The notes: generated from the sequence alone by a model not told the origin. A stretch of 64,000 bases of DNA from Acidobacteriota bacterium (GCA_016935015.1 JAFGRT010000004.1:1985-65984); one strand, 5' to 3'. Counted from the first letter of the stretch, positions 1 to 64,000 are shown. Numbers and translations: made by a program.

Positions 1-1
1 G

Positions 2-1468
2 GAGACGGAACAGGGCAATCCCGCCCTCTTCCGGACATACGACCAGGCCATTCATCCCGGCTTTCTGACCGATGTGTTCACCAACCGCACTTTCTACGAC
101 CAGCGCAACGGCGAATTGCCGGTCCACCGGCTGGGCCAGGGGAGCAAGGTGTCCCACACCGGCAAGGCCCACTACAATTTCAACGATCGCTCCAGCGTGG
201 CCGGCGCCATCATCTACTCTGTAGCCGACAGCGACTACACCGGCCTGGAGATGACGTCCAAGTACTACAGCGGCCGGTTCACCACCATGTTCCAGCGCAA
301 CATCGTGTTCAATGCCCGTATCCGCTACACCGACCTTGAAAATGACGTCACCTTTGTCGATCTGCCCCAGCGGCCGGCCGTCGCCGGACCCCAGGCCGGC
401 GTCACCTATTCCCAGGCCTACCCCGACTTCGGTGACACCTCGTTCACCCGCTTCTCCACCCTCGACCGCAACAACACCGATCTCGAGCTCGACCTGAAAT
501 TTCCGTGGCAGCGGCACCGGTTCACGTTCCAGTACGCCTTCCGCAACATCGACCGCGAATACTACGGCAACGACGCCACCAAGAAGCACCAGTTCACGGC
601 CGCCTTCCGCAGCGACCCGCGCCGGTCCTTCGCCGGCCATATTATCTACAAGGCCGAGTTCGCCGAGAACCCGTTCGTCAATTTCCAGGCGGCCATCGCC
701 CCGGCCCTGCAACCCGTCCCCGCTGTACCCGGGTCGCCGTTCCCCAACCTCCAGTACTTTGAGATCTACGAGGCGCGGCAGGCCAACCTGTCCAACCAGC
801 CGACGGACATCCACAACATCGACCTGGCCGGCTCCTGGAAACCCCGCAACAATGTGGGACTCAATTTCAGTTACAACTACCGCGACTCCAAGAACGATGA
901 TCTCAACTACTCTGACTGGAGCCAGAGCATTCATCACGTCAACGCCAATCTCTGGTATGTGCCGGAAGAGCATGTCTCCCTGACCGCCGGATTCAATTAC
1001 AGCAAATACAAATCGGAGACGCTATTCACACAACCCGTCTGGAATGGCTGAGGGGCCGGAATTACCGCGGGCCAGTTTGGCGCGCTTTATGACCCCATGG
1101 ACAGTGAGGGCGAATTTTTCACCGCTTTTGCCAACATTTATTTCATGCCGGTCGAGAATCTGACCATCTTCGCCGAATTCTGGGCCAACAACGCCACCCA
1201 GGATATGGGCAATATCTCCATCGACCTCAACCAGGTGGTGGGTACACCCTCTGGCTTCGACTACGTCATGTTGGAGGAACTCGGCAAGCTGTCGGAACTC
1301 GATGTCATGCAGATCCGCGGCCGCTACGGGATGGAGTATGCCTTCAAGAGTGGCCTGTTTATCAAGGGCTATTTCGAGCACATCCACTACGATGACAACC
1401 AGCCGTACCTGTTCGACGCCACCGGCGACCTTTACCGCGTAGCGGCTTTCGCCGGCTACCGCTTCTAG
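2..1468 (+). CDS. Outer-membrane beta-barrel protein, 5' end cut by window edge. One reading frame is open from nt 2 to 1468 apart from a single in-frame TGA at 1049-1051 (possible pseudogene, sequencing error or readthrough)
   Basis: ORFs 74..1051 and 1097..1468 share a frame, and the frame is open back to nt 2. The protein is Tyr/Phe/Asn/Asp-rich with alternating hydrophobic and polar residues typical of beta-strands. It ends in Y-R-F, the C-terminal aromatic signature of OMP barrels. Both halves have high GC3. Confidence 0.5.
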
Positions 1469-1499
1469 CCGCGCTGCCCGTCGCGGCATTCATACCAAA

Positions 1500-1526
1500 G
1501 GCCGTCCCGCCGGGACGGCCTTTTTT
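1500..1526 (+). terminator. Rho-independent terminator after the OMP gene
   Basis: GGCCGTCCCG/CGGGACGGCC hairpin followed by TTTTTT. Confidence 0.7.
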
Positions 1527-1586
1527 ATTGACCGAATCCCGGCAAAATTCCTTGGCGGCGGCAGTGGTGGCGGGTACAATTCTGCC

Positions 1587-2504
1587 ATGCAAAGCTTTCT
1601 CTTCCGCCAAAGGATCTGTCTCATTCCCGTCGGGTGCATGGTCCTGGCCCTGCTGCTCGCCGGCTGCGGACCGCCGCCCGTTCATGTGATGACCCGGCAG
1701 TACATGGCCACTTTCTTTACGATCACCATCGCCCATGATGAGGTGGATCCCGGGGTGTTCGAGGCCGCCTTCGCACGCATCGCGCGGGTAGAGGAACTGA
1801 TGTCCGTTTACCGGCCCGACAGCCAGGTGGCGGCCATCAACCGCCAGGCGGGCATCGCACCCGTTACCGTGGATTCAGAGGTGCTGGATGTCATCATCCT
1901 GGCTGCGGAGATTTCACGCCGTAGCAACGGCCGGTTCGACATCACCTACGCCTCCGTCCACGACGGTTGCAGTTACCGTGATATCCGGCTTGATGAACAT
2001 TTGTCCACCGTTTTTCTGCCTTACACCGGTATGAGAATTGATCTCGGTGCCATCGCCAAAGGCTATGCCGTGGATCTGGCCGGCCGATATCTGCAGCAGC
2101 GGGGCATCACCCGCTTTATTGTCAACGGCGGCGGTGATATGCTGGTGATGGGCGACCGCTACGGCACGCCCTGGAGTGTCGGTATCCAGGATCCCACCGA
2201 ACGGGGGAAGCTACTGCACACCCTCGCCGTCCGGCGGCCGCTGGCCATCGCCACCTCTGGCGACTACGAGCAACCGGACCATATTCGCAATCCCCTCACC
2301 CGACAACCGGCCCATGGCCTCCGCGCCGTGACGGTAATCGCGCCCACCGCCGCCGAGGCCGACGGTTATGCCACTGCCATCTTCGTATTGGGTTCGGAGC
2401 AGGGCCTGGCCTTGGCCAGGGAACATCCCACCCTTGAAGTGCTGCTTATGGGCGAGGGAAATGCGGAGATCACTTCCGAGAAATTCTGGGAATATTTCCG
2501 GTAA
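1587..2504 (+). CDS. apbE: FAD:protein FMN transferase (ApbE family), lipoprotein
   Basis: Signal peptide plus lipobox (LLLAGCG). ApbE motifs DLGAIAKGYAVD, NGGGD, ATSGDYE and ADGYATA are present. Confidence 0.8.
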   Translation: MQSFLFRQRICLIPVGCMVLALLLAGCGPPPVHVMTRQYMATFFTITIAHDEVDPGVFEAAFARIARVEELMSVYRPDSQVAAINRQAGIAPVTVDSEVLDVIILAAEISRRSNGRFDITYASVHDGCSYRDIRLDEHLSTVFLPYTGMRIDLGAIAKGYAVDLAGRYLQQRGITRFIVNGGGDMLVMGDRYGTPWSVGIQDPTERGKLLHTLAVRRPLAIATSGDYEQPDHIRNPLTRQPAHGLRAVTVIAPTAAEADGYATAIFVLGSEQGLALAREHPTLEVLLMGEGNAEITSEKFWEYFR

Positions 2505-2542
2505 ATGCAGAGGGGCGGCGATGAACACGCCGCCGGGACGAT

Positions 2543-3187
2543 TTATTGCGCGGTTTCATCCGCCGGGGGCTGCTGCATCATGCGCTCGATCACTTCGAGT
2601 CGCTGGCGAACCATATTGAGATCGATTTCGTCGGTTCCGGTATCGAGAAGCCTTGACCAGTATTTTTGGGCGCCGGCCAAATCATTCTTGTCGTGCAGCA
2701 TAATCACGCCCAGGTTGTACAGGGCCTGCGCCTGATTGGGATCCTTCTCGAGAACTTTCTCCAGGCCGTCGATGGCCCGATCGATTTGCTGGACGTACTT
2801 GTAAGAGGTGGCCAGGTCCACCTGGACAAATAGGTTGTCCGGATTCTGCTGGAGTGCCATTTCGTAATACTGTATCGCTTCCTTGTATTTTTTGGTGTCG
2901 TAATACAGATTGCCCAGGGCGATCATGGCGTCCCCATTTTCGGGATCCTGGGCCAGGGCCTCCTTATAGGTCTCGATCTGCAGATCCATCACCTGCTGCT
3001 TTTGCTGCTGCTCCTGCTGCTGCTGGCGCATCTGGTCGACATCCATACCCGGCATCCCCCCCATCCCCTGCGGCATGGTCATGGGCTGCTGATGACCCAC
3101 CGTATGCTGCTGCAGGCCGACGAGATACCCGGCCACGAAACCGACCACTACACCCGCCATGAGAAGTAAAACCGCCGTTCTATTCAT
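2543..3187 (-). CDS. Membrane-anchored TPR-repeat protein with a Gln/Met-rich linker (CcmI/NrfG-like architecture)
   Basis: N-terminal TM helix, a poly-Q/M low-complexity linker, then about 4 TPR repeats (ALGNLYY..., AIQYYEMAL..., ALYNLGV...). It lies downstream of the cytochrome genes on the same strand. Confidence 0.7.
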   Translation of the reverse strand: MNRTAVLLLMAGVVVGFVAGYLVGLQQHTVGHQQPMTMPQGMGGMPGMDVDQMRQQQQEQQQKQQVMDLQIETYKEALAQDPENGDAMIALGNLYYDTKKYKEAIQYYEMALQQNPDNLFVQVDLATSYKYVQQIDRAIDGLEKVLEKDPNQAQALYNLGVIMLHDKNDLAGAQKYWSRLLDTGTDEIDLNMVRQRLEVIERMMQQPPADETAQ

Positions 3188-3297
3188 GATTTCACCTGTA
3201 GAAATGGAATCACATCAGATGGAAGGGATGGGAGACCCTGCGGTCCGATGCCCCTAATTGGATGAAACCACAATCGTCCGGATTCAAGAAGTCCAGC

Positions 3298-3335
3298 AAA
3301 AAAAAGGCTTTCCTCGCCCGGAGACGAAGAAAGCC
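3298..3335 (-). terminator. Putative intrinsic terminator between the bd-like operon and the TPR gene
   Basis: On the minus strand, GGCTTTC/GAAAGCC stem (about 16-nt loop) followed by a T8 run. Confidence 0.45.
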
Positions 3336-3369
3336 ACGAAAGAATCATATCCTGTATTTCCGTAATCCC

Positions 3370-4422
3370 TTACACCGCTTCCGCTGCCTTGCGCACCAGC
3401 CAGACAACCGTGGCCAGCCCGGCGACCAGGACCACGAAAAAAACGATCATGGGCGAATACTGGGGGACTTCCTTCAGCATGTCCAGGGAATACACCTCCT
3501 GCAGGTAGCCGGATCGGACGAAGGCGCGCATGAAGGTCATGACGTACACCAACGCGACGACGTGCACCGCCGCCAGGTAAACCTTCTTGCGGGCAGCGGT
3601 CCACAGCACGCCAATGGCCAGCATGAACCCCGCCAGCAACAGGATAGTGGCCAACATGTTGTCACCCATAAACATGGTCATCACCGGCTTGTCCAGAGAC
3701 AACAGAAACCAGAAGCCGATGGCGATCTGGATAAAAGTCAGACCGGTGAAGACGTTCATGCCCACGCCGATGGCCAACTCCGCCAGCTCGGGATCCCGCT
3801 TTTCCCTGAACTTGCCGAACAGGGCGACAACCAATCCGCCCACGGCCGTACCGCCGACGATGAAATGCAGGTAGCGCGGCCAGAGAGTAACGTCGGCCAG
3901 GCTGAGAATGGTACCACTGGAGTTCTGGAAATACCGGCTCCATTCCTCGGGGCGCAGCATCAGGGTCATGTTGTTGGAAAAGAGGAAGGCGATGCCCAGG
4001 AAAATAAGGACGGCCAGGCCGATGATCCATTTTCCGGCTTGACCCAGCGCCGCGAACTTGAAATCGAAGAGGTACGTGCAGTAATAGGCCACGATGAGCA
4101 ACAGGATGATGCTCAGCCAGAAAACACCCATGAGAATGGAACTGGTGTAGATGAATTGGCCGTACAGCACCTGGACGAACAGGAGAGGGGCCACGCCGAA
4201 ATTGATGGTGAAGGCAACGATGAGCGGCAACACCTTGGCCAGCTCCTCGGAGAGCCGGGTCCATGATTCACCGGTCCGGAAACGGGCGTACAGGGCAATG
4301 ATCGCCGATCCCAGCATGGCGTTCATCAGAATGATGTGCAGGGGAAAGGTCAGAAGCAACAGAAACTGGAAAAAACCCCAGGCAACAGGAATGGTGTCCG
4401 GAGTGGGTATCAGTTCGCTCAT
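3370..4422 (-). CDS. Polytopic membrane protein, probable subunit II (CydB-like or CydA'-like partner) of a cytochrome bd-like complex
   Basis: About 9 predicted TM helices. Its ATG overlaps the stop of the upstream gene (ATGA), which implies translational coupling. Confidence 0.6.
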   Translation of the reverse strand: MSELIPTPDTIPVAWGFFQFLLLLTFPLHIILMNAMLGSAIIALYARFRTGESWTRLSEELAKVLPLIVAFTINFGVAPLLFVQVLYGQFIYTSSILMGVFWLSIILLLIVAYYCTYLFDFKFAALGQAGKWIIGLAVLIFLGIAFLFSNNMTLMLRPEEWSRYFQNSSGTILSLADVTLWPRYLHFIVGGTAVGGLVVALFGKFREKRDPELAELAIGVGMNVFTGLTFIQIAIGFWFLLSLDKPVMTMFMGDNMLATILLLAGFMLAIGVLWTAARKKVYLAAVHVVALVYVMTFMRAFVRSGYLQEVYSLDMLKEVPQYSPMIVFFVVLVAGLATVVWLVRKAAEAV

Positions 4423-6170
4423 TGATCACCTGCCTTGGACGCCGCTGCCAGGTAATCGGCCAACGCGTCCTTCTCCGACGTTGAGCCGTCGTAATCCGCC
4501 ATCATTTCGTTGATGGCACTCAAATTGTCCAGTGACTGCCGGATTTTCACCCGGTCCCAGCCGCTCATGCCGGGCTGGATCTCAGCCAGGCCATGACACA
4601 TACTACAATTTTCCTCAAAGAGCACAGCGCCATCCGGCGGGACGCGACCACCCGTAAGCAGAAACTGCGTCAGGGCCTCCTTCTCGGCTGCTGTCCCTGT
4701 GAAATCCTCCATCATCTCATTCAATTGACTCAGGTGATCCAACGCCTCACGGATACGGTCGGCATCCCAGCCGGCCAGGGATGGGGCGATGGCATCATAC
4801 CCATGACAGGCCGAGCAGTTCTCTTCGAAGATCCGTGCTCCCTGGTCCGCCATCGATTCCCCTTCCGGTGAGGCCATCACCATTTCCTTGCCGTGCAGGC
4901 CGCCCACCAGGTAGGCGGCCAATGCCTCCGCCTCGGCATCCGTACCGGCGAAGGGCGGCATGAAGTAGCGCTTTTCATGGATGGTCTTGATATAGCTGAC
5001 CATGGCCCGATAGCTCATGGACTCCGTCAAAGGCACGATATCGTTGTTCCAGCCGTTCACCGTGTGGCAAGCGTAGCACTGATGCCGGAAAATATCGGCC
5101 CCTGCTTGCTGCAGGTTTTCCGGCGTCACTTCCTTGACCCTCGTCCATTTGGCGGACGCGAGAAAACCGTCGGCACCGGCTTTCTCCAGGTCGGCGGCCG
5201 TCAGGCCGTTGGAGTATATCACCTGGTTGACCACGAAGGGACGCCGGGCGGCCTCCCGAGTCCATTCGAAGGCCCCCAGAAAAATGAAGGCGGCCATCAT
5301 GACCACAAAGGCAACGGGTTTCACGTTGAGAGCGGGACGGATCAATGTCAGGATGAGGCTGAGGATGATGACGACGCCGATGGCGTACAGGCCGTAGTCC
5401 AGGGCCATCTGGATGGTGGGCGACTTGCCCGCCACCAGATCCCGGGCCGGCGCCGGCAGCGCAGTCAGATACCAGTAACCGAACGGAATCGAGGCCAGAA
5501 ACGATACGAGTACCCACCAGCCGGAAAAACGGGTCATGGTGTTTTTGAGTTCCCCGTCCCGGAGGAAGGAGCACGTCAAAAAAGCGTAGACGCCGGCCAA
5601 CATGGTGGCAACAAATGTACGGAAAAAGAGCGAAGGCCAAAAGGTGGGATTGAAAAAACCGATCCAGAAATTGCCGCTCTCCAGCCATGCGCCGGGGCTC
5701 AGCATAAAGGACAGTATACCGTTGATAATGAACAGACTGGCCCAGGCAGCACCGAAATACACCCAGCCCACCGCCTGATGGGTGCCGGACTTCATCTTGC
5801 CGAACGTATAGAAATAAACGAACGCAGCGACGATTTCCACCAGGAAAAAAACCCATTCAATGGCCCAGCCGAACACGAAATTGTGGATGAGGAGAGAGGT
5901 GCCGCCCGCACTGGCCAGTGCAATGATGAACCAGATCCCCACACCGGTCATGCTGCCGAAGACCAGCGTGATCAGGATAAAGAACTTGGCATGCTTTTTG
6001 GTGAAATCCAGGATGGCCGGGTTGTTGCGCCGCAGCCCGAGGCGTTCGGCAAAAATGAGGTATAGACCGCCGCCCACGGCAAAATGAGACACGAAAACAT
6101 GGGTGATGGCGATCAAGGCAATGAAAAACGCACCGCCGATGGTGGGCAGATACCATACGGGGTAATTCAT
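4419..6170 (-). CDS. Cytochrome bd-family subunit-I homologue fused to a C-terminal tri-haem c-type cytochrome domain
   Basis: Start taken at MNYPVWY because GGGAGG lies 7 nt upstream. The N-terminal roughly 370 aa (about 9 TM) has CydA-like landmarks: ITHVFVSHF (His19 region), GSMTGVGIWF, AIEWVFFLVE (Glu99/Glu107 pair), GTHQAVGW and FEWTREAARRPF (E/R motif). There is no long Q-loop. The C-terminal roughly 210 aa carries three CxxCH motifs (CYACH, CSACH, CSMCH). Confidence 0.7.
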   Translation of the reverse strand: MNYPVWYLPTIGGAFFIALIAITHVFVSHFAVGGGLYLIFAERLGLRRNNPAILDFTKKHAKFFILITLVFGSMTGVGIWFIIALASAGGTSLLIHNFVFGWAIEWVFFLVEIVAAFVYFYTFGKMKSGTHQAVGWVYFGAAWASLFIINGILSFMLSPGAWLESGNFWIGFFNPTFWPSLFFRTFVATMLAGVYAFLTCSFLRDGELKNTMTRFSGWWVLVSFLASIPFGYWYLTALPAPARDLVAGKSPTIQMALDYGLYAIGVVIILSLILTLIRPALNVKPVAFVVMMAAFIFLGAFEWTREAARRPFVVNQVIYSNGLTAADLEKAGADGFLASAKWTRVKEVTPENLQQAGADIFRHQCYACHTVNGWNNDIVPLTESMSYRAMVSYIKTIHEKRYFMPPFAGTDAEAEALAAYLVGGLHGKEMVMASPEGESMADQGARIFEENCSACHGYDAIAPSLAGWDADRIREALDHLSQLNEMMEDFTGTAAEKEALTQFLLTGGRVPPDGAVLFEENCSMCHGLAEIQPGMSGWDRVKIRQSLDNLSAINEMMADYDGSTSEKDALADYLAAASKAGDQ

Positions 6171-6313
6171 TCGCACCTCCCGAATCAATATTCCAAAGAA
6201 ACCGCTCGCGGCCAAAACCCACGCGGGTGGTTCATTATATCAGAACAATTCTTCATTCGGAATAATTTTAAATTTACATGATTTTGGCCATACAAATTCA
6301 AGGAAGCCGGCTT

Positions 6314-6343
6314 ATTATACCGGTTCACGAAAACATCTTTCAA
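6314..6343 (-). promoter_or_regulatory. Sigma70-like promoter for the bd-like operon
   Basis: Minus strand reads TTGAAA, an 18-nt spacer, then TATAAT, about 135 nt upstream of the ATG. Confidence 0.45.
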
Positions 6344-6502
6344 GGGGGAACCCCTCACCCGCATTCCTGCCGGCCGTCCCCGAACCAGCCGGACTCCGGC
6401 GTACGTCGCTCCCGGCCATGGGATTGTCATTAAAGATTGATTCTGATTCGGTTTTCGTGCATCATTACCCGTTGGGCCGTTCGTCTGGAGGAATCGTCTC
6501 GC

Positions 6503-7345
6503 ATGCGCAAAACCATATTGTGGGTTCTGGCCTTTACCATCACCATCGGCCTGGCCATTTATCAGAAAAAAACCGGCCCGACCTGGCCCGTTGATGATAC
6601 GCTGGACACCGGTTCATTGCATGTGGCCTATTCACTGGAACGGAGCCACGGCGGAGAGGGCGATCAGGAAGTCACGCTCCACGTCGTGGACGGCCAGGAT
6701 CTCAGCGGCACCCTGTACTACAAAAGATACCGCACCGAAGAGGACTGGACGCCCGTTGCCATGCTGCGGGTCGATACCAACCTGACGGGTTTTTTGCCCC
6801 ATCAGCCGCCGGCTGGCAAGCTGGCCTACTTTATCGAAATCCAGCATCAGAGCCAGGTGCACCGTTTGCCCGAACAGGGCGAAGTGGTCACCCGCTTCAA
6901 GGGGGACGTCCCTATTTACTGGCTGCTCCCCCATATCGTCCTGATGTTTTCCGCCCTGATGCTGGCGGTACGCACCGGCCTAGGCATCATCTTCCGGGAG
7001 GACATCCGCAAGCTGGTCATCATCGCCTTCTGGTTGCTGCTGGTGGGCGGGATGATTCTCGGACCCATCGTCCAGAAATACGCGTTCGATGAATTCTGGA
7101 CCGGTGTGCCCTATGGCTTCGACCTGACGGATAATAAAACACTCATCGCCTTCGTTTTTTGGGGAATCGCTTTCCTCTTCACCATGCGCGAAGGGAAAAA
7201 GAAATGGAAAACCCTTTCGGTGATAGTGGCCGTAGTGGTGATGATGGCCGTGTATCTCATCCCCCATAGCACCTGGGGTTCGGAATATGATTATTCCCGG
7301 GGGACGGTCGTCACCGGTCAGCGTGCCGACTCCCCGGCGCCATAA
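6503..7345 (+). CDS. Hypothetical integral membrane protein
   Basis: GGAGG RBS. N-terminal TM helix, a soluble segment of about 130 aa, then about 4 C-terminal TM helices. Confidence 0.6.
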   Translation: MRKTILWVLAFTITIGLAIYQKKTGPTWPVDDTLDTGSLHVAYSLERSHGGEGDQEVTLHVVDGQDLSGTLYYKRYRTEEDWTPVAMLRVDTNLTGFLPHQPPAGKLAYFIEIQHQSQVHRLPEQGEVVTRFKGDVPIYWLLPHIVLMFSALMLAVRTGLGIIFREDIRKLVIIAFWLLLVGGMILGPIVQKYAFDEFWTGVPYGFDLTDNKTLIAFVFWGIAFLFTMREGKKKWKTLSVIVAVVVMMAVYLIPHSTWGSEYDYSRGTVVTGQRADSPAP

Positions 7346-7472
7346 TGACGGTTCGGCGGCCGGGATCACTTGTGTCCTTCCGTCGGCCGCCGGGCTGTGA
7401 AGTGCCGGATCCATTCGGATGGGCAGGGCGGATGTGCCCCGGTAAACGCTCGCATTTCGTGACGGAGAATCC

Positions 7473-8213
7473 ATGGCACCCAACGGTTGCCCCAAGTTGT
7501 CCATCGTAATCCCTGCCTACAACGAGCAGTTCCGCATCGGCGGCTCACTGAAAAAAATCAATGAATTTCTGCTGGACGCCTCTTTTCCGGCCGAAATTCT
7601 CGTGGTGGACGACGGTTCCGCGGACCTAACCCACCGTGTCTTGCAGCAGATCAAACCGGACATGGCCGTACCCTTGCGCATTATCCGTTTTCCGGAAAAC
7701 CGCGGCAAAGGCGCCGCCGTCCGGGAAGGGGTGCTGGCCGCCCAGGGCGAGTGCATCCTGTTTACGGATGCCGATCTCTCCACACCCATCGTTGAGCTGC
7801 TTACCCTGCTGACCCGCCTGGGTCAAGAAGAGGCCGACATCGTCATCGGTTCGCGGGGTCTGCCTGATTCCAACATCACTGTTCGGCAGAACCCCCTGCG
7901 CCAGTTGTCGGGGAAAATCTTCAACCGGCTCATCCGCCTGCTGACGCGCATGCCCTTCCGTGATACCCAGTGCGGCTTCAAGCTCTTCCGGCAGGAAGTC
8001 GCCCGGGAACTCTTTTCCGAATTGTCCTTCCCCGGTTTCGCTTTCGATGTGGAGATCCTTTTTCACGCCGGCCGGCGGGGCTACAAGGTTCTTGAAGTGC
8101 CCGTCACCTGGGCCAATTCCGAGGGGAGCCGTGTCCGCTTCTTTCGCGATTCCCTACGCATGTTCAGCAACCTGGTCCGTCTGCGCTGGTCCGCCCGCAA
8201 GCCACGGGATTAG
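7473..8213 (+). CDS. Family-2 glycosyltransferase (polyprenol-phosphate sugar transferase / DPM1-like)
   Basis: SIVIPAYNE, VVDDGSAD, TDADLS and QCGFKLF motifs. Confidence 0.85.
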   Translation: MAPNGCPKLSIVIPAYNEQFRIGGSLKKINEFLLDASFPAEILVVDDGSADLTHRVLQQIKPDMAVPLRIIRFPENRGKGAAVREGVLAAQGECILFTDADLSTPIVELLTLLTRLGQEEADIVIGSRGLPDSNITVRQNPLRQLSGKIFNRLIRLLTRMPFRDTQCGFKLFRQEVARELFSELSFPGFAFDVEILFHAGRRGYKVLEVPVTWANSEGSRVRFFRDSLRMFSNLVRLRWSARKPRD

Positions 8214-8330
8214 CCCGGTTCCCTATCCACGATTGAAGAGCTGCCCGGCGCGGCCAACCACCGCGCCGAAACCCGGCCACCCGCCGTTTTGAGGATTCTC
8301 CCCAGGCGGCAGATGTCCCCTAACCGCCCC

Positions 8331-8370
8331 AATAAAAAACGGGTGGGGTCCACCCCACCCGTTCTGTTTC
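8331..8370. terminator. Bidirectional intrinsic terminator between convergent genes
   Basis: Perfect 10-bp inverted repeat ACGGGTGGGG-tcca-CCCCACCCGT flanked by an A-run and a T-rich run. Confidence 0.7.
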
Positions 8371-8388
8371 CATACCGGACAGAATCGA

Positions 8389-9297
8389 TTATTCTGCCGA
8401 TTTTTTCCAAACCTGGATCACCGGTGATCCGCCCTTGACCTGTTCGGAATATAGTTCCGCCTCTTCGGGCGTGGCGTCCCGCACACAACGGAATCCCTGG
8501 GCGGTGATGGAGTTGCGGGGGAAAGCTGACCGGGCCGACAGGTACCAGACCTTCCCCTGGATACCGAACTGGGCGCCCTTGACGGCGATCAACTTCAGAC
8601 GGTAATTCGGATCATTGAACTTGCAGCCGGGATAGCGCTCGAACTCACTGGCCGTCCACTCATAGACATTGCCGAGCATGTCATTGACACCGTAAAAGGA
8701 AACATCACCCGCATATTCGCCGATGGTCATGGGATGCCCCTGGGTGGTTTCGGCCGTATTGGAAGCGCTGTCCTTCCATTCATCGCCCCATGGATACCGG
8801 CGTTGTACCTGGTTGACTTCATCCCAGGACGCGGCCTTTTCCCACTCCTCATTGGTGGGGATCCGCTTCCCCACCCACTCGGCATAAGCCTGGGCATCCT
8901 TCAGGGTCACATTGAAAACCGGGCGAACGGCATTATCGAAGGAATAATAATCCTTCCAGTTTCCCTGGGACTCGTAACCGGTGTCGGCCACGAATTCCAT
9001 GAACTCCTCAAAGGTGACCTCATAGCGATCCATCCAGTAGGCCTTCAGTTCCACTTCGTGCGGCGGTGAACTGAACTTGGTCACGGGATCGTCCGCCGAC
9101 CCACCGATGATGCATTTACCGGCCGGAATAAACACCATTTCATTGGGATTCGCCTCGACTTTTTTCTCCACCGGAGCCGGTTTGGTCTGCCGCTGAGCCG
9201 TCGACGTCTCCTGGGTTTCGCCGTTACAGCCCATTAATCCTATCAGCAGCAGCAGTGCGCTCAGCACTGCCAGGATAAACGCTATCTTTTGTTTCAT
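8389..9297 (-). CDS. Formylglycine-generating-enzyme family protein (SUMF1/EgtB/PvdO-like), lipoprotein
   Basis: GGAGG RBS before MKQKIAF. Lipobox LMGCNG. The FGE-sulfatase domain pattern is present (YWMDRYEVT, WTASEF, RSAFPRNS). Confidence 0.75.
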   Translation of the reverse strand: MKQKIAFILAVLSALLLLIGLMGCNGETQETSTAQRQTKPAPVEKKVEANPNEMVFIPAGKCIIGGSADDPVTKFSSPPHEVELKAYWMDRYEVTFEEFMEFVADTGYESQGNWKDYYSFDNAVRPVFNVTLKDAQAYAEWVGKRIPTNEEWEKAASWDEVNQVQRRYPWGDEWKDSASNTAETTQGHPMTIGEYAGDVSFYGVNDMLGNVYEWTASEFERYPGCKFNDPNYRLKLIAVKGAQFGIQGKVWYLSARSAFPRNSITAQGFRCVRDATPEEAELYSEQVKGGSPVIQVWKKSAE

Positions 9298-9422
9298 TAT
9301 TCCTCCACAAGATAAAAATAAGATATCTGCATTCAAAAGATTGATGAGCGTCGTGAAATAGCCGTGACTAACACATTATTATATTTTGTTCCTGCCAACT
9401 TCTCAACCGATTTAAGCTATTT

Positions 9423-10511
9423 TTATCGGTATTTGTACCACGCCGCGCAGGTACCTTCCGCGGACACCATGCAGGCGCCCACCGGGTGCTCGGGGGTACA
9501 GACCGTGCCAAAGAGACGGCAATGAACCGGATCGCGCCGCCCCTTGAGGATGTCGCCGCAGATACAACCCGGTGGTTCCTGCGCCGGCGGGCATTCCACC
9601 GCAAAACGCCGCGTCGCGTCATATTCCCGCCAGGACGACCGCAACGTAAGACCACTGCCCGGGATCATGCCGACGCCGCGCCAGTTGCCGTCACACGGCT
9701 CGAACACTTCCTTGAGCATATCCAATGCTGCAGGATTCCCGTCGGGGGACACCACCCGGGAATACTCATTGTCCACCCGCGGCTCGTCCCGAATCACCTG
9801 GCGCAGCAGCAGGTAAACGCCCTGCAGGATATCCAGCGGCTCAAAACCGGTCACAGCACAGGCCACGCCGAATTCCTGCGGCAGAAAATCATAAGCTTTC
9901 CAACCGATGACGGCGCTGACATGGGCCGGGCAGATGTACCCCTGCACCCCGATCCCTGGATCCGCCGCCAGGGCGCGCATAGCGGGAGGCATGGTCTTGT
10001 GCGCCACCAGCACGGAATAATTGGTGATTGACTGGCGACGAGCCTCCAGCAGAGACGCAGCGATGGTCGGGGCGGTGGTCTCGAAACCGATGGCCAGAAA
10101 AACGACTGGGCGCGCCGGATTCTCCCGAGCCAGTTTCAAGGCGTCCAGGGTCGAATATACCACCCGGACATCACACCCCTCACTGCGCGCCAGCTGCAGG
10201 CTGGACCGACTGCCGGGCACTTTCACCATGTCGCCGAAAGTGGCCATGATGACACCCTGCTGCGCGGCCAGTGCCAGAGCCGTGTCGATATATTCCATCC
10301 CCGTCACACACACCGGACAGCCCGGCCCCGAGATCAGCCGCACCGTCTCCGGCAGCAGCTCGCGGATACCGAACTTGTGTATGGCCATGGTATGGGAGCC
10401 GCACACTTCCATCAGGGTGATCCTCCGCCCATTCAGCGGCAGTCGACGAATCTTCTCCTGCAGACGCAAGGCATCTTTCGGTGAACGGTATTCCTGGAGG
10501 TATTTCAGCAT
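9423..10511 (-). CDS. hypD: [NiFe]-hydrogenase maturation factor HypD
   Basis: MEVCGSHTMAI, GPGCPVCV and FETT motifs, and a C-terminal CAAWYKYR. No other hyp genes are adjacent. Confidence 0.9.
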   Translation of the reverse strand: MLKYLQEYRSPKDALRLQEKIRRLPLNGRRITLMEVCGSHTMAIHKFGIRELLPETVRLISGPGCPVCVTGMEYIDTALALAAQQGVIMATFGDMVKVPGSRSSLQLARSEGCDVRVVYSTLDALKLARENPARPVVFLAIGFETTAPTIAASLLEARRQSITNYSVLVAHKTMPPAMRALAADPGIGVQGYICPAHVSAVIGWKAYDFLPQEFGVACAVTGFEPLDILQGVYLLLRQVIRDEPRVDNEYSRVVSPDGNPAALDMLKEVFEPCDGNWRGVGMIPGSGLTLRSSWREYDATRRFAVECPPAQEPPGCICGDILKGRRDPVHCRLFGTVCTPEHPVGACMVSAEGTCAAWYKYR

Positions 10512-10583
10512 GACGGTCTCAATCGCGATATTTTCCTGAAGATGCGGCCGATGGGGTGAAACGGTCCCCGCAGGCTGGTGCTC

Positions 10584-11339
10584 TCACTCGGTTGGCGGTT
10601 CGGGTTGGGTTTGTTTGAGATCGAAAGCAAAATCCCGGCTTAGTGTCAGTTCCTGCCGTGGAATAATGATCTGGATGAGTTGTTTTTTTTCGTTGGTGGT
10701 CAGGGTCACGCCCTGAAAGGCACCGATCGTAATGAAATAACGTTGCAGCCGCATCTCCCCCAGGGCAGTGGTCACGGTGGAATCGCCGGCAGCTTCAATG
10801 GTGGCAGTGAGTTCCTGGGCGATTTTGGGGATATACACCAGCATCTCCTGCTTGTTCTCGCCGCTCAGCTGGTCATAGCGCAGAACGAGAGGGTAATAGA
10901 GGCTGAAAACCGCCTCCTCCAGAATCCGGATGGGCCCGCTGAGTTCCGCCGTCCGGTTCAACACCCGCCCGCCCATATAGGCATTGTCAGATGCGCCGTC
11001 TTTGCCGAACTTGACATGGAGATAGCTTTCCGCGCCGTTTACCCAAAAATTTTCGTCATAATAGATAGGCTGATATTGTTTACCCATCCGCTCCGATGTC
11101 TGATAGCGGAAGAACATATTGCCGGCCCCCTTGGGCAACGTGAACTCGCTCAGCGTCTCCATGACGAAGTGATCCTTACCGTCCTGATAGAAGGAGTATT
11201 GTTCGTAACCGACCTCCGTATCCCGGAAATAAATAATCATTCGGCCCTGCTCCAGCAGCTTTTTTTGCCCTTCCTCGGGCGCGCCGCAAACGAAGGCTGT
11301 CAACAACAAACCGGCGACCAGGCAACGGTGAAATTTCAT
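10584..11339 (-). CDS. Hypothetical secreted/periplasmic protein
   Basis: N-terminal signal peptide, no recognisable family. The start is the ATG at 11339 or the GTG at 11342. Confidence 0.55.
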   Translation of the reverse strand: MKFHRCLVAGLLLTAFVCGAPEEGQKKLLEQGRMIIYFRDTEVGYEQYSFYQDGKDHFVMETLSEFTLPKGAGNMFFRYQTSERMGKQYQPIYYDENFWVNGAESYLHVKFGKDGASDNAYMGGRVLNRTAELSGPIRILEEAVFSLYYPLVLRYDQLSGENKQEMLVYIPKIAQELTATIEAAGDSTVTTALGEMRLQRYFITIGAFQGVTLTTNEKKQLIQIIIPRQELTLSRDFAFDLKQTQPEPPTE

Positions 11340-11345
11340 CACGTT

Positions 11346-11783
11346 TTACCCCTCTGTAACTTCAATTTCCTGTGAGGCCCGCTCCGCTTCCTTTTTGGGA
11401 ACGGTAACGGTGAGAGTGCCGTTCTTGATGACGGCTTCAATGTTGCCGGAGTCCACATCGACTTCGAAGGAAAAACTGCGGGAGAACTCACCGAATTCCC
11501 GCTCCATCTGATAGAAACACTCGGCGGCCGAATCCGGATCCGGTTTTTTTTCCCCCCGAATCCGCAAGACCTGCCCTTCCCACCATATCTCCAGATCATC
11601 CTGATGGACGCCCGGCACTTCCATGGAAATCAGAATGACCCGCTCCGTTTCGAAAATATCGGCGAGCGGCGCCCAGCCCAGTGGAGGCTTACGCCCCCCC
11701 GGCTTGTCTTCACCGGTGAATTGCTGCATCTGCCGATGCAAGAAGAATATGCCGTCAAAATCATCGAATTTGTCTTTGGGCAT
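11346..11783 (-). CDS. Small heat-shock protein, Hsp20/alpha-crystallin family
   Basis: GGAGGAG RBS. Alpha-crystallin domain (ADIFETERVILISMEVPG, GTLTVTVPK). Confidence 0.85.
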   Translation of the reverse strand: MPKDKFDDFDGIFFLHRQMQQFTGEDKPGGRKPPLGWAPLADIFETERVILISMEVPGVHQDDLEIWWEGQVLRIRGEKKPDPDSAAECFYQMEREFGEFSRSFSFEVDVDSGNIEAVIKNGTLTVTVPKKEAERASQEIEVTEG

Positions 11784-11817
11784 GGCGCTCCTCCAGACAG
11801 GGTGGGATCCGGCCCGG

Positions 11818-11857
11818 CGAATCCACGGCTGCCGTGACCGGTCGTCCAGTGGATTCG
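11818..11857 (-). promoter_or_regulatory. Perfect 9-bp inverted repeat in the Hsp20 5' leader (candidate operator or thermosensing hairpin)
   Basis: CGAATCCAC, 22 nt, GTGGATTCG. The spacer contains the palindrome GACCGGTC. It lies 35-74 nt upstream of the hsp20 ATG. Confidence 0.35.
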
Positions 11858-11885
11858 AAAAGTAATATATCACACTCCTGCATAT

Positions 11886-11914
11886 AAAAAAAGCCAGGCA
11901 GTGGCCTGGCTTTT
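11886..11914 (-). terminator. Intrinsic terminator ending the alpha operon after rplQ
   Basis: GCCAGGC-agtg-GCCTGGC hairpin flanked by A7 and T4 (T7 on the minus strand). Confidence 0.75.
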
Positions 11915-11944
11915 AGTCCTTCCATTCCGGTGGGGACCGGTGCA

Positions 11945-12556
11945 TTATTTTTTCTCATCCTCCGCTTCTTCTTCAGGAGCGGTTTCCGCTTCCGTTTCGG
12001 CCAATTTTTCTCCGTCAGCGGCCGCTTCCGCCTTGGTTTCTTCCTCTTCGTCGACTTCGGCTTCAGCTTCCGTGGGTTCCGATTCAACCGGTACGTCCGC
12101 TTCTTTCTTGGCGGCTTTCTTGCGCGAGGTCTTCGTTTTGGGAGTTTCCCCCGCTTTCTCTTTTTCCTTGGACTCCTTCTTGGGAGTTTCCTTTACAGGC
12201 TCCGAACCGATCAATTCGACGAGCGCCATCTCGGTTTTATCGCCATCACGATAGCCCAGTTTCAATATCCGGATATACCCCCCCGGACGATCGGCATAAC
12301 GCGGCGCGATTTCATCCATGACCTTGTGAGCGACATCCTTGCTCCGGACATAGGAGAGAATGTGGCGACGCGCGTGGAGGGTTCCCTTCCGGCCCTGGGT
12401 GATGAGCTTTTCCACTACCGGCCGCAGCTCCTTGGCTTTCGGCAGCGTCGTGACAATCCTCTCGTGCTCGAACAGGGCCGTGGCCATATTCCGAAACATG
12501 GCCCGTCGATGAGATGACGTCCGATTCAATTTTCGACCGGATACTCGATGTCGCAT
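11945..12556 (-). CDS. rplQ: 50S ribosomal protein L17 with a roughly 85-aa Lys/Glu/Ala-rich C-terminal extension
   Basis: The L17 core ([18 protein letters not shown]...) is followed by a low-complexity KE-rich tail. Confidence 0.9.
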
Positions 12557-12578
12557 GATCAGTCTCCTCTTGTCTGCA

Positions 12579-13559
12579 CTATTTTTTTACAATCTTGCTG
12601 TTCTTGTCCAGGGATACGCCGAAAGACAGGCCCATCTCGGCCAGCACTTCCTTGATCTCATTGAGCGATTTGCGGCCGAAATTCTTCGTCTTGAGCATTT
12701 CGGCCTCGGTCTTTTGCACCAGATCGGCTATGGTCCGGATCTCGGCATTTTTCAGACAGTTGTAGGAACGGACCGACAATTCCAGCTCATCCACGGATTT
12801 TTGCAGGAACTCGTTGAGGATAGTATCTTCTTCGCTGACTTCCTCTTCCTCCTCCTCGACTTCCTCTTCAAATTCGATGAACAGGTACATGTGGTCTTTC
12901 AGAATCTTGGCCGCCTGACCGACGGCATCGGCCGGTTCGATGGTCCCGTTGGTCCATACTTCCAGAATCAGCCGGTCATAATCGGTGGCATAACCCAGAC
13001 GGGCGGCTTCCACCGCATAATTGACCTTCCGGATGGGAGAATGAATGGAATCCAGGGGGATATAGCCCAGTTCAAGTTCTTCGTCGAAATTTTCCTCGGC
13101 CGGGATGTAGCCACGGCCGACCCGCACCCGCATTTCCATCTTCAAACGCCCCCCCTCGCCCAATGTGGCGATATGAATATCGGGGTCCACGATCTCCACG
13201 TCCGGATCACTCTTGATATGGCTGGACTTCACTTCCACGGGGCCCTTGACATCCAGATAGATGATCTTTGTGTAGTCGACGTGCATCTTGATGGGGATCT
13301 GTTTCAGATTGAGAACGATGTCCGTGACATCTTCCATGACGCCACGAATCGTCGAGAATTCATGCAGCACACCGTCGATTTTGACCGCGGTGATAGCCGC
13401 CCCGGGTATGGACGACATCAGAATCCGCCGCAACGAGTTGCCGATGGTGGTGCCGAATCCCCGTTCAAAAGGCTGCGCAAAGAATTTCGTATAGGTCGGC
13501 GTTGCCGAATCCGGATCGTGCAGCAGTCTTTTGGGTTTCTGCAATTTCGGAAGTGTCAT
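12579..13559 (-). CDS. rpoA: DNA-directed RNA polymerase subunit alpha
   Basis: Alpha NTD and CTD ([11 protein letters not shown]). An acidic linker ([17 protein letters not shown]) separates them. Confidence 0.95.
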
Positions 13560-13576
13560 GGGCTTCAGCCTCCAGT

Positions 13577-14206
13577 TTATTTCGAATAAAGCTCAACGAT
13601 CAGCTGCTCGTTGATTTCCAGGGTCACATGCTCCCGGCGCGGCGCTTCCAGCACCTTGCCCTTGGCATTTTCCAGGTCCAGGCTCAGCCACTCGGGGACG
13701 CCACGACTACCGGCGGTTTCAAGATTCTTGAAAAAGAAGGGATTTTTTTTGAAGGCCTCGACCACGGTAATCTCATCTCCCGGCCTCACCTGGGCTGACG
13801 GAATGTCTACCCGCTTGCCGTTGACAAGCACATGCCCATGACGGACAAATTGCCGGGCCTGATTCCGCGAAGTGCCGAAGCCCAGTCGATAGACGACATT
13901 GTCCAGCCGAAGCTCCAAGAGACGCAACAGGTTCTCGCCGGTCACGCCCCGCAGCCGCTCGGCCTCCTTGAAATAACGGCGAAACTGTTTCTCCAGCAAA
14001 CCGTAAATCCGTTTCACCTTCTGCTTTTCCCGGAGCTGCAGCCCGTAACCGCTGATCTTCTGGCGGCGGGATCGGCCCTGTTCGCCGGGGGGATAGGCGC
14101 GCCGGTTGATGGCGCAACTCTCCTTGAAACAGCGATCCCCTTTCAGAAACAGCTTCATGCCTTCGCGCCGGCACAACCTGCAGACCGATTCTTTATATCT
14201 GGCCAA
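13577..14206 (-). CDS. rpsD: 30S ribosomal protein S4
   Basis: [16 protein letters not shown]... TTG start with GGAGGA 6 nt upstream. Confidence 0.95.
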
Positions 14207-14230
14207 GGTAATCCTCCTACAGACTTTCGT

Positions 14231-14635
14231 TTATACTCTGCGCCGTTTTTTCGGGCGGCAGCCGTTGTGCGGGATGGGAGTAACATCCCGGATGGTTTTG
14301 ACCCGCAACCCAGCGTTACTGAGCGCCCGGATAGCCGACTCGCGGCCCGGTCCCGGGCCCTTGATTTCGACGTCCACTTCGCGCATACCACTGTCCATGG
14401 CCGTGCGCGCGGCGTTTTCGGCCGCCTGCTGGGCGGCAAACGGCGTACCCTTGCGCGAGCCCTTGAACCCGATGGTCCCGCCGCTGGCTGTTGAGACCGC
14501 GTTGCCGCTCACATCCGTAATGGTGATCAGCGTATTGTTGAACGATGTGTTGATGTGAGCCACCCCGACAGGGATGTTCTTTTTGACTTTCTTTTTGGCC
14601 GATCGACGACCGGCTGCTTTCTTTACTTTCGCCAT
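14231..14635 (-). CDS. rpsK: 30S ribosomal protein S11
   Basis: [18 protein letters not shown]... Confidence 0.95.
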
Positions 14636-14662
14636 GAATATCTCCCACTATGCCTTGGTTCG

Positions 14663-15019
14663 CTACTTTTTCTTGCGGCGCGGGCCCTTGCGTGTCCGGG
14701 CGTTGGTATGGGTCCGCTGGCCGTGCACGGGCAGCCCCCGCCGATGACGGAGCCCGCGGTAACAGCCGATATCCATCAGTCGCTTGATGTTCAGGGACAC
14801 CTCTTTGCGCAAATCGCCCTCGATCCGGCCCTCTTCCACCAGGATGGCACGGATCTTGGCGATCTCCTCGGCGGAGAGGTCCTTGACCCGCTTGCCCGGA
14901 TCGATGCCCGCCCGGTCGAGAATGCTCTGCGAGCGTGATTGGCCGATCCCGTAAATATAGGTCAGACCGATGAGTATTTGCTTATGATCGGGTAAGTTGA
15001 TTCCTTCAATTCGTGCCAA
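14663..15019 (-). CDS. rpsM: 30S ribosomal protein S13
   Basis: ARIEGINLP... TTG start with GGAGG RBS. Confidence 0.95.
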
Positions 15020-15041
15020 GGGTAACCTCCATGCTCTTGAT

Positions 15042-15155
15042 TTAACCCTGTTTTTGCTTATGCCGCTTGTTTTCGCAAATGACCCGGATCACGCCTTTTC
15101 GACGAATCAGCTTGCATTTGGGGCATATCTTTTTGACCGACGCTCGTACTTTCAT
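15042..15155 (-). CDS. rpmJ: 50S ribosomal protein L36
   Basis: A hand translation gives [37 protein letters not shown] (37 aa), a C3H zinc ribbon. It is too short for the ORF track. Confidence 0.9.
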
Positions 15156-15176
15156 GATGCATTCTCCAAATTACCA

Positions 15177-15395
15177 TTACTTGTAGCGATATATGATTCT
15201 TCCCCGCGTCAGGTCGTAGGGTGAAAGTTCCACCAGCACCTGATCACCGGGCAGAATACGGATAAAGTTCTTTCTCATTTTTCCCGACACATGGGCCAAG
15301 ACAAGATGTTTATTTTCCAGCTCCACCCGAAACATTGCGTTGGGTAGTGTTTCCACGATCGTTCCCATTACCTCGATGGCATCTTCTTTGGCCAT
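15177..15395 (-). CDS. infA: Translation initiation factor IF-1
   Basis: [41 protein letters not shown]... Internal ATG chosen. The longer ORF carries an N-terminal extension I do not believe. Confidence 0.95.
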
Positions 15396-15403
15396 GCAGT
15401 CCT

Positions 15404-16042
15404 CTAATCCTCGGCAATTCTGGTTAGGATGACGGGGCCCGCCGGGGTCGCCATCACTGTTTGTAAACAACCGATTCCGGCCAAGCCGGCCTCGCTCGCG
15501 CCTTTCGATCGCGGCACCGCTGTTCCGGGTCTATCCAGCCGTAATCCCACCATCAACCGCTGGCCCGTTACCAGTCGCCGTCGCGCATCAACGCTCGCCC
15601 CTCCATCCAATGAACAGATCGAACGGCGAATGATCGGCCGCGGCGTCCATTCCCCGCCCACGTCCTTCGCTACGTGGTTCAGGGCGTGACGCACGGCCGC
15701 CACTGGTCCGCCCGCCACCACACAGGCGATCCCCCGATAGAGGGCCGCTTCCATGGCTTGCAGGCGGTCCTTCGTGTCCGTGGACACAGCGCCCACCCAC
15801 AGGGCGGCGGCCATGAGGGGCACCTCGGGGGTTGTCCGGATGACCACCTGAAGGATGTCCCCGCCCTGCATCGTCTCACCCGGATCGACCAATTCCCGGT
15901 CACCGCGCCTGATGGCCACGGTCGCCGTTACCGCATCACCGGTGTCGGGGTCCGGCTCCGAAACCGCACCGATCCAGGCCGAACGGTCGACCCGTTCGCC
16001 AAGACGGGCACCGGGCCGCGCCATGAAGCGGATCTGCTGCAT
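15404..16042 (-). CDS. Hypothetical protein occupying the usual map (methionine aminopeptidase) slot; family not recognised
   Basis: The ORF runs to 16147 but would overlap the adk C-terminus by 62 nt. The first codons have low GC3, and an internal ATG at 16042 gives a non-overlapping gene. The remainder has high GC3. It sits 9 nt upstream of infA on the same strand. It is not a MetAP. Confidence 0.5.
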
Positions 16043-16085
16043 GATTTCGGCCGCCCGGCGACACGCCCGGTCCAACGTGTCGGCG

Positions 16086-16751
16086 TTAACGGACAGCGCC
16101 GGAACCGTTCTGCCGGATAAGTCGGTTGATTCTGTCAAATATCTCACTCACATCGCCTTGGGCATCCACTGTATGCAGCAGATGCTGCCGGTCGTAATAG
16201 GCGATGAGCGGTTCCGTATGCTGCCGGTACACCGCAAGGCGGTTCCTGACCACGGCGGCGGTATCATCGGCCCGCTGCACCAGTTCGCCGCCACAAAGGT
16301 CACAGCGATTGTCTATCTCCGCCGGCGAGAAATAGACATTGGAAATAGCACCACATTTTACACAATTTCTTCGACCTGTCAAGCGCTTCATGAGGTCTTC
16401 CTCCGGCACATCCAATTGAATAACCTTCATTTGGAACCGGTTCTGTACCAGCCGGCCCAGTGCTTCCGCCTGGGCCACGGTCCGGGGAAAGCCATCCATC
16501 ACACAGCCGTCGGTGCAATCGTCGTGTTGCAGCCGCTCTTCAATGATCCCAATGACCACGTCGTCGGGCACCAGTTCGCCCGCATCCATGGCCGCCCTGG
16601 CTTTGAGACCGAGGGGTGTCTCGCGCCGCAGCGCTTCCCGCAGGATATCACCCGTCGAAATCTGGGGGAAGTGCAGTTCCGCTTCGATCCGTTTCGCCTG
16701 GGTACCCTTCCCGGAGCCCGGCGCGCCCAGCAATATCAGGATCGGCGCCAT
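16086..16751 (-). CDS. adk: Adenylate kinase (long form, Zn-binding lid)
   Basis: GAPGSGKGTQ P-loop. Lid CVKC...CDLC. Confidence 0.95.
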   Translation of the reverse strand: MAPILILLGAPGSGKGTQAKRIEAELHFPQISTGDILREALRRETPLGLKARAAMDAGELVPDDVVIGIIEERLQHDDCTDGCVMDGFPRTVAQAEALGRLVQNRFQMKVIQLDVPEEDLMKRLTGRRNCVKCGAISNVYFSPAEIDNRCDLCGGELVQRADDTAAVVRNRLAVYRQHTEPLIAYYDRQHLLHTVDAQGDVSEIFDRINRLIRQNGSGAVR

Positions 16752-16753
16752 GA

Positions 16754-18151
16754 TTAGCCCCTCCGGCCGCGGACCCGACCTCGCTTCAAAAATCCATCAT
16801 AATGCCGCATGATCAACTGGGACTCGATCTGGTTGACCGTATCCATGGCCACACCCACTACGATGAGCAGCGAGGTGCCACCGAAATAAAAGGTCACGCC
16901 CATGCCCTGGGTGACAAACTGCGGCAGGTTGTCATGCAACCATTCGCCGATACCCGGTACGGTACGCAGATGCACTCCGCTGATCAGAAAATCAGGCAGC
17001 AGCGACACCAACACCAAATAAATGCAGGCGGCGAAGGTGAGCCGGGTCATGATCCGGTCAATGAGTTCGGCCGTCCGCTTGCCGGGACGGATACCCGGAA
17101 TGAATCCGCCGAATTTGCGGACATTGTCCGCCACTTCCTTGGGATTGTAAATAATCCCGACATAAAAGAACGTGAAGAAAATGATGCCCAGTGCATACAC
17201 GAGAATATACAACGGATAGCCGTGGTTGAACTGGTCGGCGATGGCCTGCATCCACGACGTCTTGATCATATACTGCAGGGTCTGGGGCAGCGCCAGCAGC
17301 GAGGCAGCGAAGATGATGGGGATGACGCCGCCCACGTTCACCTTCAGGGGCAGGAACGTGCTCTGACCGCCGTACACCCGGCGTCCCACCACTTTCTTGG
17401 CGTACTGGATGGGGATCTTGCGTTGGCCCCGTTCCACCAGGACCACAAAGGCCACCACCAAGACCATGATCACCAGCAGCATCATGACCAGCAACAGGTT
17501 GCCATCGGTCACCTGCTGATACATCCAGGTCACCCCGCTGGGTAATCCGACGACGATACCGGCGAAAATGATCAGGGAAATGCCGTTACCGATGCCGCGC
17601 TCGGAGATCTGCTCGCCCAGCCACATGATGAAGGCGGTGCCCGTCGTCAGTGTCAGCACCGTCAGAATGCGAAATCCCCAGCCGGGGCTCAACACGATGG
17701 GTGCGCCGTCCAGCGACGGCTGCTGTTCCAGAAAATAGGCCGTGGCAAAGGACTGGAAAATGCTGAGCACGATGGTCAGGTAGCGGGTGTACTGGGTAAT
17801 CTTCTTGCGCCCGAGTTCGCCCTCCTTGGACAATTTCTCCATGTAGGGCCAGACCACTGTGAGCAACTGAAAAATAATGGATGCCGTGATGTAAGGGGTG
17901 ATCCCCAGGGCAAAAATGCTGAACCGGGCGAGATTGCCGCCCGTGAACAAGTCGAAGAGTCCCAGCAGCGAGCCACCCGCCTGGCTGAACAACGCCTGCA
18001 AGGCATCGGCATTGACGCCCGGCGTCGTGATCCAGGACCCGACCCGGTAAACAGCCAGCATGGCCAGCATGAACAGGACCCGGTTGCGCAAATCGGGAAT
18101 GGAAAAAATATTCTTTACGGATTCAAGTACTTTGCTTTCACCGTTTGCCAT
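16754..18151 (-). CDS. secY: Preprotein translocase subunit SecY
   Basis: Start taken at MANGESKV (GAGG RBS). The full ORF start would overlap rplO by 62 nt. Ten TM helices with the typical SecY sequence. Confidence 0.95.
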
Positions 18152-18602
18152 CGATAACCTCGACTTTACCGCCCGCTTTGGTAATTTTTTCCGTCGCACT
18201 CTTGCTGAATTTGTGCGCCCGAACCGTCAGCTTCTTCTTCAGATCGCCGTCACCCAGGATCTTCAGGCCCGCCTTCAGGTCGCGGCAAATGCCCTCGTCA
18301 TGCAACCGCTCGGGGGTGATGATTTCGTCATCGTCGAACCGGTTCAGATCGGCCAGGTTTACGACGGCGTACTCTTTGCGGAAGATATTGGTGAAGCCGC
18401 GCTTGGGCAGACGCCGGTACAGCGGCATCTGGCCGCCCTCGAATCCGGCCCGATGGGAATAGCCGGAACGGGATTTCTGGCCTTTATGGCCTCGGCCGGC
18501 CGTTTTGCCCAGGCCGGAGCCGGGTCCGCGACCGACGCGCTTGCGGCTTCGATTGGCACCCGGATGTCGTTTCAGATTATGCAGTCCAATGCCCATAGTC
18601 AT
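18138..18602 (-). CDS. rplO: 50S ribosomal protein L15
   Basis: [26 protein letters not shown]... Confidence 0.95.
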
Positions 18603-18607
18603 TCACC

Positions 18608-18805
18608 TTACTCGATGATTTCCACCAGATGGGGAATCTTCGCCACCATGCCGCGGACGGCCGGTGTATCTTCCCGCTCCACCACCTGATTCAGCTTGCG
18701 CAGTCCCAGGCTTCGCACCACGAGGCGTTGCGGCTCCGGTTTGCCGATCACACTGCGCACGTATTTTACCCGGATGGTCTTCTGTTTCTTTTTCGCTGCA
18801 CTCAT
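18608..18805 (-). CDS. rpmD: 50S ribosomal protein L30
   Basis: [32 protein letters not shown]. Confidence 0.9.
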
Positions 18806-19308
18806 GAGAGGATCTCCTCGATGGGCTTGCCGCGTTTCCGAGCGATTTCATTGGGCTGGGTCAAATTTTCCAGTCCCCGGAAAGTGGCCCGGATGACATT
18901 GTGCGGATTCTTGGAGCCAATGGACTTGGTCAGAATATCCTTAACGCCGGCAACTTCCAGGATGGCCCGTACCGCACCGCCGGCGATGACGCCGGTCCCC
19001 GGTCCGGCGGGCTTCATCACTACCTGGCCTGCACCGAACACACCGTTCACGGCATGATGGATGGTGCCGCCGTGCAACGGAACAGTGATCAAGTTGCGCT
19101 TTGCCTGGTCGATCCCTTTGCGGATGGCCAGGGGGACTTCCTTGGCTTTGCCCTTGCCGAATCCGACGCGGCCGTTCTGGTCGCCCACCACCACCAGAGC
19201 GCTGAAGCTCAGGTTCTTGCCGCCTTTCACCACTTTGGTCACACGGTTGATGGCGACCACCCGTTCGACAAATTCGGATTCTTCCGTATCAAACTTTCTT
19301 ACGTCCAC
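18802..19308 (-). CDS. rpsE: 30S ribosomal protein S5
   Basis: [27 protein letters not shown]... GTG start with AAGGTGGA RBS. Confidence 0.95.
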
Positions 19309-19332
19309 GTTTCTTCCACCTTACCCTGAAAT

Positions 19333-19701
19333 TTAAAACTTGAGCCCGCCTTCACGCGCGCCCTCGGCCAGGCTCTTCACCCGGCCGTGATAAATGTAGC
19401 CGCCGCGATCAAACACAATGGTCTCAATCCCTTTTTCCTTGGCCCGTTTGGCCACCAGCACGCCCACCTGCTTGGCCGCCTCCCGGTTGCCGCTGTTCTT
19501 CAGCTTGGCCTGGAGCTCCTTGTCCAGGGTCGAGGCGGCGACCAACGTCTGCCCCTGCGTATCGTCGATCACCTGCGCATAGATATGATTCAGGCTCCGG
19601 TGGACGCACAGCCGGGGACGTTCCGTCGTGCCGGTTATTTTTTTCCGGACCCGCAGGTGTTTGCGCTCATGCCGTTCATCTCTGGTTTTAATCTTGCTCA
19701 T
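19333..19701 (-). CDS. rplR: 50S ribosomal protein L18
   Basis: Internal ATG at [22 protein letters not shown]. The upstream ORF extension is antisense noise. Confidence 0.95.
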
Positions 19702-19735
19702 GACTGATACCCTGTTATACTTTCCTGTGATTTCC

Positions 19736-20296
19736 TTACGCGGTCTTCTTGCCTTCCTTGAGGCGGATTTCCTCGCCCACGTATCGCAGGCCCTTGCCCT
19801 TGTAAGAATCAGGCGGCCGTTTGCCGCGGATATCGGCGGCAATCTGGCCCACCTTTTGGCGATCGATCCCTTCCACGGTGATGGTGGCGATGAAACCGGT
19901 GAATTTCTTCTTCTCTTTTTCGATCTGCACTGTGATTCCATCGGGCATGGGCATCTCCACGGAATGGGAATATCCCAGATTCATGACCAGCATATTGCCG
20001 TTCACCTCGGCCTTGTAGCCAATGCCGATGAGATCCAGCTGTCGGCGGAAGCCTACAGACACGCCGGTCACCATGTTGTTCACCAGGCTCCGGACCAGTC
20101 CGTGAAATGCACGTTGGGATTTGCTGTCATCCCGACGATGGACGACGATCTGGCCTTCTTCCATGATCACACTGATGCCATCGGGAATCGTCTGGGTGAG
20201 GGTTCCCTTGGGGCCCTTCACTTCCACCAGGCGGTTCTTGACGTTGAGAGTCACGCCGCCGGGTACGGGTATGGGTTTTTTTCCTATTCTCGACAT
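19736..20296 (-). CDS. rplF: 50S ribosomal protein L6
   Basis: [19 protein letters not shown]... Confidence 0.95.
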
Positions 20297-20321
20297 TTGG
20301 TCACCATTTCACCAATCGGAT

Positions 20322-20720
20322 TTAATAGATCTGGCACAGAATCTCGCCGCCCAGACCGATCTGTTTCGCTCGCTGGGAGGTCATGATCCCCCGCGAAGTG
20401 GAGATGATGGCGATCCCCAGTCCGCCGAGAACCTCCGGTAATGCATCCTGACCGCGGTAGATCCGGCGCCCCGGTTTGCTCACCCGCTCGATCAGCTGCA
20501 TCACGGGCTCACCTTTGTCATCATACTTCAGGGCGATGTGAATTTCCTCAAACGAACCGGCCTTCTTGGTGATGAAATCCTCGATGTAGCCCTCTTCCTT
20601 CAGGATTTTCACAATCTCCAGGACCACGCGCGATTTGTTCAACACCACCAGGGAGTGTCGCGCCTTCAACGCATTGCGAATTCTGGTCAACGCATCAGAA
20701 ATAGTATCCGTAATAGTCAT
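20322..20720 (-). CDS. rpsH: 30S ribosomal protein S8
   Basis: MTITDTISDALTRIRNA... Confidence 0.95.
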   Translation of the reverse strand: MTITDTISDALTRIRNALKARHSLVVLNKSRVVLEIVKILKEEGYIEDFITKKAGSFEEIHIALKYDDKGEPVMQLIERVSKPGRRIYRGQDALPEVLGGLGIAIISTSRGIMTSQRAKQIGLGGEILCQIY

Positions 20721-20743
20721 TTCCCTACTCCATCTGGCAATGT

Positions 20744-20929
20744 TTACCAACTGGCCTTGATCACACCCGGAATTTCGCCTTCCAGGGCCAATTCACGAAA
20801 GCAAAGCCGGCAAAGCTCGAACTTGCGATAATAGGCCCGGGGGCGGCCACACCGTTTGCAACGGCTGTACTGACGCACCTTGAATTTCGGTTTGCGCAGT
20901 GATTTGACGATTAATGCTTTTTTAGCCAC
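20744..20929 (-). CDS. rpsN: 30S ribosomal protein S14 type Z (zinc-binding, 61 aa)
   Basis: CKRCGRP...CRLCFRE Cys4. GTG start with GAGGAG RBS. Confidence 0.95.
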
Positions 20930-20945
20930 CGTTACTCCTCACCTT

Positions 20946-21488
20946 TTAGTTTTTCGCGAAAGGCATGCCCAGCAAACGAAGCAGTTCCTTGGACTCCTCG
21001 TCCGTCCGGGCCGTGGTCACGATGGTGACGTTCATGCCGCGGGTGCTGTCCACCTTGCCGTACTCGATTTCGGGGAAGATCAGCTGGTCCTTGAGACCAA
21101 GGGTGAAATTCCCGCGACCGTCGAAGGAACGGGCGCTGACTCCGCGAAAATCGCGAACCCGCGGCATCGCGATGTTGACAAGCCGGTCAAAGAACTCGTA
21201 CATCCGCTCCCGCCGCAGAGTGACGCAACATCCGATGGGCATCCCCTTGCGCAGCTTGAAACTGGAAATGGGGCGTTTCGCCTTGGTCACGATGGGTTTC
21301 TGACCCGTGATGGCCGTCACTTCACTGACGGCATTGTCCATGACCTTGGGATTGCGGATGGCTTCACCCAGACCGACATTGATGACGATCTTGTCCAGCT
21401 TCGGCACCGCCATCACGTTTTTGTAGCCGAATTTCTTGACCAGTGCGTCGACGATCTCCGATTTATACAACTCTTTCAATCTGCTCAT
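20946..21488 (-). CDS. rplE: 50S ribosomal protein L5
   Basis: [13 protein letters not shown]... Confidence 0.95.
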
Positions 21489-21496
21489 TTCGTCAC

Positions 21497-21823
21497 CTAT
21501 TTATCGATATTTGCATCGCACTTCTTGCAAATCCGAACTTTGGTCCCGTCGGTCAGGATGGAGTGACCGATGCGGGTGGACTGTTTGCAGCTTGGACAAA
21601 CCACCATCAGCTTGGACACATGAATGGGGTTTTCCTTCTGGACGATGCCCCCCTGGATGTTTTTCTGGGGGTTCGGCCGCACGTGGGCATAGATCATGTT
21701 GATCTTTTCCACCAGGGCCCGCTGGGTGTCCGGATAGACGCGCAGCACCCGGCCGCTCTTGCCCTTGTCCTTGCCGGACAATACCTGAACCGTATCATTT
21801 CGTTTAATATGGATCTTCTGCAT
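21497..21823 (-). CDS. rplX: 50S ribosomal protein L24 with a C-terminal Cys4 (CxxC...CxxC) motif
   Basis: Start at [22 protein letters not shown]. The C-terminus reads [28 protein letters not shown]. Confidence 0.9.
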
Positions 21824-21842
21824 GGCGACGTTCCTCAAACCT

Positions 21843-22211
21843 CTATAGAACTTCCGGTGCGAGAGAAACAATTTTCATGAATTTCTTCTCGCGGAGTTCG
21901 CGTGCCACCGGCCCGAAAACTCGGGTTCCCACAGGCTCGCGCTGGTTGTTGATGATGACGGCCGCGTTCTCGTCAAAACGGATATACGTGCCGTCTTTTC
22001 GTCTGAATTCCTTACGGGTGCGAACGATCACTGCCTTGACCACCTGTCCCTTCTTGATAGTGCCGTCGGGACTGGCGACCTTCACGGTGGCGGAGATCAC
22101 ATCGCCCAACGATGCTCCGGTGGTGGAAGCCCCGCCCTGGGGAGTGATACACATGATTTCCTTGGCGCCGGAATTATCAGCCACTTTTAATCTGGTTTGC
22201 ATCTGAATCAT
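21843..22211 (-). CDS. rplN: 50S ribosomal protein L14
   Basis: [18 protein letters not shown]... Confidence 0.95.
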
Positions 22212-22236
22212 GGCCCGAGCTCCTTACCTTTTTAAA

Positions 22237-22506
22237 TTACTTCGCCTTGCGCAGGATTTCCACTACGCGCCACCGTTTCTGCTTGCTCAGGGGACGGCAC
22301 TCCATGATCCGGACCTGATCACCCACCCGACAGGCATTACTCTCGTCGTGGGCCATGAATTTTTTGGTGCGGCGGATAATCTTCTTGTACATGGGATGCA
22401 GGACGAAACGATCCACCTTGACGACCACCGTCTTGTTCATGGCATCGCTGCTGACGGTCCCCACCTTTGTGGCTTTGTGTCTGGTTTCTTGCGTCACGTT
22501 TTCCAT
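22237..22506 (-). CDS. rpsQ: 30S ribosomal protein S17
   Basis: [23 protein letters not shown]... Confidence 0.95.
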
Positions 22507-22521
22507 AGCTCTATTCCATTC

Positions 22522-22722
22522 CTAGCGGATATTCAATTCTTTCTCACGGATGACCGTTTTCACCTTGGCCAGATCGCGCTTTGCCAGGCGCAACACCTGG
22601 GTGTTGGTCAGCTGACCGGTGGCCAGTTCCATCCGATACTTGAATAGCTGATGCGCCAAGGATTTCTCCTGTTCCCGCAATTCATCGATGCCTTTTTCCC
22701 GCAAATCACTGGCCTTGATCAT
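22522..22722 (-). CDS. rpmC: 50S ribosomal protein L29
   Basis: MIKASDLREKGIDELRE... Confidence 0.95.
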   Translation of the reverse strand: MIKASDLREKGIDELREQEKSLAHQLFKYRMELATGQLTNTQVLRLAKRDLAKVKTVIREKELNIR

Positions 22723-22724
22723 GG

Positions 22725-23138
22725 CTATTCTCCATACCGTTTCACAAATTTGGTTTTGATGGGCAGCTTGTGGGCGGCCAGCCGAAAGGCTTCCTGCGCC
22801 ACATCTTCCTTAACCCCTTCGATTTCATAGAGGATGCGTCCCGGCCGCACGACGGCCACCCAACCCTCGGGTGAGCCCTTGCCCTTGCCCATCCGGGTTT
22901 CGGCCGGCTTCTTGGTAACGGGCTTGTCCGGAAAAACCCGGATCCAGATCTTGCCACCGCGTTTCACGTGACGGGTCATGGCAATACGGGCAGCCTCAAT
23001 CTGACGGTCGGTAATCCAGCCCTGCTCCATGGCCTTGAGACCGAAGTCGCCGAACGCCACATAGTTGCCTCGCTGGGCGTTGCCCTTCATGCGGCCTTTC
23101 TGCTGTTTTCTGTATTTAACCTTCTTTGGCTGTAACAT
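22725..23138 (-). CDS. rplP: 50S ribosomal protein L16
   Basis: [19 protein letters not shown]... Confidence 0.95.
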
Positions 23139-23141
23139 GAT

Positions 23142-23795
23142 TTATTGCTCCACTGCTTTTAATCGGTCCTTCTTCAGCAATTCGCCTTTGTAAATCCAGA
23201 CCTTGACCCCGATCACGCCGTAGGTGGTGTACGCCTGGGCAAATCCGTAATCGATATCGGCCTTCAGGGTGTGCAGGGGCAACTGGCCCATCAGATACCA
23301 TTCGGAACGGGCGATTTCCACCCCGTTCAACCGGCCGGAACAGCGGATCTTGACACCTTTGGCGCCGTTTTTCAGCGCCGTGTCCACGGCCCGCTTCATG
23401 GCCCGGCGGAAGGCAATCCGCTTCTCCAGTTGCAGGCAGATCCCTTCGCCTACCAGCTGGGCGTCGATCTCAGGATTCTTGACCTCGATGGCCTTGATAT
23501 CCACGTCGCGGCCGGTGGTCTGGCTCAGCTCGCTGCGCAGCTTCTCGATATCCTTCCCCTTCTTGCCAATAAGGATTCCGGGGCGGGCGGCATAGATGAA
23601 CACCCTCAGCTTGTCGGCGGCGCGTTCGATCTCGATGCGGCTGATACCGGAGCGGTAAAACCGCATCTTCAGCGCTTTCTTGATTTTCAAGTCCTCGTTG
23701 AGCAGTTTGCCGAAGCTCTTTTTTTCGTACCAACGGGACTTCCAGGTCTTGTTATATCCCAACCGGAATCCGTACGGATGTACTTTCTGACCCAA
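23142..23795 (-). CDS. rpsC: 30S ribosomal protein S3
   Basis: (M)[12 protein letters not shown]... read from a TTG start, with AGGAGG 8 nt upstream. The long N-terminal ORF extension is rejected. Confidence 0.9.
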
Positions 23796-23806
23796 GATCC
23801 TACCTC

Positions 23807-24154
23807 CTACTCGCTGAAATCGGATACATAAACAGTGATGTGGCAGCCGTGCCGGCGCTCTCGATAGGCACGGCCCATGGGCGCCGGACGAATTCGGCGG
23901 CGCCACTTGGTGGGGCCGAGATCCACGAAGGCTCTGGAGACGAACAGATCGTCCAGGCTCACCGATTCATCGGCATATTCCACGTTGGCGATGGCGGATT
24001 TCAGGACTTTCTCCACATCCTTGGCTGCTTTCTTTCGCGAGAAGCGCAGCAGATTCAGGGCATCCTCCACTTGGAGGCCCCGGATCTGGTCAATCACCAG
24101 CCTCGCCTTGCGGGGTGACCCTTTAAAGTATTTGCCTACTGCTCTTTTTTCCAT
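23807..24154 (-). CDS. rplV: 50S ribosomal protein L22
   Basis: [20 protein letters not shown]... Confidence 0.95.
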
Positions 24155-24178
24155 GGTTCAATTCCTCTTGAGCCTGCG

Positions 24179-24463
24179 TTATTTCCGGGCCATCTTCTTT
24201 GACGCTTTGGACGTGTGGCCCTTGAAGAAGCGGGTGGGGGCAAACTCACCCAACTTGTGGCCCACCATATTCTCCGTCACATAGACAGGAATGAACTTCT
24301 TGCCGTTGTGAACCGCAATCGTCTGGCCCACCATTTCCGGTACGATCGTGGAACGACGGGACCAGGTCTTGATCACCTGCTTCTTCTCCTGATCCATATT
24401 GGCCAATACCTTTTTCAAAAGGTGATCGTCAATAAAAGGTCCTTTTTTGATTGACCGTGACAT
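24179..24463 (-). CDS. rpsS: 30S ribosomal protein S19
   Basis: [19 protein letters not shown]... Confidence 0.95.
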
Positions 24464-24479
24464 GCCTGGCTCCTCCTAC

Positions 24480-25301
24480 TTACTTTCGCCGGCGGATAAT
24501 GTACTTGCCGGTGTCTTTGTTGCTTCGAGTCTTGAAGCCCTTGGTGGGCACACCCCAGGGGGACACCGGATGGCGACCGCCGCTGGTCCGGCCCTCGCCG
24601 CCGCCGTGCGGGTGATCGATGGGATTCATGGCGACACCGCGCACCGTGGGCCGCACACCCAGCCAGCGCTTTCGGCCGGCCTTGCCTACGTTGATGTTGC
24701 CGTGGTCCTGGTTGCCGACCTGACCCATGGTGGCCCGGCATTCCAGCAGAATCTTGCGCAGCTCGCCGCTGGGCAGCCGGACAACGGCATATTTGCCTTC
24801 CTTGGCCAGGAGCTGGGCTGCCGTGCCGGCACTGCGCACCAGCTGGCCGCCCTTGCCGGGTCGCAACTCCAGGTTGTGCACAAAGGAACCGAGGGGGATC
24901 TTGTGCATCGGCAGGCAGTTGCCCACCTGAATATCGGCGTTGACCCCGCTCATCACCGTATCGTCCACCTTCAGCCCTTCGGGAGCCAGGATATAGTTCT
25001 TGGCGCCGTTGGCATAATGCAAACGGGCAATGTTGGCGGAGCGGTTGGGATCATATTCGATGGCCGCCACCCGGGCTGGGACGTCATCCATCCGGCGCTT
25101 GAAATCGATGACCCGGTACTGCTGCTTGTGCCCGCCGCCACGATGACGCACCGCCACGCGCCCCTGGTTGTTCCGGCCGCTGCACCGCTTCTTCGGCTCC
25201 AGTTCGGATTTCAGCGGCTTGATGTCCGTCAGCTCGCTGTAATCCAGTGTCGTATACTGTCTTCGACTCGGTGTTACGGGTTTATGCGTTTTGATGCCCA
25301 T
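24480..25301 (-). CDS. rplB: 50S ribosomal protein L2
   Basis: [14 protein letters not shown]...GGGHKQ... Confidence 0.95.
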
Positions 25302-25327
25302 TTGAAACTCATCCTAATTGGTTATAT

Positions 25328-25621
25328 TTAGAGATTCTCGAAATACTCGATCATCTTTTCGCCTTTTTTGATCTTGACCATGGCTTTCTTGTAGCCAGGC
25401 TTCCGACCTTCATAGCGCCCCATACGCCGCTTCTTGTGGGGCACATGGATAATGCGCACGGAGTCCACTTTCACTTCGAAGATTTTTTCCACCGCCTCGC
25501 GGATGGAGGGTTTGTTGGCGTCCTGATGAACCCGGAAGGAAATGTACCCGCCTTCCTCCTTCAGCTTGAGGGCTTTTTCCGTCAAGTGTGGCTTTCGCAG
25601 AATCTGATAGATGTCTTTCAT
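25328..25621 (-). CDS. rplW: 50S ribosomal protein L23
   Basis: Position in the S10 operon, plus sequence. Confidence 0.9.
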   Translation of the reverse strand: MKDIYQILRKPHLTEKALKLKEEGGYISFRVHQDANKPSIREAVEKIFEVKVDSVRIIHVPHKKRRMGRYEGRKPGYKKAMVKIKKGEKMIEYFENL

Positions 25622-26244
25622 TTTCGCAATACCTCCTGCAGCTGAAGAATGGCGCCACGGGTAAACAGGATCTGATCGTAATTGAGCACGTCGTAGATGT
25701 TGACTCCGCTTTCCGGCACAAACTTCACCCGGGGCAGGTTCCGGGAAGAGAGGACGGCGTTGGTGTTGGCCGGATTGTCCACCACCAGCAGCTTCCGCTC
25801 CAGACCCAGACCGTCCACGAGCTTGACAAACTCCTTGGTCTTGTGAGTCGGCAGCTCCAGGCTGTCCACCACCAGGATCTGGTCCTGGCGGATTTTTTCG
25901 GAGAGGGCCGAGCGCAGGGCACCGACCCGTTTCTTGCGCGGAAAGCGATAGGAATAGTCACGCGGTTTCGGGCCGAAAATGGTTCCGCCATGTCGCCACA
26001 GCGGCGAGCGAATACCACCCACCCGGGCTCGGCCCGTGCCCTTCTGCCGCCAGAGCTTTCGGGTGGATCCCCGGACTTCCGTGCGGGTCTTGGTGGAGTG
26101 CGTACCCCGCCGCGCCACGGCCATATAATGACGAACCGCTTCCCAGATCAACGTCTCCCTGAGTTCCACGCCGAACACGCTGTCCTCGAGCTCCAGCTGG
26201 CCCACGATTTCGTTTTGTAAATTCTTGACATCCAATACTGGCAT
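25618..26244 (-). CDS. rplD: 50S ribosomal protein L4
   Basis: MPVLDVKNLQNEIVG... Confidence 0.95.
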   Translation of the reverse strand: MPVLDVKNLQNEIVGQLELEDSVFGVELRETLIWEAVRHYMAVARRGTHSTKTRTEVRGSTRKLWRQKGTGRARVGGIRSPLWRHGGTIFGPKPRDYSYRFPRKKRVGALRSALSEKIRQDQILVVDSLELPTHKTKEFVKLVDGLGLERKLLVVDNPANTNAVLSSRNLPRVKFVPESGVNIYDVLNYDQILFTRGAILQLQEVLRK

Positions 26245-26265
26245 CTTCCTACCCCGTTCAGAGTT

Positions 26266-26883
26266 TTATTTCTTTCTGATGAGAACGTAGCTCCCGTTAT
26301 GTCCGGGAACCGCACCTTTTACCAGCAATACATTCTTGTCCGGCATGATCTTGACCACTTCCAGGTTGCGGACGGTCACCTGCCGGAAACCGGTATGGCC
26401 GGGCATGCCCATTCCCTTGATGACCCGGGAGGGGTAGGCCGATGCGCCGATGGACCCCGGCGCCCGATGAAACATGGAACCGTGGGAGGCTCGGCCGCCA
26501 TGGGCTCCGTGTCGCTTGATCACGCCCTGGAAGCCCTTCCCCTTGCTTTTGCCGGTCACGTTCACTTTTTCGTTCACCTGAAAAACGGCGTCGGCGCGGA
26601 TTTCCTGGCCGACCTCGATCTCGTCCATGGCGACCAGTGCTTTGAATTCCCGCAGTATACGGCTGGGCGCCACCTGGGCCCGCTGAAAATGGCCACGCAA
26701 GGGCCGGGTCACATTCTTGGCCGCTGACGATTCGACCAAACCGACCTGGACGGCTTCGTAACCCTCACGGGCGATGGTTTTCTTCTGAACCACAACACAA
26801 GGCCCGACCTCTATGGCCGTCACGGGAACGACAACACCATCTTCCCGGAAAATCTGGGTCATGCCTATTTTCTTTCCAATCAT
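26266..26883 (-). CDS. rplC: 50S ribosomal protein L3
   Basis: Start at [16 protein letters not shown]. Confidence 0.95.
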
Positions 26884-26915
26884 TCCCTCAACCATCGGTC
26901 GCTCCACAATTGAAT

Positions 26916-27242
26916 TTATTTATGCTCGGCGCCAAAGGCTTTGATTTCGACATCGATGGCCGCCGGCAGGTCCATCTTCATGAGCTGATCCAGGGTGTCC
27001 GGCGTCGGCTCCAGAATGTCGATCAAGCGCTTGTGGGTGCGGATCTCAAACTGCTCGCGCGATTTTTTGTCCACATGGGGTGAACGGTTGACCGTAAACC
27101 GGTTGATCGTCGTGGGCAGCGGAATGGGTCCGGAGACCTTCGCCCCGGTCCGCAACGCGATGTCGACGATCTCCGTGGTCGACTGATCGAGAACCCGATA
27201 GTCATAAGCCTTCAAACGAATTCTGATAATTTCATCAATCAT
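26916..27242 (-). CDS. rpsJ: 30S ribosomal protein S10
   Basis: [17 protein letters not shown]... Confidence 0.95.
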
Positions 27243-27492
27243 AGTTCACCAAAACCACAATTTTAGTTTCGATTGTAAGAAGTCGGACCGAATCTCAACA
27301 TCGACTCACCGGCGGCGCACGGCCGGCTTGGAAACCTCACCCTCGTGTTGTGCCTGGGCAGGGAATATACTGGCGAGCGATGCCTTTTTCTAAGATCCGG
27401 TATTCAACTTATCAGGTCCGGCAGTGGAACCAGGGAGGTTCTTACCCGACCTATAGCGTTTCGACGACATTCGTCGTACCGAGAGCTTGAGT

Positions 27493-27520
27493 ATTATATC
27501 GGTGAAAACCAATAAATCAA
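27493..27520 (-). promoter_or_regulatory. Near-consensus sigma70 promoter of the S10 operon, giving a roughly 240-nt leader
   Basis: Minus strand reads TTGATT, a 16-nt spacer, then TATAAT. Confidence 0.55.
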
Positions 27521-27625
27521 GTTTTTTCTTGCATTATTTTCAAAAAAACATACCCCCGGAACCGGCGTCCGGCGGCGACGCAATCCGTCACTCCCTGCGG
27601 GGGCAGCCGGCGGTCCGACCTATGG

Positions 27626-29704
27626 TCAGGCGTTGGCCTCGCCGCGGATGATAGACTCGGCCAGCTGCTGGGGCACCGGCTCGTATTGGCTGAAATGCAT
27701 GGAGTAACTGGCCCGTCCCTGGGTCAGGGAGCGAAGATCCGTAGCGTAACCGAACATTTCCACCAGCGGCACCAGCGCGCTGATCACCTGCGTGCTGCCC
27801 CGGTGGTCCAGGTTGGAGATCTTGCCCCGCCGGGCGTTGAGGTTGCCGATGACGTCGCCCATGTATTCCTCGGGCGTGACGATCTCCACTTTCATGACCG
27901 GCTCCAGCAGGATGGGCCCTGCCTTGCGGGCGCCGTTCTTGAACGCCATGGATCCGGCGATGCGGAAGGCGATCTCCGAAGAATCCACTTCGTGGTACGA
28001 GCCGTCGTGGAGTACCGCCCGCAGGTCGATCATCTCGTAACCGGCCAGAACGCCCAGTTCCATGGCCTCGGTGATGCCCCGCTTGACTGCCGGGATGTAG
28101 TCCTTGGGGATGACGCCGCCGACGATCTGGTTGTCGAATACAAACCCGCTGCCCGGCGCCAGCGGCTCCAGTTGCAGCTTGACATGGCCGAACTGGCCGC
28201 GGCCGCCCGTCTGCCGGACAAAGCGACCCTCAGCCGCCACCGCCTTGGTGATGGTCTCGCGGTAGGCCACCTGCGGCTTGCCCACCCGGGCATTGACCTT
28301 GAACTCGCGGAGAAGGCGGTCGGTGATGATTTCCAGATGGAGCTCGCCCATGCCGGAAATGATGGTCTGCCCCGTTTCTTCGTCCACCCGGACCCGAAAG
28401 GTCGGGTCCTCGGCCGACAACTTGTTGAGGGAGATGCCGAGCTTGTCGATATCGGCCTGGGTGTTGGGCTCAATGGCCACGGAGATGACGGGGGCCGGGA
28501 AATCTATGGATTCCAGCAGAACGGGATACGTGCGGTCACAGATGGTGTCACCGGTCTTAACGCTCTTCAAGCCGACGACGGCGGCGATGTCGCCGGCCCA
28601 CAGTTCCTGGATGTCTTCCCGTTTGTTGGCATGCATCTTGAGCAGACGACCGATCCGTTCCGATTTGCGCTGAGAGGAATTGTACACGGTGGAGCCGGAT
28701 TTGAGTCCCCCGCTGTAAACGCGGATGAACGCCAGCGCGCCCACATACGGATCCGTCATGATCTTGAACACCAGCGCACTGAAGGGCTCATCGTCATTGG
28801 CACGGCGCACCAGGACGCCCTCTTCACCGTCGGTGCCCTCCACCGCTGGGATATCCAGCGGTGAGGGCAGGTACTCGACGATGGCATCGAGCAGCGGCTG
28901 GACGCCCTTGTTCTTGAAGGCCGCGCCGCAAAAAACCGGCGTGAAGCGCAGGTTGACGGTCCCCTCCCGCACACAGCGCCGGATCTCATCCACGGACAGA
29001 GGCTTGCCCTCGAGATACTTCTCCATCATGTGATCGTCCACGTCCACGACGGTCTCCAGCATCCGGTCGTGAAAGCTTTCCGCCTCGTCCCGGTATTCGG
29101 CCGGAATTTCCTGTATCTGGTAGCGGGCGCCGAGATGCTCTTCCTCGTATATGAGCGCTTTCATGGTGACCAGGTCGATGACACCACGGAACCCGTCCTC
29201 ACTCCCCAAGGGCAGCTGCAGGGCCACGGGCACCGTGTTCAGTCGGGCGCGCATCATGGCCAGGCAGTTGACGAAATCGGCACCGGGTCGATCCATCTTG
29301 TTGATGAAGGCGATGCGCGGCACACGGTAGCGGTCGGCCTGGCGCCACACCGTCTCCGACTGGGGCTCCACGCCGCCCACGGCACAGAACACAGCCACGG
29401 CACCGTCCAGTACCCGCAGCGAACGTTCCACCTCCGCCGTGAAATCCACGTGACCCGGCGTGTCGATGATGTTGATGCGATGGTCCTGCCAGAAACAGGT
29501 CGTCGCCGCCGAGGTGATGGTAATGCCCCGCTCCTGTTCCTGGATCATCCAGTCCATCGTGGCGGTCCCTTCATGGACCTCGCCCATACGATGTGTGATG
29601 CCGGTATAAAACAGAACCCGTTCGGTGGTGGTGGTTTTACCGGCGTCGATATGGGCCATGATGCCGATATTGCGATTTCTCTCCAGAGGTACGATTCTGC
29701 CCAC
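27626..29704 (-). CDS. fusA: Elongation factor G
   Basis: [18 protein letters not shown]... GTG start with GAGGAG RBS. Confidence 0.97.
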
Positions 29705-29857
29705 GGTGTGCTCCTCAGTGATCCAACTCGACGATATAACCGGTCACCCGGACCGCCGCCTGATCCGCCGCTGTGCGGCAGGGCGTATTTCGCCGGCCGT
29801 CCCTTGCTTGCCGGGATTCGCCAAAAGAAAGCCCACAAAGATCAGGTGTTGGTTAGA

Positions 29858-29894
29858 CTAAAAAATCACAGCCCGGATTCTCCGGACTGTGATT
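29858..29894 (-). terminator. Strong hairpin plus U-run between rpsG and fusA (internal terminator or attenuator)
   Basis: AATCACAG...CCGGA-ttc-TCCGG...CTGTGATT interrupted 13-bp stem. On the minus strand it is followed by TTTTTA. Confidence 0.5.
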
Positions 29895-29926
29895 TCGAAA
29901 TCAGGGGTATGAAAAAACAGGTGGCG

Positions 29927-30397
<471 letters not shown>

Positions 30398-30420
30398 TGG
30401 ATTCTCCGCAGATCTAAACG

Positions 30421-30795
30421 TTATTTTTTGGGCCGCTTGGTCCCGTATTTGGACCGGGAGTTACCCCGGTTGTCCACGCCGCCGCAATCCAGCGTGCCGC
30501 GGACGATATGATAGCGCACGCCCGGCAGGTCTTTCACACGACCGCCGCGCACCAGCACGATATTATGTTCCTGCAGTGTGTGCCCTTCACCTGGAATGTA
30601 GGTGGTGACCTCGATTCCGTTCGTCAACCGGACACGAGCCACCTTTCGCAGCGCCGAATTCGGCTTCTTGGGCGTCGTGGTGTATACGCGCGTACAAACA
30701 CCCCGCCGCTGCGGACATTCCAGCAGGGCCGGCGACTTGGTCTTCGCCTTCTGCAATTTTCGACTTTTCCGAACCAACTGGTTAATCGTAGGCAC
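30421..30795 (-). CDS. rpsL: 30S ribosomal protein S12
   Basis: (M)[12 protein letters not shown]... read from a GTG start, with AAGGAG upstream. The ORF-track N-terminal extension is rejected. Confidence 0.95.
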
Positions 30796-30949
30796 GTCCT
30801 TCTCCTTGCCGCTAATTTTCACCTTCCGGAAAGCACACCCGTGCCTCCGAAGCTCCGGCACTATAGCAAAAGCACCCCGGACTGTCAAGTCCCTTTGCGA
30901 TAAAACAAACCGCCACCGGCGATGTTTCTCTATCGTCGCGGCGCGGAAT

Positions 30950-30978
30950 TAAATACTCCATCGCCGTATATTTGTCAA
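30950..30978 (-). promoter_or_regulatory. Sigma70 promoter of the str operon
   Basis: Minus strand reads TTGACA, a 17-nt spacer, then TATTTA. Confidence 0.5.
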
Positions 30979-31057
30979 GCTTTTTCCATTGGCAAACCCA
31001 CCATTCGGCATGGATAACGGCGATCGCGGCCGACAGAGAAACAATCGGCCGCGGTCT

Positions 31058-31870
31058 TCAGGCGCCTGTCCCGAACATAATGATGACGAATTCCAGACCC
31101 TCGTCGGCATCGGTCCAGATCTGATGCACCATCCCGGCCGGCACGAAAAGCGTCAGCCCCTCCTCCAGCAGCATGATTCGATCGCCCAACCGACCTGTCC
31201 CGCGGCCGCGGGTAAAGATCAGGAGGGTGGAAAAAGGATTGGTGGCGTCAGCCGGATCGCGATTGATCATCATGCCCGGAGTGACCTTATACCAGGCTGT
31301 GCGCAGGCCCAAATCATAGTACAGAGGGACGGCGTTCCCGCCGTGCACCCGGCGGCTGTGGTCCTCGCCGAAACGCAGTACCTCCGGCACTCCCGGGGTG
31401 AAAAAATGAAAACCGAGGGGCAGTGCCACCCGCGGCAGAAAGTCGGGTGGAGGCGCAAAACCTTCCATCAGAGCAAGATCCAAGGGCGCCGGATCGGACA
31501 TGCGGGCCCGGCCGCCGGCGGTCAAAAAATTCCATTGCCCGCGGCAGATTTTGTCCAATGTCTCCGCGTCCATGGTGAAAAAGAATGAGGGCTCCCCGGG
31601 AAAACCCGGGCGAATCGTTACTTTTTCGGCGGCGACCGGATCGATGCGGACGCACCATCTGCCGCCGCCGGGCCCGGTAATCTCGACGCCGAAGGAGAGA
31701 GCCGCCGCCGGCAGTACGTCATGGGCGGCATAATCCTTCGCCAGTTCTTCGAGCATCCGGACGGATTCCTTCGTTTCCGCCGCCGATGCAGCCACGGTCA
31801 GGCCGGCCAATCCGACACAAAACAACAGCCGCCAACCTCCTTTGCCAAAAACCATTCCTCCTCCATGCAC
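31058..31870 (-). CDS. Secreted protein with an N-terminal SCP2-like domain and a C-terminal cupin domain
   Basis: Signal peptide. SCP2-like segment (GRWCVRIDP...FFFTMDAETLDKI). Cupin-like segment (LLIFTRGRGTGRLGD...VPAGMVHQIWTD). Start uncertain between M1 and M6. Confidence 0.5.
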   Translation of the reverse strand: MHGGGMVFGKGGWRLLFCVGLAGLTVAASAAETKESVRMLEELAKDYAAHDVLPAAALSFGVEITGPGGGRWCVRIDPVAAEKVTIRPGFPGEPSFFFTMDAETLDKICRGQWNFLTAGGRARMSDPAPLDLALMEGFAPPPDFLPRVALPLGFHFFTPGVPEVLRFGEDHSRRVHGGNAVPLYYDLGLRTAWYKVTPGMMINRDPADATNPFSTLLIFTRGRGTGRLGDRIMLLEEGLTLFVPAGMVHQIWTDADEGLEFVIIMFGTGA

Positions 31871-31990
31871 CGGTCTTGATGGCTGCGGACCCTTTCCACT
31901 GCAGCGCTCATACGTCCCGCCCGCTTATTACCCCCCCCATTTCCGGTCAGGGGCTTCGAGCCTCATCCGGCGCCGAATGATCGGCACCAC

Positions 31991-32377
31991 TCAGTCCAGA
32001 AGAAAATACAAGAAAGGAATCCCCCAACCCAGCACGAGAGTGGCCCCCAGATTGATCATCACGATGAGGGGCAGATCGGGTAAACGGCGACGCCAGGCGA
32101 CATAATTGATCCCTATGGCCAGAATGACGGTATGCATCAGTCCGAAGATCCACCAGGCATAGGCACCGAAAAACCGGATCATCAGGACGCGGTAGATGAC
32201 ACTCAGCGCCGGCCCCACCATCAGGGCGCTCACCAGGAACAAGGCGCCCAGGGCCAGGAAACGGCCCAAGGGACTGGGCCCCTCAGCCGTGCGGTTCATG
32301 GTGAAACGAAACGCACTGCACAGCAACATGCCCATCAAGCCGCCCGTGATTAGGCCCACCAGAATGATTTCTTTCAT
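31991..32377 (-). CDS. Small hypothetical membrane protein (4 TM)
   Basis: Four hydrophobic helices, no recognised family. Confidence 0.5.
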   Translation of the reverse strand: MKEIILVGLITGGLMGMLLCSAFRFTMNRTAEGPSPLGRFLALGALFLVSALMVGPALSVIYRVLMIRFFGAYAWWIFGLMHTVILAIGINYVAWRRRLPDLPLIVMINLGATLVLGWGIPFLYFLLD

Positions 32378-32574
32378 GGGCTCCCTATTCGATCGCTTTC
32401 AACCGCCCCTGGTCGGTAAGTGACGGCGGCGAGTCATTTTGCCGGTGATTTGAACCATTATAGCGGCATTCCGGCACCGGCCACAAGAAAAGATGCAATA
32501 CAACGGGGAAAAAAGGCCGCGGCGTCGGCCGCCGGCCCCCGTTACCACCAGGGAAAAATTTCCAAATACTGAAA

Positions 32575-32603
32575 TTGACCTGCCCGGCAAGTTGTGATAT
32601 GAA
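32575..32603 (+). promoter_or_regulatory. Sigma70 promoter of the decarboxylase operon
   Basis: TTGACC, a 17-nt spacer, then TATGAA. GGGAGG RBS before mmdA. Confidence 0.45.
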
Positions 32604-32634
32604 TATCTGTTTTTTTGCTTGAGCGGGAGGAATC

Positions 32635-34185
32635 ATGACCATCGAGCGTAAACTTCTGGACCTGGCCAACAAGCGCGAAAAGGCGCTGGTCGGTGGCGGC
32701 GAGGACCGTATCGCCAAACAGCACGCCCAAGGCAAGTACTCGGCCCGGGAACGGCTGGAAAAGATTCTGGACGAAGGCAGCTTCGAGGAATTCGATATCT
32801 TCGTCACCCATCGCTGCACTGATTTCGGCATGGACAAGAGCCAACCCCTGACCGACGGTGTCATCACCGGCTACGGAACCATCAACGGCCGTCTGGTGTT
32901 TGTGTTCTCCCAGGACTTCACCATCTTCGGTGGATCGCTGTCCAAAGCCTATGCCGAAAAAATCTGCAAGATCATGGACATGGCCGCCCGGGTGGGAGCG
33001 CCCGTCATCGGCCTGAACGACTCCGGCGGTGCGCGGATCCAGGAAGGCGTCGATGCCCTGGCCGGCTATGCCGATATATTTCTGAAAAATGTTCTCTATT
33101 CGGGCGTAGTGCCCCAAATCTCCCTGATCCTCGGCCCCTGTGCCGGCGGCGCCGTCTATTCACCGGCCATCACCGATTTTGTCATGATGGTGCAAAACAG
33201 CTCGTACATGTTCCTGACGGGACCCAAGGTCGTCAAGCAGGTCACCCGCGAGGATGTCAGCATCGAGCAACTCGGTGGCGCCGCGATCCACTCCGGTCAG
33301 AGCGGCGTGGCCCACCTGCAGTTCGAAAACGAGGACATGGCGTTCGACGCCCTGAAACAGCTCCTCTCCTTTCTGCCCCAGAACAATACCGAGATGCCGC
33401 CGGTGCTGGAAAGTACCGACCCCATCGACCGCGCGGACGAAAGTCTCAATCTCATCCTACCCGAGAATCCCAACAAACCTTACGATATCAAGGATATCAT
33501 TCAACGCGTGGTGGATCAGGGAGAGTTCTTCGAGATTCATCCCGATTTCGCATCCAACCTGGTGGTGGGCTTTGCCCGGTTCAACGGGCGTCCGGCAGGT
33601 ATCGTCGCCAATCAGCCCAAGGTGCTGGCTGGTGTCCTGGACAACAATGCCTCCATCAAGGGCGCCCGTTTCGTGCGCTTTTGCGACGCCTTCAACATTC
33701 CGCTGGTCACCTTCGAGGATGTGCCCGGTTTCATGCCCGGCACCAAGCAGGAATACGGCGGCATCATCCGCAACGGCGCGAAACTGCTGTTCGCCTTTGC
33801 CGAAGCCACTGTCCCCAAGGTAACCATCATCATCCGAAAGGCTTACGGCGGCGCTTATTGCGTCATGAGCTCCAAGCACCTGCGGGGGGATGTCAACCTG
33901 GCCTGGCCGACGGCGGAAATCGCAGTGATGGGGCCCGACGGCGCCGTGGAGATTATCTATCGCAAGGAAATCGACACCGCCGCGGACAAGCCGGCCAAAA
34001 CCGCCGAACTGAAGGAAAAATACAGCGACCTCTTCGCCAATCCGTACAATGCCGCCCGCAAGGGCTATATCGACGACGTCATCGACCCGACGGAGACCCG
34101 CTTCCGCATCATTAAGGCGATGACCATGCTGACCAACAAGCGGGACGTCAATCCGCCCAAGAAGCACAGCAACATCCCGCTGTAA
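32635..34185 (+). CDS. mmdA: Methylmalonyl-CoA decarboxylase alpha subunit / acyl-CoA carboxyltransferase (propionyl-CoA carboxylase beta family)
   Basis: Typical carboxyltransferase N-terminus ([22 protein letters not shown]) and both CT subdomains. Confidence 0.9.
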
Positions 34186-34204
34186 GCCAGGAGTGTGCCG
34201 CCAC

Positions 34205-34552
34205 ATGGATATCTCGGATGCCTTAACCATCAGTGCTCTCGGTATCGGTGTCGTTTTTCTGGGGCTGATTTTCACCAGCCTGCTGATTTCTTCGTTTTCC
34301 ACCATTCCCAGGCTGCTCGCCCGGAAAACCGAACCGGCCGCGGAGAAACCCCTGGTCCCTGCCGCAACCGCTCCGGCCGAGATCGATCCGGACATCCTGG
34401 CCGTCCTGACGACGGTCCTGGAAGTGGAGTTGCGGCTGTACCATGGCCACCATGGCCAACGGCTGACCATCTCGGGCCTGCGACCCAGCACCGCCTGGAC
34501 GGACTCGGGAAGAATGCGTGAATACCCGGCCAAGGGAGGACCCAAATCATGA
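34205..34552 (+). CDS. Decarboxylase small membrane subunit (OadG/MmdD-like)
   Basis: A single N-terminal TM helix followed by a Pro/Ala-rich linker. AGGAG lies 12 nt before the ATG at 34205, and the ORF track starts at a GTG at 34193. Position between the alpha and biotin-carrier genes. Confidence 0.6.
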   Translation: MDISDALTISALGIGVVFLGLIFTSLLISSFSTIPRLLARKTEPAAEKPLVPAATAPAEIDPDILAVLTTVLEVELRLYHGHHGQRLTISGLRPSTAWTDSGRMREYPAKGGPKS

Positions 34553-35025
34553 GAGAGTACATCCTGAAAATCGCCGGCAAGGAGTACCGTTCGGAGATCA
34601 AGGAGATCACATCCGAGCACGCCCGGATCGTCGTCAACGATCAGGAATTCGTGGTGGAACTCCTTGAATTGGGCCGGAAGAAGATTTCCGCGCCCGAATT
34701 CTCCCGGCCGCCCTTGGCCGAAGCTGCGGCAACACCCCGGCCGGCCACCGTTTCGGCGACGACGCCGGCCCAAGGTGCCCGTCCCGCCGGCGGTGAGGGC
34801 GTCCATGCCCCACTGCCGGGACTGATCCTGGATGTGTTCATCAAGGAGGGAGATAAGGTCCAGGCCGGGCAGGATCTGGTGCTCATGGAAGCCATGAAAA
34901 TGGAAAACCATATCCAGGCGCCGCATAACGGTACTGTCAAGAAACTGTTCGTGAAGAAGGACGACAACGTCATGGAAGGGGACGTGTTGGTGGAGATCAG
35001 CCGTCCGGCCATGACCACACTCTAG
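34549..35025 (+). CDS. Biotin carboxyl carrier subunit (MmdC/OadA-C-like)
   Basis: Biotinyl domain with the EAMKM motif. Ala/Pro linker. GGAGGA RBS. ATGA overlap with the upstream gene. Confidence 0.85.
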   Translation: MREYILKIAGKEYRSEIKEITSEHARIVVNDQEFVVELLELGRKKISAPEFSRPPLAEAAATPRPATVSATTPAQGARPAGGEGVHAPLPGLILDVFIKEGDKVQAGQDLVLMEAMKMENHIQAPHNGTVKKLFVKKDDNVMEGDVLVEISRPAMTTL

Positions 35026-35106
35026 CCGTGCCGTGCGGTCCGGGCATACGGGGCCGCCCGGCCAGGCATCGGGAGCGCCCCGACAACCTTCGATGAGATG
35101 TGACCT

Positions 35107-36891
35107 ATGAACCGTCCAGATCGCAACAACAGAATCTGCGTCATCCCGGAGCCCCATCGGATCCGGTGGCTGGCGCCCCTCGTGTTTTCCCTGCTTCTGT
35201 CCGCCGTCGTCCTGGGCCAGGGGACCTTTCGCGTGCGCCTGACCGACGACCTGTATGCCAAGATCAGCAAGGGGACCGCCGACGGCTTCACCCACGCCTA
35301 TCCGCGAACAGGAACCGCCGAAGTTGTCCCCGCCACTCGAGGTGAACTGTATAATCGCCGGGACACCCTCATCGGACATTTTATTGTCATCTTTGCCGAC
35401 GAGTTCGACAGCACCGCCCGGATCCGGCTCGACGAACCCCATCTCCCGGCTGAAATCAGCTACGCCGCCGTTGCGGAAAAGGGGCAGAAATATATCGACA
35501 TCACGCCTCTCGATGCCGAGGAGTTTTTCATCATCAGCGGCAAAGGCTGGCAAAACACATCGCCCGACGAACTGAAGGCGGCCATGAAAGGTCTCCTGTA
35601 TGATGAATCGGGCGAACAGGTGGCCCAGTTCCGTCTACTGAGCATCGGCCCCGAGGAAAGCATCGGCCAGATCACCGGCTTTGCCGCAGGCAAATTCCGG
35701 CGGGATCTCCATCAGGGCGAGTTCCTGAGCTATTTCGACCAAGTCGTCCAGGGCACAGGCTTTGCCAACCTGTCCTACCTGAACATGATCATGCTCATCA
35801 TCGGCGGAGTCTTCATTTACCTGGGCATCGCCAAGGACTACGAACCACTGTTGTTGGTACCCATCGGCTTCGGCATCCTCATCGGCAACATCCCCATGCC
35901 CCTCCAGCTGTTCAACGCCATTTCCGTCTACATGATCGATCCCATCACTCACGAGTACGTGTTCAACACCACCACCAACAGCGTCATGGGCTTGCTCTAT
36001 TTCGGAGTGCGATCGGGTCTTTACCCGCCCCTGATTTTCCTGGGAATCGGCGCGCTGACGGATTTCTCCAGCCTGCTGTCCAATCCCAAGAGCGTCCTGC
36101 TGGGCGCTGCCGCCCAGATGGGGATTTTCATCACCTTCCTGGGCGCCCTGTGGCTGGGCTTTTCCCCGGCCAACGCCGCCTCCATCGGCATCATCGGCGG
36201 GGCCGACGGCCCCACCGCCATTTTTCTGTCTTCGCGGCTCGCCCCTTCTCTCATCGGCCCCATTGCCATCGCCGCCTATTCCTACATGGCCATGGTACCC
36301 ATCATCCAGCCGCCCATCATGAAGCTACTGACCAGCAAGAAAGAGCGGCTGATCCGCATGAAACCGGGACGCAAGGTCAAGCAGATCGAAAAAATCCTGT
36401 TTCCGATCGTGGGCATGGTGCTGACCACCTTGCTGGCCCCGGGCGGCATGCCGCTCCTGGGCATGCTGTTCTTCGGCAACCTGCTCAAGGAGTCGGGCGT
36501 CACCAGCCGCCTGTCCAAGACCGCCTCCAGCGCCCTGCTGGATATCTGCACCATCCTGTTGGGCGTTTCGGTGGGAGCGTCCACGACGGCCCAGGTTTTT
36601 CTCAACGAGAAATCGGTCCTGATTTTCGTGCTGGGGGTTCTCTCTTTCGCCGTGGCTACGGCATCGGGTGTCCTGTTTGCCAAAATCATGAACCTGTTCG
36701 TCAAGGACAAGGTGAATCCCCTCATCGGTGCCGCCGGCGTATCGGCGGTTCCCGACTCGGCGCGCGTCGCCCAGATGGTCGGCCGGGCGGAAGATCCCAA
36801 CAATTACCTGCTAATGCACGCCATGGGCCCCAACGTCGCCGGTGTCATCGGTTCGGCCATTGCCGCCGGTGTGTTTTTGGGAATTTTCTAG
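35107..36891 (+). CDS. Na+-translocating decarboxylase beta subunit (OadB/MmdB/GcdB family) with a roughly 200-aa N-terminal extension
   Basis: Residues from about 200 to 594 align with OadB (EPLLLVPIGFG, GIIGGADGPTAIF, AYSYMA, LLMHAMGPNVAGVIGSAIAAG). The N-terminal 200 aa (signal anchor plus soluble segment) is in frame, has high GC3, and is not present in classical OadB. Confidence 0.8.
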   Translation: MNRPDRNNRICVIPEPHRIRWLAPLVFSLLLSAVVLGQGTFRVRLTDDLYAKISKGTADGFTHAYPRTGTAEVVPATRGELYNRRDTLIGHFIVIFADEFDSTARIRLDEPHLPAEISYAAVAEKGQKYIDITPLDAEEFFIISGKGWQNTSPDELKAAMKGLLYDESGEQVAQFRLLSIGPEESIGQITGFAAGKFRRDLHQGEFLSYFDQVVQGTGFANLSYLNMIMLIIGGVFIYLGIAKDYEPLLLVPIGFGILIGNIPMPLQLFNAISVYMIDPITHEYVFNTTTNSVMGLLYFGVRSGLYPPLIFLGIGALTDFSSLLSNPKSVLLGAAAQMGIFITFLGALWLGFSPANAASIGIIGGADGPTAIFLSSRLAPSLIGPIAIAAYSYMAMVPIIQPPIMKLLTSKKERLIRMKPGRKVKQIEKILFPIVGMVLTTLLAPGGMPLLGMLFFGNLLKESGVTSRLSKTASSALLDICTILLGVSVGASTTAQVFLNEKSVLIFVLGVLSFAVATASGVLFAKIMNLFVKDKVNPLIGAAGVSAVPDSARVAQMVGRAEDPNNYLLMHAMGPNVAGVIGSAIAAGVFLGIF

Positions 36892-36900
36892 GAGAATATC

Positions 36901-37827
36901 ATGAGTAAAATCATCGCCGTCATTCCCAATATCTGCGAGGGCAGAGACCAGAAATTCATCGAGGAGCTCACCGTCCGGCTGGATCATGTGCCCAATCTGA
37001 TGATGCTGGACGTCTCCCGGGACAGCGTCCGCAACCGCACGGTCTTTGCCTTCACCGGGACCCGGGAGTCCCTGGTGGAGGGCGGGCTGCTCCTCTACGA
37101 GGAAGCCCTGAAGAAGATTGACATGCGGCGGCACCAGGGCGAATATCCCCGTATCGGCGCCGTGGACGTTTTTCCCTTCGTTCCCCTCAAGGACACGACC
37201 ATCGAGGAGACGGTGGAGCTGTCCATAGATTTCGCGCGCCAGGTGGCCCACCGTTTCAACCTGCCGGTCTACCTCTTTTCAGAATCCGCCCGTTACGCCG
37301 CGCGGCGGGATATCGAGAACATCCGCCAGGGGGAATTTGAGGGTTTCCCTGAAAAAATCAAGGATCCCCGTTGGAAACCTGATTTCGGCCCAGACGAATT
37401 CCCACCCGATGCCGGTGCCACCATCATCGGCGCCCGCCATCCCCTCATCAGTTTCAAGGTGCTGCTGAACAACGGCACCCTGGAAATGGCCCGCGCCATT
37501 TGCCAGATGCTGCAGGCACCCCACAGCGGTATCTGCCACGTCAAGGCCAACTCCGGCCTGGACAATTCCACCGGCCTGCCCTTCATCACCGTGTCCATCC
37601 ACAATTTCCGGGGCACGCCCATGTATCGCGTCATCGAGATCATCCGCCTGGAGGGCCATCGCTTCGGCGTGGCCATTCGCAAAGTGGAGATGATCGGCCT
37701 GATTCCGGAAATCGCCTTCATCGAGTCGGCCCAATACTACATGGGCATCCAGGGCTTCGATCACGAAAAACTGCTGGAGCGCAACATCCAGCGACATCTT
37801 AATGAGAAATTCCTGTTTTCCGAATGA
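36901..37827 (+). CDS. Glutamate formimidoyltransferase (FtcD N-terminal-type formiminotransferase domain)
   Basis: MSKIIAVIPNICEGRD... matches the formiminotransferase N-terminus. AGGAGA RBS. Confidence 0.75.
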   Translation: MSKIIAVIPNICEGRDQKFIEELTVRLDHVPNLMMLDVSRDSVRNRTVFAFTGTRESLVEGGLLLYEEALKKIDMRRHQGEYPRIGAVDVFPFVPLKDTTIEETVELSIDFARQVAHRFNLPVYLFSESARYAARRDIENIRQGEFEGFPEKIKDPRWKPDFGPDEFPPDAGATIIGARHPLISFKVLLNNGTLEMARAICQMLQAPHSGICHVKANSGLDNSTGLPFITVSIHNFRGTPMYRVIEIIRLEGHRFGVAIRKVEMIGLIPEIAFIESAQYYMGIQGFDHEKLLERNIQRHLNEKFLFSE

Positions 37828-37914
37828 TCCGGCACTCTTTCCATCAGGAACGCCGGCCGACCGGGCCGCCCCCCGTGTCGATGGGTTGGCGGAAGTCGGT
37901 CTGTATTGAAGGAT

Positions 37915-38886
37915 TCAGTCCAGGGGATTGGTGGCGGTGGATTCCATAAAGGCCAGCACCTCCGCGGCCGTACGCAAGCCGCCCCGGGCGCCCGGTTCCG
38001 TGCAGCTGAGAGCGGCGGCGGCGTTGGCGAAGCGGAGCGTTCGCCCTACCGGCCAGCCCTGCAGGTAGGCGTAAATAAACGCGCCATGAAACACATCACC
38101 GGCACCGGTGCTGTCCACCGCCCGGATGGTATATCCCGGCACCCGAACGAATTCATCCCCCCACAGGAAGCAGACGCCCTGTGGCCCCACCGTGACGGCC
38201 AGGAAGCCCGGACAGAAACGCCGCATGGCCCGCAGCGCGCGGTGCAGCTCCGCTTCACCGCTGAGCACCCGGGGGAAATTTTCGGACATGATGCAGAAAT
38301 CCGTGCAGGCGAGCAAGGTCGTCGATTTGTCCCGCACCTTGTCAATATCCAAAACGGTCACCATGCCTTTTTCCCTGGCCCGGCGGGCACACCACAGGGC
38401 CGCGTCCTGGTCGTGGCCGTCCAGGTGGAGGACCGGCGCGCAGCAGATCGCGTCTTCCGTCAGTTCGCCCGGCCGAAAATTCAGGCTGTCAGGACGGCTC
38501 CAGAAGATGGTCCGTTCCCCCGACTGGCCGTCCACCACGATGGTGGCCGCCTGATTGGCTGTTCCCGGCTCCGTGACCAAACAGCGGCAGTCGACGCCGC
38601 TCACCAGCAGGCTGTCGCGGGCGATCCGCCCATATCCGTCATCCCCCACCTTGCCGATATACCGTACTCGCTCCAGACCCAGGCGGCGGCAGGTGATCAT
38701 GGCCGTGGCCACCTGCCCGCCCGGCAGGATCCGTTCGGTTAAGATCTCCTCCTTGCCGCCCCGGTCGGGGTACCGGTCCACGTGCAGCAACCGGTCCACG
38801 GCGTTGAGCCCCATGCCTACCACCTGAAAGGGCATGTCCACGAGGTCGGGCACCGCAAAAACGTATGTTTCCCAGTGTTGCTTCAT
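37915..38886 (-). CDS. PfkB-family carbohydrate/nucleoside kinase
   Basis: DSTGAGDVFHGAF signature. Start at MKQHWETYVFAV. Confidence 0.8.
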   Translation of the reverse strand: MKQHWETYVFAVPDLVDMPFQVVGMGLNAVDRLLHVDRYPDRGGKEEILTERILPGGQVATAMITCRRLGLERVRYIGKVGDDGYGRIARDSLLVSGVDCRCLVTEPGTANQAATIVVDGQSGERTIFWSRPDSLNFRPGELTEDAICCAPVLHLDGHDQDAALWCARRAREKGMVTVLDIDKVRDKSTTLLACTDFCIMSENFPRVLSGEAELHRALRAMRRFCPGFLAVTVGPQGVCFLWGDEFVRVPGYTIRAVDSTGAGDVFHGAFIYAYLQGWPVGRTLRFANAAAALSCTEPGARGGLRTAAEVLAFMESTATNPLD

Positions 38887-38927
38887 GTCGGGGCACTCCG
38901 TCCGCCGGGATCGGCCGATCGATCGGT

Positions 38928-39581
38928 TCAGGCGAACTCCCGCCACGCGCGGATATCGATTCCCCCTGTTTTGTCGAGCAGCATTTGGATGGAACGCGGC
39001 ATATCGATGGCCGACTCCGCCGGCAGATAGGCGACCAGATAGGCTTCGTCATTCTCAGGCGCCAGCGCCACGCGGTGATCATCGGTGATGGGCGTACCGA
39101 AGGGTCCGGTGGCGTCGGCCAGAGTGGGCTTGCCCTCGAGCTTGAAGGGCCCCCGCAAGCCGTTGATGCTTTCGCCGGCCATTCCGCGCCGCAGGGTCAG
39201 GGGCGGCTCAATGGAATCGGTTTTCATGACGCAGCAGGGTGCCAGTGTGTACAGCGAGAGCAGATTGTTGAAATCCACCAGCGGCATGACCCGCGGCAGG
39301 CCGTCGCCCTTCATCACGCGACGCATCAGACTCTCCGACGATATGCGGTGGCGGGTGGGGTCCGTACCCGCCTCGCGAAAGAGCTGCCTCAGGCCGGCGA
39401 TCATCGGCAGGTTCGATGAGCGCTGGCCCTGCATCCAGACCCGGAACTGTCGTTCCTCCTGCTCCATGACTCTGGCCAGCCGCTGCGGACTGAAATCCGC
39501 CGCCAGCGCGATATGGGCAAAATACAGTTTCCAGCCGGCCAGTTCCAGCCGGCATTCCCATTGGCTAAATTTCACAATCAT
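38928..39581 (-). CDS. B3/B4 tRNA-binding-domain protein (COG3382-like)
   Basis: AAGGAG RBS. B3/4-domain-like sequence (MPLVDFNNLLSLYTLAPCCVMKTDSI). Confidence 0.6.
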   Translation of the reverse strand: MIVKFSQWECRLELAGWKLYFAHIALAADFSPQRLARVMEQEERQFRVWMQGQRSSNLPMIAGLRQLFREAGTDPTRHRISSESLMRRVMKGDGLPRVMPLVDFNNLLSLYTLAPCCVMKTDSIEPPLTLRRGMAGESINGLRGPFKLEGKPTLADATGPFGTPITDDHRVALAPENDEAYLVAYLPAESAIDMPRSIQMLLDKTGGIDIRAWREFA

Positions 39582-39707
39582 CTCTCCTTTTTCGGGGCCC
39601 GCCGGTACTATCCGTCGCGGTTCCCGCCGACTGTCTGAATCCGTTGTCGCCACGGTCACTCGCCGGTTGGGGCTTGTCGGTTGCGGGGGAGGAATATGCC
39701 GGAAAGG

Positions 39708-40220
39708 CTAGCTGTTCTTGTGGCCGGAAGCGGATTCCTCCACTTTTCCCAGCCGGACCTTGCCCGCCAATACGAACCGATTACCTTTGGCCAAGGTTTT
39801 GCTTTTCAGTGTGAACACGCCGTTGGCGGCGGCAGGTCCGGTCCACTCCCGGATCCGTTGGGGCAAGTCAAACGACGGAGCGTTGTCGGCCACCTCCACG
39901 GCCAGCCGATCGGTGGAAGAAAGGGTGATCCGGATGCCGATCTGGCCCTGCTGGTGATCGCCGTTGTACCCCTTTTCCAGAACAGCGTTACAAATGTCTC
40001 CGACACAGTTCACCAGATCGCGACGGGGCTCAGGGGCCAGGCCCAGCTTGGACAGAGCGCTCTCGATAAACTGGCTGACGAAATCGATCATGATCTCGCT
40101 GGGAGCGAATTCGACGGCCACCCATTCCTTGTTTGTCGATTTCCCGGTCATCGTTGACAATCCCGCTGGTGAACGGCTCCGACGGACGTTCTTATCTTCT
40201 TTATAAGACAGATCGTGCAT
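39708..40220 (-). CDS. Anti-sigma regulatory factor-like Ser kinase (HATPase_c, RsbW/SpoIIAB-like)
   Basis: DLVNCVGDICNAVLEKGY...GIRITLSSTDRLAVEVADNAPSFD. Start uncertain between 40151, 40220 and 40397. Confidence 0.55.
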   Translation of the reverse strand: MHDLSYKEDKNVRRSRSPAGLSTMTGKSTNKEWVAVEFAPSEIMIDFVSQFIESALSKLGLAPEPRRDLVNCVGDICNAVLEKGYNGDHQQGQIGIRITLSSTDRLAVEVADNAPSFDLPQRIREWTGPAAANGVFTLKSKTLAKGNRFVLAGKVRLGKVEESASGHKNS

Positions 40221-40321
40221 TTTTGCAAGCTGAACCTGCGAACCGCCGGGCGAGGCGCAACCGTTGGTGGCTGATACCCCCTCTGATATAATGCCAGGCA
40301 GGGAGCCGGCGGGAGGGAACC

Positions 40322-41233
40322 ATGACCGTCGAAAATTACGAGCCCCAGGCCTTGGGGGCCTTACACGACGCGCTGGAGAATCTTCTGCGGCGCACACCCC
40401 TCACCGAGCGACTGGCTGACGATCCACTCCAATTCCCTCACGGTTATGCCAGCCGCAGGGATCGTGAGATCGTCGGCTGGCTGGCCGCGGGTTTGGCGTA
40501 CGGCCGGCGGGACTATTTCCAGCCCGTCCTTCGGAGCATTTTTCAGCGCATGGGCAACCGCCCCTGGCTGTTTATCAAGAAAATGCGTCTCCCCAGCGAA
40601 ACCACCTATTTCGATGACTTGCTCTACCGTTTCAACAACGGTCGCGATCTGGCCGCCGTCATGGCCGTGCTGCAGGAAATCTACACCGGCTGGCCCTCGC
40701 TGGAGAGTTATTTCCGCCACTTCATGCCGGAGCCGGAAGCGGACACCGTTCTGCCCGCCCTGCAGGGCGCATTGGCCGACATGCGCCGGCGGCTGACCCT
40801 GATTCTCGGGAAGTATCCCGATCTGGACCGTCACGTTCGCAATCCGTTCTTCCTGTTGCCTGACGCCGGCGGGCCAGGCCCCTGCAAGCGGCCGCTCATG
40901 TTTCTGCGCTGGATGGTACGCCGCGAGTCGCCCGATCTGGGCCTGTGGACGTCCTTCTCACCGGCCCGTCTTGTCGTCCCGCTGGACACCCATCTCTTCC
41001 GCGTCTCCCGCCGCCTGGGGCTGACGGACCGCCGCCGCCCCGACCGGCAGGCCTCCCTGGAGATCACGGCCTTTTTTCGCCGCCTCTGCCCGGCAGACCC
41101 TGTCCGCTATGATTTCCCCCTGATGCTGTTCGGCGCCGAGACCTGCACCGTCGAGCCGAGCTGTGCCCGCATCACCGCGAAAGGCGCATGTCCCCTCGGC
41201 CCGTTCTGCCGGCGCTCGCCAGACACGGGCTGA
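40322..41233 (+). CDS. TIGR02757/DUF2400-family protein
   Basis: GGGAGGG RBS. Conserved blocks LRWMVRRESPDLGLW, SPARLVVPLDTHL, DPVRYDF and LFG. Confidence 0.65.
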   Translation: MTVENYEPQALGALHDALENLLRRTPLTERLADDPLQFPHGYASRRDREIVGWLAAGLAYGRRDYFQPVLRSIFQRMGNRPWLFIKKMRLPSETTYFDDLLYRFNNGRDLAAVMAVLQEIYTGWPSLESYFRHFMPEPEADTVLPALQGALADMRRRLTLILGKYPDLDRHVRNPFFLLPDAGGPGPCKRPLMFLRWMVRRESPDLGLWTSFSPARLVVPLDTHLFRVSRRLGLTDRRRPDRQASLEITAFFRRLCPADPVRYDFPLMLFGAETCTVEPSCARITAKGACPLGPFCRRSPDTG

Positions 41234-41424
41234 TGCCGGGGAATTCGCCCGGAATCAGCCTATCCGCCATACCGGCGGATCGTCAGGTATCCACTATGAG
41301 GCGTAGGTTGGCAGATGATGAAAAGCCCCATCGCCATCGGCCGGTTGTTCCAGCACGGCTCCATCGTTCCCGGCCGGTCTTCCGTGTTTATGATGCCGTT
41401 GGAGTGGTGACATGACGACGATCC

Positions 41425-41463
41425 CCAAAAAAGACGGCCCGGGACGATATCTCCCGGGCCGTA
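41425..41463 (-). terminator. Intrinsic terminator of maeB
   Basis: ACGGCCCGGGA/TCCCGGGCCGT 11-bp stem followed by TTTTTT on the minus strand. Confidence 0.7.
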
Positions 41464-41503
41464 TGGTCGTTCAGCCACCGCTTTTTCGGACCGGACAGCC
41501 GGT

Positions 41504-43762
41504 CTACAGCTTGTCGGCTTCCATGACGGTGATGGAGGTCATGGTGACGATGTCGTCCACGGTGAAGTTGTACGTCAACAGATTGATGGGTTTGCGCATC
41601 CCCAGCAGCATCGGGCCCACTGCATCAGCCTTGCCCAGGTGCTGTACCAGCTTATAGGCAGCGTTGGCGCTGAACAGCTCGGGAAAAATCAGGACATTGG
41701 CATCACCCTGGATCTGAGAATGTGGAAAATTGTCCTGGGTGAATTCGGGCACCAGCGCCGTATCGGCCTGCATGTCCCCCTCGAAAACAATATCGGGTCG
41801 CCGTTTCCGGGCAATCCTGACCGCCTCCTGAATGGTCTCGATCTCTGCGTTCATCACCGAGCCGAAGTTGGTATAGGAGATGAACGCCACCTTGGGTTCA
41901 TAGTCGAAGTACCGGGCCGCATCGGCGCTCATGATGGCGATCTCGGCCAACTCGTCGGCCGTGGGCTTCAGGTTGACGGTGGTATCGGCCAGGAAGATGA
42001 CGCGATCCTTCATGATCATCATGTACAGGCCGGCCACCCGGCGGGCGCCTTCCTTGAGACCGACGACCTGCAGTGCCGGCCGGATGGTTTCGGGATAGGA
42101 AGACGTGATACCGGACACCAGACCGTCGGCGTCTTCCATCTCCACCATCATCATACCGAAATACACCGGATCCTGCATCAACCGGCCGGCCAGGTGTGGC
42201 GTCATCCCCTTGTATCGCCGTTTTTCGTAGAGTTTCTGGGCATAGGTCGGGGTGCGGTCGTCCATCAGGGGATCCACCGTCTCGTAGTCCTTCAGATCCA
42301 GGCCCAGCTGCTGGATCTTGTTGCGGATGACCACGCTGTTCCCCAGCAACACCGGCGTACAGATATCCTCATCGACAATGATCTGGGCGGCACGCAGCAC
42401 CTTGTCCTCTTCCCCCTCCGGGAACACGATTTTTTTCTTCAGATGTTTGACCTTGTTGATCACCAGCCGGGTCATGCGTTTGGAGAGGCCCAGCATGGAT
42501 TCCAGCTTCTGGCGGTAGGCCTCGATATCATCGAAGGGCTTTTGGGCCACACCCGTGTCGATGGCCGCCTGGGCCACGGCCGGCGCTTCCCACAGCAGGA
42601 CACGCGGATCAAAGGGCTTGGGAATGATGTATTCGGGCCCGAAATGCAACTTGATGCCGCCGTAAGCCTTGATCACCCCGTCGGGCACGTCCTGCTTGGC
42701 CAGCGTAGCCAGGGCGTGGGACGCCGCCAGTTTCATCTCATTGTTGATGGCCGTCGCGCGCACATCCAGGGCTCCGCGGAAGATGAACGGAAAACCGAGC
42801 ACGTTGTTGACCTGGTTGGGGTAATCCGAACGGCCGGTGGCCATGATGACGTCAGGGCGGGCGGCCCGGGCGTCCTCGTAGGTGATCTCCGGATCGGGAT
42901 TGGCCATGGCGAAGATAATGGGATTCTTGTTCATGGAGCGGACCATGTCCTGACTCACCATGTCCTTGGCGGACAACCCGACGAACGCGTCGGCGCCGTC
43001 CATGGCCTCGGCGAGGGTCCGTCGGTCGGTATCCACCGCCCACCGCTCCTTGTAGGGATTCATGCCGTCGGTGCGGCCCGTGTAGATGACGCCACGGGTG
43101 TCCACCATCATGACGTTCTCTTTCTTGATGCCGAGATCGGTGAAGATCTTGGCGCAGGCGATGCCGGCGGCGCCGGCGCCGCAGATGATCAGCCGGACCT
43201 GGGACAGGTCGCGCTCGGTGATTTCACAGGCATTGATCAGGGCGGCACCGGCGATGATGGCCGTTCCGTGCTGGTCATCGTGAAACACGGGAATGTTCAT
43301 GAGTTCAATGAGCTTTTCTTCGATGTAGAAACATTCCGGCGCCTTGATGTCCTCGAGGTTGATGCCGCCGAACGTAGGTTCCAGCAGCTTGACGGTGCGC
43401 ACGATTTCGTCCGGATCCTTGGAGTCCACCTCGATGTCGAACACATCGATGTTGCCGAACCGTTTGAACAGGACGCCCTTTCCTTCCATCACCGGCTTGG
43501 ACGCCAGCGCGCCGATATTCCCCAGGCCCAGCACGGCGGTGCCGTTGGAGACGACGGCCACCAGGTTGCCCTTGCTGGTGTAGCGGAAGGCATCCTCCGG
43601 CCGCTCGGCAATATGAAGGCACGGCACGGCCACCCCCGGTGTGTACGCCAGGGACAGATCGCGCTGCGTCAGGCAGGGTTTGGTTGAAATCACCTCGACT
43701 TTTCCGGGACGCCCTTTACTATGATATTCCAGGGCTTCCAACTCGCGTCGGCTGAGCGTCAT
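41504..43762 (-). CDS. maeB: NADP-dependent malic enzyme with a C-terminal phosphotransacetylase-like domain (MaeB type)
   Basis: Malic-enzyme N-terminal and NAD(P) domains plus a PTA-like C-terminal half. Confidence 0.95.
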
Positions 43763-43902
43763 AAAGCCTCCTTCAAGGATAAAACGTGCAAAGAGTATGT
43801 TATTTAAAACCCCATCTTATACCAATCCCGGGCAAAAACCAACCGCTTTCGGAGACTCGACGTCACCGTACAGCCCCGTCAGATTCCGGTCGCGCCGGCG
43901 CG

Positions 43903-45345
43903 TTATTTACCGGCCAGTTTCTTGCTGACGTAGTCGGCGCCCACCTGAATGGCCTTTTCATTATCGGGAATAAACCGCTTGGCTTTCAGAAAGATATGCA
44001 GTCCATCGAAGGCCACCTTCAACGGCACCAGGCCGGTCTTCTGGAGATAGGCGCCCAGCACCACCATGTTGCCGAACCGGATGTTGCCGAGTTCCGAGGC
44101 CATCTCCGTGGCGGGAATGGGCAACCACTCCACATCCTTGCGGGTGGGTTCGATGTCGATCATGGACGTGTTGGTGATAAGCAGGCCGCCCGGCACCAGT
44201 TCCTTCTCGAACTTCTCCAGCGACGGCTTGTTCATGGCGACACAGACCGTGGACGCCGTAACCAGCGGCGAGCCGATGATGTGCTCCGAGACCATCACAT
44301 GGCAATGGGCCGTGCCGCCGCGCATCTCCGGACCGTACGAAGGCAACCAGGACACATCGTAGCCCTGCATCAGGCCAAGCTGCGCGATGGCCACCCCCAG
44401 GGAAAGAACGCCCTGGCCGCCGAAGCCGGCGATCTTGATCCGGGGATTGCGATACGGCCCCGGCAGGTCGGCCATGGAAGCCTGTACCACCTTGTCTTCC
44501 ATGGGGATATCGATGAGCTTTGGCAATTCCGACTTGGGGGGCACGTTCTCGATGTACCGGAACGGCTCGGCTTTCTCCGTGTTGTCCTTGAACACACCCA
44601 CCGGGAAATACGGCAGCATGTACTTTTCAATCCAGTCCAGGGAATCGGACGGTTGTTTGACCTTCCAGCCGGTGGGGCAACCGGAAAGAATTTCCACCAG
44701 GGAAAACCCCTTGCGATCGGCCTGGACCTGCAGTGCCTTGCGGATGGCCTTGCGGGCCTTGGCGCGGGCAGCGGAGTTGTGCAGCGACACCCGCTCGATA
44801 TACACGGGCGCCTCAAGGCTGGACAGCAACTCACACACCCGGATTGGGAAACCTTCGTTGTGGGGATTCCGGCCATACGGTGACGTGGTGGTCTTCTGCT
44901 CCACCAGGGTGGTGGGCGCCATTTGACCGCCCGTCATGCCGTAAATGGCGTTGTTGATGAAAAAAACCGTGATCTGCTCGCCCCGGTTGGCGGCCTGCAT
45001 GATTTCGTCGCCGCCGATGGCCGCCAGATCGCCGTCGCCCTGATAGCTGATGACGATGCTGTCAGGGTTTGCCCGCTTGACGCCGGTGGCAACCGCCGGT
45101 GCCCGGCCGTGGGCCGCCTGGATGTTGCCCACGTCGAAATAGTAGTAGGCAAACACGGAGCATCCGACGGGCGAGATGAGGATGGTCCGTTCGGCCAGAT
45201 TCAAGTCGGACAAGGCCTCGGCGATCATTTTGTGGGCGATGCCATGACCGCAGCCGGGACAATAGTGGGTAACGGTAATGTCGCCGTCCTTGCGGGGATA
45301 ATTATCGTAAAAGCTTCGGGGTTTCTCCAGAATTTTTTCGTACAT
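43903..45345 (-). CDS. 2-Oxoacid:ferredoxin oxidoreductase, fused beta (TPP-binding) and gamma subunits
   Basis: The N-terminal half is beta (CPGCGHG, GDGD, MTGGQ). The C-terminal half is gamma (IKIAGFGGQGV...). Start at MYEKIL with GAGG RBS. Confidence 0.85.
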   Translation of the reverse strand: MYEKILEKPRSFYDNYPRKDGDITVTHYCPGCGHGIAHKMIAEALSDLNLAERTILISPVGCSVFAYYYFDVGNIQAAHGRAPAVATGVKRANPDSIVISYQGDGDLAAIGGDEIMQAANRGEQITVFFINNAIYGMTGGQMAPTTLVEQKTTTSPYGRNPHNEGFPIRVCELLSSLEAPVYIERVSLHNSAARAKARKAIRKALQVQADRKGFSLVEILSGCPTGWKVKQPSDSLDWIEKYMLPYFPVGVFKDNTEKAEPFRYIENVPPKSELPKLIDIPMEDKVVQASMADLPGPYRNPRIKIAGFGGQGVLSLGVAIAQLGLMQGYDVSWLPSYGPEMRGGTAHCHVMVSEHIIGSPLVTASTVCVAMNKPSLEKFEKELVPGGLLITNTSMIDIEPTRKDVEWLPIPATEMASELGNIRFGNMVVLGAYLQKTGLVPLKVAFDGLHIFLKAKRFIPDNEKAIQVGADYVSKKLAGK

Positions 45346-45356
45346 GGCATCACCTC

Positions 45357-46400
45357 TCACAACTTCTTCAGAACGTCGAGGATTTCCTCGGCCGACGGCA
45401 CCACACCGCCCATACGGCCGTAGAATTCCACCGGTACACGACCCTCCACGGCCAGGCGAACATCCTGGACCATCTGGCCGTTGGACATCTCCACTACCAG
45501 GATTTTCTTCACCTGGGCGCAGAACTCCTGGATCCGCTTGACGGGAAACGGCCATACGGTGACAGGCCGCAATAGTCCGGCGCGGATACCGGCCTCCCGC
45601 GCGTAATCCACGGTGGAGCGGAGCACACGGCTCACGATGCCGTAGCCCATGAGCAGGATCTCGGCATCTTCCGTCTGGTATTCATCCGTCATCAATTCGT
45701 TCGCTTCGATGGTGCGGTACTTCTCCTGTAGTTTGAGATTGTGCTCCTCCAGCTCGCTATGGCTCAGAAAAATAGAGGTAATGAGATTATGGCGGGTAAC
45801 CTGATCACCATGGACACCCCAGTCGTAGCGGGGCGGATCGATGATCTCCCGGGTGGGAAATTCCACCTGCTCCATCATCTGGCCGATGACACCGTCGGTC
45901 AAGACGTAGACAGGGGAGCGGTACTTGTCCGCCAAATCGAACGCCTTCATGGTCAGATCGCACATCTCCTGGGCTGAGTTGGGCGCCAAGACGATGACCT
46001 TGTAATTACCGTGACCACCGCCCTTGACCACCTGGTTGTAATCAGCCTGCTCCGGGCCGATGTTGCCCAGGCCGGGCCCGCCGCGCATGATATCGACGAT
46101 CACACAGGGCAACTGGGCACCGGCACAGTAAGACACAGCCTCCTGCTTGAGGGAGATACCGGGGCCGGAAGAGGCCGTCATGCAGCGGACTCCGGCGGAG
46201 GCGGCGCCATAGACCATGTTCATGGCCGCGATTTCACTCTCGGCCTGGATAAACGTCCGGCCGATGAGCGGAAAATATTTGGCGGCTGCTTCGGCGATTT
46301 CACTGGCGGGCGTGATGGGATATCCGAAATAGGCCACGCAGCCGGCCAGGGCCGCGCCCTTGATAACAGCTTCATTTCCTTTGATCAATTGCTTTGCCAT
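45357..46400 (-). CDS. 2-Oxoacid:ferredoxin oxidoreductase alpha subunit
   Basis: [12 protein letters not shown]...[10 protein letters not shown]... Confidence 0.9.
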
Positions 46401-46413
46401 GGGCCCCTCCTGT

Positions 46414-46659
46414 TCACGATTGTTTTTTCGCCAGGCGATAAACGGTGATGGCACCCGGCTCGGGACAAGTATAAAAACAGTTTCCGCAGCCGATACAGCC
46501 GCTGCCTTTGTACTGGGCCGGATGATAGCCTTGCTTGTTGATAATGTCCCTGGAAAACTCGATGACGCTCACGGGGCAAGCGACGATACAAAGTCCGCAG
46601 CCTTTGCATTCGTCTACATCGATTTCGATCTTTCCTCTATCGATTTTTTCTTCAGTCAT
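46414..46659 (-). CDS. 2-Oxoacid:ferredoxin oxidoreductase delta subunit (2x[4Fe-4S] ferredoxin)
   Basis: [12 protein letters not shown] and [12 protein letters not shown]. Confidence 0.9.
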
Positions 46660-46775
46660 GGTTTACCCCCGCTGGAGAATTGTTGAAAGAACATCCCTGG
46701 CCTGACCGTAACACATCGCCCAGCCGGGGAATTGGCCGATGGGCGGGGGACGGCGACCGTCCCCCGCGATGATGG

Positions 46776-48101
46776 TTAATGCTTCTTGACGAAATCGGCG
46801 AGCACTGTCTGGAGATCGGGCTGGCCGATTTCCTGGAGTTCGTATGTCACGCGAACGGTCGGATGCTCGATACGGCACACCCGGCGCAGGTCGATGGGCG
46901 TGCCGATGACCACCAGGTCGCAGGGCGTGTTGTTGATGGTGGTCTCCAGGTCCCGCATCTGCTCTTCACCGTACCCCATGGCCGGCAACAGGATCCCGAT
47001 GTCGGGGTACTTCTCGAATGTATCCACCAGGCGACCCACCGCGTATTCACGCGGATCCACCAGCTCGGACGCGCCGTACTTCAAAGCGGCCACCACCCCG
47101 GCGCCGTACTCCATCTCGCCGTGGGTTAAGGTCGGGCCATCTTCCACAACCAGCACGCGCTTATCCTGGATCTCCTGGTAGTTGTTCACGAACAGAGGGC
47201 TGGCGGCTTCAATGACGGCCGCGCGCGGATTCAGTTCGCGGATGGAAGCACGCACATCGTTCACGCCTTCCGGGTCGGCCGTATCCACCTTGTTGATGAC
47301 CACGACGTCGGCCCGGCGCAGGTTCACCTCACCAGGGTGGTACGAATACTCATGCCCCGGCCGGTGCGGATCCACCAGCACGATTTCCAGGTCCGATTTG
47401 TAGAACGGGAAATCGTTGTTGCCGCCGTCCCACAGGATAATGTCAGCCTCTTTTTCGGCCTCGCGCAGGATGGCTTCATAGTCCACGCCGGCATAAACCA
47501 CCACGCCCTTGGTGATGTGGGGTTCGTATTCTTCCATTTCCTCGATGGTGCAATCATGCTTGGCCAGGTCCTCGATGGTGGCGAAACGCTGCACCCGTTG
47601 CTTGACCAGATCACCGTAGGGCATGGGATGGCGGATGGCGACCACTTTCTTGCCCAGCGACTGCAGCACCCGGACCACCGCCCGGCTGGTCTGGCTTTTG
47701 CCGCATCCGGTACGGACGGCGCATACGGAGACCACCGGCTTGGTGGATTCGATCATGGTGGCGCCGGGCCCGATCAGCCGGAAGTCGGCGCCTTTGGACA
47801 ACACCCGGGCCGACTTGCTCATCACTGTGTCATAGGAGACGTCGGAATAGGCAAAATCCACGACATGCACCCGGTAACGGTCGATGAGCTCTTCCAGCTC
47901 CTCCTCGGCGTAAATGGGAATGCCCTCGGGATACAGCGGCCCGGCCAGCTCGGCCGGATAACGCTTATCGTCGATGTCGGGAATCTGCGCGGCGGTGAAT
48001 GCCACCACCTCATAGACCGGATTATTCCGATAGACGGTATTGAAATTGTGAAAATCGCGTCCGGCGGCACCCATGATGATCACTCTGATTTTCTCAGTCA
48101 T
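46776..48101 (-). CDS. COG2403-family P-loop protein (cyclic 2,3-diphosphoglycerate synthetase-like)
   Basis: IMGAAGRDFHNFN N-terminus and an overall length of about 440 aa, recalled as typical of cPGS/COG2403. Confidence 0.6.
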   Translation of the reverse strand: MTEKIRVIIMGAAGRDFHNFNTVYRNNPVYEVVAFTAAQIPDIDDKRYPAELAGPLYPEGIPIYAEEELEELIDRYRVHVVDFAYSDVSYDTVMSKSARVLSKGADFRLIGPGATMIESTKPVVSVCAVRTGCGKSQTSRAVVRVLQSLGKKVVAIRHPMPYGDLVKQRVQRFATIEDLAKHDCTIEEMEEYEPHITKGVVVYAGVDYEAILREAEKEADIILWDGGNNDFPFYKSDLEIVLVDPHRPGHEYSYHPGEVNLRRADVVVINKVDTADPEGVNDVRASIRELNPRAAVIEAASPLFVNNYQEIQDKRVLVVEDGPTLTHGEMEYGAGVVAALKYGASELVDPREYAVGRLVDTFEKYPDIGILLPAMGYGEEQMRDLETTINNTPCDLVVIGTPIDLRRVCRIEHPTVRVTYELQEIGQPDLQTVLADFVKKH

Positions 48102-48299
48102 TTTTCCTCCTGTGTGTATTCTCGATGTGTTGAATCAGGACAAACGCTGGGGTGAGAGAAAAGGGAAATCGGTTAGCTCAACGGCCCGATCTTCTGGGTA
48201 AAGAACTGGATGGTTAGCAGATCTTTTCGCACCACCCGGAATATGTTGAAAATTCGTTTTTCCATAATCGCGATGGGATTATAGCAGTAACTCCCCTTG

Positions 48300-49538
48300 T
48301 TAATCCAGCAGATGAATAACCAGCCCGCTTTTGAGTTTCGGCTCGAACCAGGTGGACTTGGGCGGCATGAACCGGCCGGCGTCGGCGATGGCCATCAGCT
48401 GCTCGATAGAAGTCGGATACAGGGCAAAGGCCACGGCGTGTTTGCCCGATTGCACCAGACGCTCCAGCTCCTGCAGCCCGCGGATCCCGCCGACGAAGTC
48501 GATGCGTTTGTCCTTGCGGGGATCAGCGATGCCCAGAATGGGTGCCAAAAGGTTCTCCTGCAGGATACTGACGTCCAGGGACCGGACCGGATCATCCGTT
48601 GGGAACGTCCCCGCCTTGGCCGTCAGCCGAAACCAGCGCCCGTTGATATACATGCCGAAGTCATGCAGTTGCTTCGGTTTTCCGGCTTCCACTTCCGCCA
48701 TGGTGAAATTCGCTTTCACCCTTTCCAGTAACTGCTCCGGGGGTTGATTGTTCAGATCCCGGACCACCCGGTTGTAGTCCATGATCAGCATCTGGTCATG
48801 GGGAAAAATGACCGACAGGAAAAAGTTATACTCCTCTTCACCAGTATGCTGCGGATTCTTCGCCCGCCTCATTTTCTGTACCCGGGAGGCCGATGCGGAA
48901 CGATGATGCCCGTCGGCCACATACAGACAGTCGATCTGGCCGAACAGGGCCTCGATCCGGCCGATGATCGCAGGATCGGCCACTACCCAGAAAAAATGGC
49001 GGATCCCGTCGATGGACGTAAAATCATATTCCGGTGCTCCGGCGGTGATGCCGGCCATGATTGCATCGATGGCCCGTACGGCCTTATACGTCAGAAATAC
49101 CGGCCCGGTATTGGCGTTGAGCGTCGCTACGTGACGGGTTCGGTCGTCTTCCTTGTCCGCACGGGTTTGCTCATGTTTTTTGATCCGATCGCGGTCATAC
49201 TCATCCACCGAAGCCCCGGCCACCAGGCCGGTCTGCACATGACGGCCCATCTGCTGGCGATAGACGTAAAGACAAGGTTTTTCATCCTGGCGCAGGACAT
49301 TGTCACGAATCATCCGCTGCAGGTTGGCCGCACCCTGGGCGTACACCCGCTCGTCGTAGAGGTCGACATCGGAATCCAGGTCGATTTCCGGCTTGTTGAC
49401 ATGGAGGAAGGTGTACTCGTTACCCAACGCCATTTCCCGCGCCTCCTCGGAAGAGAGCACGTCATAGGGCGGCGCCGCCACTTTTTCCACAAGTTTGGGA
49501 TCGGGTCGTAATCCGCGAAAAGCCCGGATGATGGCCAT
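48300..49538 (-). CDS. DUF1015-family protein
   Basis: AAGGAG RBS. MAIIRAFRGLRPDP...PPYDVLSSEE matches the DUF1015 N-terminal hallmark. Confidence 0.7.
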   Translation of the reverse strand: MAIIRAFRGLRPDPKLVEKVAAPPYDVLSSEEAREMALGNEYTFLHVNKPEIDLDSDVDLYDERVYAQGAANLQRMIRDNVLRQDEKPCLYVYRQQMGRHVQTGLVAGASVDEYDRDRIKKHEQTRADKEDDRTRHVATLNANTGPVFLTYKAVRAIDAIMAGITAGAPEYDFTSIDGIRHFFWVVADPAIIGRIEALFGQIDCLYVADGHHRSASASRVQKMRRAKNPQHTGEEEYNFFLSVIFPHDQMLIMDYNRVVRDLNNQPPEQLLERVKANFTMAEVEAGKPKQLHDFGMYINGRWFRLTAKAGTFPTDDPVRSLDVSILQENLLAPILGIADPRKDKRIDFVGGIRGLQELERLVQSGKHAVAFALYPTSIEQLMAIADAGRFMPPKSTWFEPKLKSGLVIHLLD

Positions 49539-49816
49539 ATCTCTACTCCTTGCCGTTTCAGATCTGTACGATGCATTGCAACCAGAACAATAAAGTCTAC
49601 AGTTACTGCAATTAAATGTCAAATTATTTAGCCGCACCGACGACCTCGAACATAACCTATATTTTTACAACTAGTTACAGATATATACATTCCCGCCATC
49701 ATTAATTGCTGCGGCTGACGGTTCGGGTGCGGCCGCCGATTTTGCTATTGAAAAAAAGCCCATAAAATAGTATAAGACTATACTTTGTGCAAACCATTCA
49801 TCGAAGGAGTGTGGAC

Positions 49817-50206
49817 GTGGACAAATACAAAGTGAACGATCTGAAAAAACTGACAGTGGTGAAGCTGCGTGAGCTGGCTGCCGAGTTCGAGGAAATCGTC
49901 GGCGCGACCGGCATGAACAAGGAAAAACTGATCGAGGAACTGTCCAATGCTCTCAAGAAACGGGACCGGTTCATCGTGGAGGAAGTTCACTCCAAGGAAC
50001 TGGAGAAGCTGGAAGCGGATCGCCTGAGATTGAAGCCCGAGATGAAGACATGGATCAAACAGAAAAAGGAAATCCTGACCCAGAAAGACCATGACCTGGC
50101 CAAGCTGAAGGAAGTCCGTGACAAAATCAAGCGCCTCCGCCGCCGGATCCATCGCACGCATGTGCGCGAAGAGCAGCTCAAGAAAATCCTGAAGCTGAAA
50201 TCATAA
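49817..50206 (+). CDS. Small basic coiled-coil protein with a Rho-N/SAP-like N-terminal motif
   Basis: GTG start 8 nt after AAGGAG. Upstream TTGAAA, a 17-nt spacer, then TATAAG promoter. NDLKKLTVVKLRELAAEFEE resembles a Rho_N helix-extension-helix. Confidence 0.5.
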   Translation: MDKYKVNDLKKLTVVKLRELAAEFEEIVGATGMNKEKLIEELSNALKKRDRFIVEEVHSKELEKLEADRLRLKPEMKTWIKQKKEILTQKDHDLAKLKEVRDKIKRLRRRIHRTHVREEQLKKILKLKS

Positions 50207-50275
50207 CTCGTTGCGCCCGCTCTGTCGCCATGCGGCCACCGCGCGGTGACCCATCAGCGCCGAAGGGTTAGGTCG

Positions 50276-51364
50276 ATGCACCGCAGACAACCACTTCCCG
50301 CCGATTTCATGCGACTGTCCGAGGAGGAGTCGACCGACCGGATCGCCCGGGTCCGCCGGGACCTCCGCGACCGCGTCGTCATCCTTGGTCATCATTATCA
50401 GCGGGAATCCGTCATCCGGTTTGCCGATTTCCGTGGCGATTCCCTGAAGTTAGCCCAATTGGCGGTCAGCCGCTCCGACGCGGCGTTCATCGTGTTCTGC
50501 GGAGTGCATTTCATGGCCGAGAGCGCCGATATGCTCCGCGCCCCACACCAGAAGGTGATCCTGCCGGACCTGACGGCCGGCTGCCCCATGGCCGACATGG
50601 CCGACCTGCCCCGGGCGGAGCGGTGTTGGGCGGAACTGAACCGGGCGGCGGTGTGGCCCGTCATCCCCATCACCTACATCAATTCGTCCGCGAGAATCAA
50701 GGCCTTCACCGGACGCCACGGCGGGATCGTCTGCACGTCGTCCAACGCCCGCGCCATTCTCGAATGGGCTTTTCGGCAAGCCCCGCGCATCCTCTTCCTG
50801 CCCGACCAGCATCTCGGCCGCAACACGGCCCGGGCCATGGGCATCCCCCCGGAGGAGATCCTCGTCTGGGATCCCGACCAGCCGCAGGGCGGCCATTCCA
50901 CCGAGGCCCTCCGCCGGGCGCGCGTGCTGCTCTGGAAAGGCCACTGCTACGTGCACCAGATGTTCAAAATCAGTCACGTCCGGCATTTTCAGAACCAGGA
51001 TCCGCCCTACACGATTCTGGTGCATCCGGAATGCGCCGCCGATGTGGTCCAGGCGGCCGACATGGCAGGTTCCACCGGATTCATTGTCGAGACGATCCGG
51101 CAGTCTGCGCCGGGCAGCCGCTGGGCCATCGGCACCGAAATTCACCTGGTGGAACGCCTGGCCCGGGAGTATCCGGACCGAACCATCGTCCCGCTGACGC
51201 GGTTCGGCGCGGTGTGCGCCACCATGAGCCGCATCGATCCACCCCATCTGCTCTGGGTCCTGGAGGCCATCGCTGCGGGCTCGCCCGTCAATGTCATCCG
51301 TGTGCCCGAGGAGGACGCCCGGGACGCACGTCTGGCCCTGCAACGCATGCTGGATCATTCATGA
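50276..51364 (+). CDS. nadA: Quinolinate synthase
   Basis: VILGHHYQ, GVHFMAES and CPMA motifs. Confidence 0.85.
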   Translation: MHRRQPLPADFMRLSEEESTDRIARVRRDLRDRVVILGHHYQRESVIRFADFRGDSLKLAQLAVSRSDAAFIVFCGVHFMAESADMLRAPHQKVILPDLTAGCPMADMADLPRAERCWAELNRAAVWPVIPITYINSSARIKAFTGRHGGIVCTSSNARAILEWAFRQAPRILFLPDQHLGRNTARAMGIPPEEILVWDPDQPQGGHSTEALRRARVLLWKGHCYVHQMFKISHVRHFQNQDPPYTILVHPECAADVVQAADMAGSTGFIVETIRQSAPGSRWAIGTEIHLVERLAREYPDRTIVPLTRFGAVCATMSRIDPPHLLWVLEAIAAGSPVNVIRVPEEDARDARLALQRMLDHS

Positions 51365-51381
51365 TTTTTTAGGAGGTCATT

Positions 51382-51705
51382 GTGACGGCTGCCGATGAGC
51401 ATTTTGTTCACCTCAAACCCGCGGGCAGGATCTGCCTGGGGGAAAAACTGGGCGAATTCCAACAGATGACCGCCACCTCCCTCGACGCCGCCCCGGCGCG
51501 CATCATTCTGGATCTGGCGGAAGTCACGTACATTGACAGCTCGGGTATCGGCGAGATCCTCAAACTCTTTCTGGAGTCCCGCAATCGGGCCAAAAAACTG
51601 GTGCTGGTCAACTTGCCGTCGGCCATTCAGAAAATCATGAAGAACGCCAAACTGGACGCGGTCTTTACCATCGCCGGCAACCTGGATGAAGCGCTGAAAA
51701 AGTAA
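51382..51705 (+). CDS. STAS-domain anti-sigma-factor antagonist
   Basis: GTG start with AGGAGG RBS. DLAEVTYIDSSGIGEI. Confidence 0.75.
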   Translation: MTAADEHFVHLKPAGRICLGEKLGEFQQMTATSLDAAPARIILDLAEVTYIDSSGIGEILKLFLESRNRAKKLVLVNLPSAIQKIMKNAKLDAVFTIAGNLDEALKK

Positions 51706-51745
51706 CCAATCGTTCTATCATCATAAACAAACGTGGAGGTATTCG

Positions 51746-52693
51746 ATGAAAAAAATTCTCGTCACGGGCGCCGTGGGCCAGATCGGCTCCGAACTGGTCA
51801 TGGAACTGCGCAAGATCTACGGTAATTCCAATGTCATCGCCACCGGGCGCAAGACGCCACCCAGCGACAAGCTCCGTGAGTCCGGTCCATTCTATTTTAT
51901 CGACGTGGCCGATCTGGACAGCTTCGCCGACCTGGTCAAAAAGCACAATGTGGACACCATTTACCACCTGGCGGCCATCCTTTCGGCCGTGGCCGAGGCC
52001 AAGCCCAATCTGGCGTGGAGCGTCAATATCAACGGTCTCTATAACGTTTTGGAAGTCGCCCGTGAGTGCACGTGCGCCGTGTTCACGCCCAGTTCCATCG
52101 GTGCTTTCGGCCCCACCACCCCGCCCGACAACACACCACAGGACACCATCCAGCGTCCCAATACCATGTACGGCGTCACCAAAGTGGCCGGCGAACTGCT
52201 CTGCGACTACTACTACAAACGTTTCGGCGTGGATACCCGCGGCCTGCGCTATCCCGGCATCATCTCCCACGAGACCCTGCCCGGCGGCGGGACCACCGAC
52301 TATGCCGTGGAAATTTTCTACGAAGCCATCAAGCACCGGAAATACACCTGCTTCCTCCAGGAAGGCACGAAACTGGACATGATGTACATGCCCGACGCCC
52401 TGCAGTCAGCCATCGACCTGATGGAGGCAGACCCGGCCCGCTTGAAGCACCGCAACGCCTTCAATGTGACGGCCATGAGTTTCGCGCCCGAGGATATCGC
52501 CGCCGAAGTCAAGCGGCTGATTCCCGAGTTCGTGATGAGCTACGAAGTGGACCCCGTCCGCCAGGGCATCGCCGACAGTTGGCCCAACAGCATGGATGAT
52601 TCGTGCGCCCGTGAGGAATGGGGCTGGAATCCGAAATATGATCTGCGGGCCATGTGCGAAGACATGGTCAGGGAACTTTCGAAAAAATTGTAA
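51746..52693 (+). CDS. tdh: L-threonine 3-dehydrogenase, NAD-dependent epimerase/SDR type
   Basis: TGAVGQIG Rossmann motif and YGVTK catalytic motif. Paired with kbl downstream. Confidence 0.75.
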   Translation: MKKILVTGAVGQIGSELVMELRKIYGNSNVIATGRKTPPSDKLRESGPFYFIDVADLDSFADLVKKHNVDTIYHLAAILSAVAEAKPNLAWSVNINGLYNVLEVARECTCAVFTPSSIGAFGPTTPPDNTPQDTIQRPNTMYGVTKVAGELLCDYYYKRFGVDTRGLRYPGIISHETLPGGGTTDYAVEIFYEAIKHRKYTCFLQEGTKLDMMYMPDALQSAIDLMEADPARLKHRNAFNVTAMSFAPEDIAAEVKRLIPEFVMSYEVDPVRQGIADSWPNSMDDSCAREEWGWNPKYDLRAMCEDMVRELSKKL

Positions 52694-52705
52694 GGGAGGA
52701 CAATC

Positions 52706-53935
52706 ATGTCATTAGCAAAAATGGATCCCGTACTGCGCAAACATGTGGATGAGCTCGCGGCCAAGGGTACAGCCAAGGGCAAAGAGATGGTCATCACCCG
52801 GATCATTCCGGCCCAGGGGCAAAAAGGCCCGCGTTTTCTCATCGACGGCCACGGCGATAAGGAATTCATCAAGATGAATGCCAACAGCTATCTGGGCCTC
52901 AGCCTGCGCCCGGACATGATCGAGGCCGAGGAGAAGGCGGCCCGGGCATACGGCGTCGGTCCCGGCGCCGTAAGGTTCATCAGCGGCACGCACACCCCGC
53001 ATATCGAACTGGAACGGCGACTGGCCCAATTCCACGGCCGGGAAGCGGCCATGATTTTCAGCTCGGCTTATGTCACCAGCATGGGCGTCATCTTCCCCCT
53101 GACCACCGCTGAAACGGTGCTGGTCAGCGACGAGTTGAACCACAATTGCATCATTCAGGCCATGCGCCTTTCCCGCCCGGCCGGTAAATTCATCTACAAA
53201 CATAACGATATGAAGGATCTGGAAGCCAAGCTGCAGGAGAGCATCGGCCATGGGAACCGCGCCCTGGTTATCACCGACGGCATCTTCAGCATGCGCGGCG
53301 ACAACGCCCCGCTGGACGAGCTGGTGGAGATCTGCAAACGCTACGAAGACAAGTTCGAAGAGGGCGTCGTTACCATCATCGACGATTCCCACGGCGTGGG
53401 CGCCTTCGGCCCGACCGGCCGCGGTACAGAAGAATACACCAACACCCGGGGGGACATCATCATCGGCACCCTGGGCAAGGCCTTCGGCGTCAACGGCGGC
53501 TACGTGGTGGCCTCGCTCGCCGTGATCCGCTACCTGCGGGAAACCGCACCCATGTACATTTACTCCAATCCCATCACCGTCGCCGAGGCGGCGGCGGCCC
53601 TGCAGGCGTTGAACATTCTGGAAAGCCCTGAGGGACAGAAGATTCTGGCGCATCTGCGCGCCATGACCCAGAAGTTTGACCAGGGGCTGCGAGACCTGGG
53701 CTACGAAACCATCCCCGGCGACCACCCCGTGGTGCCGCTGATGGTCCGCGACACCCAGAAAACGGCCGACCTGGTTCGCTATCTGACCGAAAACGGTGTT
53801 CTGGCCACCGGCCTCAACTTCCCGGTGGTGCCGCGCGGCGACGAAGAAATTCGCTTCCAGGTCTCCGGCCAGCACACCGAATACGACATCGACTGCGTGC
53901 TGGACGTGTTGCGCAAGTACAAGGAAGCTCACTGA
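52706..53935 (+). CDS. kbl: Glycine C-acetyltransferase (2-amino-3-ketobutyrate CoA ligase)
   Basis: Alpha-oxoamine synthase family with a PLP-lysine region. GGGAGGA RBS. Confidence 0.85.
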   Translation: MSLAKMDPVLRKHVDELAAKGTAKGKEMVITRIIPAQGQKGPRFLIDGHGDKEFIKMNANSYLGLSLRPDMIEAEEKAARAYGVGPGAVRFISGTHTPHIELERRLAQFHGREAAMIFSSAYVTSMGVIFPLTTAETVLVSDELNHNCIIQAMRLSRPAGKFIYKHNDMKDLEAKLQESIGHGNRALVITDGIFSMRGDNAPLDELVEICKRYEDKFEEGVVTIIDDSHGVGAFGPTGRGTEEYTNTRGDIIIGTLGKAFGVNGGYVVASLAVIRYLRETAPMYIYSNPITVAEAAAALQALNILESPEGQKILAHLRAMTQKFDQGLRDLGYETIPGDHPVVPLMVRDTQKTADLVRYLTENGVLATGLNFPVVPRGDEEIRFQVSGQHTEYDIDCVLDVLRKYKEAH

Positions 53936-54119
53936 ACGGTTTCGATTGACACGTGATTCCATCTGCAGGCCGCGCCTCTCCGGCGCTGCCTTTTTTCAGA
54001 GAGCGGGCCGCCTTCGCCTCACGGGAACGGATCGGCTGGTTCACCCCAAAATGCAGGGCCCCGCTCTCTGCCCGGCCAGGTCCGGGCCGTAGCGATCAGG
54101 ATCCCGGGTCGATTTTGAT

Positions 54120-54148
54120 TTGCTTTTGCGAGCACGGTTCCCTATAAT
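54120..54148 (+). promoter_or_regulatory. Sigma70 promoter for the MFS transporter gene
   Basis: TTGCTT, a 17-nt spacer, then TATAAT. Confidence 0.5.
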
Positions 54149-54176
54149 CACCGTTTACTGTTCGCGGGAGTCATGC

Positions 54177-55634
54177 ATGTCCGAAAGAAACAAGCGCGCC
54201 ATCCGCTGGGGGGTATTGTTCCTGGTCAGCATCGTGATCGCATCGAACTACTACGTTTACGATGCCATGTCCTCCATCAAGGCCGTTATGCAGAACGAGC
54301 TGGGTATCAGTTCCACCGATTACGGGCTGATCGTCTCCTTCTACTCATTTCCCAACACGTTCCTGTTGATGACCGTTTTCGGGGGGATCATCCTCGACCG
54401 GTTCGGCATTCGCAAAACCGGCCTGCTGTTCACCTTGCTGTGCGCGCTGGGCGCGATCTTCACCGCCTACGGCGCCAGCGACATCTTCCGCTCGGGCGGC
54501 CCCGGCTACGCCTTTTTCGGCTCATTTCTCACCGGCTACTCCCCCGAACTCAAGCTCATGATCCTGGGCCGGCTGCTCTTCGGGCTGGGGGCCGAAACCA
54601 GCATCGTGGTCATCAACAAGATCGTGGTGCGCTGGTTCCGCGGCAAGGAGCTGGCCTTCGCCTTCGCCCTGAACCTGGCGGTGGCCCGCCTGGGCACGGC
54701 CCTGGCCCTGATTCTGTCGCCCATCCTCATCGAGACAGAGACCGGCTGGACCACCGCCCTCTGGGTGGCGGCCGTGACCATGGGCGTCGGTTTTCTGTTC
54801 TTCATCATCTACACCGTCGCCGAAACCCGGTTGTACGAGAAACCACAAGCCAGCTCCCTGCTGACGGCGGACGAAAGGTTCAATATCCGGGACATCTGGG
54901 CGCTGCTCAAAAACAAATCGTTCATCCTCATCAGCCTGCTATGCGTCACCTTCTACTCGGCGGTGTTTCCCTTCCAGGCCTTCTGCCCGGACTTTCTCCA
55001 TAACAAGTTCGGCCTGTCGCTGGCTCTCAGCGGAAGGCTGACCAGCATGATCATCTGGGGCACAATCCTTTTCACGCCCCTGTTCGGCCTGTATGTGGAC
55101 CGCAAGGGCAAACGGGCCACCCTCATGCTTTTCGGCTCCGGCATGCTGATGCTGGTCCACTTGACCCTGTCCCTGACCTCCATTACCCCCTACATCGCTA
55201 TGTTCGTCCTGGGCATTGCCTTTTCCCTGGTGCCGTCGGCCATGTGGCCGGCCGTGGCCCGCATTGTCGAGGAAAAGCGGCTGGGCACGGCTTACGGCGT
55301 CATGACATCCATCCAGAACCTGGGGCTGTTCGCCTTCCCCATCGCTGCCGGCATGATCACCGACTATGTCAACGCCGACACCATCACCCGGCTGCTTCGC
55401 TCCGCCGCAAACGCCGTACCCTTTATGCCCGACATGTTCATCCTGGGCACCCCGTTGACCTTTGTGATCGCCTTTTTGCAGGCTCACGGCCTGGAACCGG
55501 CGACCCTCGACTATACCTATACCATTCTCATGTTCGCCGGCCTGGGGCTGATAGGCTTTCTCTTTGCGTTCCTCCTCAAGCGGGAAGACGCCAAATCCGG
55601 CAGCTACAACCTGGAGCTGCCGGAACTGGACTGA
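54177..55634 (+). CDS. MFS transporter
   Basis: 12 predicted TM helices. MFS-like motif (GRLLFGLGAE). Confidence 0.85.
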   Translation: MSERNKRAIRWGVLFLVSIVIASNYYVYDAMSSIKAVMQNELGISSTDYGLIVSFYSFPNTFLLMTVFGGIILDRFGIRKTGLLFTLLCALGAIFTAYGASDIFRSGGPGYAFFGSFLTGYSPELKLMILGRLLFGLGAETSIVVINKIVVRWFRGKELAFAFALNLAVARLGTALALILSPILIETETGWTTALWVAAVTMGVGFLFFIIYTVAETRLYEKPQASSLLTADERFNIRDIWALLKNKSFILISLLCVTFYSAVFPFQAFCPDFLHNKFGLSLALSGRLTSMIIWGTILFTPLFGLYVDRKGKRATLMLFGSGMLMLVHLTLSLTSITPYIAMFVLGIAFSLVPSAMWPAVARIVEEKRLGTAYGVMTSIQNLGLFAFPIAAGMITDYVNADTITRLLRSAANAVPFMPDMFILGTPLTFVIAFLQAHGLEPATLDYTYTILMFAGLGLIGFLFAFLLKREDAKSGSYNLELPELD

Positions 55635-55816
55635 GCCGCCGCCGCGCCGCCGCGGTTCAATACTGAACGCGACGATCGAGATATCATCTAATATGGGGGA
55701 ATCGTCCCGTCCTAACCTCTCTGCTCACGGGACAAGCCCGAGATCAGGCCTCCGCAGGCGGTAAAGATGTCACGCCGGCGGCATTGGGCGGTGGGGACAG
55801 GAAGGAGGACACGGGC

Positions 55817-56293
55817 ATGAAACGCATCCTCATTCAGGCGGTCCTCACCCTGATGGTCATGGGCGCCCTGACAGGGGCGGAAGACCTCGTTTTCAAAAAA
55901 GTGGACTACCTGGTGGTGGAGAACGAAGAGTACACGAAGTATGACGTACGATTTATTTTCGAAAGCGACCGCCTGGTGGTGGCCCATGAAAAAAAGCCGG
56001 AGAAGAAGACCTACCTGGTTATCCCGTATGCGTCTGTAATGGATCTGTCCTATGAGCGTTCGGCCCACCATCGGCCGATGCCGGTGGGCGTGCCTGGATT
56101 GAGTGGCCTGCCCGAATACCGGCACTGGCTGACCATCGAATACCGTTTCAGTCGGGCCGCTGCCGAGGATGAATTCGCCTATTTCCGTCTGGACAAGGAC
56201 AACTTCCAGGCGATACTTGATACCCTGGAGGCACGGTGCGGCCTCCGGATCAGCCGCAAACCATCACGCTCCAACAATCCGCTTATTTTCTGA
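55817..56293 (+). CDS. Hypothetical secreted protein
   Basis: GAAGGAGG RBS and a signal peptide. Confidence 0.5.
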   Translation: MKRILIQAVLTLMVMGALTGAEDLVFKKVDYLVVENEEYTKYDVRFIFESDRLVVAHEKKPEKKTYLVIPYASVMDLSYERSAHHRPMPVGVPGLSGLPEYRHWLTIEYRFSRAAAEDEFAYFRLDKDNFQAILDTLEARCGLRISRKPSRSNNPLIF

Positions 56294-56337
56294 CGGGGAA
56301 CATTTGCCGGGGAACCCGCCGCCGTGATCACTGACTG

Positions 56338-57591
56338 TCAGGCCCGGATTCGCTCGATCGTGGCGCCCAACGCATTGAGTTTTTCTTCCATCCGTTCATA
56401 GCCGCGGTCCAGGTGATAGATCCGGCGCACGATGGTTTCCCCCTTGGCCGCCAGGGCGGCCAGAACCAGGCTGGCACTGGCCCGCAGGTCCGAGGCCGTC
56501 ACCGTGGCACCCTGCAGGGGACGCGGCCCGTAGACCAGGGCTGTATTGCCGTCGATGCGGATCTTGGCGCCCATGCGGTCCAGTTCCATGGCATGCAGAA
56601 AACGGTTCTCGAAAATGCTCTCGCGGATGCAGGATGTCCCGTCGGCCTGGGTCATGAGACTCATCAGCTGCGCCTGCATGTCGGTGGGAAAACCGGGATA
56701 GGGCGACGTGGTAAAGGTGACCGGTCGCAGGGGCCCGTTACCGGTCAGGGTAATCCGGTCCTCCATCACCTCCATCCGGACGCCGGCCGCGGCCAGGATA
56801 TCCAGCACGGCCTGCAGATGCGACGGCCGGCAGTTTTCGATGACCAGTTCCCCCCGGGTAATGGCGCCGGCCACCAGATAGGTCCCGGTGGTGATGCGAT
56901 CGGGAATGATGGGGTGACAGCAACCGTGCAACGACTTGACACCGTCGATGACCAGCTGGCGGGTCCCCAGTCCCTCGATCCGCGCGCCCATGCACCGCAG
57001 CATTTCGCCCAGATCGGTGACTTCCGGTTCCACGGCGCTGTTGTGGAGGGTGGTCCGGCCGTCGGCCAGGGCGGCGGCCATCATCAAATTCTCCGTCCCG
57101 GTGACGGTGACTTTCTCGAAGGTGTAGTCGGCGCCGCACAGGCGTCGGCAGCGGGCGATGATATAGCCGTGCTCCACCTCGATCTCGGCACCCATCCGCT
57201 CCAGTCCGGCCAGATGGAGGTTTACCGGCCGGGCGCCGATGGCACAGCCGCCGGGCAGGGACACCTTGGCATAGCCGAAGCGGCTGACCAGAGGTCCGAG
57301 GCACAGGATGGAGGCCCGCATGGTACGCACGAGGTCGTAGGGAGCACACAGGTCCTGCACCCGCCGCTGCCGGAACCGGGCGACGTCGCCTTCGCGTGCC
57401 ACGTCATAGCCGATGATGTCGAGGATGCGGCCCATGGTCTCCACGTCCCACACCGCCGGCATGTTCTGCAGCTGCACCTCGTCCTCGGTGAGCAGCACGG
57501 CGGCCATGGCCGGCAGGGCCGCATTTTTGGCCCCCGAGATCCGGATCCGCCCCACAAGGCGGCACGGGCCGACAATTCGAAAATGATCCAT
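56338..57591 (-). CDS. murA: UDP-N-acetylglucosamine 1-carboxyvinyltransferase
   Basis: Start at MDHFRIVGP...[11 protein letters not shown]. Confidence 0.95.
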
Positions 57592-57846
57592 CACGGGCTT
57601 CCTTCCTGACCGGACGGCCACGTCACCGCCCATCCGGTCGCTGTTCATTCGGAAGGCTATATTCTACCAGAATTGAATGACCGGGGCAGCAACTGTGCCG
57701 TAATTCTTCCCCAATGCGGAATGCCATTGCTACCGGAGACATTATATAATAGACTTTTTTTGTTCATTTTTTGTGGCACCCCTTGGAACCGAAAACGTAC
57801 AATGATAATCTATAGAATATGACATCGATGAACCAAGGAGAATGAC

Positions 57847-58329
57847 ATGATGAAGTTGCTTGGAAATTCAATAGTTATCGCTTTTTTTATGAACATTTTG
57901 CTCCTCCCGGCCCTGGCCAATTCGCTCCTGACGGAGGGTGCCAAACCCGGCCATTGGACCCAGGATTATGACGCGGCCATCAAACTGGCCCAGGAGAAAA
58001 ATCTGCCCATCATGGTCATGTACACCGGCTCCGACTGGTGCGGCTGGTGCAAGCTCATGGACAAGCAGGTTTTTTCCAAACCCGAATTCTACCAGTTTGC
58101 CGAGAAAAACATCATTCTCGTCAGCCTGGACTATCCCCGAGACAAATCCCTGGTTCCGGAGAAATATCAAGAGCGCAACCAGCGTCTGCTGCGAGAGCGG
58201 AACATTATGGGCCTGCCGACGTATGTCATTCTGCAGGCCGACGGTCGGACCGAGCTGGGCCGGCTCGGCGCCGGCCGGGACAAGACGGTGGAGAGCTTTG
58301 TGCAGGAAGTCAAGAACCTGATCCAATAA
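57847..58329 (+). CDS. Secreted thioredoxin-fold protein (WCGWC active site)
   Basis: AAGGAG RBS, a signal peptide, and CGWC. Confidence 0.75.
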   Translation: MMKLLGNSIVIAFFMNILLLPALANSLLTEGAKPGHWTQDYDAAIKLAQEKNLPIMVMYTGSDWCGWCKLMDKQVFSKPEFYQFAEKNIILVSLDYPRDKSLVPEKYQERNQRLLRERNIMGLPTYVILQADGRTELGRLGAGRDKTVESFVQEVKNLIQ

Positions 58330-58357
58330 GGTGCGTCCCCAGGGGACGTGATTTCAG

Positions 58358-58392
58358 GCCCGGTGACCACGGCAGGACATCGGGCTTTTTTT
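58358..58392 (+). terminator. Putative terminator
   Basis: GCCCG...CGGGC followed by T7. Confidence 0.4.
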
Positions 58393-58437
58393 ATGATCGT
58401 TCCGGACATGGCGGCAACCCGAATACCCTGACATGGC

Positions 58438-58983
58438 TTAGGTATGGTCGGGGCAGCCGCCGGTCCACTCTTCCTCATGGATCTTATTCGGGTCGAATTT
58501 CTCCTTGACGGCACCTGTTTCGTCCGGCACGCCCAGGGCCAGCACACTGTGCGGCTGGATATGGCTGGGCAAGCGAAAGAGTTCGGCCAGTCCCCGCATT
58601 CGTTCCTGCCGGGGGAACACGCCCAGCCAGACACCGCCCAGGTTCAGGCCGTGTGCGGCCAGCAAAATGTTCTGGGCCGCGGCGGAACAGTCCAGCACCC
58701 AGTACATCAACTCGCGCCGCTGTTCCGGCGCGCGCCGCATGTTGCCGCAGATAAAAACGGCCAGCGCCGCCTGGGGCAACATTTTGCCGTAGGGGATGAT
58801 CTCGGCCATGGCGGTCAGCCGGACGCGATCCGTGACGATGATAAATTCCCACGGTTGCAGATTCATGGCCGAGGGAGCGGCCATGCCCGCCCGCAGGAGG
58901 AGTTCCACGGTTTCGGCCGGAATGGGTTCCGCCCGAAAACACCGGATACTGCGGCGGCTCAGGATGGCCTCGATGCAGTTCAT
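58438..58983 (-). CDS. Nitroreductase-family protein
   Basis: Start at MNCIEAILSRRSIRCF with GGGAGG RBS. Confidence 0.8.
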   Translation of the reverse strand: MNCIEAILSRRSIRCFRAEPIPAETVELLLRAGMAAPSAMNLQPWEFIIVTDRVRLTAMAEIIPYGKMLPQAALAVFICGNMRRAPEQRRELMYWVLDCSAAAQNILLAAHGLNLGGVWLGVFPRQERMRGLAELFRLPSHIQPHSVLALGVPDETGAVKEKFDPNKIHEEEWTGGCPDHT

Positions 58984-59284
58984 GACGACCTCCCCGAATG
59001 AACGATGGGTAATATGGCATGAGCCTCTCCCCCGGCCCGGCCATCGTGACGCAGATTTCCGTGGTCGCACGATCCGATAGAGAGAGACGTCTCGCCCTGA
59101 TCATTGTACGGCCTGCGTTGCCGAAAAGAATCACGAATCCTGGCCCACAACAAATCATCCCCACATGGCCGGGCGCCCGCCGGCTTCAACCATAAACGCT
59201 TCACCAATCGTTCACCCCGATCATCATTTGGAATATCATAACCTTTTCGATGAGTGTGACCACCAGTGCCCGCCCGACAATTCG

Positions 59285-59313
59285 TTTGTCCATCCTTCCA
59301 AAAGACGATAAAA
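59285..59313 (+). promoter_or_regulatory. Sigma70 promoter for the lipoprotein gene
   Basis: TTGTCC, a 17-nt spacer, then TAAAAT. Confidence 0.45.
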
Positions 59314-59350
59314 TGTACCGAGCCAATATTTCCCGAGGAGAGCGAACATC

Positions 59351-60418
59351 ATGAAATCGACGCCATTATGGCCTTGCCTGCTGACCATCGCCCTGTGCCT
59401 GCCGGCCGGCTCCTGCGGCGAAGTGGGACAACCGGAGTTCAAGGACTACAGTACACCGGAATTGATGGCGCTGCTGCCGGCCGACGCCCGGGTAGTCTTT
59501 GCCCTGGATGCACAAAGCATGTTCACCGAAGAATATTTCCGGAAACTGGTGGAACCGCCCAACCAGACTCCGCCCGCGGAAGATTCCTTGCCACAGCAAT
59601 ACGAAAGCTTCAAGAAGAAGACCGGCATCGACTGGCGCGAAGACGTCCGGCGGGTGGTGGGCGCAGCGGCCGGTGATCCCTCGGCCCGGGAAGTCCCCCT
59701 GGCGGTTCTGGTGAACGTGCGGCATGATCCGGAGCGGATTCTGGCGGTGGTGGACACCGACGATGCGGTGGAGCGACGCCCTGCCCTTCACGGCAGCCAT
59801 ACCCTCCACGAACTGTACTCCCGACACGGCGAGACCCGCGAATTCATCACGGCGTTTGCCTTTCTGGACGATTCCCTGATGGTGTTCGGCACTCCCAGCG
59901 AGATCAAGAAAGTACTGGACCGGCTCGACCCGAGACCCGTCAGCCCGGGATTCAGTAAAAAACTGGCCGGACTGGTGGCGCAGGCCGATCAACAGGCCAT
60001 GGTCTGGGTCGCCATGAGTTTTGACGCGGACATGCAGGAAGTGCTGCCCAATGCCGATGAACTGCCGTTTCGGATACCCCTCAAACTCGAAAGTATCGAA
60101 GGTTTTACCGGTGCCGTGGACTACCGCAATTTTATCCTCAACGGCGATTTCCGGGTGCTGTCCGCCGACGCCGCCACCAACGAACAGATGGCCGCGCTTC
60201 TCAACGGGTTACGGGCCATGGCCGCCATGCGTGAGGGGGCAACGGGCAAACTGATGAATACCCTCCTGATTACGGCCGATGCACATTCAATCCGTCTGTC
60301 GTTCAACATCCCCGAGGATCTGTTGCAGGAGCTGGCTGCCGAGCTGAAAAATCAGACGGTCCCCTTCATGGATATGCCGCAGTTCGGAACGCCTTCGGTG
60401 TCACCGGACCGGGATTGA
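59351..60418 (+). CDS. Hypothetical lipoprotein
   Basis: Signal peptide plus lipobox (LPAGSCG). GAGGAG RBS. Confidence 0.6.
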   Translation: MKSTPLWPCLLTIALCLPAGSCGEVGQPEFKDYSTPELMALLPADARVVFALDAQSMFTEEYFRKLVEPPNQTPPAEDSLPQQYESFKKKTGIDWREDVRRVVGAAAGDPSAREVPLAVLVNVRHDPERILAVVDTDDAVERRPALHGSHTLHELYSRHGETREFITAFAFLDDSLMVFGTPSEIKKVLDRLDPRPVSPGFSKKLAGLVAQADQQAMVWVAMSFDADMQEVLPNADELPFRIPLKLESIEGFTGAVDYRNFILNGDFRVLSADAATNEQMAALLNGLRAMAAMREGATGKLMNTLLITADAHSIRLSFNIPEDLLQELAAELKNQTVPFMDMPQFGTPSVSPDRD

Positions 60419-60445
60419 ACGGTCCGTAATCAGGAGACCGGGTCA

Positions 60446-62344
60446 TTACTCCGTGGCCATGTGGAAAGCCTTGACCAGGCCGTTTTCCAGGGTGGGCACC
60501 AGCAGCAGGCCCCGGTCCGGGATGTAGTCGAAATCAGCCAGGCGTTCGCCCGGCGCGCTGGTATCCAGCAGTTTTTCAGCCCGGCCGTCAGGCGCCACGG
60601 CATAGAGCTTGCCCTCATAGACGGAAACCAGGTAGCGGCCGGCGGGCCCTACCTTGATGCCGTCGATGATCCCTTGGAGAAAACGAACCACCGGGGTGAC
60701 GGACTTGCCGGCCAAGTCCACGGCCTTGAGGCTGCTGTCGCCGCCACAGCCGACCAGCAGCTTGCCGTCGTGAACCAGCAGGCCGTTGGGATTGCGGACA
60801 CTGTCATCTTCCAGCCAAACGCTGAAATTCTCATCGTCACAGCGCCAGATGACGTGTTTCTGGGAATCGGAGACATACAGGTTGCCGGCGGCATCGCGGG
60901 CGATGTCGTTGAGAAACGCGCCCTGGGGGATGGCCAGACGACGGTCGATCTGGCCGGTGGCCACGTCGACGACGGCCACGGACCGGCGCTCCACCACGTA
61001 GAGCTTGTCGCCGTCCAGCACCATGCCGGTGGGGTATATGAGGCCTTTCACCCATTCCTGGTCAATGATGGTGCCGTCGGGCGTCATACGCGTCAGGGTC
61101 TGGCTGCCCGGTGGCAGGGCGCGACCGAAATTACTGACATACACCACATTCCGCTTCGCGTCGTAAACAGCCGATTCGGGCATGGCCAGCCCGGCGGGGG
61201 TGCGCCAGACCTCCGTGATCCGCCGGTCATGGTGAACGGCCGCCCCGTCCCGGCAGATGAATCCCCAGCCGCCCATGGATTCGCCGATGACCAGCAGCAC
61301 CTCGTTCTTCCCCTTCTCCAGGGGGAGGTACACCGAGTCGAACAGACCCACGATTCCCAGGAACGAGGTATCGCGGGAACGGTAGGCGCTCAGGCCGGTA
61401 TACAGGAGCCGGCCGTTGAGAAAGATGCCGACGGAGTCGGTGTATCCAAACTGCAGCGGCAATGTTCTGGCCTCGTCCGACATGATGCTGGTCCGGGCGT
61501 ACACATAGTCGGGTAGCGGTCCGGAGCGCAGGTACGTCCGGCTGATGTTCACCACGCCGTCCGGTTCGCACTGGACCGTGCGCCATTCCAGCGCGAGCTT
61601 CTGCGCGCCCGGATACGACTGGGGATCGATGGCGTCGTAGCGGAAGGGCTGGGACAGCTCCCATTCGGTGATGGTGCCGCATGGCATTTCCAGGAGCGGA
61701 TCGGGTGGGAACTCCAGCTCGCTGTCCAGGCGGTAGCTGAAATTCGAGAACCAGGCGGTGCCGGGCTGCAAGGACTTGAGGCCGATTTTTCCCTTGCTCC
61801 GGCCGTGTCCCAGGCGGGTGATCTCCAGAGTGGGACTTTTCGCGTCGCCGAGGAAAACACAGGCCTGGGTGCCCTTTACCTCCAGTCGGACATGGATCCA
61901 CTCGTTGGCCGGGATGACGGCCGTGGCGGTGTAACCTGCACCGTTGCTCAGCTGCCAGCAGCTGCTGCCGTTGAACACCGGCGTGTACTGCAGCACATCA
62001 TCATAGAATGGCGCGCGATGGGGCCGGATGTAGAATTCCTCGTACTCATCGGAGGACGCCAGCCGGAACACAAAACCGGGATAGGCCCGTTCGCCGGTGA
62101 ACGCCATGTCCACCTCGATGACGCCGTCCCGGAACTCGACGTCGGTCAGGGTGGCGACGCCGGCGAAGGTGATGGCCGGCCGTCCCAGGTACTCTGTCAC
62201 CTGGGTGTTGGGCATCTGCCAGCGTTCGCTGTCGAAAGGGACAGCGATAGGGGTACCGGCGGCCGCCGCAACGCCCCCTATGGCCGTTATCGCCAGGCAC
62301 GTGGCAATGAGGGTAAGTGCGGGGTGGATAGTGCGACACATCAT
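60446..62344 (-). CDS. Secreted two-domain protein: N-terminal jelly-roll-like region plus C-terminal SMP-30/gluconolactonase/LRE-like beta-propeller
   Basis: Signal peptide. The C-terminal repeats (NDIARDAAGNLYVSD, YVSNFG, LYVVER) are typical of six-bladed propellers. Confidence 0.5.
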   Translation of the reverse strand: MMCRTIHPALTLIATCLAITAIGGVAAAAGTPIAVPFDSERWQMPNTQVTEYLGRPAITFAGVATLTDVEFRDGVIEVDMAFTGERAYPGFVFRLASSDEYEEFYIRPHRAPFYDDVLQYTPVFNGSSCWQLSNGAGYTATAVIPANEWIHVRLEVKGTQACVFLGDAKSPTLEITRLGHGRSKGKIGLKSLQPGTAWFSNFSYRLDSELEFPPDPLLEMPCGTITEWELSQPFRYDAIDPQSYPGAQKLALEWRTVQCEPDGVVNISRTYLRSGPLPDYVYARTSIMSDEARTLPLQFGYTDSVGIFLNGRLLYTGLSAYRSRDTSFLGIVGLFDSVYLPLEKGKNEVLLVIGESMGGWGFICRDGAAVHHDRRITEVWRTPAGLAMPESAVYDAKRNVVYVSNFGRALPPGSQTLTRMTPDGTIIDQEWVKGLIYPTGMVLDGDKLYVVERRSVAVVDVATGQIDRRLAIPQGAFLNDIARDAAGNLYVSDSQKHVIWRCDDENFSVWLEDDSVRNPNGLLVHDGKLLVGCGGDSSLKAVDLAGKSVTPVVRFLQGIIDGIKVGPAGRYLVSVYEGKLYAVAPDGRAEKLLDTSAPGERLADFDYIPDRGLLLVPTLENGLVKAFHMATE

Positions 62345-62601
62345 GTTCTCCTCCTGAGTAATGCATGTTTCCGTTTTTTACGAGGCGAGGACCGGGAGTG
62401 TTCCTCACCGAGGATCAATTGCCGTCAATTTTAGACAAAACACGGCAACGGCTGTACGAACGGTGTTGATTAAACCGCATCAATTGGCCAGATTCAGAAT
62501 ATGGGCGGAAAACCAATCAAAGACTTCATTCTTCGCTTCACCGGCAACACCATCGTCTGACACCTGGCGTTCTGGCTGTTTTTTATGCCATCTTCACCCT
62601 G

Positions 62602-63525
62602 ATGTCCATGCGGCGAAGACCGCTGGAGTTCATCCTGCTGTATTACGGCTCCGTCCTGAGCTTTTTCGCCCTGGCGGCCTACCTGAACTTCTTCCTCATG
62701 GACCGCTTTTTATCCACCCGGCGCTATGCGTTCTACATCCCCGGGGTGCTGGTCATCATCTCCGGCACGGGCTTGATGTTGAACGCCTACCTCGTCCGGA
62801 CGTTCCATGACTGGGACAACTTGGTTGGCGCATGGTTCAACGTCTTTCTTTTCAACGTCCTGACCGCCGCCCTTCGACTGGCCCGGCGCGGCTTCCGTCA
62901 GCGCCTGCTGTTGCAGGAACTGCGTGCCAAGCAGGTGCAGACCGAGCTCAGCCTGCTCAAAGCCCAGATCAATCCCCATTTCCTATTCAACAACCTGAAC
63001 AACCTCTTCGGCCTCGCCCGCAAACAGGATCTCCGCACCGCCGAAGGCATCGCCCAGCTGTCCCATCTCATGCGCTATATCATCTACGATTCCGCCAACG
63101 ACCGGGTGGAGCTGGACCTGGAACTGGAGCAGATTCACCGGCTCATTCAGCTTCAGCAGCTGCGCTTCACCCCGGAAGACGACATCACCATCGATTTCTC
63201 GGTCACGGGTAAAACAGAGGGCATCCTTTTGCCGCCGCTGCTGCTCATCCCCTTTGTGGAAAATGCCTTCAAGCACGGCATCAGTCTCCGGAATCCATCG
63301 TTTATCCATATCGCTTTAGACGTGGGCAGCGGCGCCCTGCGCTTTGCCGTGCACAACTCCAACCACGCCCGCCCCTCGCAATCCGAGCGGACCTTGGAAA
63401 CCGGTCTGGGGCTGCCCAATGTCCGCCGGCGACTGGAGCTACTCTATCCGGACGCCCATCGGCTGGATATACAGTCCGACGGCGACCATTTCAGCATCGA
63501 ACTGCACCTGGAGGAGTCACCATGA
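62602..63525 (+). CDS. LytS/YehU-family sensor histidine kinase
   Basis: Four TM helices then a His_kinase domain with QINPHFLFNNLNNL. Confidence 0.85.
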   Translation: MSMRRRPLEFILLYYGSVLSFFALAAYLNFFLMDRFLSTRRYAFYIPGVLVIISGTGLMLNAYLVRTFHDWDNLVGAWFNVFLFNVLTAALRLARRGFRQRLLLQELRAKQVQTELSLLKAQINPHFLFNNLNNLFGLARKQDLRTAEGIAQLSHLMRYIIYDSANDRVELDLELEQIHRLIQLQQLRFTPEDDITIDFSVTGKTEGILLPPLLLIPFVENAFKHGISLRNPSFIHIALDVGSGALRFAVHNSNHARPSQSERTLETGLGLPNVRRRLELLYPDAHRLDIQSDGDHFSIELHLEESP

Positions 63526-64000
63526 CCGAAACCTTGAAATGCCTCGTCGTCGACGATGAACCTGTGGCTCTGGACATCCTGCAGGACTATATCGACAAGG
63601 TGCCTTTCCTGCAGCTGGCCGGCGCCTGCCGCAGCGCTCTCCAGGCCATGGAACTGCTGCGGGAGCGGCCGGTGGAGCTGTTTTTCCTCGACATCAACAT
63701 GCCCGATCTCACCGGTCTGCAGTTCCTGAATATCCTGGAGAATCCGCCCCTGGTGATCTTCACCACAGCCTATTCGGAATATGCCCTGGACAGCTATGAC
63801 TATGACGCGGTGGATTATTTGCTGAAACCCATCGAATTCGATCGCTTCTTCAAGGCGGCCCATCGGGCTCTGACGCGGCGGCGCAGCACCGATTCGACCG
63901 CCTCGCCCGGCCGGGACGATTATCTGCTCCTTAAGAGCGGGACAAAGCTGCATCGCATCCGCTGGTGTGACATCCTTTACGTGAAGGGCGCCGGAAACTA
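63522..64000 (+). CDS. LytTR-family response regulator (3' end beyond window)
   Basis: ATGA overlap with lytS. Receiver domain (LVVDDEP...FLDINMPD). The frame is open to the window end. Confidence 0.8.
   Translation, partial: MTETLKCLVVDDEPVALDILQDYIDKVPFLQLAGACRSALQAMELLRERPVELFFLDINMPDLTGLQFLNILENPPLVIFTTAYSEYALDSYDYDAVDYLLKPIEFDRFFKAAHRALTRRRSTDSTASPGRDDYLLLKSGTKLHRIRWCDILYVKGAGN

Follow-up and report, generated by a model that had tools for sequence, protein, structure and literature searches.

The window, a stretch of 64,000 nucleotides from an Acidobacteriota bacterium, carries on its minus strand two adjacent genes, A and B, that encode a putative bd-family oxidoreductase. Listed in the direction of transcription, the locus contains the following features:

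6314..6343, minus strand: promoter-like element TTGAAA-18 nt-TATAAT, about 144 nt 5' of the gene A start
6171..6313, minus strand: 5' leader with the conserved blocks TTCTGATATAATG and AGCGGTTTCTYTGGAAT and the ribosome-binding site GGGAGG, delineated by alignment with the related locus L091
4419..6170, minus strand: open reading frame of gene A, 583 aa, with a ribosome-binding site (GGGAGG) rated good
5238..6170, minus strand: CydA-like membrane domain of gene A (aa 1-311), eight transmembrane (TM) helices, predicted OR-C1a
4881..5138, minus strand: cytochrome c domain 1 of gene A (aa 345-430; proximal, class I), C365/C368/H369 and Met404 in YFMPPF
4656..4880, minus strand: cytochrome c domain 2 of gene A (aa 431-505), C452/C455/H456 and Met487, recognised by Pfam
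4419..4655, minus strand: cytochrome c domain 3 of gene A (aa 506-583 and stop), C522/C525/H526 and Met557
3370..4422, minus strand: gene B, 350 aa, a diverged CydA paralogue (OR-C1b), no CxxCH motif
3296..3335, minus strand: intrinsic terminator closing the A-B operon, 13-bp stem, 4-nt loop and T8 tail
2543..3187, minus strand: TM-anchored TPR protein, 214 aa, a neighbour that is probably outside the system

The TGA stop codon of gene A overlaps the ATG of gene B (ATGA), and the AF2 model of B has nine TM helices, in line with the translational coupling to a 9-TM partner proposed in a preliminary description of the locus. The promoter-like element matches 11 of the 12 consensus positions; in the alignment with L091, an 88%-identical relative, both hexamers are kept and the spacer has diverged, and the element probably represents the promoter of the A-B operon. 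The leader that follows it matched no Rfam family. At the distal end, the terminator has a folding energy of -23 kcal/mol (z -3.88), and none of 200 shuffled sequences folded equally well. A and B constitute a self-contained bicistronic operon with its own terminator and putative promoter. Of 163 related loci, 148 have the two genes next to each other, across subtypes with 1, 2, 3, 4 and 8 haems, the loci lacking this adjacency being mostly truncated contigs.

Upon clustering the neighbours of the 163 related loci, no third conserved gene family was found to recur beside the pair. This bears on the earlier proposal that A and B, the TPR protein as a chaperone, an ApbE protein and an outer-membrane protein make up one periplasmic electron-transfer unit, which we now consider very improbable. 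The TPR protein does possess a single N-terminal TM helix and barely passes the PF23914 model TPR_CcmH_CycH (43.2 bits, the cutoff being 42, among many generic TPR matches), and the gene arrangement is kept in L091. However, it scores 24.9 against the NrfG equivalog model, whose cutoff is 306, and its gene is separated from B by the strong terminator. The ApbE gene and the gene of the claimed outer-membrane protein, which belongs to the GSU2204 family, are both encoded on the opposite strand and form a separate, convergent operon. Moreover, L091 is the only relative in which these genes accompany A and B: a tblastn search at E<1e-5 detected none of the three in 82 loci, although fast-diverging, remote TPR proteins could escape it. 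An extended chaperone/flavin module is therefore not supported and is largely refuted by synteny.

To place subunit A, we compared it with the CydA family at the level of sequence profiles and structure. The Pfam profile of bd oxidase subunit I, PF01654 (Cyt_bd_oxida_I), matched with 29.9 bits (gathering score 26.2, E=2.7e-7), the match spanning only aa 17-231. Aligning a profile of the A family to eight canonical CydA sequences with hhalign gave E=1e-11 and a probability of 97%, and the segment comprising TM7-8 was matched to canonical CydA with E=2.6e-5 and a probability of 75%. The three-dimensional fold of subunit A is likewise that of CydA. All four motifs previously quoted as CydA landmarks could be located, with ITHVFVSHF starting at aa 22, AIEWVFFLVE at 103, GTHQAVGW at 129 and FEWTREAARRPF at 301. 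The proposed 9-TM core has to be revised, as the AF2 model (pLDDT 87.5) contains eight helices, at residues 13-47, 51-86, 88-121, 128-157, 177-200, 206-237, 251-277 and 284-307. The N- and C-terminus of the membrane domain both face the periplasm; because the core has eight TM helices, the haem c domains are located in the periplasm as well.

The profile alignments revealed that the His and Glu haem ligands do align with those of CydA. As the HMM match is significant too, neither outcome that the preliminary description had named as refuting its reading was observed. Specifically, H24, E105, E112, H131 and S145 of subunit A correspond to H19, E99, E107, H126 and S140, and this active-site and channel set is kept in 88-101 of 105 diverse family members. 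E306 and R309 pair with E445 and R448 in the hhalign comparison, with the moderate support obtained for this segment (E=2.6e-5, probability 75%), and are present in 94 and 99 of the 105 members, E306 falling inside a family-wide ExxRExxR[KR]P motif. Taking these positions together with their surroundings, H24, E105, E112, R184, E302, R305, E306, R309 and P311 are kept in 94-103 of 105 representatives sharing 30-60% identity. We thus regard H24, E105, E112, H131, S145, E306 and R309 as the putative residues of a di-haem site and a proton channel. The ligands of haem b558 are replaced, with F183 at the position of H186 and G260 at that of M393, and position 183 is hydrophobic throughout the family. 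Lacking equivalents of H186 and M393, subunit A therefore has no haem b558 site. The Q-loop is also absent, as originally noted: on the periplasmic side, 13 aa connect TM6 to TM7, and the alignment skips the loop such that residue 242 of A pairs with residue 373 of E. coli CydA. Equivalents of K252 and E257, or a recognisable quinone site, were not found in the subunit A alignments.

Fused after TM8, at the point where canonical CydA re-enters the membrane, are class I His/Met-type cytochrome c domains. Exactly three CxxCH motifs are present, as had been claimed, at aa 365, 452 and 522, each paired with an invariant distal Met. Domain 1, which matches the Pfam families Cytochrome_CBB3 and Cytochrom_C, is common to nearly all family members; in an alignment of 44 diverse members, conservation reaches 90% or more at its CxxCH and MPPF columns, and its key residues are invariant in 120 close homologues. 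Domain 2 likewise has invariant residues. Domains 2 and 3 are 56% identical to each other and therefore represent a tandem duplicate.

The partner subunit turned out to be related to subunit A itself, a point absent from the preliminary description. Subunit B aligns to the A-domain profile with E=1.2e-9 over 275 columns, and a sequence search for similarity to CydB gave no match, so that B is a diverged CydA paralogue and not a CydB. Near-invariant in B are H29 (equivalent to CydA H19), H186 (equivalent to CydA H186), M295, R183, R299 and R303, with H29, H186 and M295 retained by about 130 of the 131 members compared. At the aligned positions of the channel glutamates E99 and E107, B carries no acidic residues. 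Its ninth, C-terminal helix comprises aa 322-349 in the AF2 model and includes F328 and G335, which are at least 95% conserved. Unlike CydB, subunit B may bind haem b, using H29, H186 and M295.

A lineage with these properties has been named and described as OR-C1a/b by Murali, Gennis and Hemp (2021; bioRxiv 10.1101/2021.01.16.426971, later ISME J). The residue map of subunit A reproduces the OR-C1a row of their Supplementary Table 6 in 11 of 11 residues and numbers (F183, H24, E105, E112, S145, H131, L153, Y119, Y121, V77 and W80), and the number of TM helices, eight, agrees as well. Given this match in the residue signature, A-B is a tri-haem member of OR-C1a/b, a placement in the OR-C clade that we infer from the signature and from the occurrence of homologues in the same taxa. 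Like A, the published OR-C1a is an 8-TM CydA-like subunit that lacks the Q-loop and has a periplasmic C-terminal extension with CxxCH motifs; like A-B, the system has an adjacent second CydA paralogue without E99 and E107 equivalents, and the phyla coincide (Acidobacteriota, Desulfobacterota and Desulfuromonadota). The core of the original reading, a bd-family subunit I that lacks a Q-loop, carries three haem c domains and belongs to a barely characterised lineage, thus holds. Differences concern the haem number, as Table S7 of Murali et al. contains a single 3-haem entry (Desulforhopalus singaporensis) and mostly members with 8 or 1, and the architecture of the second subunit, OR-C1b being stated to have 8 TM helices compared to 9 in B, a minor deviation. 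Furthermore, Murali et al. assign no OR-C1a residues to E445 and W441, whereas E306 pairs with E445 in our alignment. Their residue tables do not cover OR-C1b, for which we find H29, H186 and M295 to be near-invariant. Conservation of E306 as a putative E445-equivalent ligand in OR-C1a would be a small addition to the published description. The OR-C1a/b family is known only from genomes, and a literature search for a purified or assayed OR-C enzyme yielded no report.

Comparison with other bd-type systems sets this architecture apart. Of the canonical CydAB enzymes (E. coli 6rko, Geobacillus 5ir6, Mycobacterium 7d5i), subunit A keeps H19, E99, E107, H126, S140, E445 and R448, and it shares with Geobacillus-type enzymes the six residues between the two glutamates. 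Unlike them, it has no Q-loop, no b558 site and no TM9 but three fused c domains, and its partner is a CydA paralogue without a sequence match to CydB. CydAA' (qOR4a/qOR4b) of Caldivirga maquilingensis is also a heterodimer of two CydA paralogues, the second copy of which, like B, lost the channel glutamates and kept the H19 equivalent. However, its subunit I retains the quinol site and the b558 ligands and has been shown to reduce O2 with quinol, whereas OR-C1 has neither and is known from its genes. Nitrospirota and related groups possess OR-N "bd-like oxidases", which are likewise uncharacterised biochemically and resemble OR-C1 in being CydA homologues without a quinol site that are presumed to use other donors; unlike OR-C1, they contain 10 or 14 helices, in most cases retain an equivalent of H186, have no fused haem c and are encoded in operons including other donor modules. 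Haem-copper O2 reductases in which tandem class I His/Met c domains feed a membrane subunit that reduces O2 are similar to A in role only: the c domains of A match PF13442 and CcoP chains in the PDB, but the catalytic subunit of these enzymes is of the haem-copper superfamily, which has no relationship to the bd fold.

Homology, fold, ligand conservation, topology, operon structure and the pairing of A with B are established by these data. As to cofactor content, electron donor and O2 as the acceptor, our conclusions are inferred: the A-B complex is most likely a cytochrome c-dependent O2 reductase. We lean towards a two-subunit OR-C1 complex, encoded in a self-contained operon, in which A works with its partner B as a cytochrome c-fed oxidase. 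The suggestion that a periplasmic cytochrome takes the place of quinol as donor remains probable. A soluble or membrane-tethered periplasmic cytochrome would deliver electrons to the outer c haems of A, from where they should reach the proximal c haem, replacing b558 in role, and then a di-haem site of the b595/d type, with H24 and E306 as presumed ligands of the haem pair, as in solved bd oxidases. At this site, O2 would be reduced to water; the protons for this step would come from the cytoplasm by way of the Glu-Glu channel, the path of which would be lined by E105, E112, S145 and H131. Combining periplasmic electrons with cytoplasmic protons would generate a membrane potential. Subunit B would act as a pseudo-symmetric partner, in the role that CydB has beside CydA. 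In an anaerobe, such a complex would likely serve to scavenge O2 or to respire under micro-oxic conditions.

Three observations favour O2 or a different acceptor of high potential. The channel glutamates are retained in A, and aerobes and microaerophiles (Myroides, Chitinophaga, Paenibacillus and Hydrogenobacter; Table S7 of Murali et al., 2021) possess one-haem members of the family. In addition, the D. vulgaris member, DVU2484, is encoded in one operon with FDH2/FdhM, a formate dehydrogenase insensitive to O2; this enzyme prefers acceptors of high potential, and a role in aerobic respiration has been predicted for it. The family is large: our search found 867 clusters (50% identity) and relatives in at least 592 species genomes. 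Strict or near-strict anaerobes (Geobacter, Desulfuromonas, Desulfobulbales and Acidobacteriota MAGs) make up most of the hosts. The Desulfobulbales hosts include relatives of cable bacteria. We count against an oxidase that anaerobic hosts dominate, that neighbouring genes give no consistent oxygen signal, rubrerythrin being found at only 7 of the 163 loci, that the pairing of E306 with E445 has moderate support, and that, with b558 lost, the path by which electrons enter is putative.

The hosts are mostly metal- or sulfur-respiring anaerobes rich in modules such as Qrc of Desulfovibrio and ImcH, CbcL and CbcBA of Geobacter. OR-C1 could resemble these in role, being a cytochrome c:menaquinone reductase or a menaquinol:cytochrome c oxidoreductase and not an oxidase, with b haems in A, and maybe in B, spanning the membrane and the Glu channel used for quinone protonation. 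The near-invariant H29, H186 and M295 of B, which hint at extra b haems in a subunit without a catalytic channel, would fit this view, as would the multihaem cytochrome encoded directly 3' of B in 13 Geobacter-type loci, the CbcL-like gene near A-B in L091, and DVU2484, which shares an operon with a periplasmic formate dehydrogenase and was detected during sulfate respiration. We nevertheless judge it unlikely, given that A has neither a Q-loop nor a recognisable quinone site with K252 and E257 equivalents, that the best-conserved residues are precisely those that form the O2 site and the proton channel in bd oxidases, that one-haem relatives live in obligate aerobes, and that the c domains of A are of the His/Met class I type, usually of high potential, whereas quinone-linked multihaem modules typically have bis-His, low-potential haems. 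As B keeps the H19 and H186 equivalents together with Met295, the complex may carry a second b-haem set. That it holds at least five haems, arranged as two redox sites or a transmembrane wire, and performs c-to-quinone or non-O2 reduction is a similarly doubtful proposition.

Canonical bd oxidases are also reported to have peroxidase- or catalase-like and NO-handling activities, and OR-C1 might accordingly use cytochrome c to reduce H2O2, NO or other reactive species, in detoxification and not in respiration. Anaerobic hosts, the occasional rubrerythrin neighbour and the H126 and S140 equivalents, somewhat variable both here and in the supplement of Murali et al. in a family that otherwise conserves its ligands, would be compatible with such a role. 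However, no specific evidence points to an alternative substrate and most loci have no link, by regulation or context, to nitrosative or peroxide stress genes, making this option more improbable still than a quinone-linked function.

The A-B operon is not a new kind of system but a compact tri-haem example of OR-C1 with defined operon ends. It offers two refinements, namely the conserved E445-equivalent in A and the possible haem ligands in B. To our knowledge, quinol is the electron donor of every bd oxidase that has been characterised biochemically. A cytochrome c-fed enzyme of the bd fold would thus, if confirmed, constitute a third route from periplasmic cytochromes to O2, beside the aa3- and cbb3-type haem-copper oxidases, and its hosts would be organisms usually classed as anaerobes, namely Geobacter, Desulfuromonas, Desulfobulbales and Acidobacteriota. 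Should the complex instead catalyse c-to-quinone or non-O2 reduction, this would represent a bioenergetic function that is new to bd-fold enzymes.

The CydA-like gene A and its partner gene B form a compact two-gene unit on the minus strand, bounded by a promoter-like site and a terminator:

6343..6314, minus: promoter-like site TTGAAA-18-TATAAT, upstream of A
4419..6170, minus: gene A, 583 aa, with the ribosome-binding site GGGAGG ahead of its start
3370..4422, minus: gene B, 350 aa
3335..3306, minus: terminator with a 13-bp stem, after B and before the TPR gene (dG -23 kcal/mol, z -3.9)

The TGA stop of A and the ATG of B share an ATGA overlap, in line with the coupling proposed in the preliminary description, and the motifs quoted there were all found at their positions in the ORF, including exactly three CxxCH motifs (aa 365, 452 and 522). 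An identical protein from an Acidobacteria MAG is annotated in GenBank merely as 'c-type cytochrome'. A Pfam search detected three Cytochrome_CBB3/Cytochrom_C domains in A and a match to Cyt_bd_oxida_I (PF01654), which is confined to the first half of the profile and scores 29.9 bits against a gathering score of 26.2.

When the A and B families were compared with the single E. coli CydA or CydB sequence, hhalign gave non-significant results (E 0.3-0.5). Building a canonical profile from eight CydA proteins, that of E. coli and seven encoded by plasmid-borne genes, turned the matches significant. The profile of the A family, comprising 105 diverse members drawn from the 867 clusters that an exhaustive search returned at E<1e-3, aligned to it over TM1-5 with E=1e-11 (probability 97%) and over TM7-8 with E=2.6e-5 (probability 75%). 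The CydA-type residues retained in A are kept in about 90-98% of the 105 members.

Residues of A aligned with E. coli CydA, and their role in the canonical enzyme
H24: H19, haem d / b595 ligand
E105 and E112: E99 and E107, proton channel
H131 and S145: H126 and S140, proton channel
E306: E445, haem b595 ligand
R309 and P311: R448 and P450, conserved motif
F183: at the position of H186, haem b558 ligand lost
G260: at the position of M393, haem b558 ligand lost

The preliminary description had made its reading depend on a CydA-family HMM search and on the alignment of the His/Glu haem ligands; since the PF01654 match is significant and the ligands align, that reading stands.

The bd superfamily has been divided into qOR, OR-C and OR-N (Murali, Gennis and Hemp, 2021; bioRxiv 10.1101/2021.01.16.426971). 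Therein, OR-C1a denotes an 8-helix CydA lacking the quinol site and carrying a periplasmic haem c extension, and OR-C1b the paralogue adjoining it. The OR-C1a row of their Supplementary Table 6 (F183, H24, E105, E112, S145, H131, L153, Y119, Y121, V77, W80) agrees with the residue map of A in residue and number alike. On this residue match we assign A-B to OR-C1 as a tri-haem OR-C1a/b pair, a kind that had already been named in that study and was correctly recognised in the preliminary description. Members in Table S7 of the same study are mostly 8-haem (Desulfovibrionia) and 1-haem forms, with one 3-haem entry. The 3-haem type comprised only two 50%-identity clusters in the sampling; it is very common in Desulfuromonadales, Desulfobulbales and Acidobacteriota. 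In a 2026 structural paper, OR-C still figures solely as a phylogenetic class, and our literature search found no biochemical work on OR-C1, on bd- or CydA-like cytochrome c fusions or on Table S7 members, the sole link to the latter being the FdhM operon of D. vulgaris.

An AlphaFold2 model of A computed from 120 homologues was confident (pLDDT 87.5, pTM 0.75) and revealed eight helices instead of the nine-TM core originally claimed. Eight helices together with an outside N-terminus, which is backed by the positive-inside count, place the C-terminal 276 residues on the periplasmic side. Haem attachment of the c-type needs a periplasmic location. The periplasmic TM6-TM7 link spans just 13 residues, and the alignment jumps from residue 242 of A to residue 373 of E. 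coli CydA; hence the Q-loop, the quinol-site region of canonical CydA, is absent from A, as had been noticed previously. Each CxxCH motif is accompanied by an invariant distal Met, namely M404 (in YFMPPF), M487 and M557, which indicates that the c domains belong to the class I His/Met cytochromes. The first domain is common to nearly the whole family, and domains 2 and 3 are tandem duplicates of 56% identity.

We infer that A-B is best explained as an electrogenic O2 reductase fed by cytochrome c. A periplasmic cytochrome c would serve as electron donor to the c haems fused to A. Of these, the proximal one would stand in for b558 and relay the electrons to the H24/E306 di-haem site, where O2 would be reduced with protons drawn from the cytoplasm via the E105/E112 channel, an arrangement that would be electrogenic.

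Gene B lacks the channel glutamates and an equivalent of E445. Among 131 B-like proteins of 25-88% identity, H29 (corresponding to CydA H19) is kept in 130/130, H186 (CydA H186) and M295 in 129/131 each, and R183, R299 and R303 are likewise nearly invariant. Searching PDB sequences with the profile of B returned nothing meaningful. This conserved His/His/Met set, along with the anaerobic nature of the hosts, favours the main rival explanation, in which the OR-C1 pair would be an electron-transfer module between cytochrome c and menaquinone, but the absence of any quinone-site feature from the pair speaks against it. For the reductase reading, O2 or another high-potential acceptor is supported by the fact that the residues A retains are precisely the catalytic and channel ones, by the His/Met type predicted for its c domains and by the occurrence of one-haem relatives in aerobes. 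Further support comes from the D. vulgaris OR-C1a member DVU2484, which sits in the five-gene operon of FDH2/FdhM, an O2-insensitive formate dehydrogenase that prefers high-potential acceptors and has a predicted role in aerobic respiration. With regard to the acceptor, A-B may alternatively be a detoxifying reductase for an oxidant other than O2. DVU2484, a 1-haem protein of the DVU2481-2485 cluster, is annotated as CfdD, 'FdhM complex, cytochrome c putative', and in a 2026 review the products given for the cluster include a 'cytochrome c oxidase'; neither mentions bd-superfamily membership.

We compared 163 related loci, taken from both genomes and metagenomes, the metagenome scan being run from a 13-sequence alignment. 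An A-like gene adjoins a B-like gene in 148 of them, the exceptions being mostly truncated contigs. Gene order tracks haem count (loci L011-L171): A precedes B in the types with two to four haems, and B precedes A in those with eight and in most with one. Clustering of neighbour genes across the 163 loci yielded no conserved third or accessory gene, the commonest neighbour family being present in 13, and therefore the proposed module of a TPR chaperone, ApbE and an outer-membrane protein (the GSU2204-family protein) with A-B was rejected. A screen of 82 loci for these three detected none of them, and they co-occur with A-B in the near-identical relative L091 alone. The TPR gene lies beyond the terminator, its product barely passing the CcmH/CycH TPR model and failing the NrfG model, and the ApbE and GSU2204-family genes form a separate convergent operon on the opposite strand, leaving a chaperone/flavin module unsupported. 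In 13 Geobacter-type loci, a multihaem cytochrome of about 500 aa is encoded directly 3' of B.

L091 (JGI metagenome 3300027690, contig Ga0209164_1000608, 1..17053) is about 88% identical to the window and fully syntenic. It keeps the promoter hexamers, the spacer having diverged. Comparing the A-B leader (6171..6313, minus) with its counterpart (6000..6252) uncovered two further conserved blocks, TTCTGATATAATG, which may be a second -10 element, and AGCGGTTTCTYTGGAAT; both could be regulator sites. Rfam gave no match across the whole window, and thus no riboswitch in the leader. Divergent from the promoter region, 6437..7345 (plus) encodes a membrane protein with a length of about 280-302 aa; neither Pfam nor NCBIfam has a match for it, and its conservation is limited to L091.

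ORFs 74..1051 and 1097..1468 (plus) share a frame, with a lone TGA (1049..1051) between them. The former matches NCBIfam NF041027, 'GSU2204 family CXXCH-containing (seleno)protein, part 1', to the model end, and the latter terminates in AGYRF, resembling an outer-membrane barrel. Judged from this layout, 74..1468 probably encodes one selenocysteine-containing protein split at its Sec codon; downstream of the TGA at 1049, a SECIS-like fold failed to reach significance, and Rfam had no match there either. Beyond the window's left edge, L091 encodes a 320-aa multihaem cytochrome resembling NrfB, its gene lying upstream of the GSU2204-family one, as well as a CbcL-like 670-aa fusion in which a Ni_hydr_CYTB b-type cytochrome is joined to a multihaem c part. 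Elsewhere in the window, ribosomal protein L17 (11945..12556, minus), whose gene is at one end of a ribosomal/SecY/EF-G cluster, carries a Lys/Glu/Ala-rich C-terminal extension of about 80 aa, and the remaining genes encode anaerobe-type metabolism (2-oxoacid:ferredoxin oxidoreductase, malic enzyme-PTA fusion, oxaloacetate decarboxylase beta, HypD).

A-B adds no new category of system; OR-C1 is a large family for which we found no experimental study. What is new are the operon boundaries of the tri-haem pair, the generality of the A-B pairing across related loci, the predicted E445-equivalent glutamate, which was left unaligned by Murali, Gennis and Hemp (2021), and the near-invariant potential haem ligands of B.
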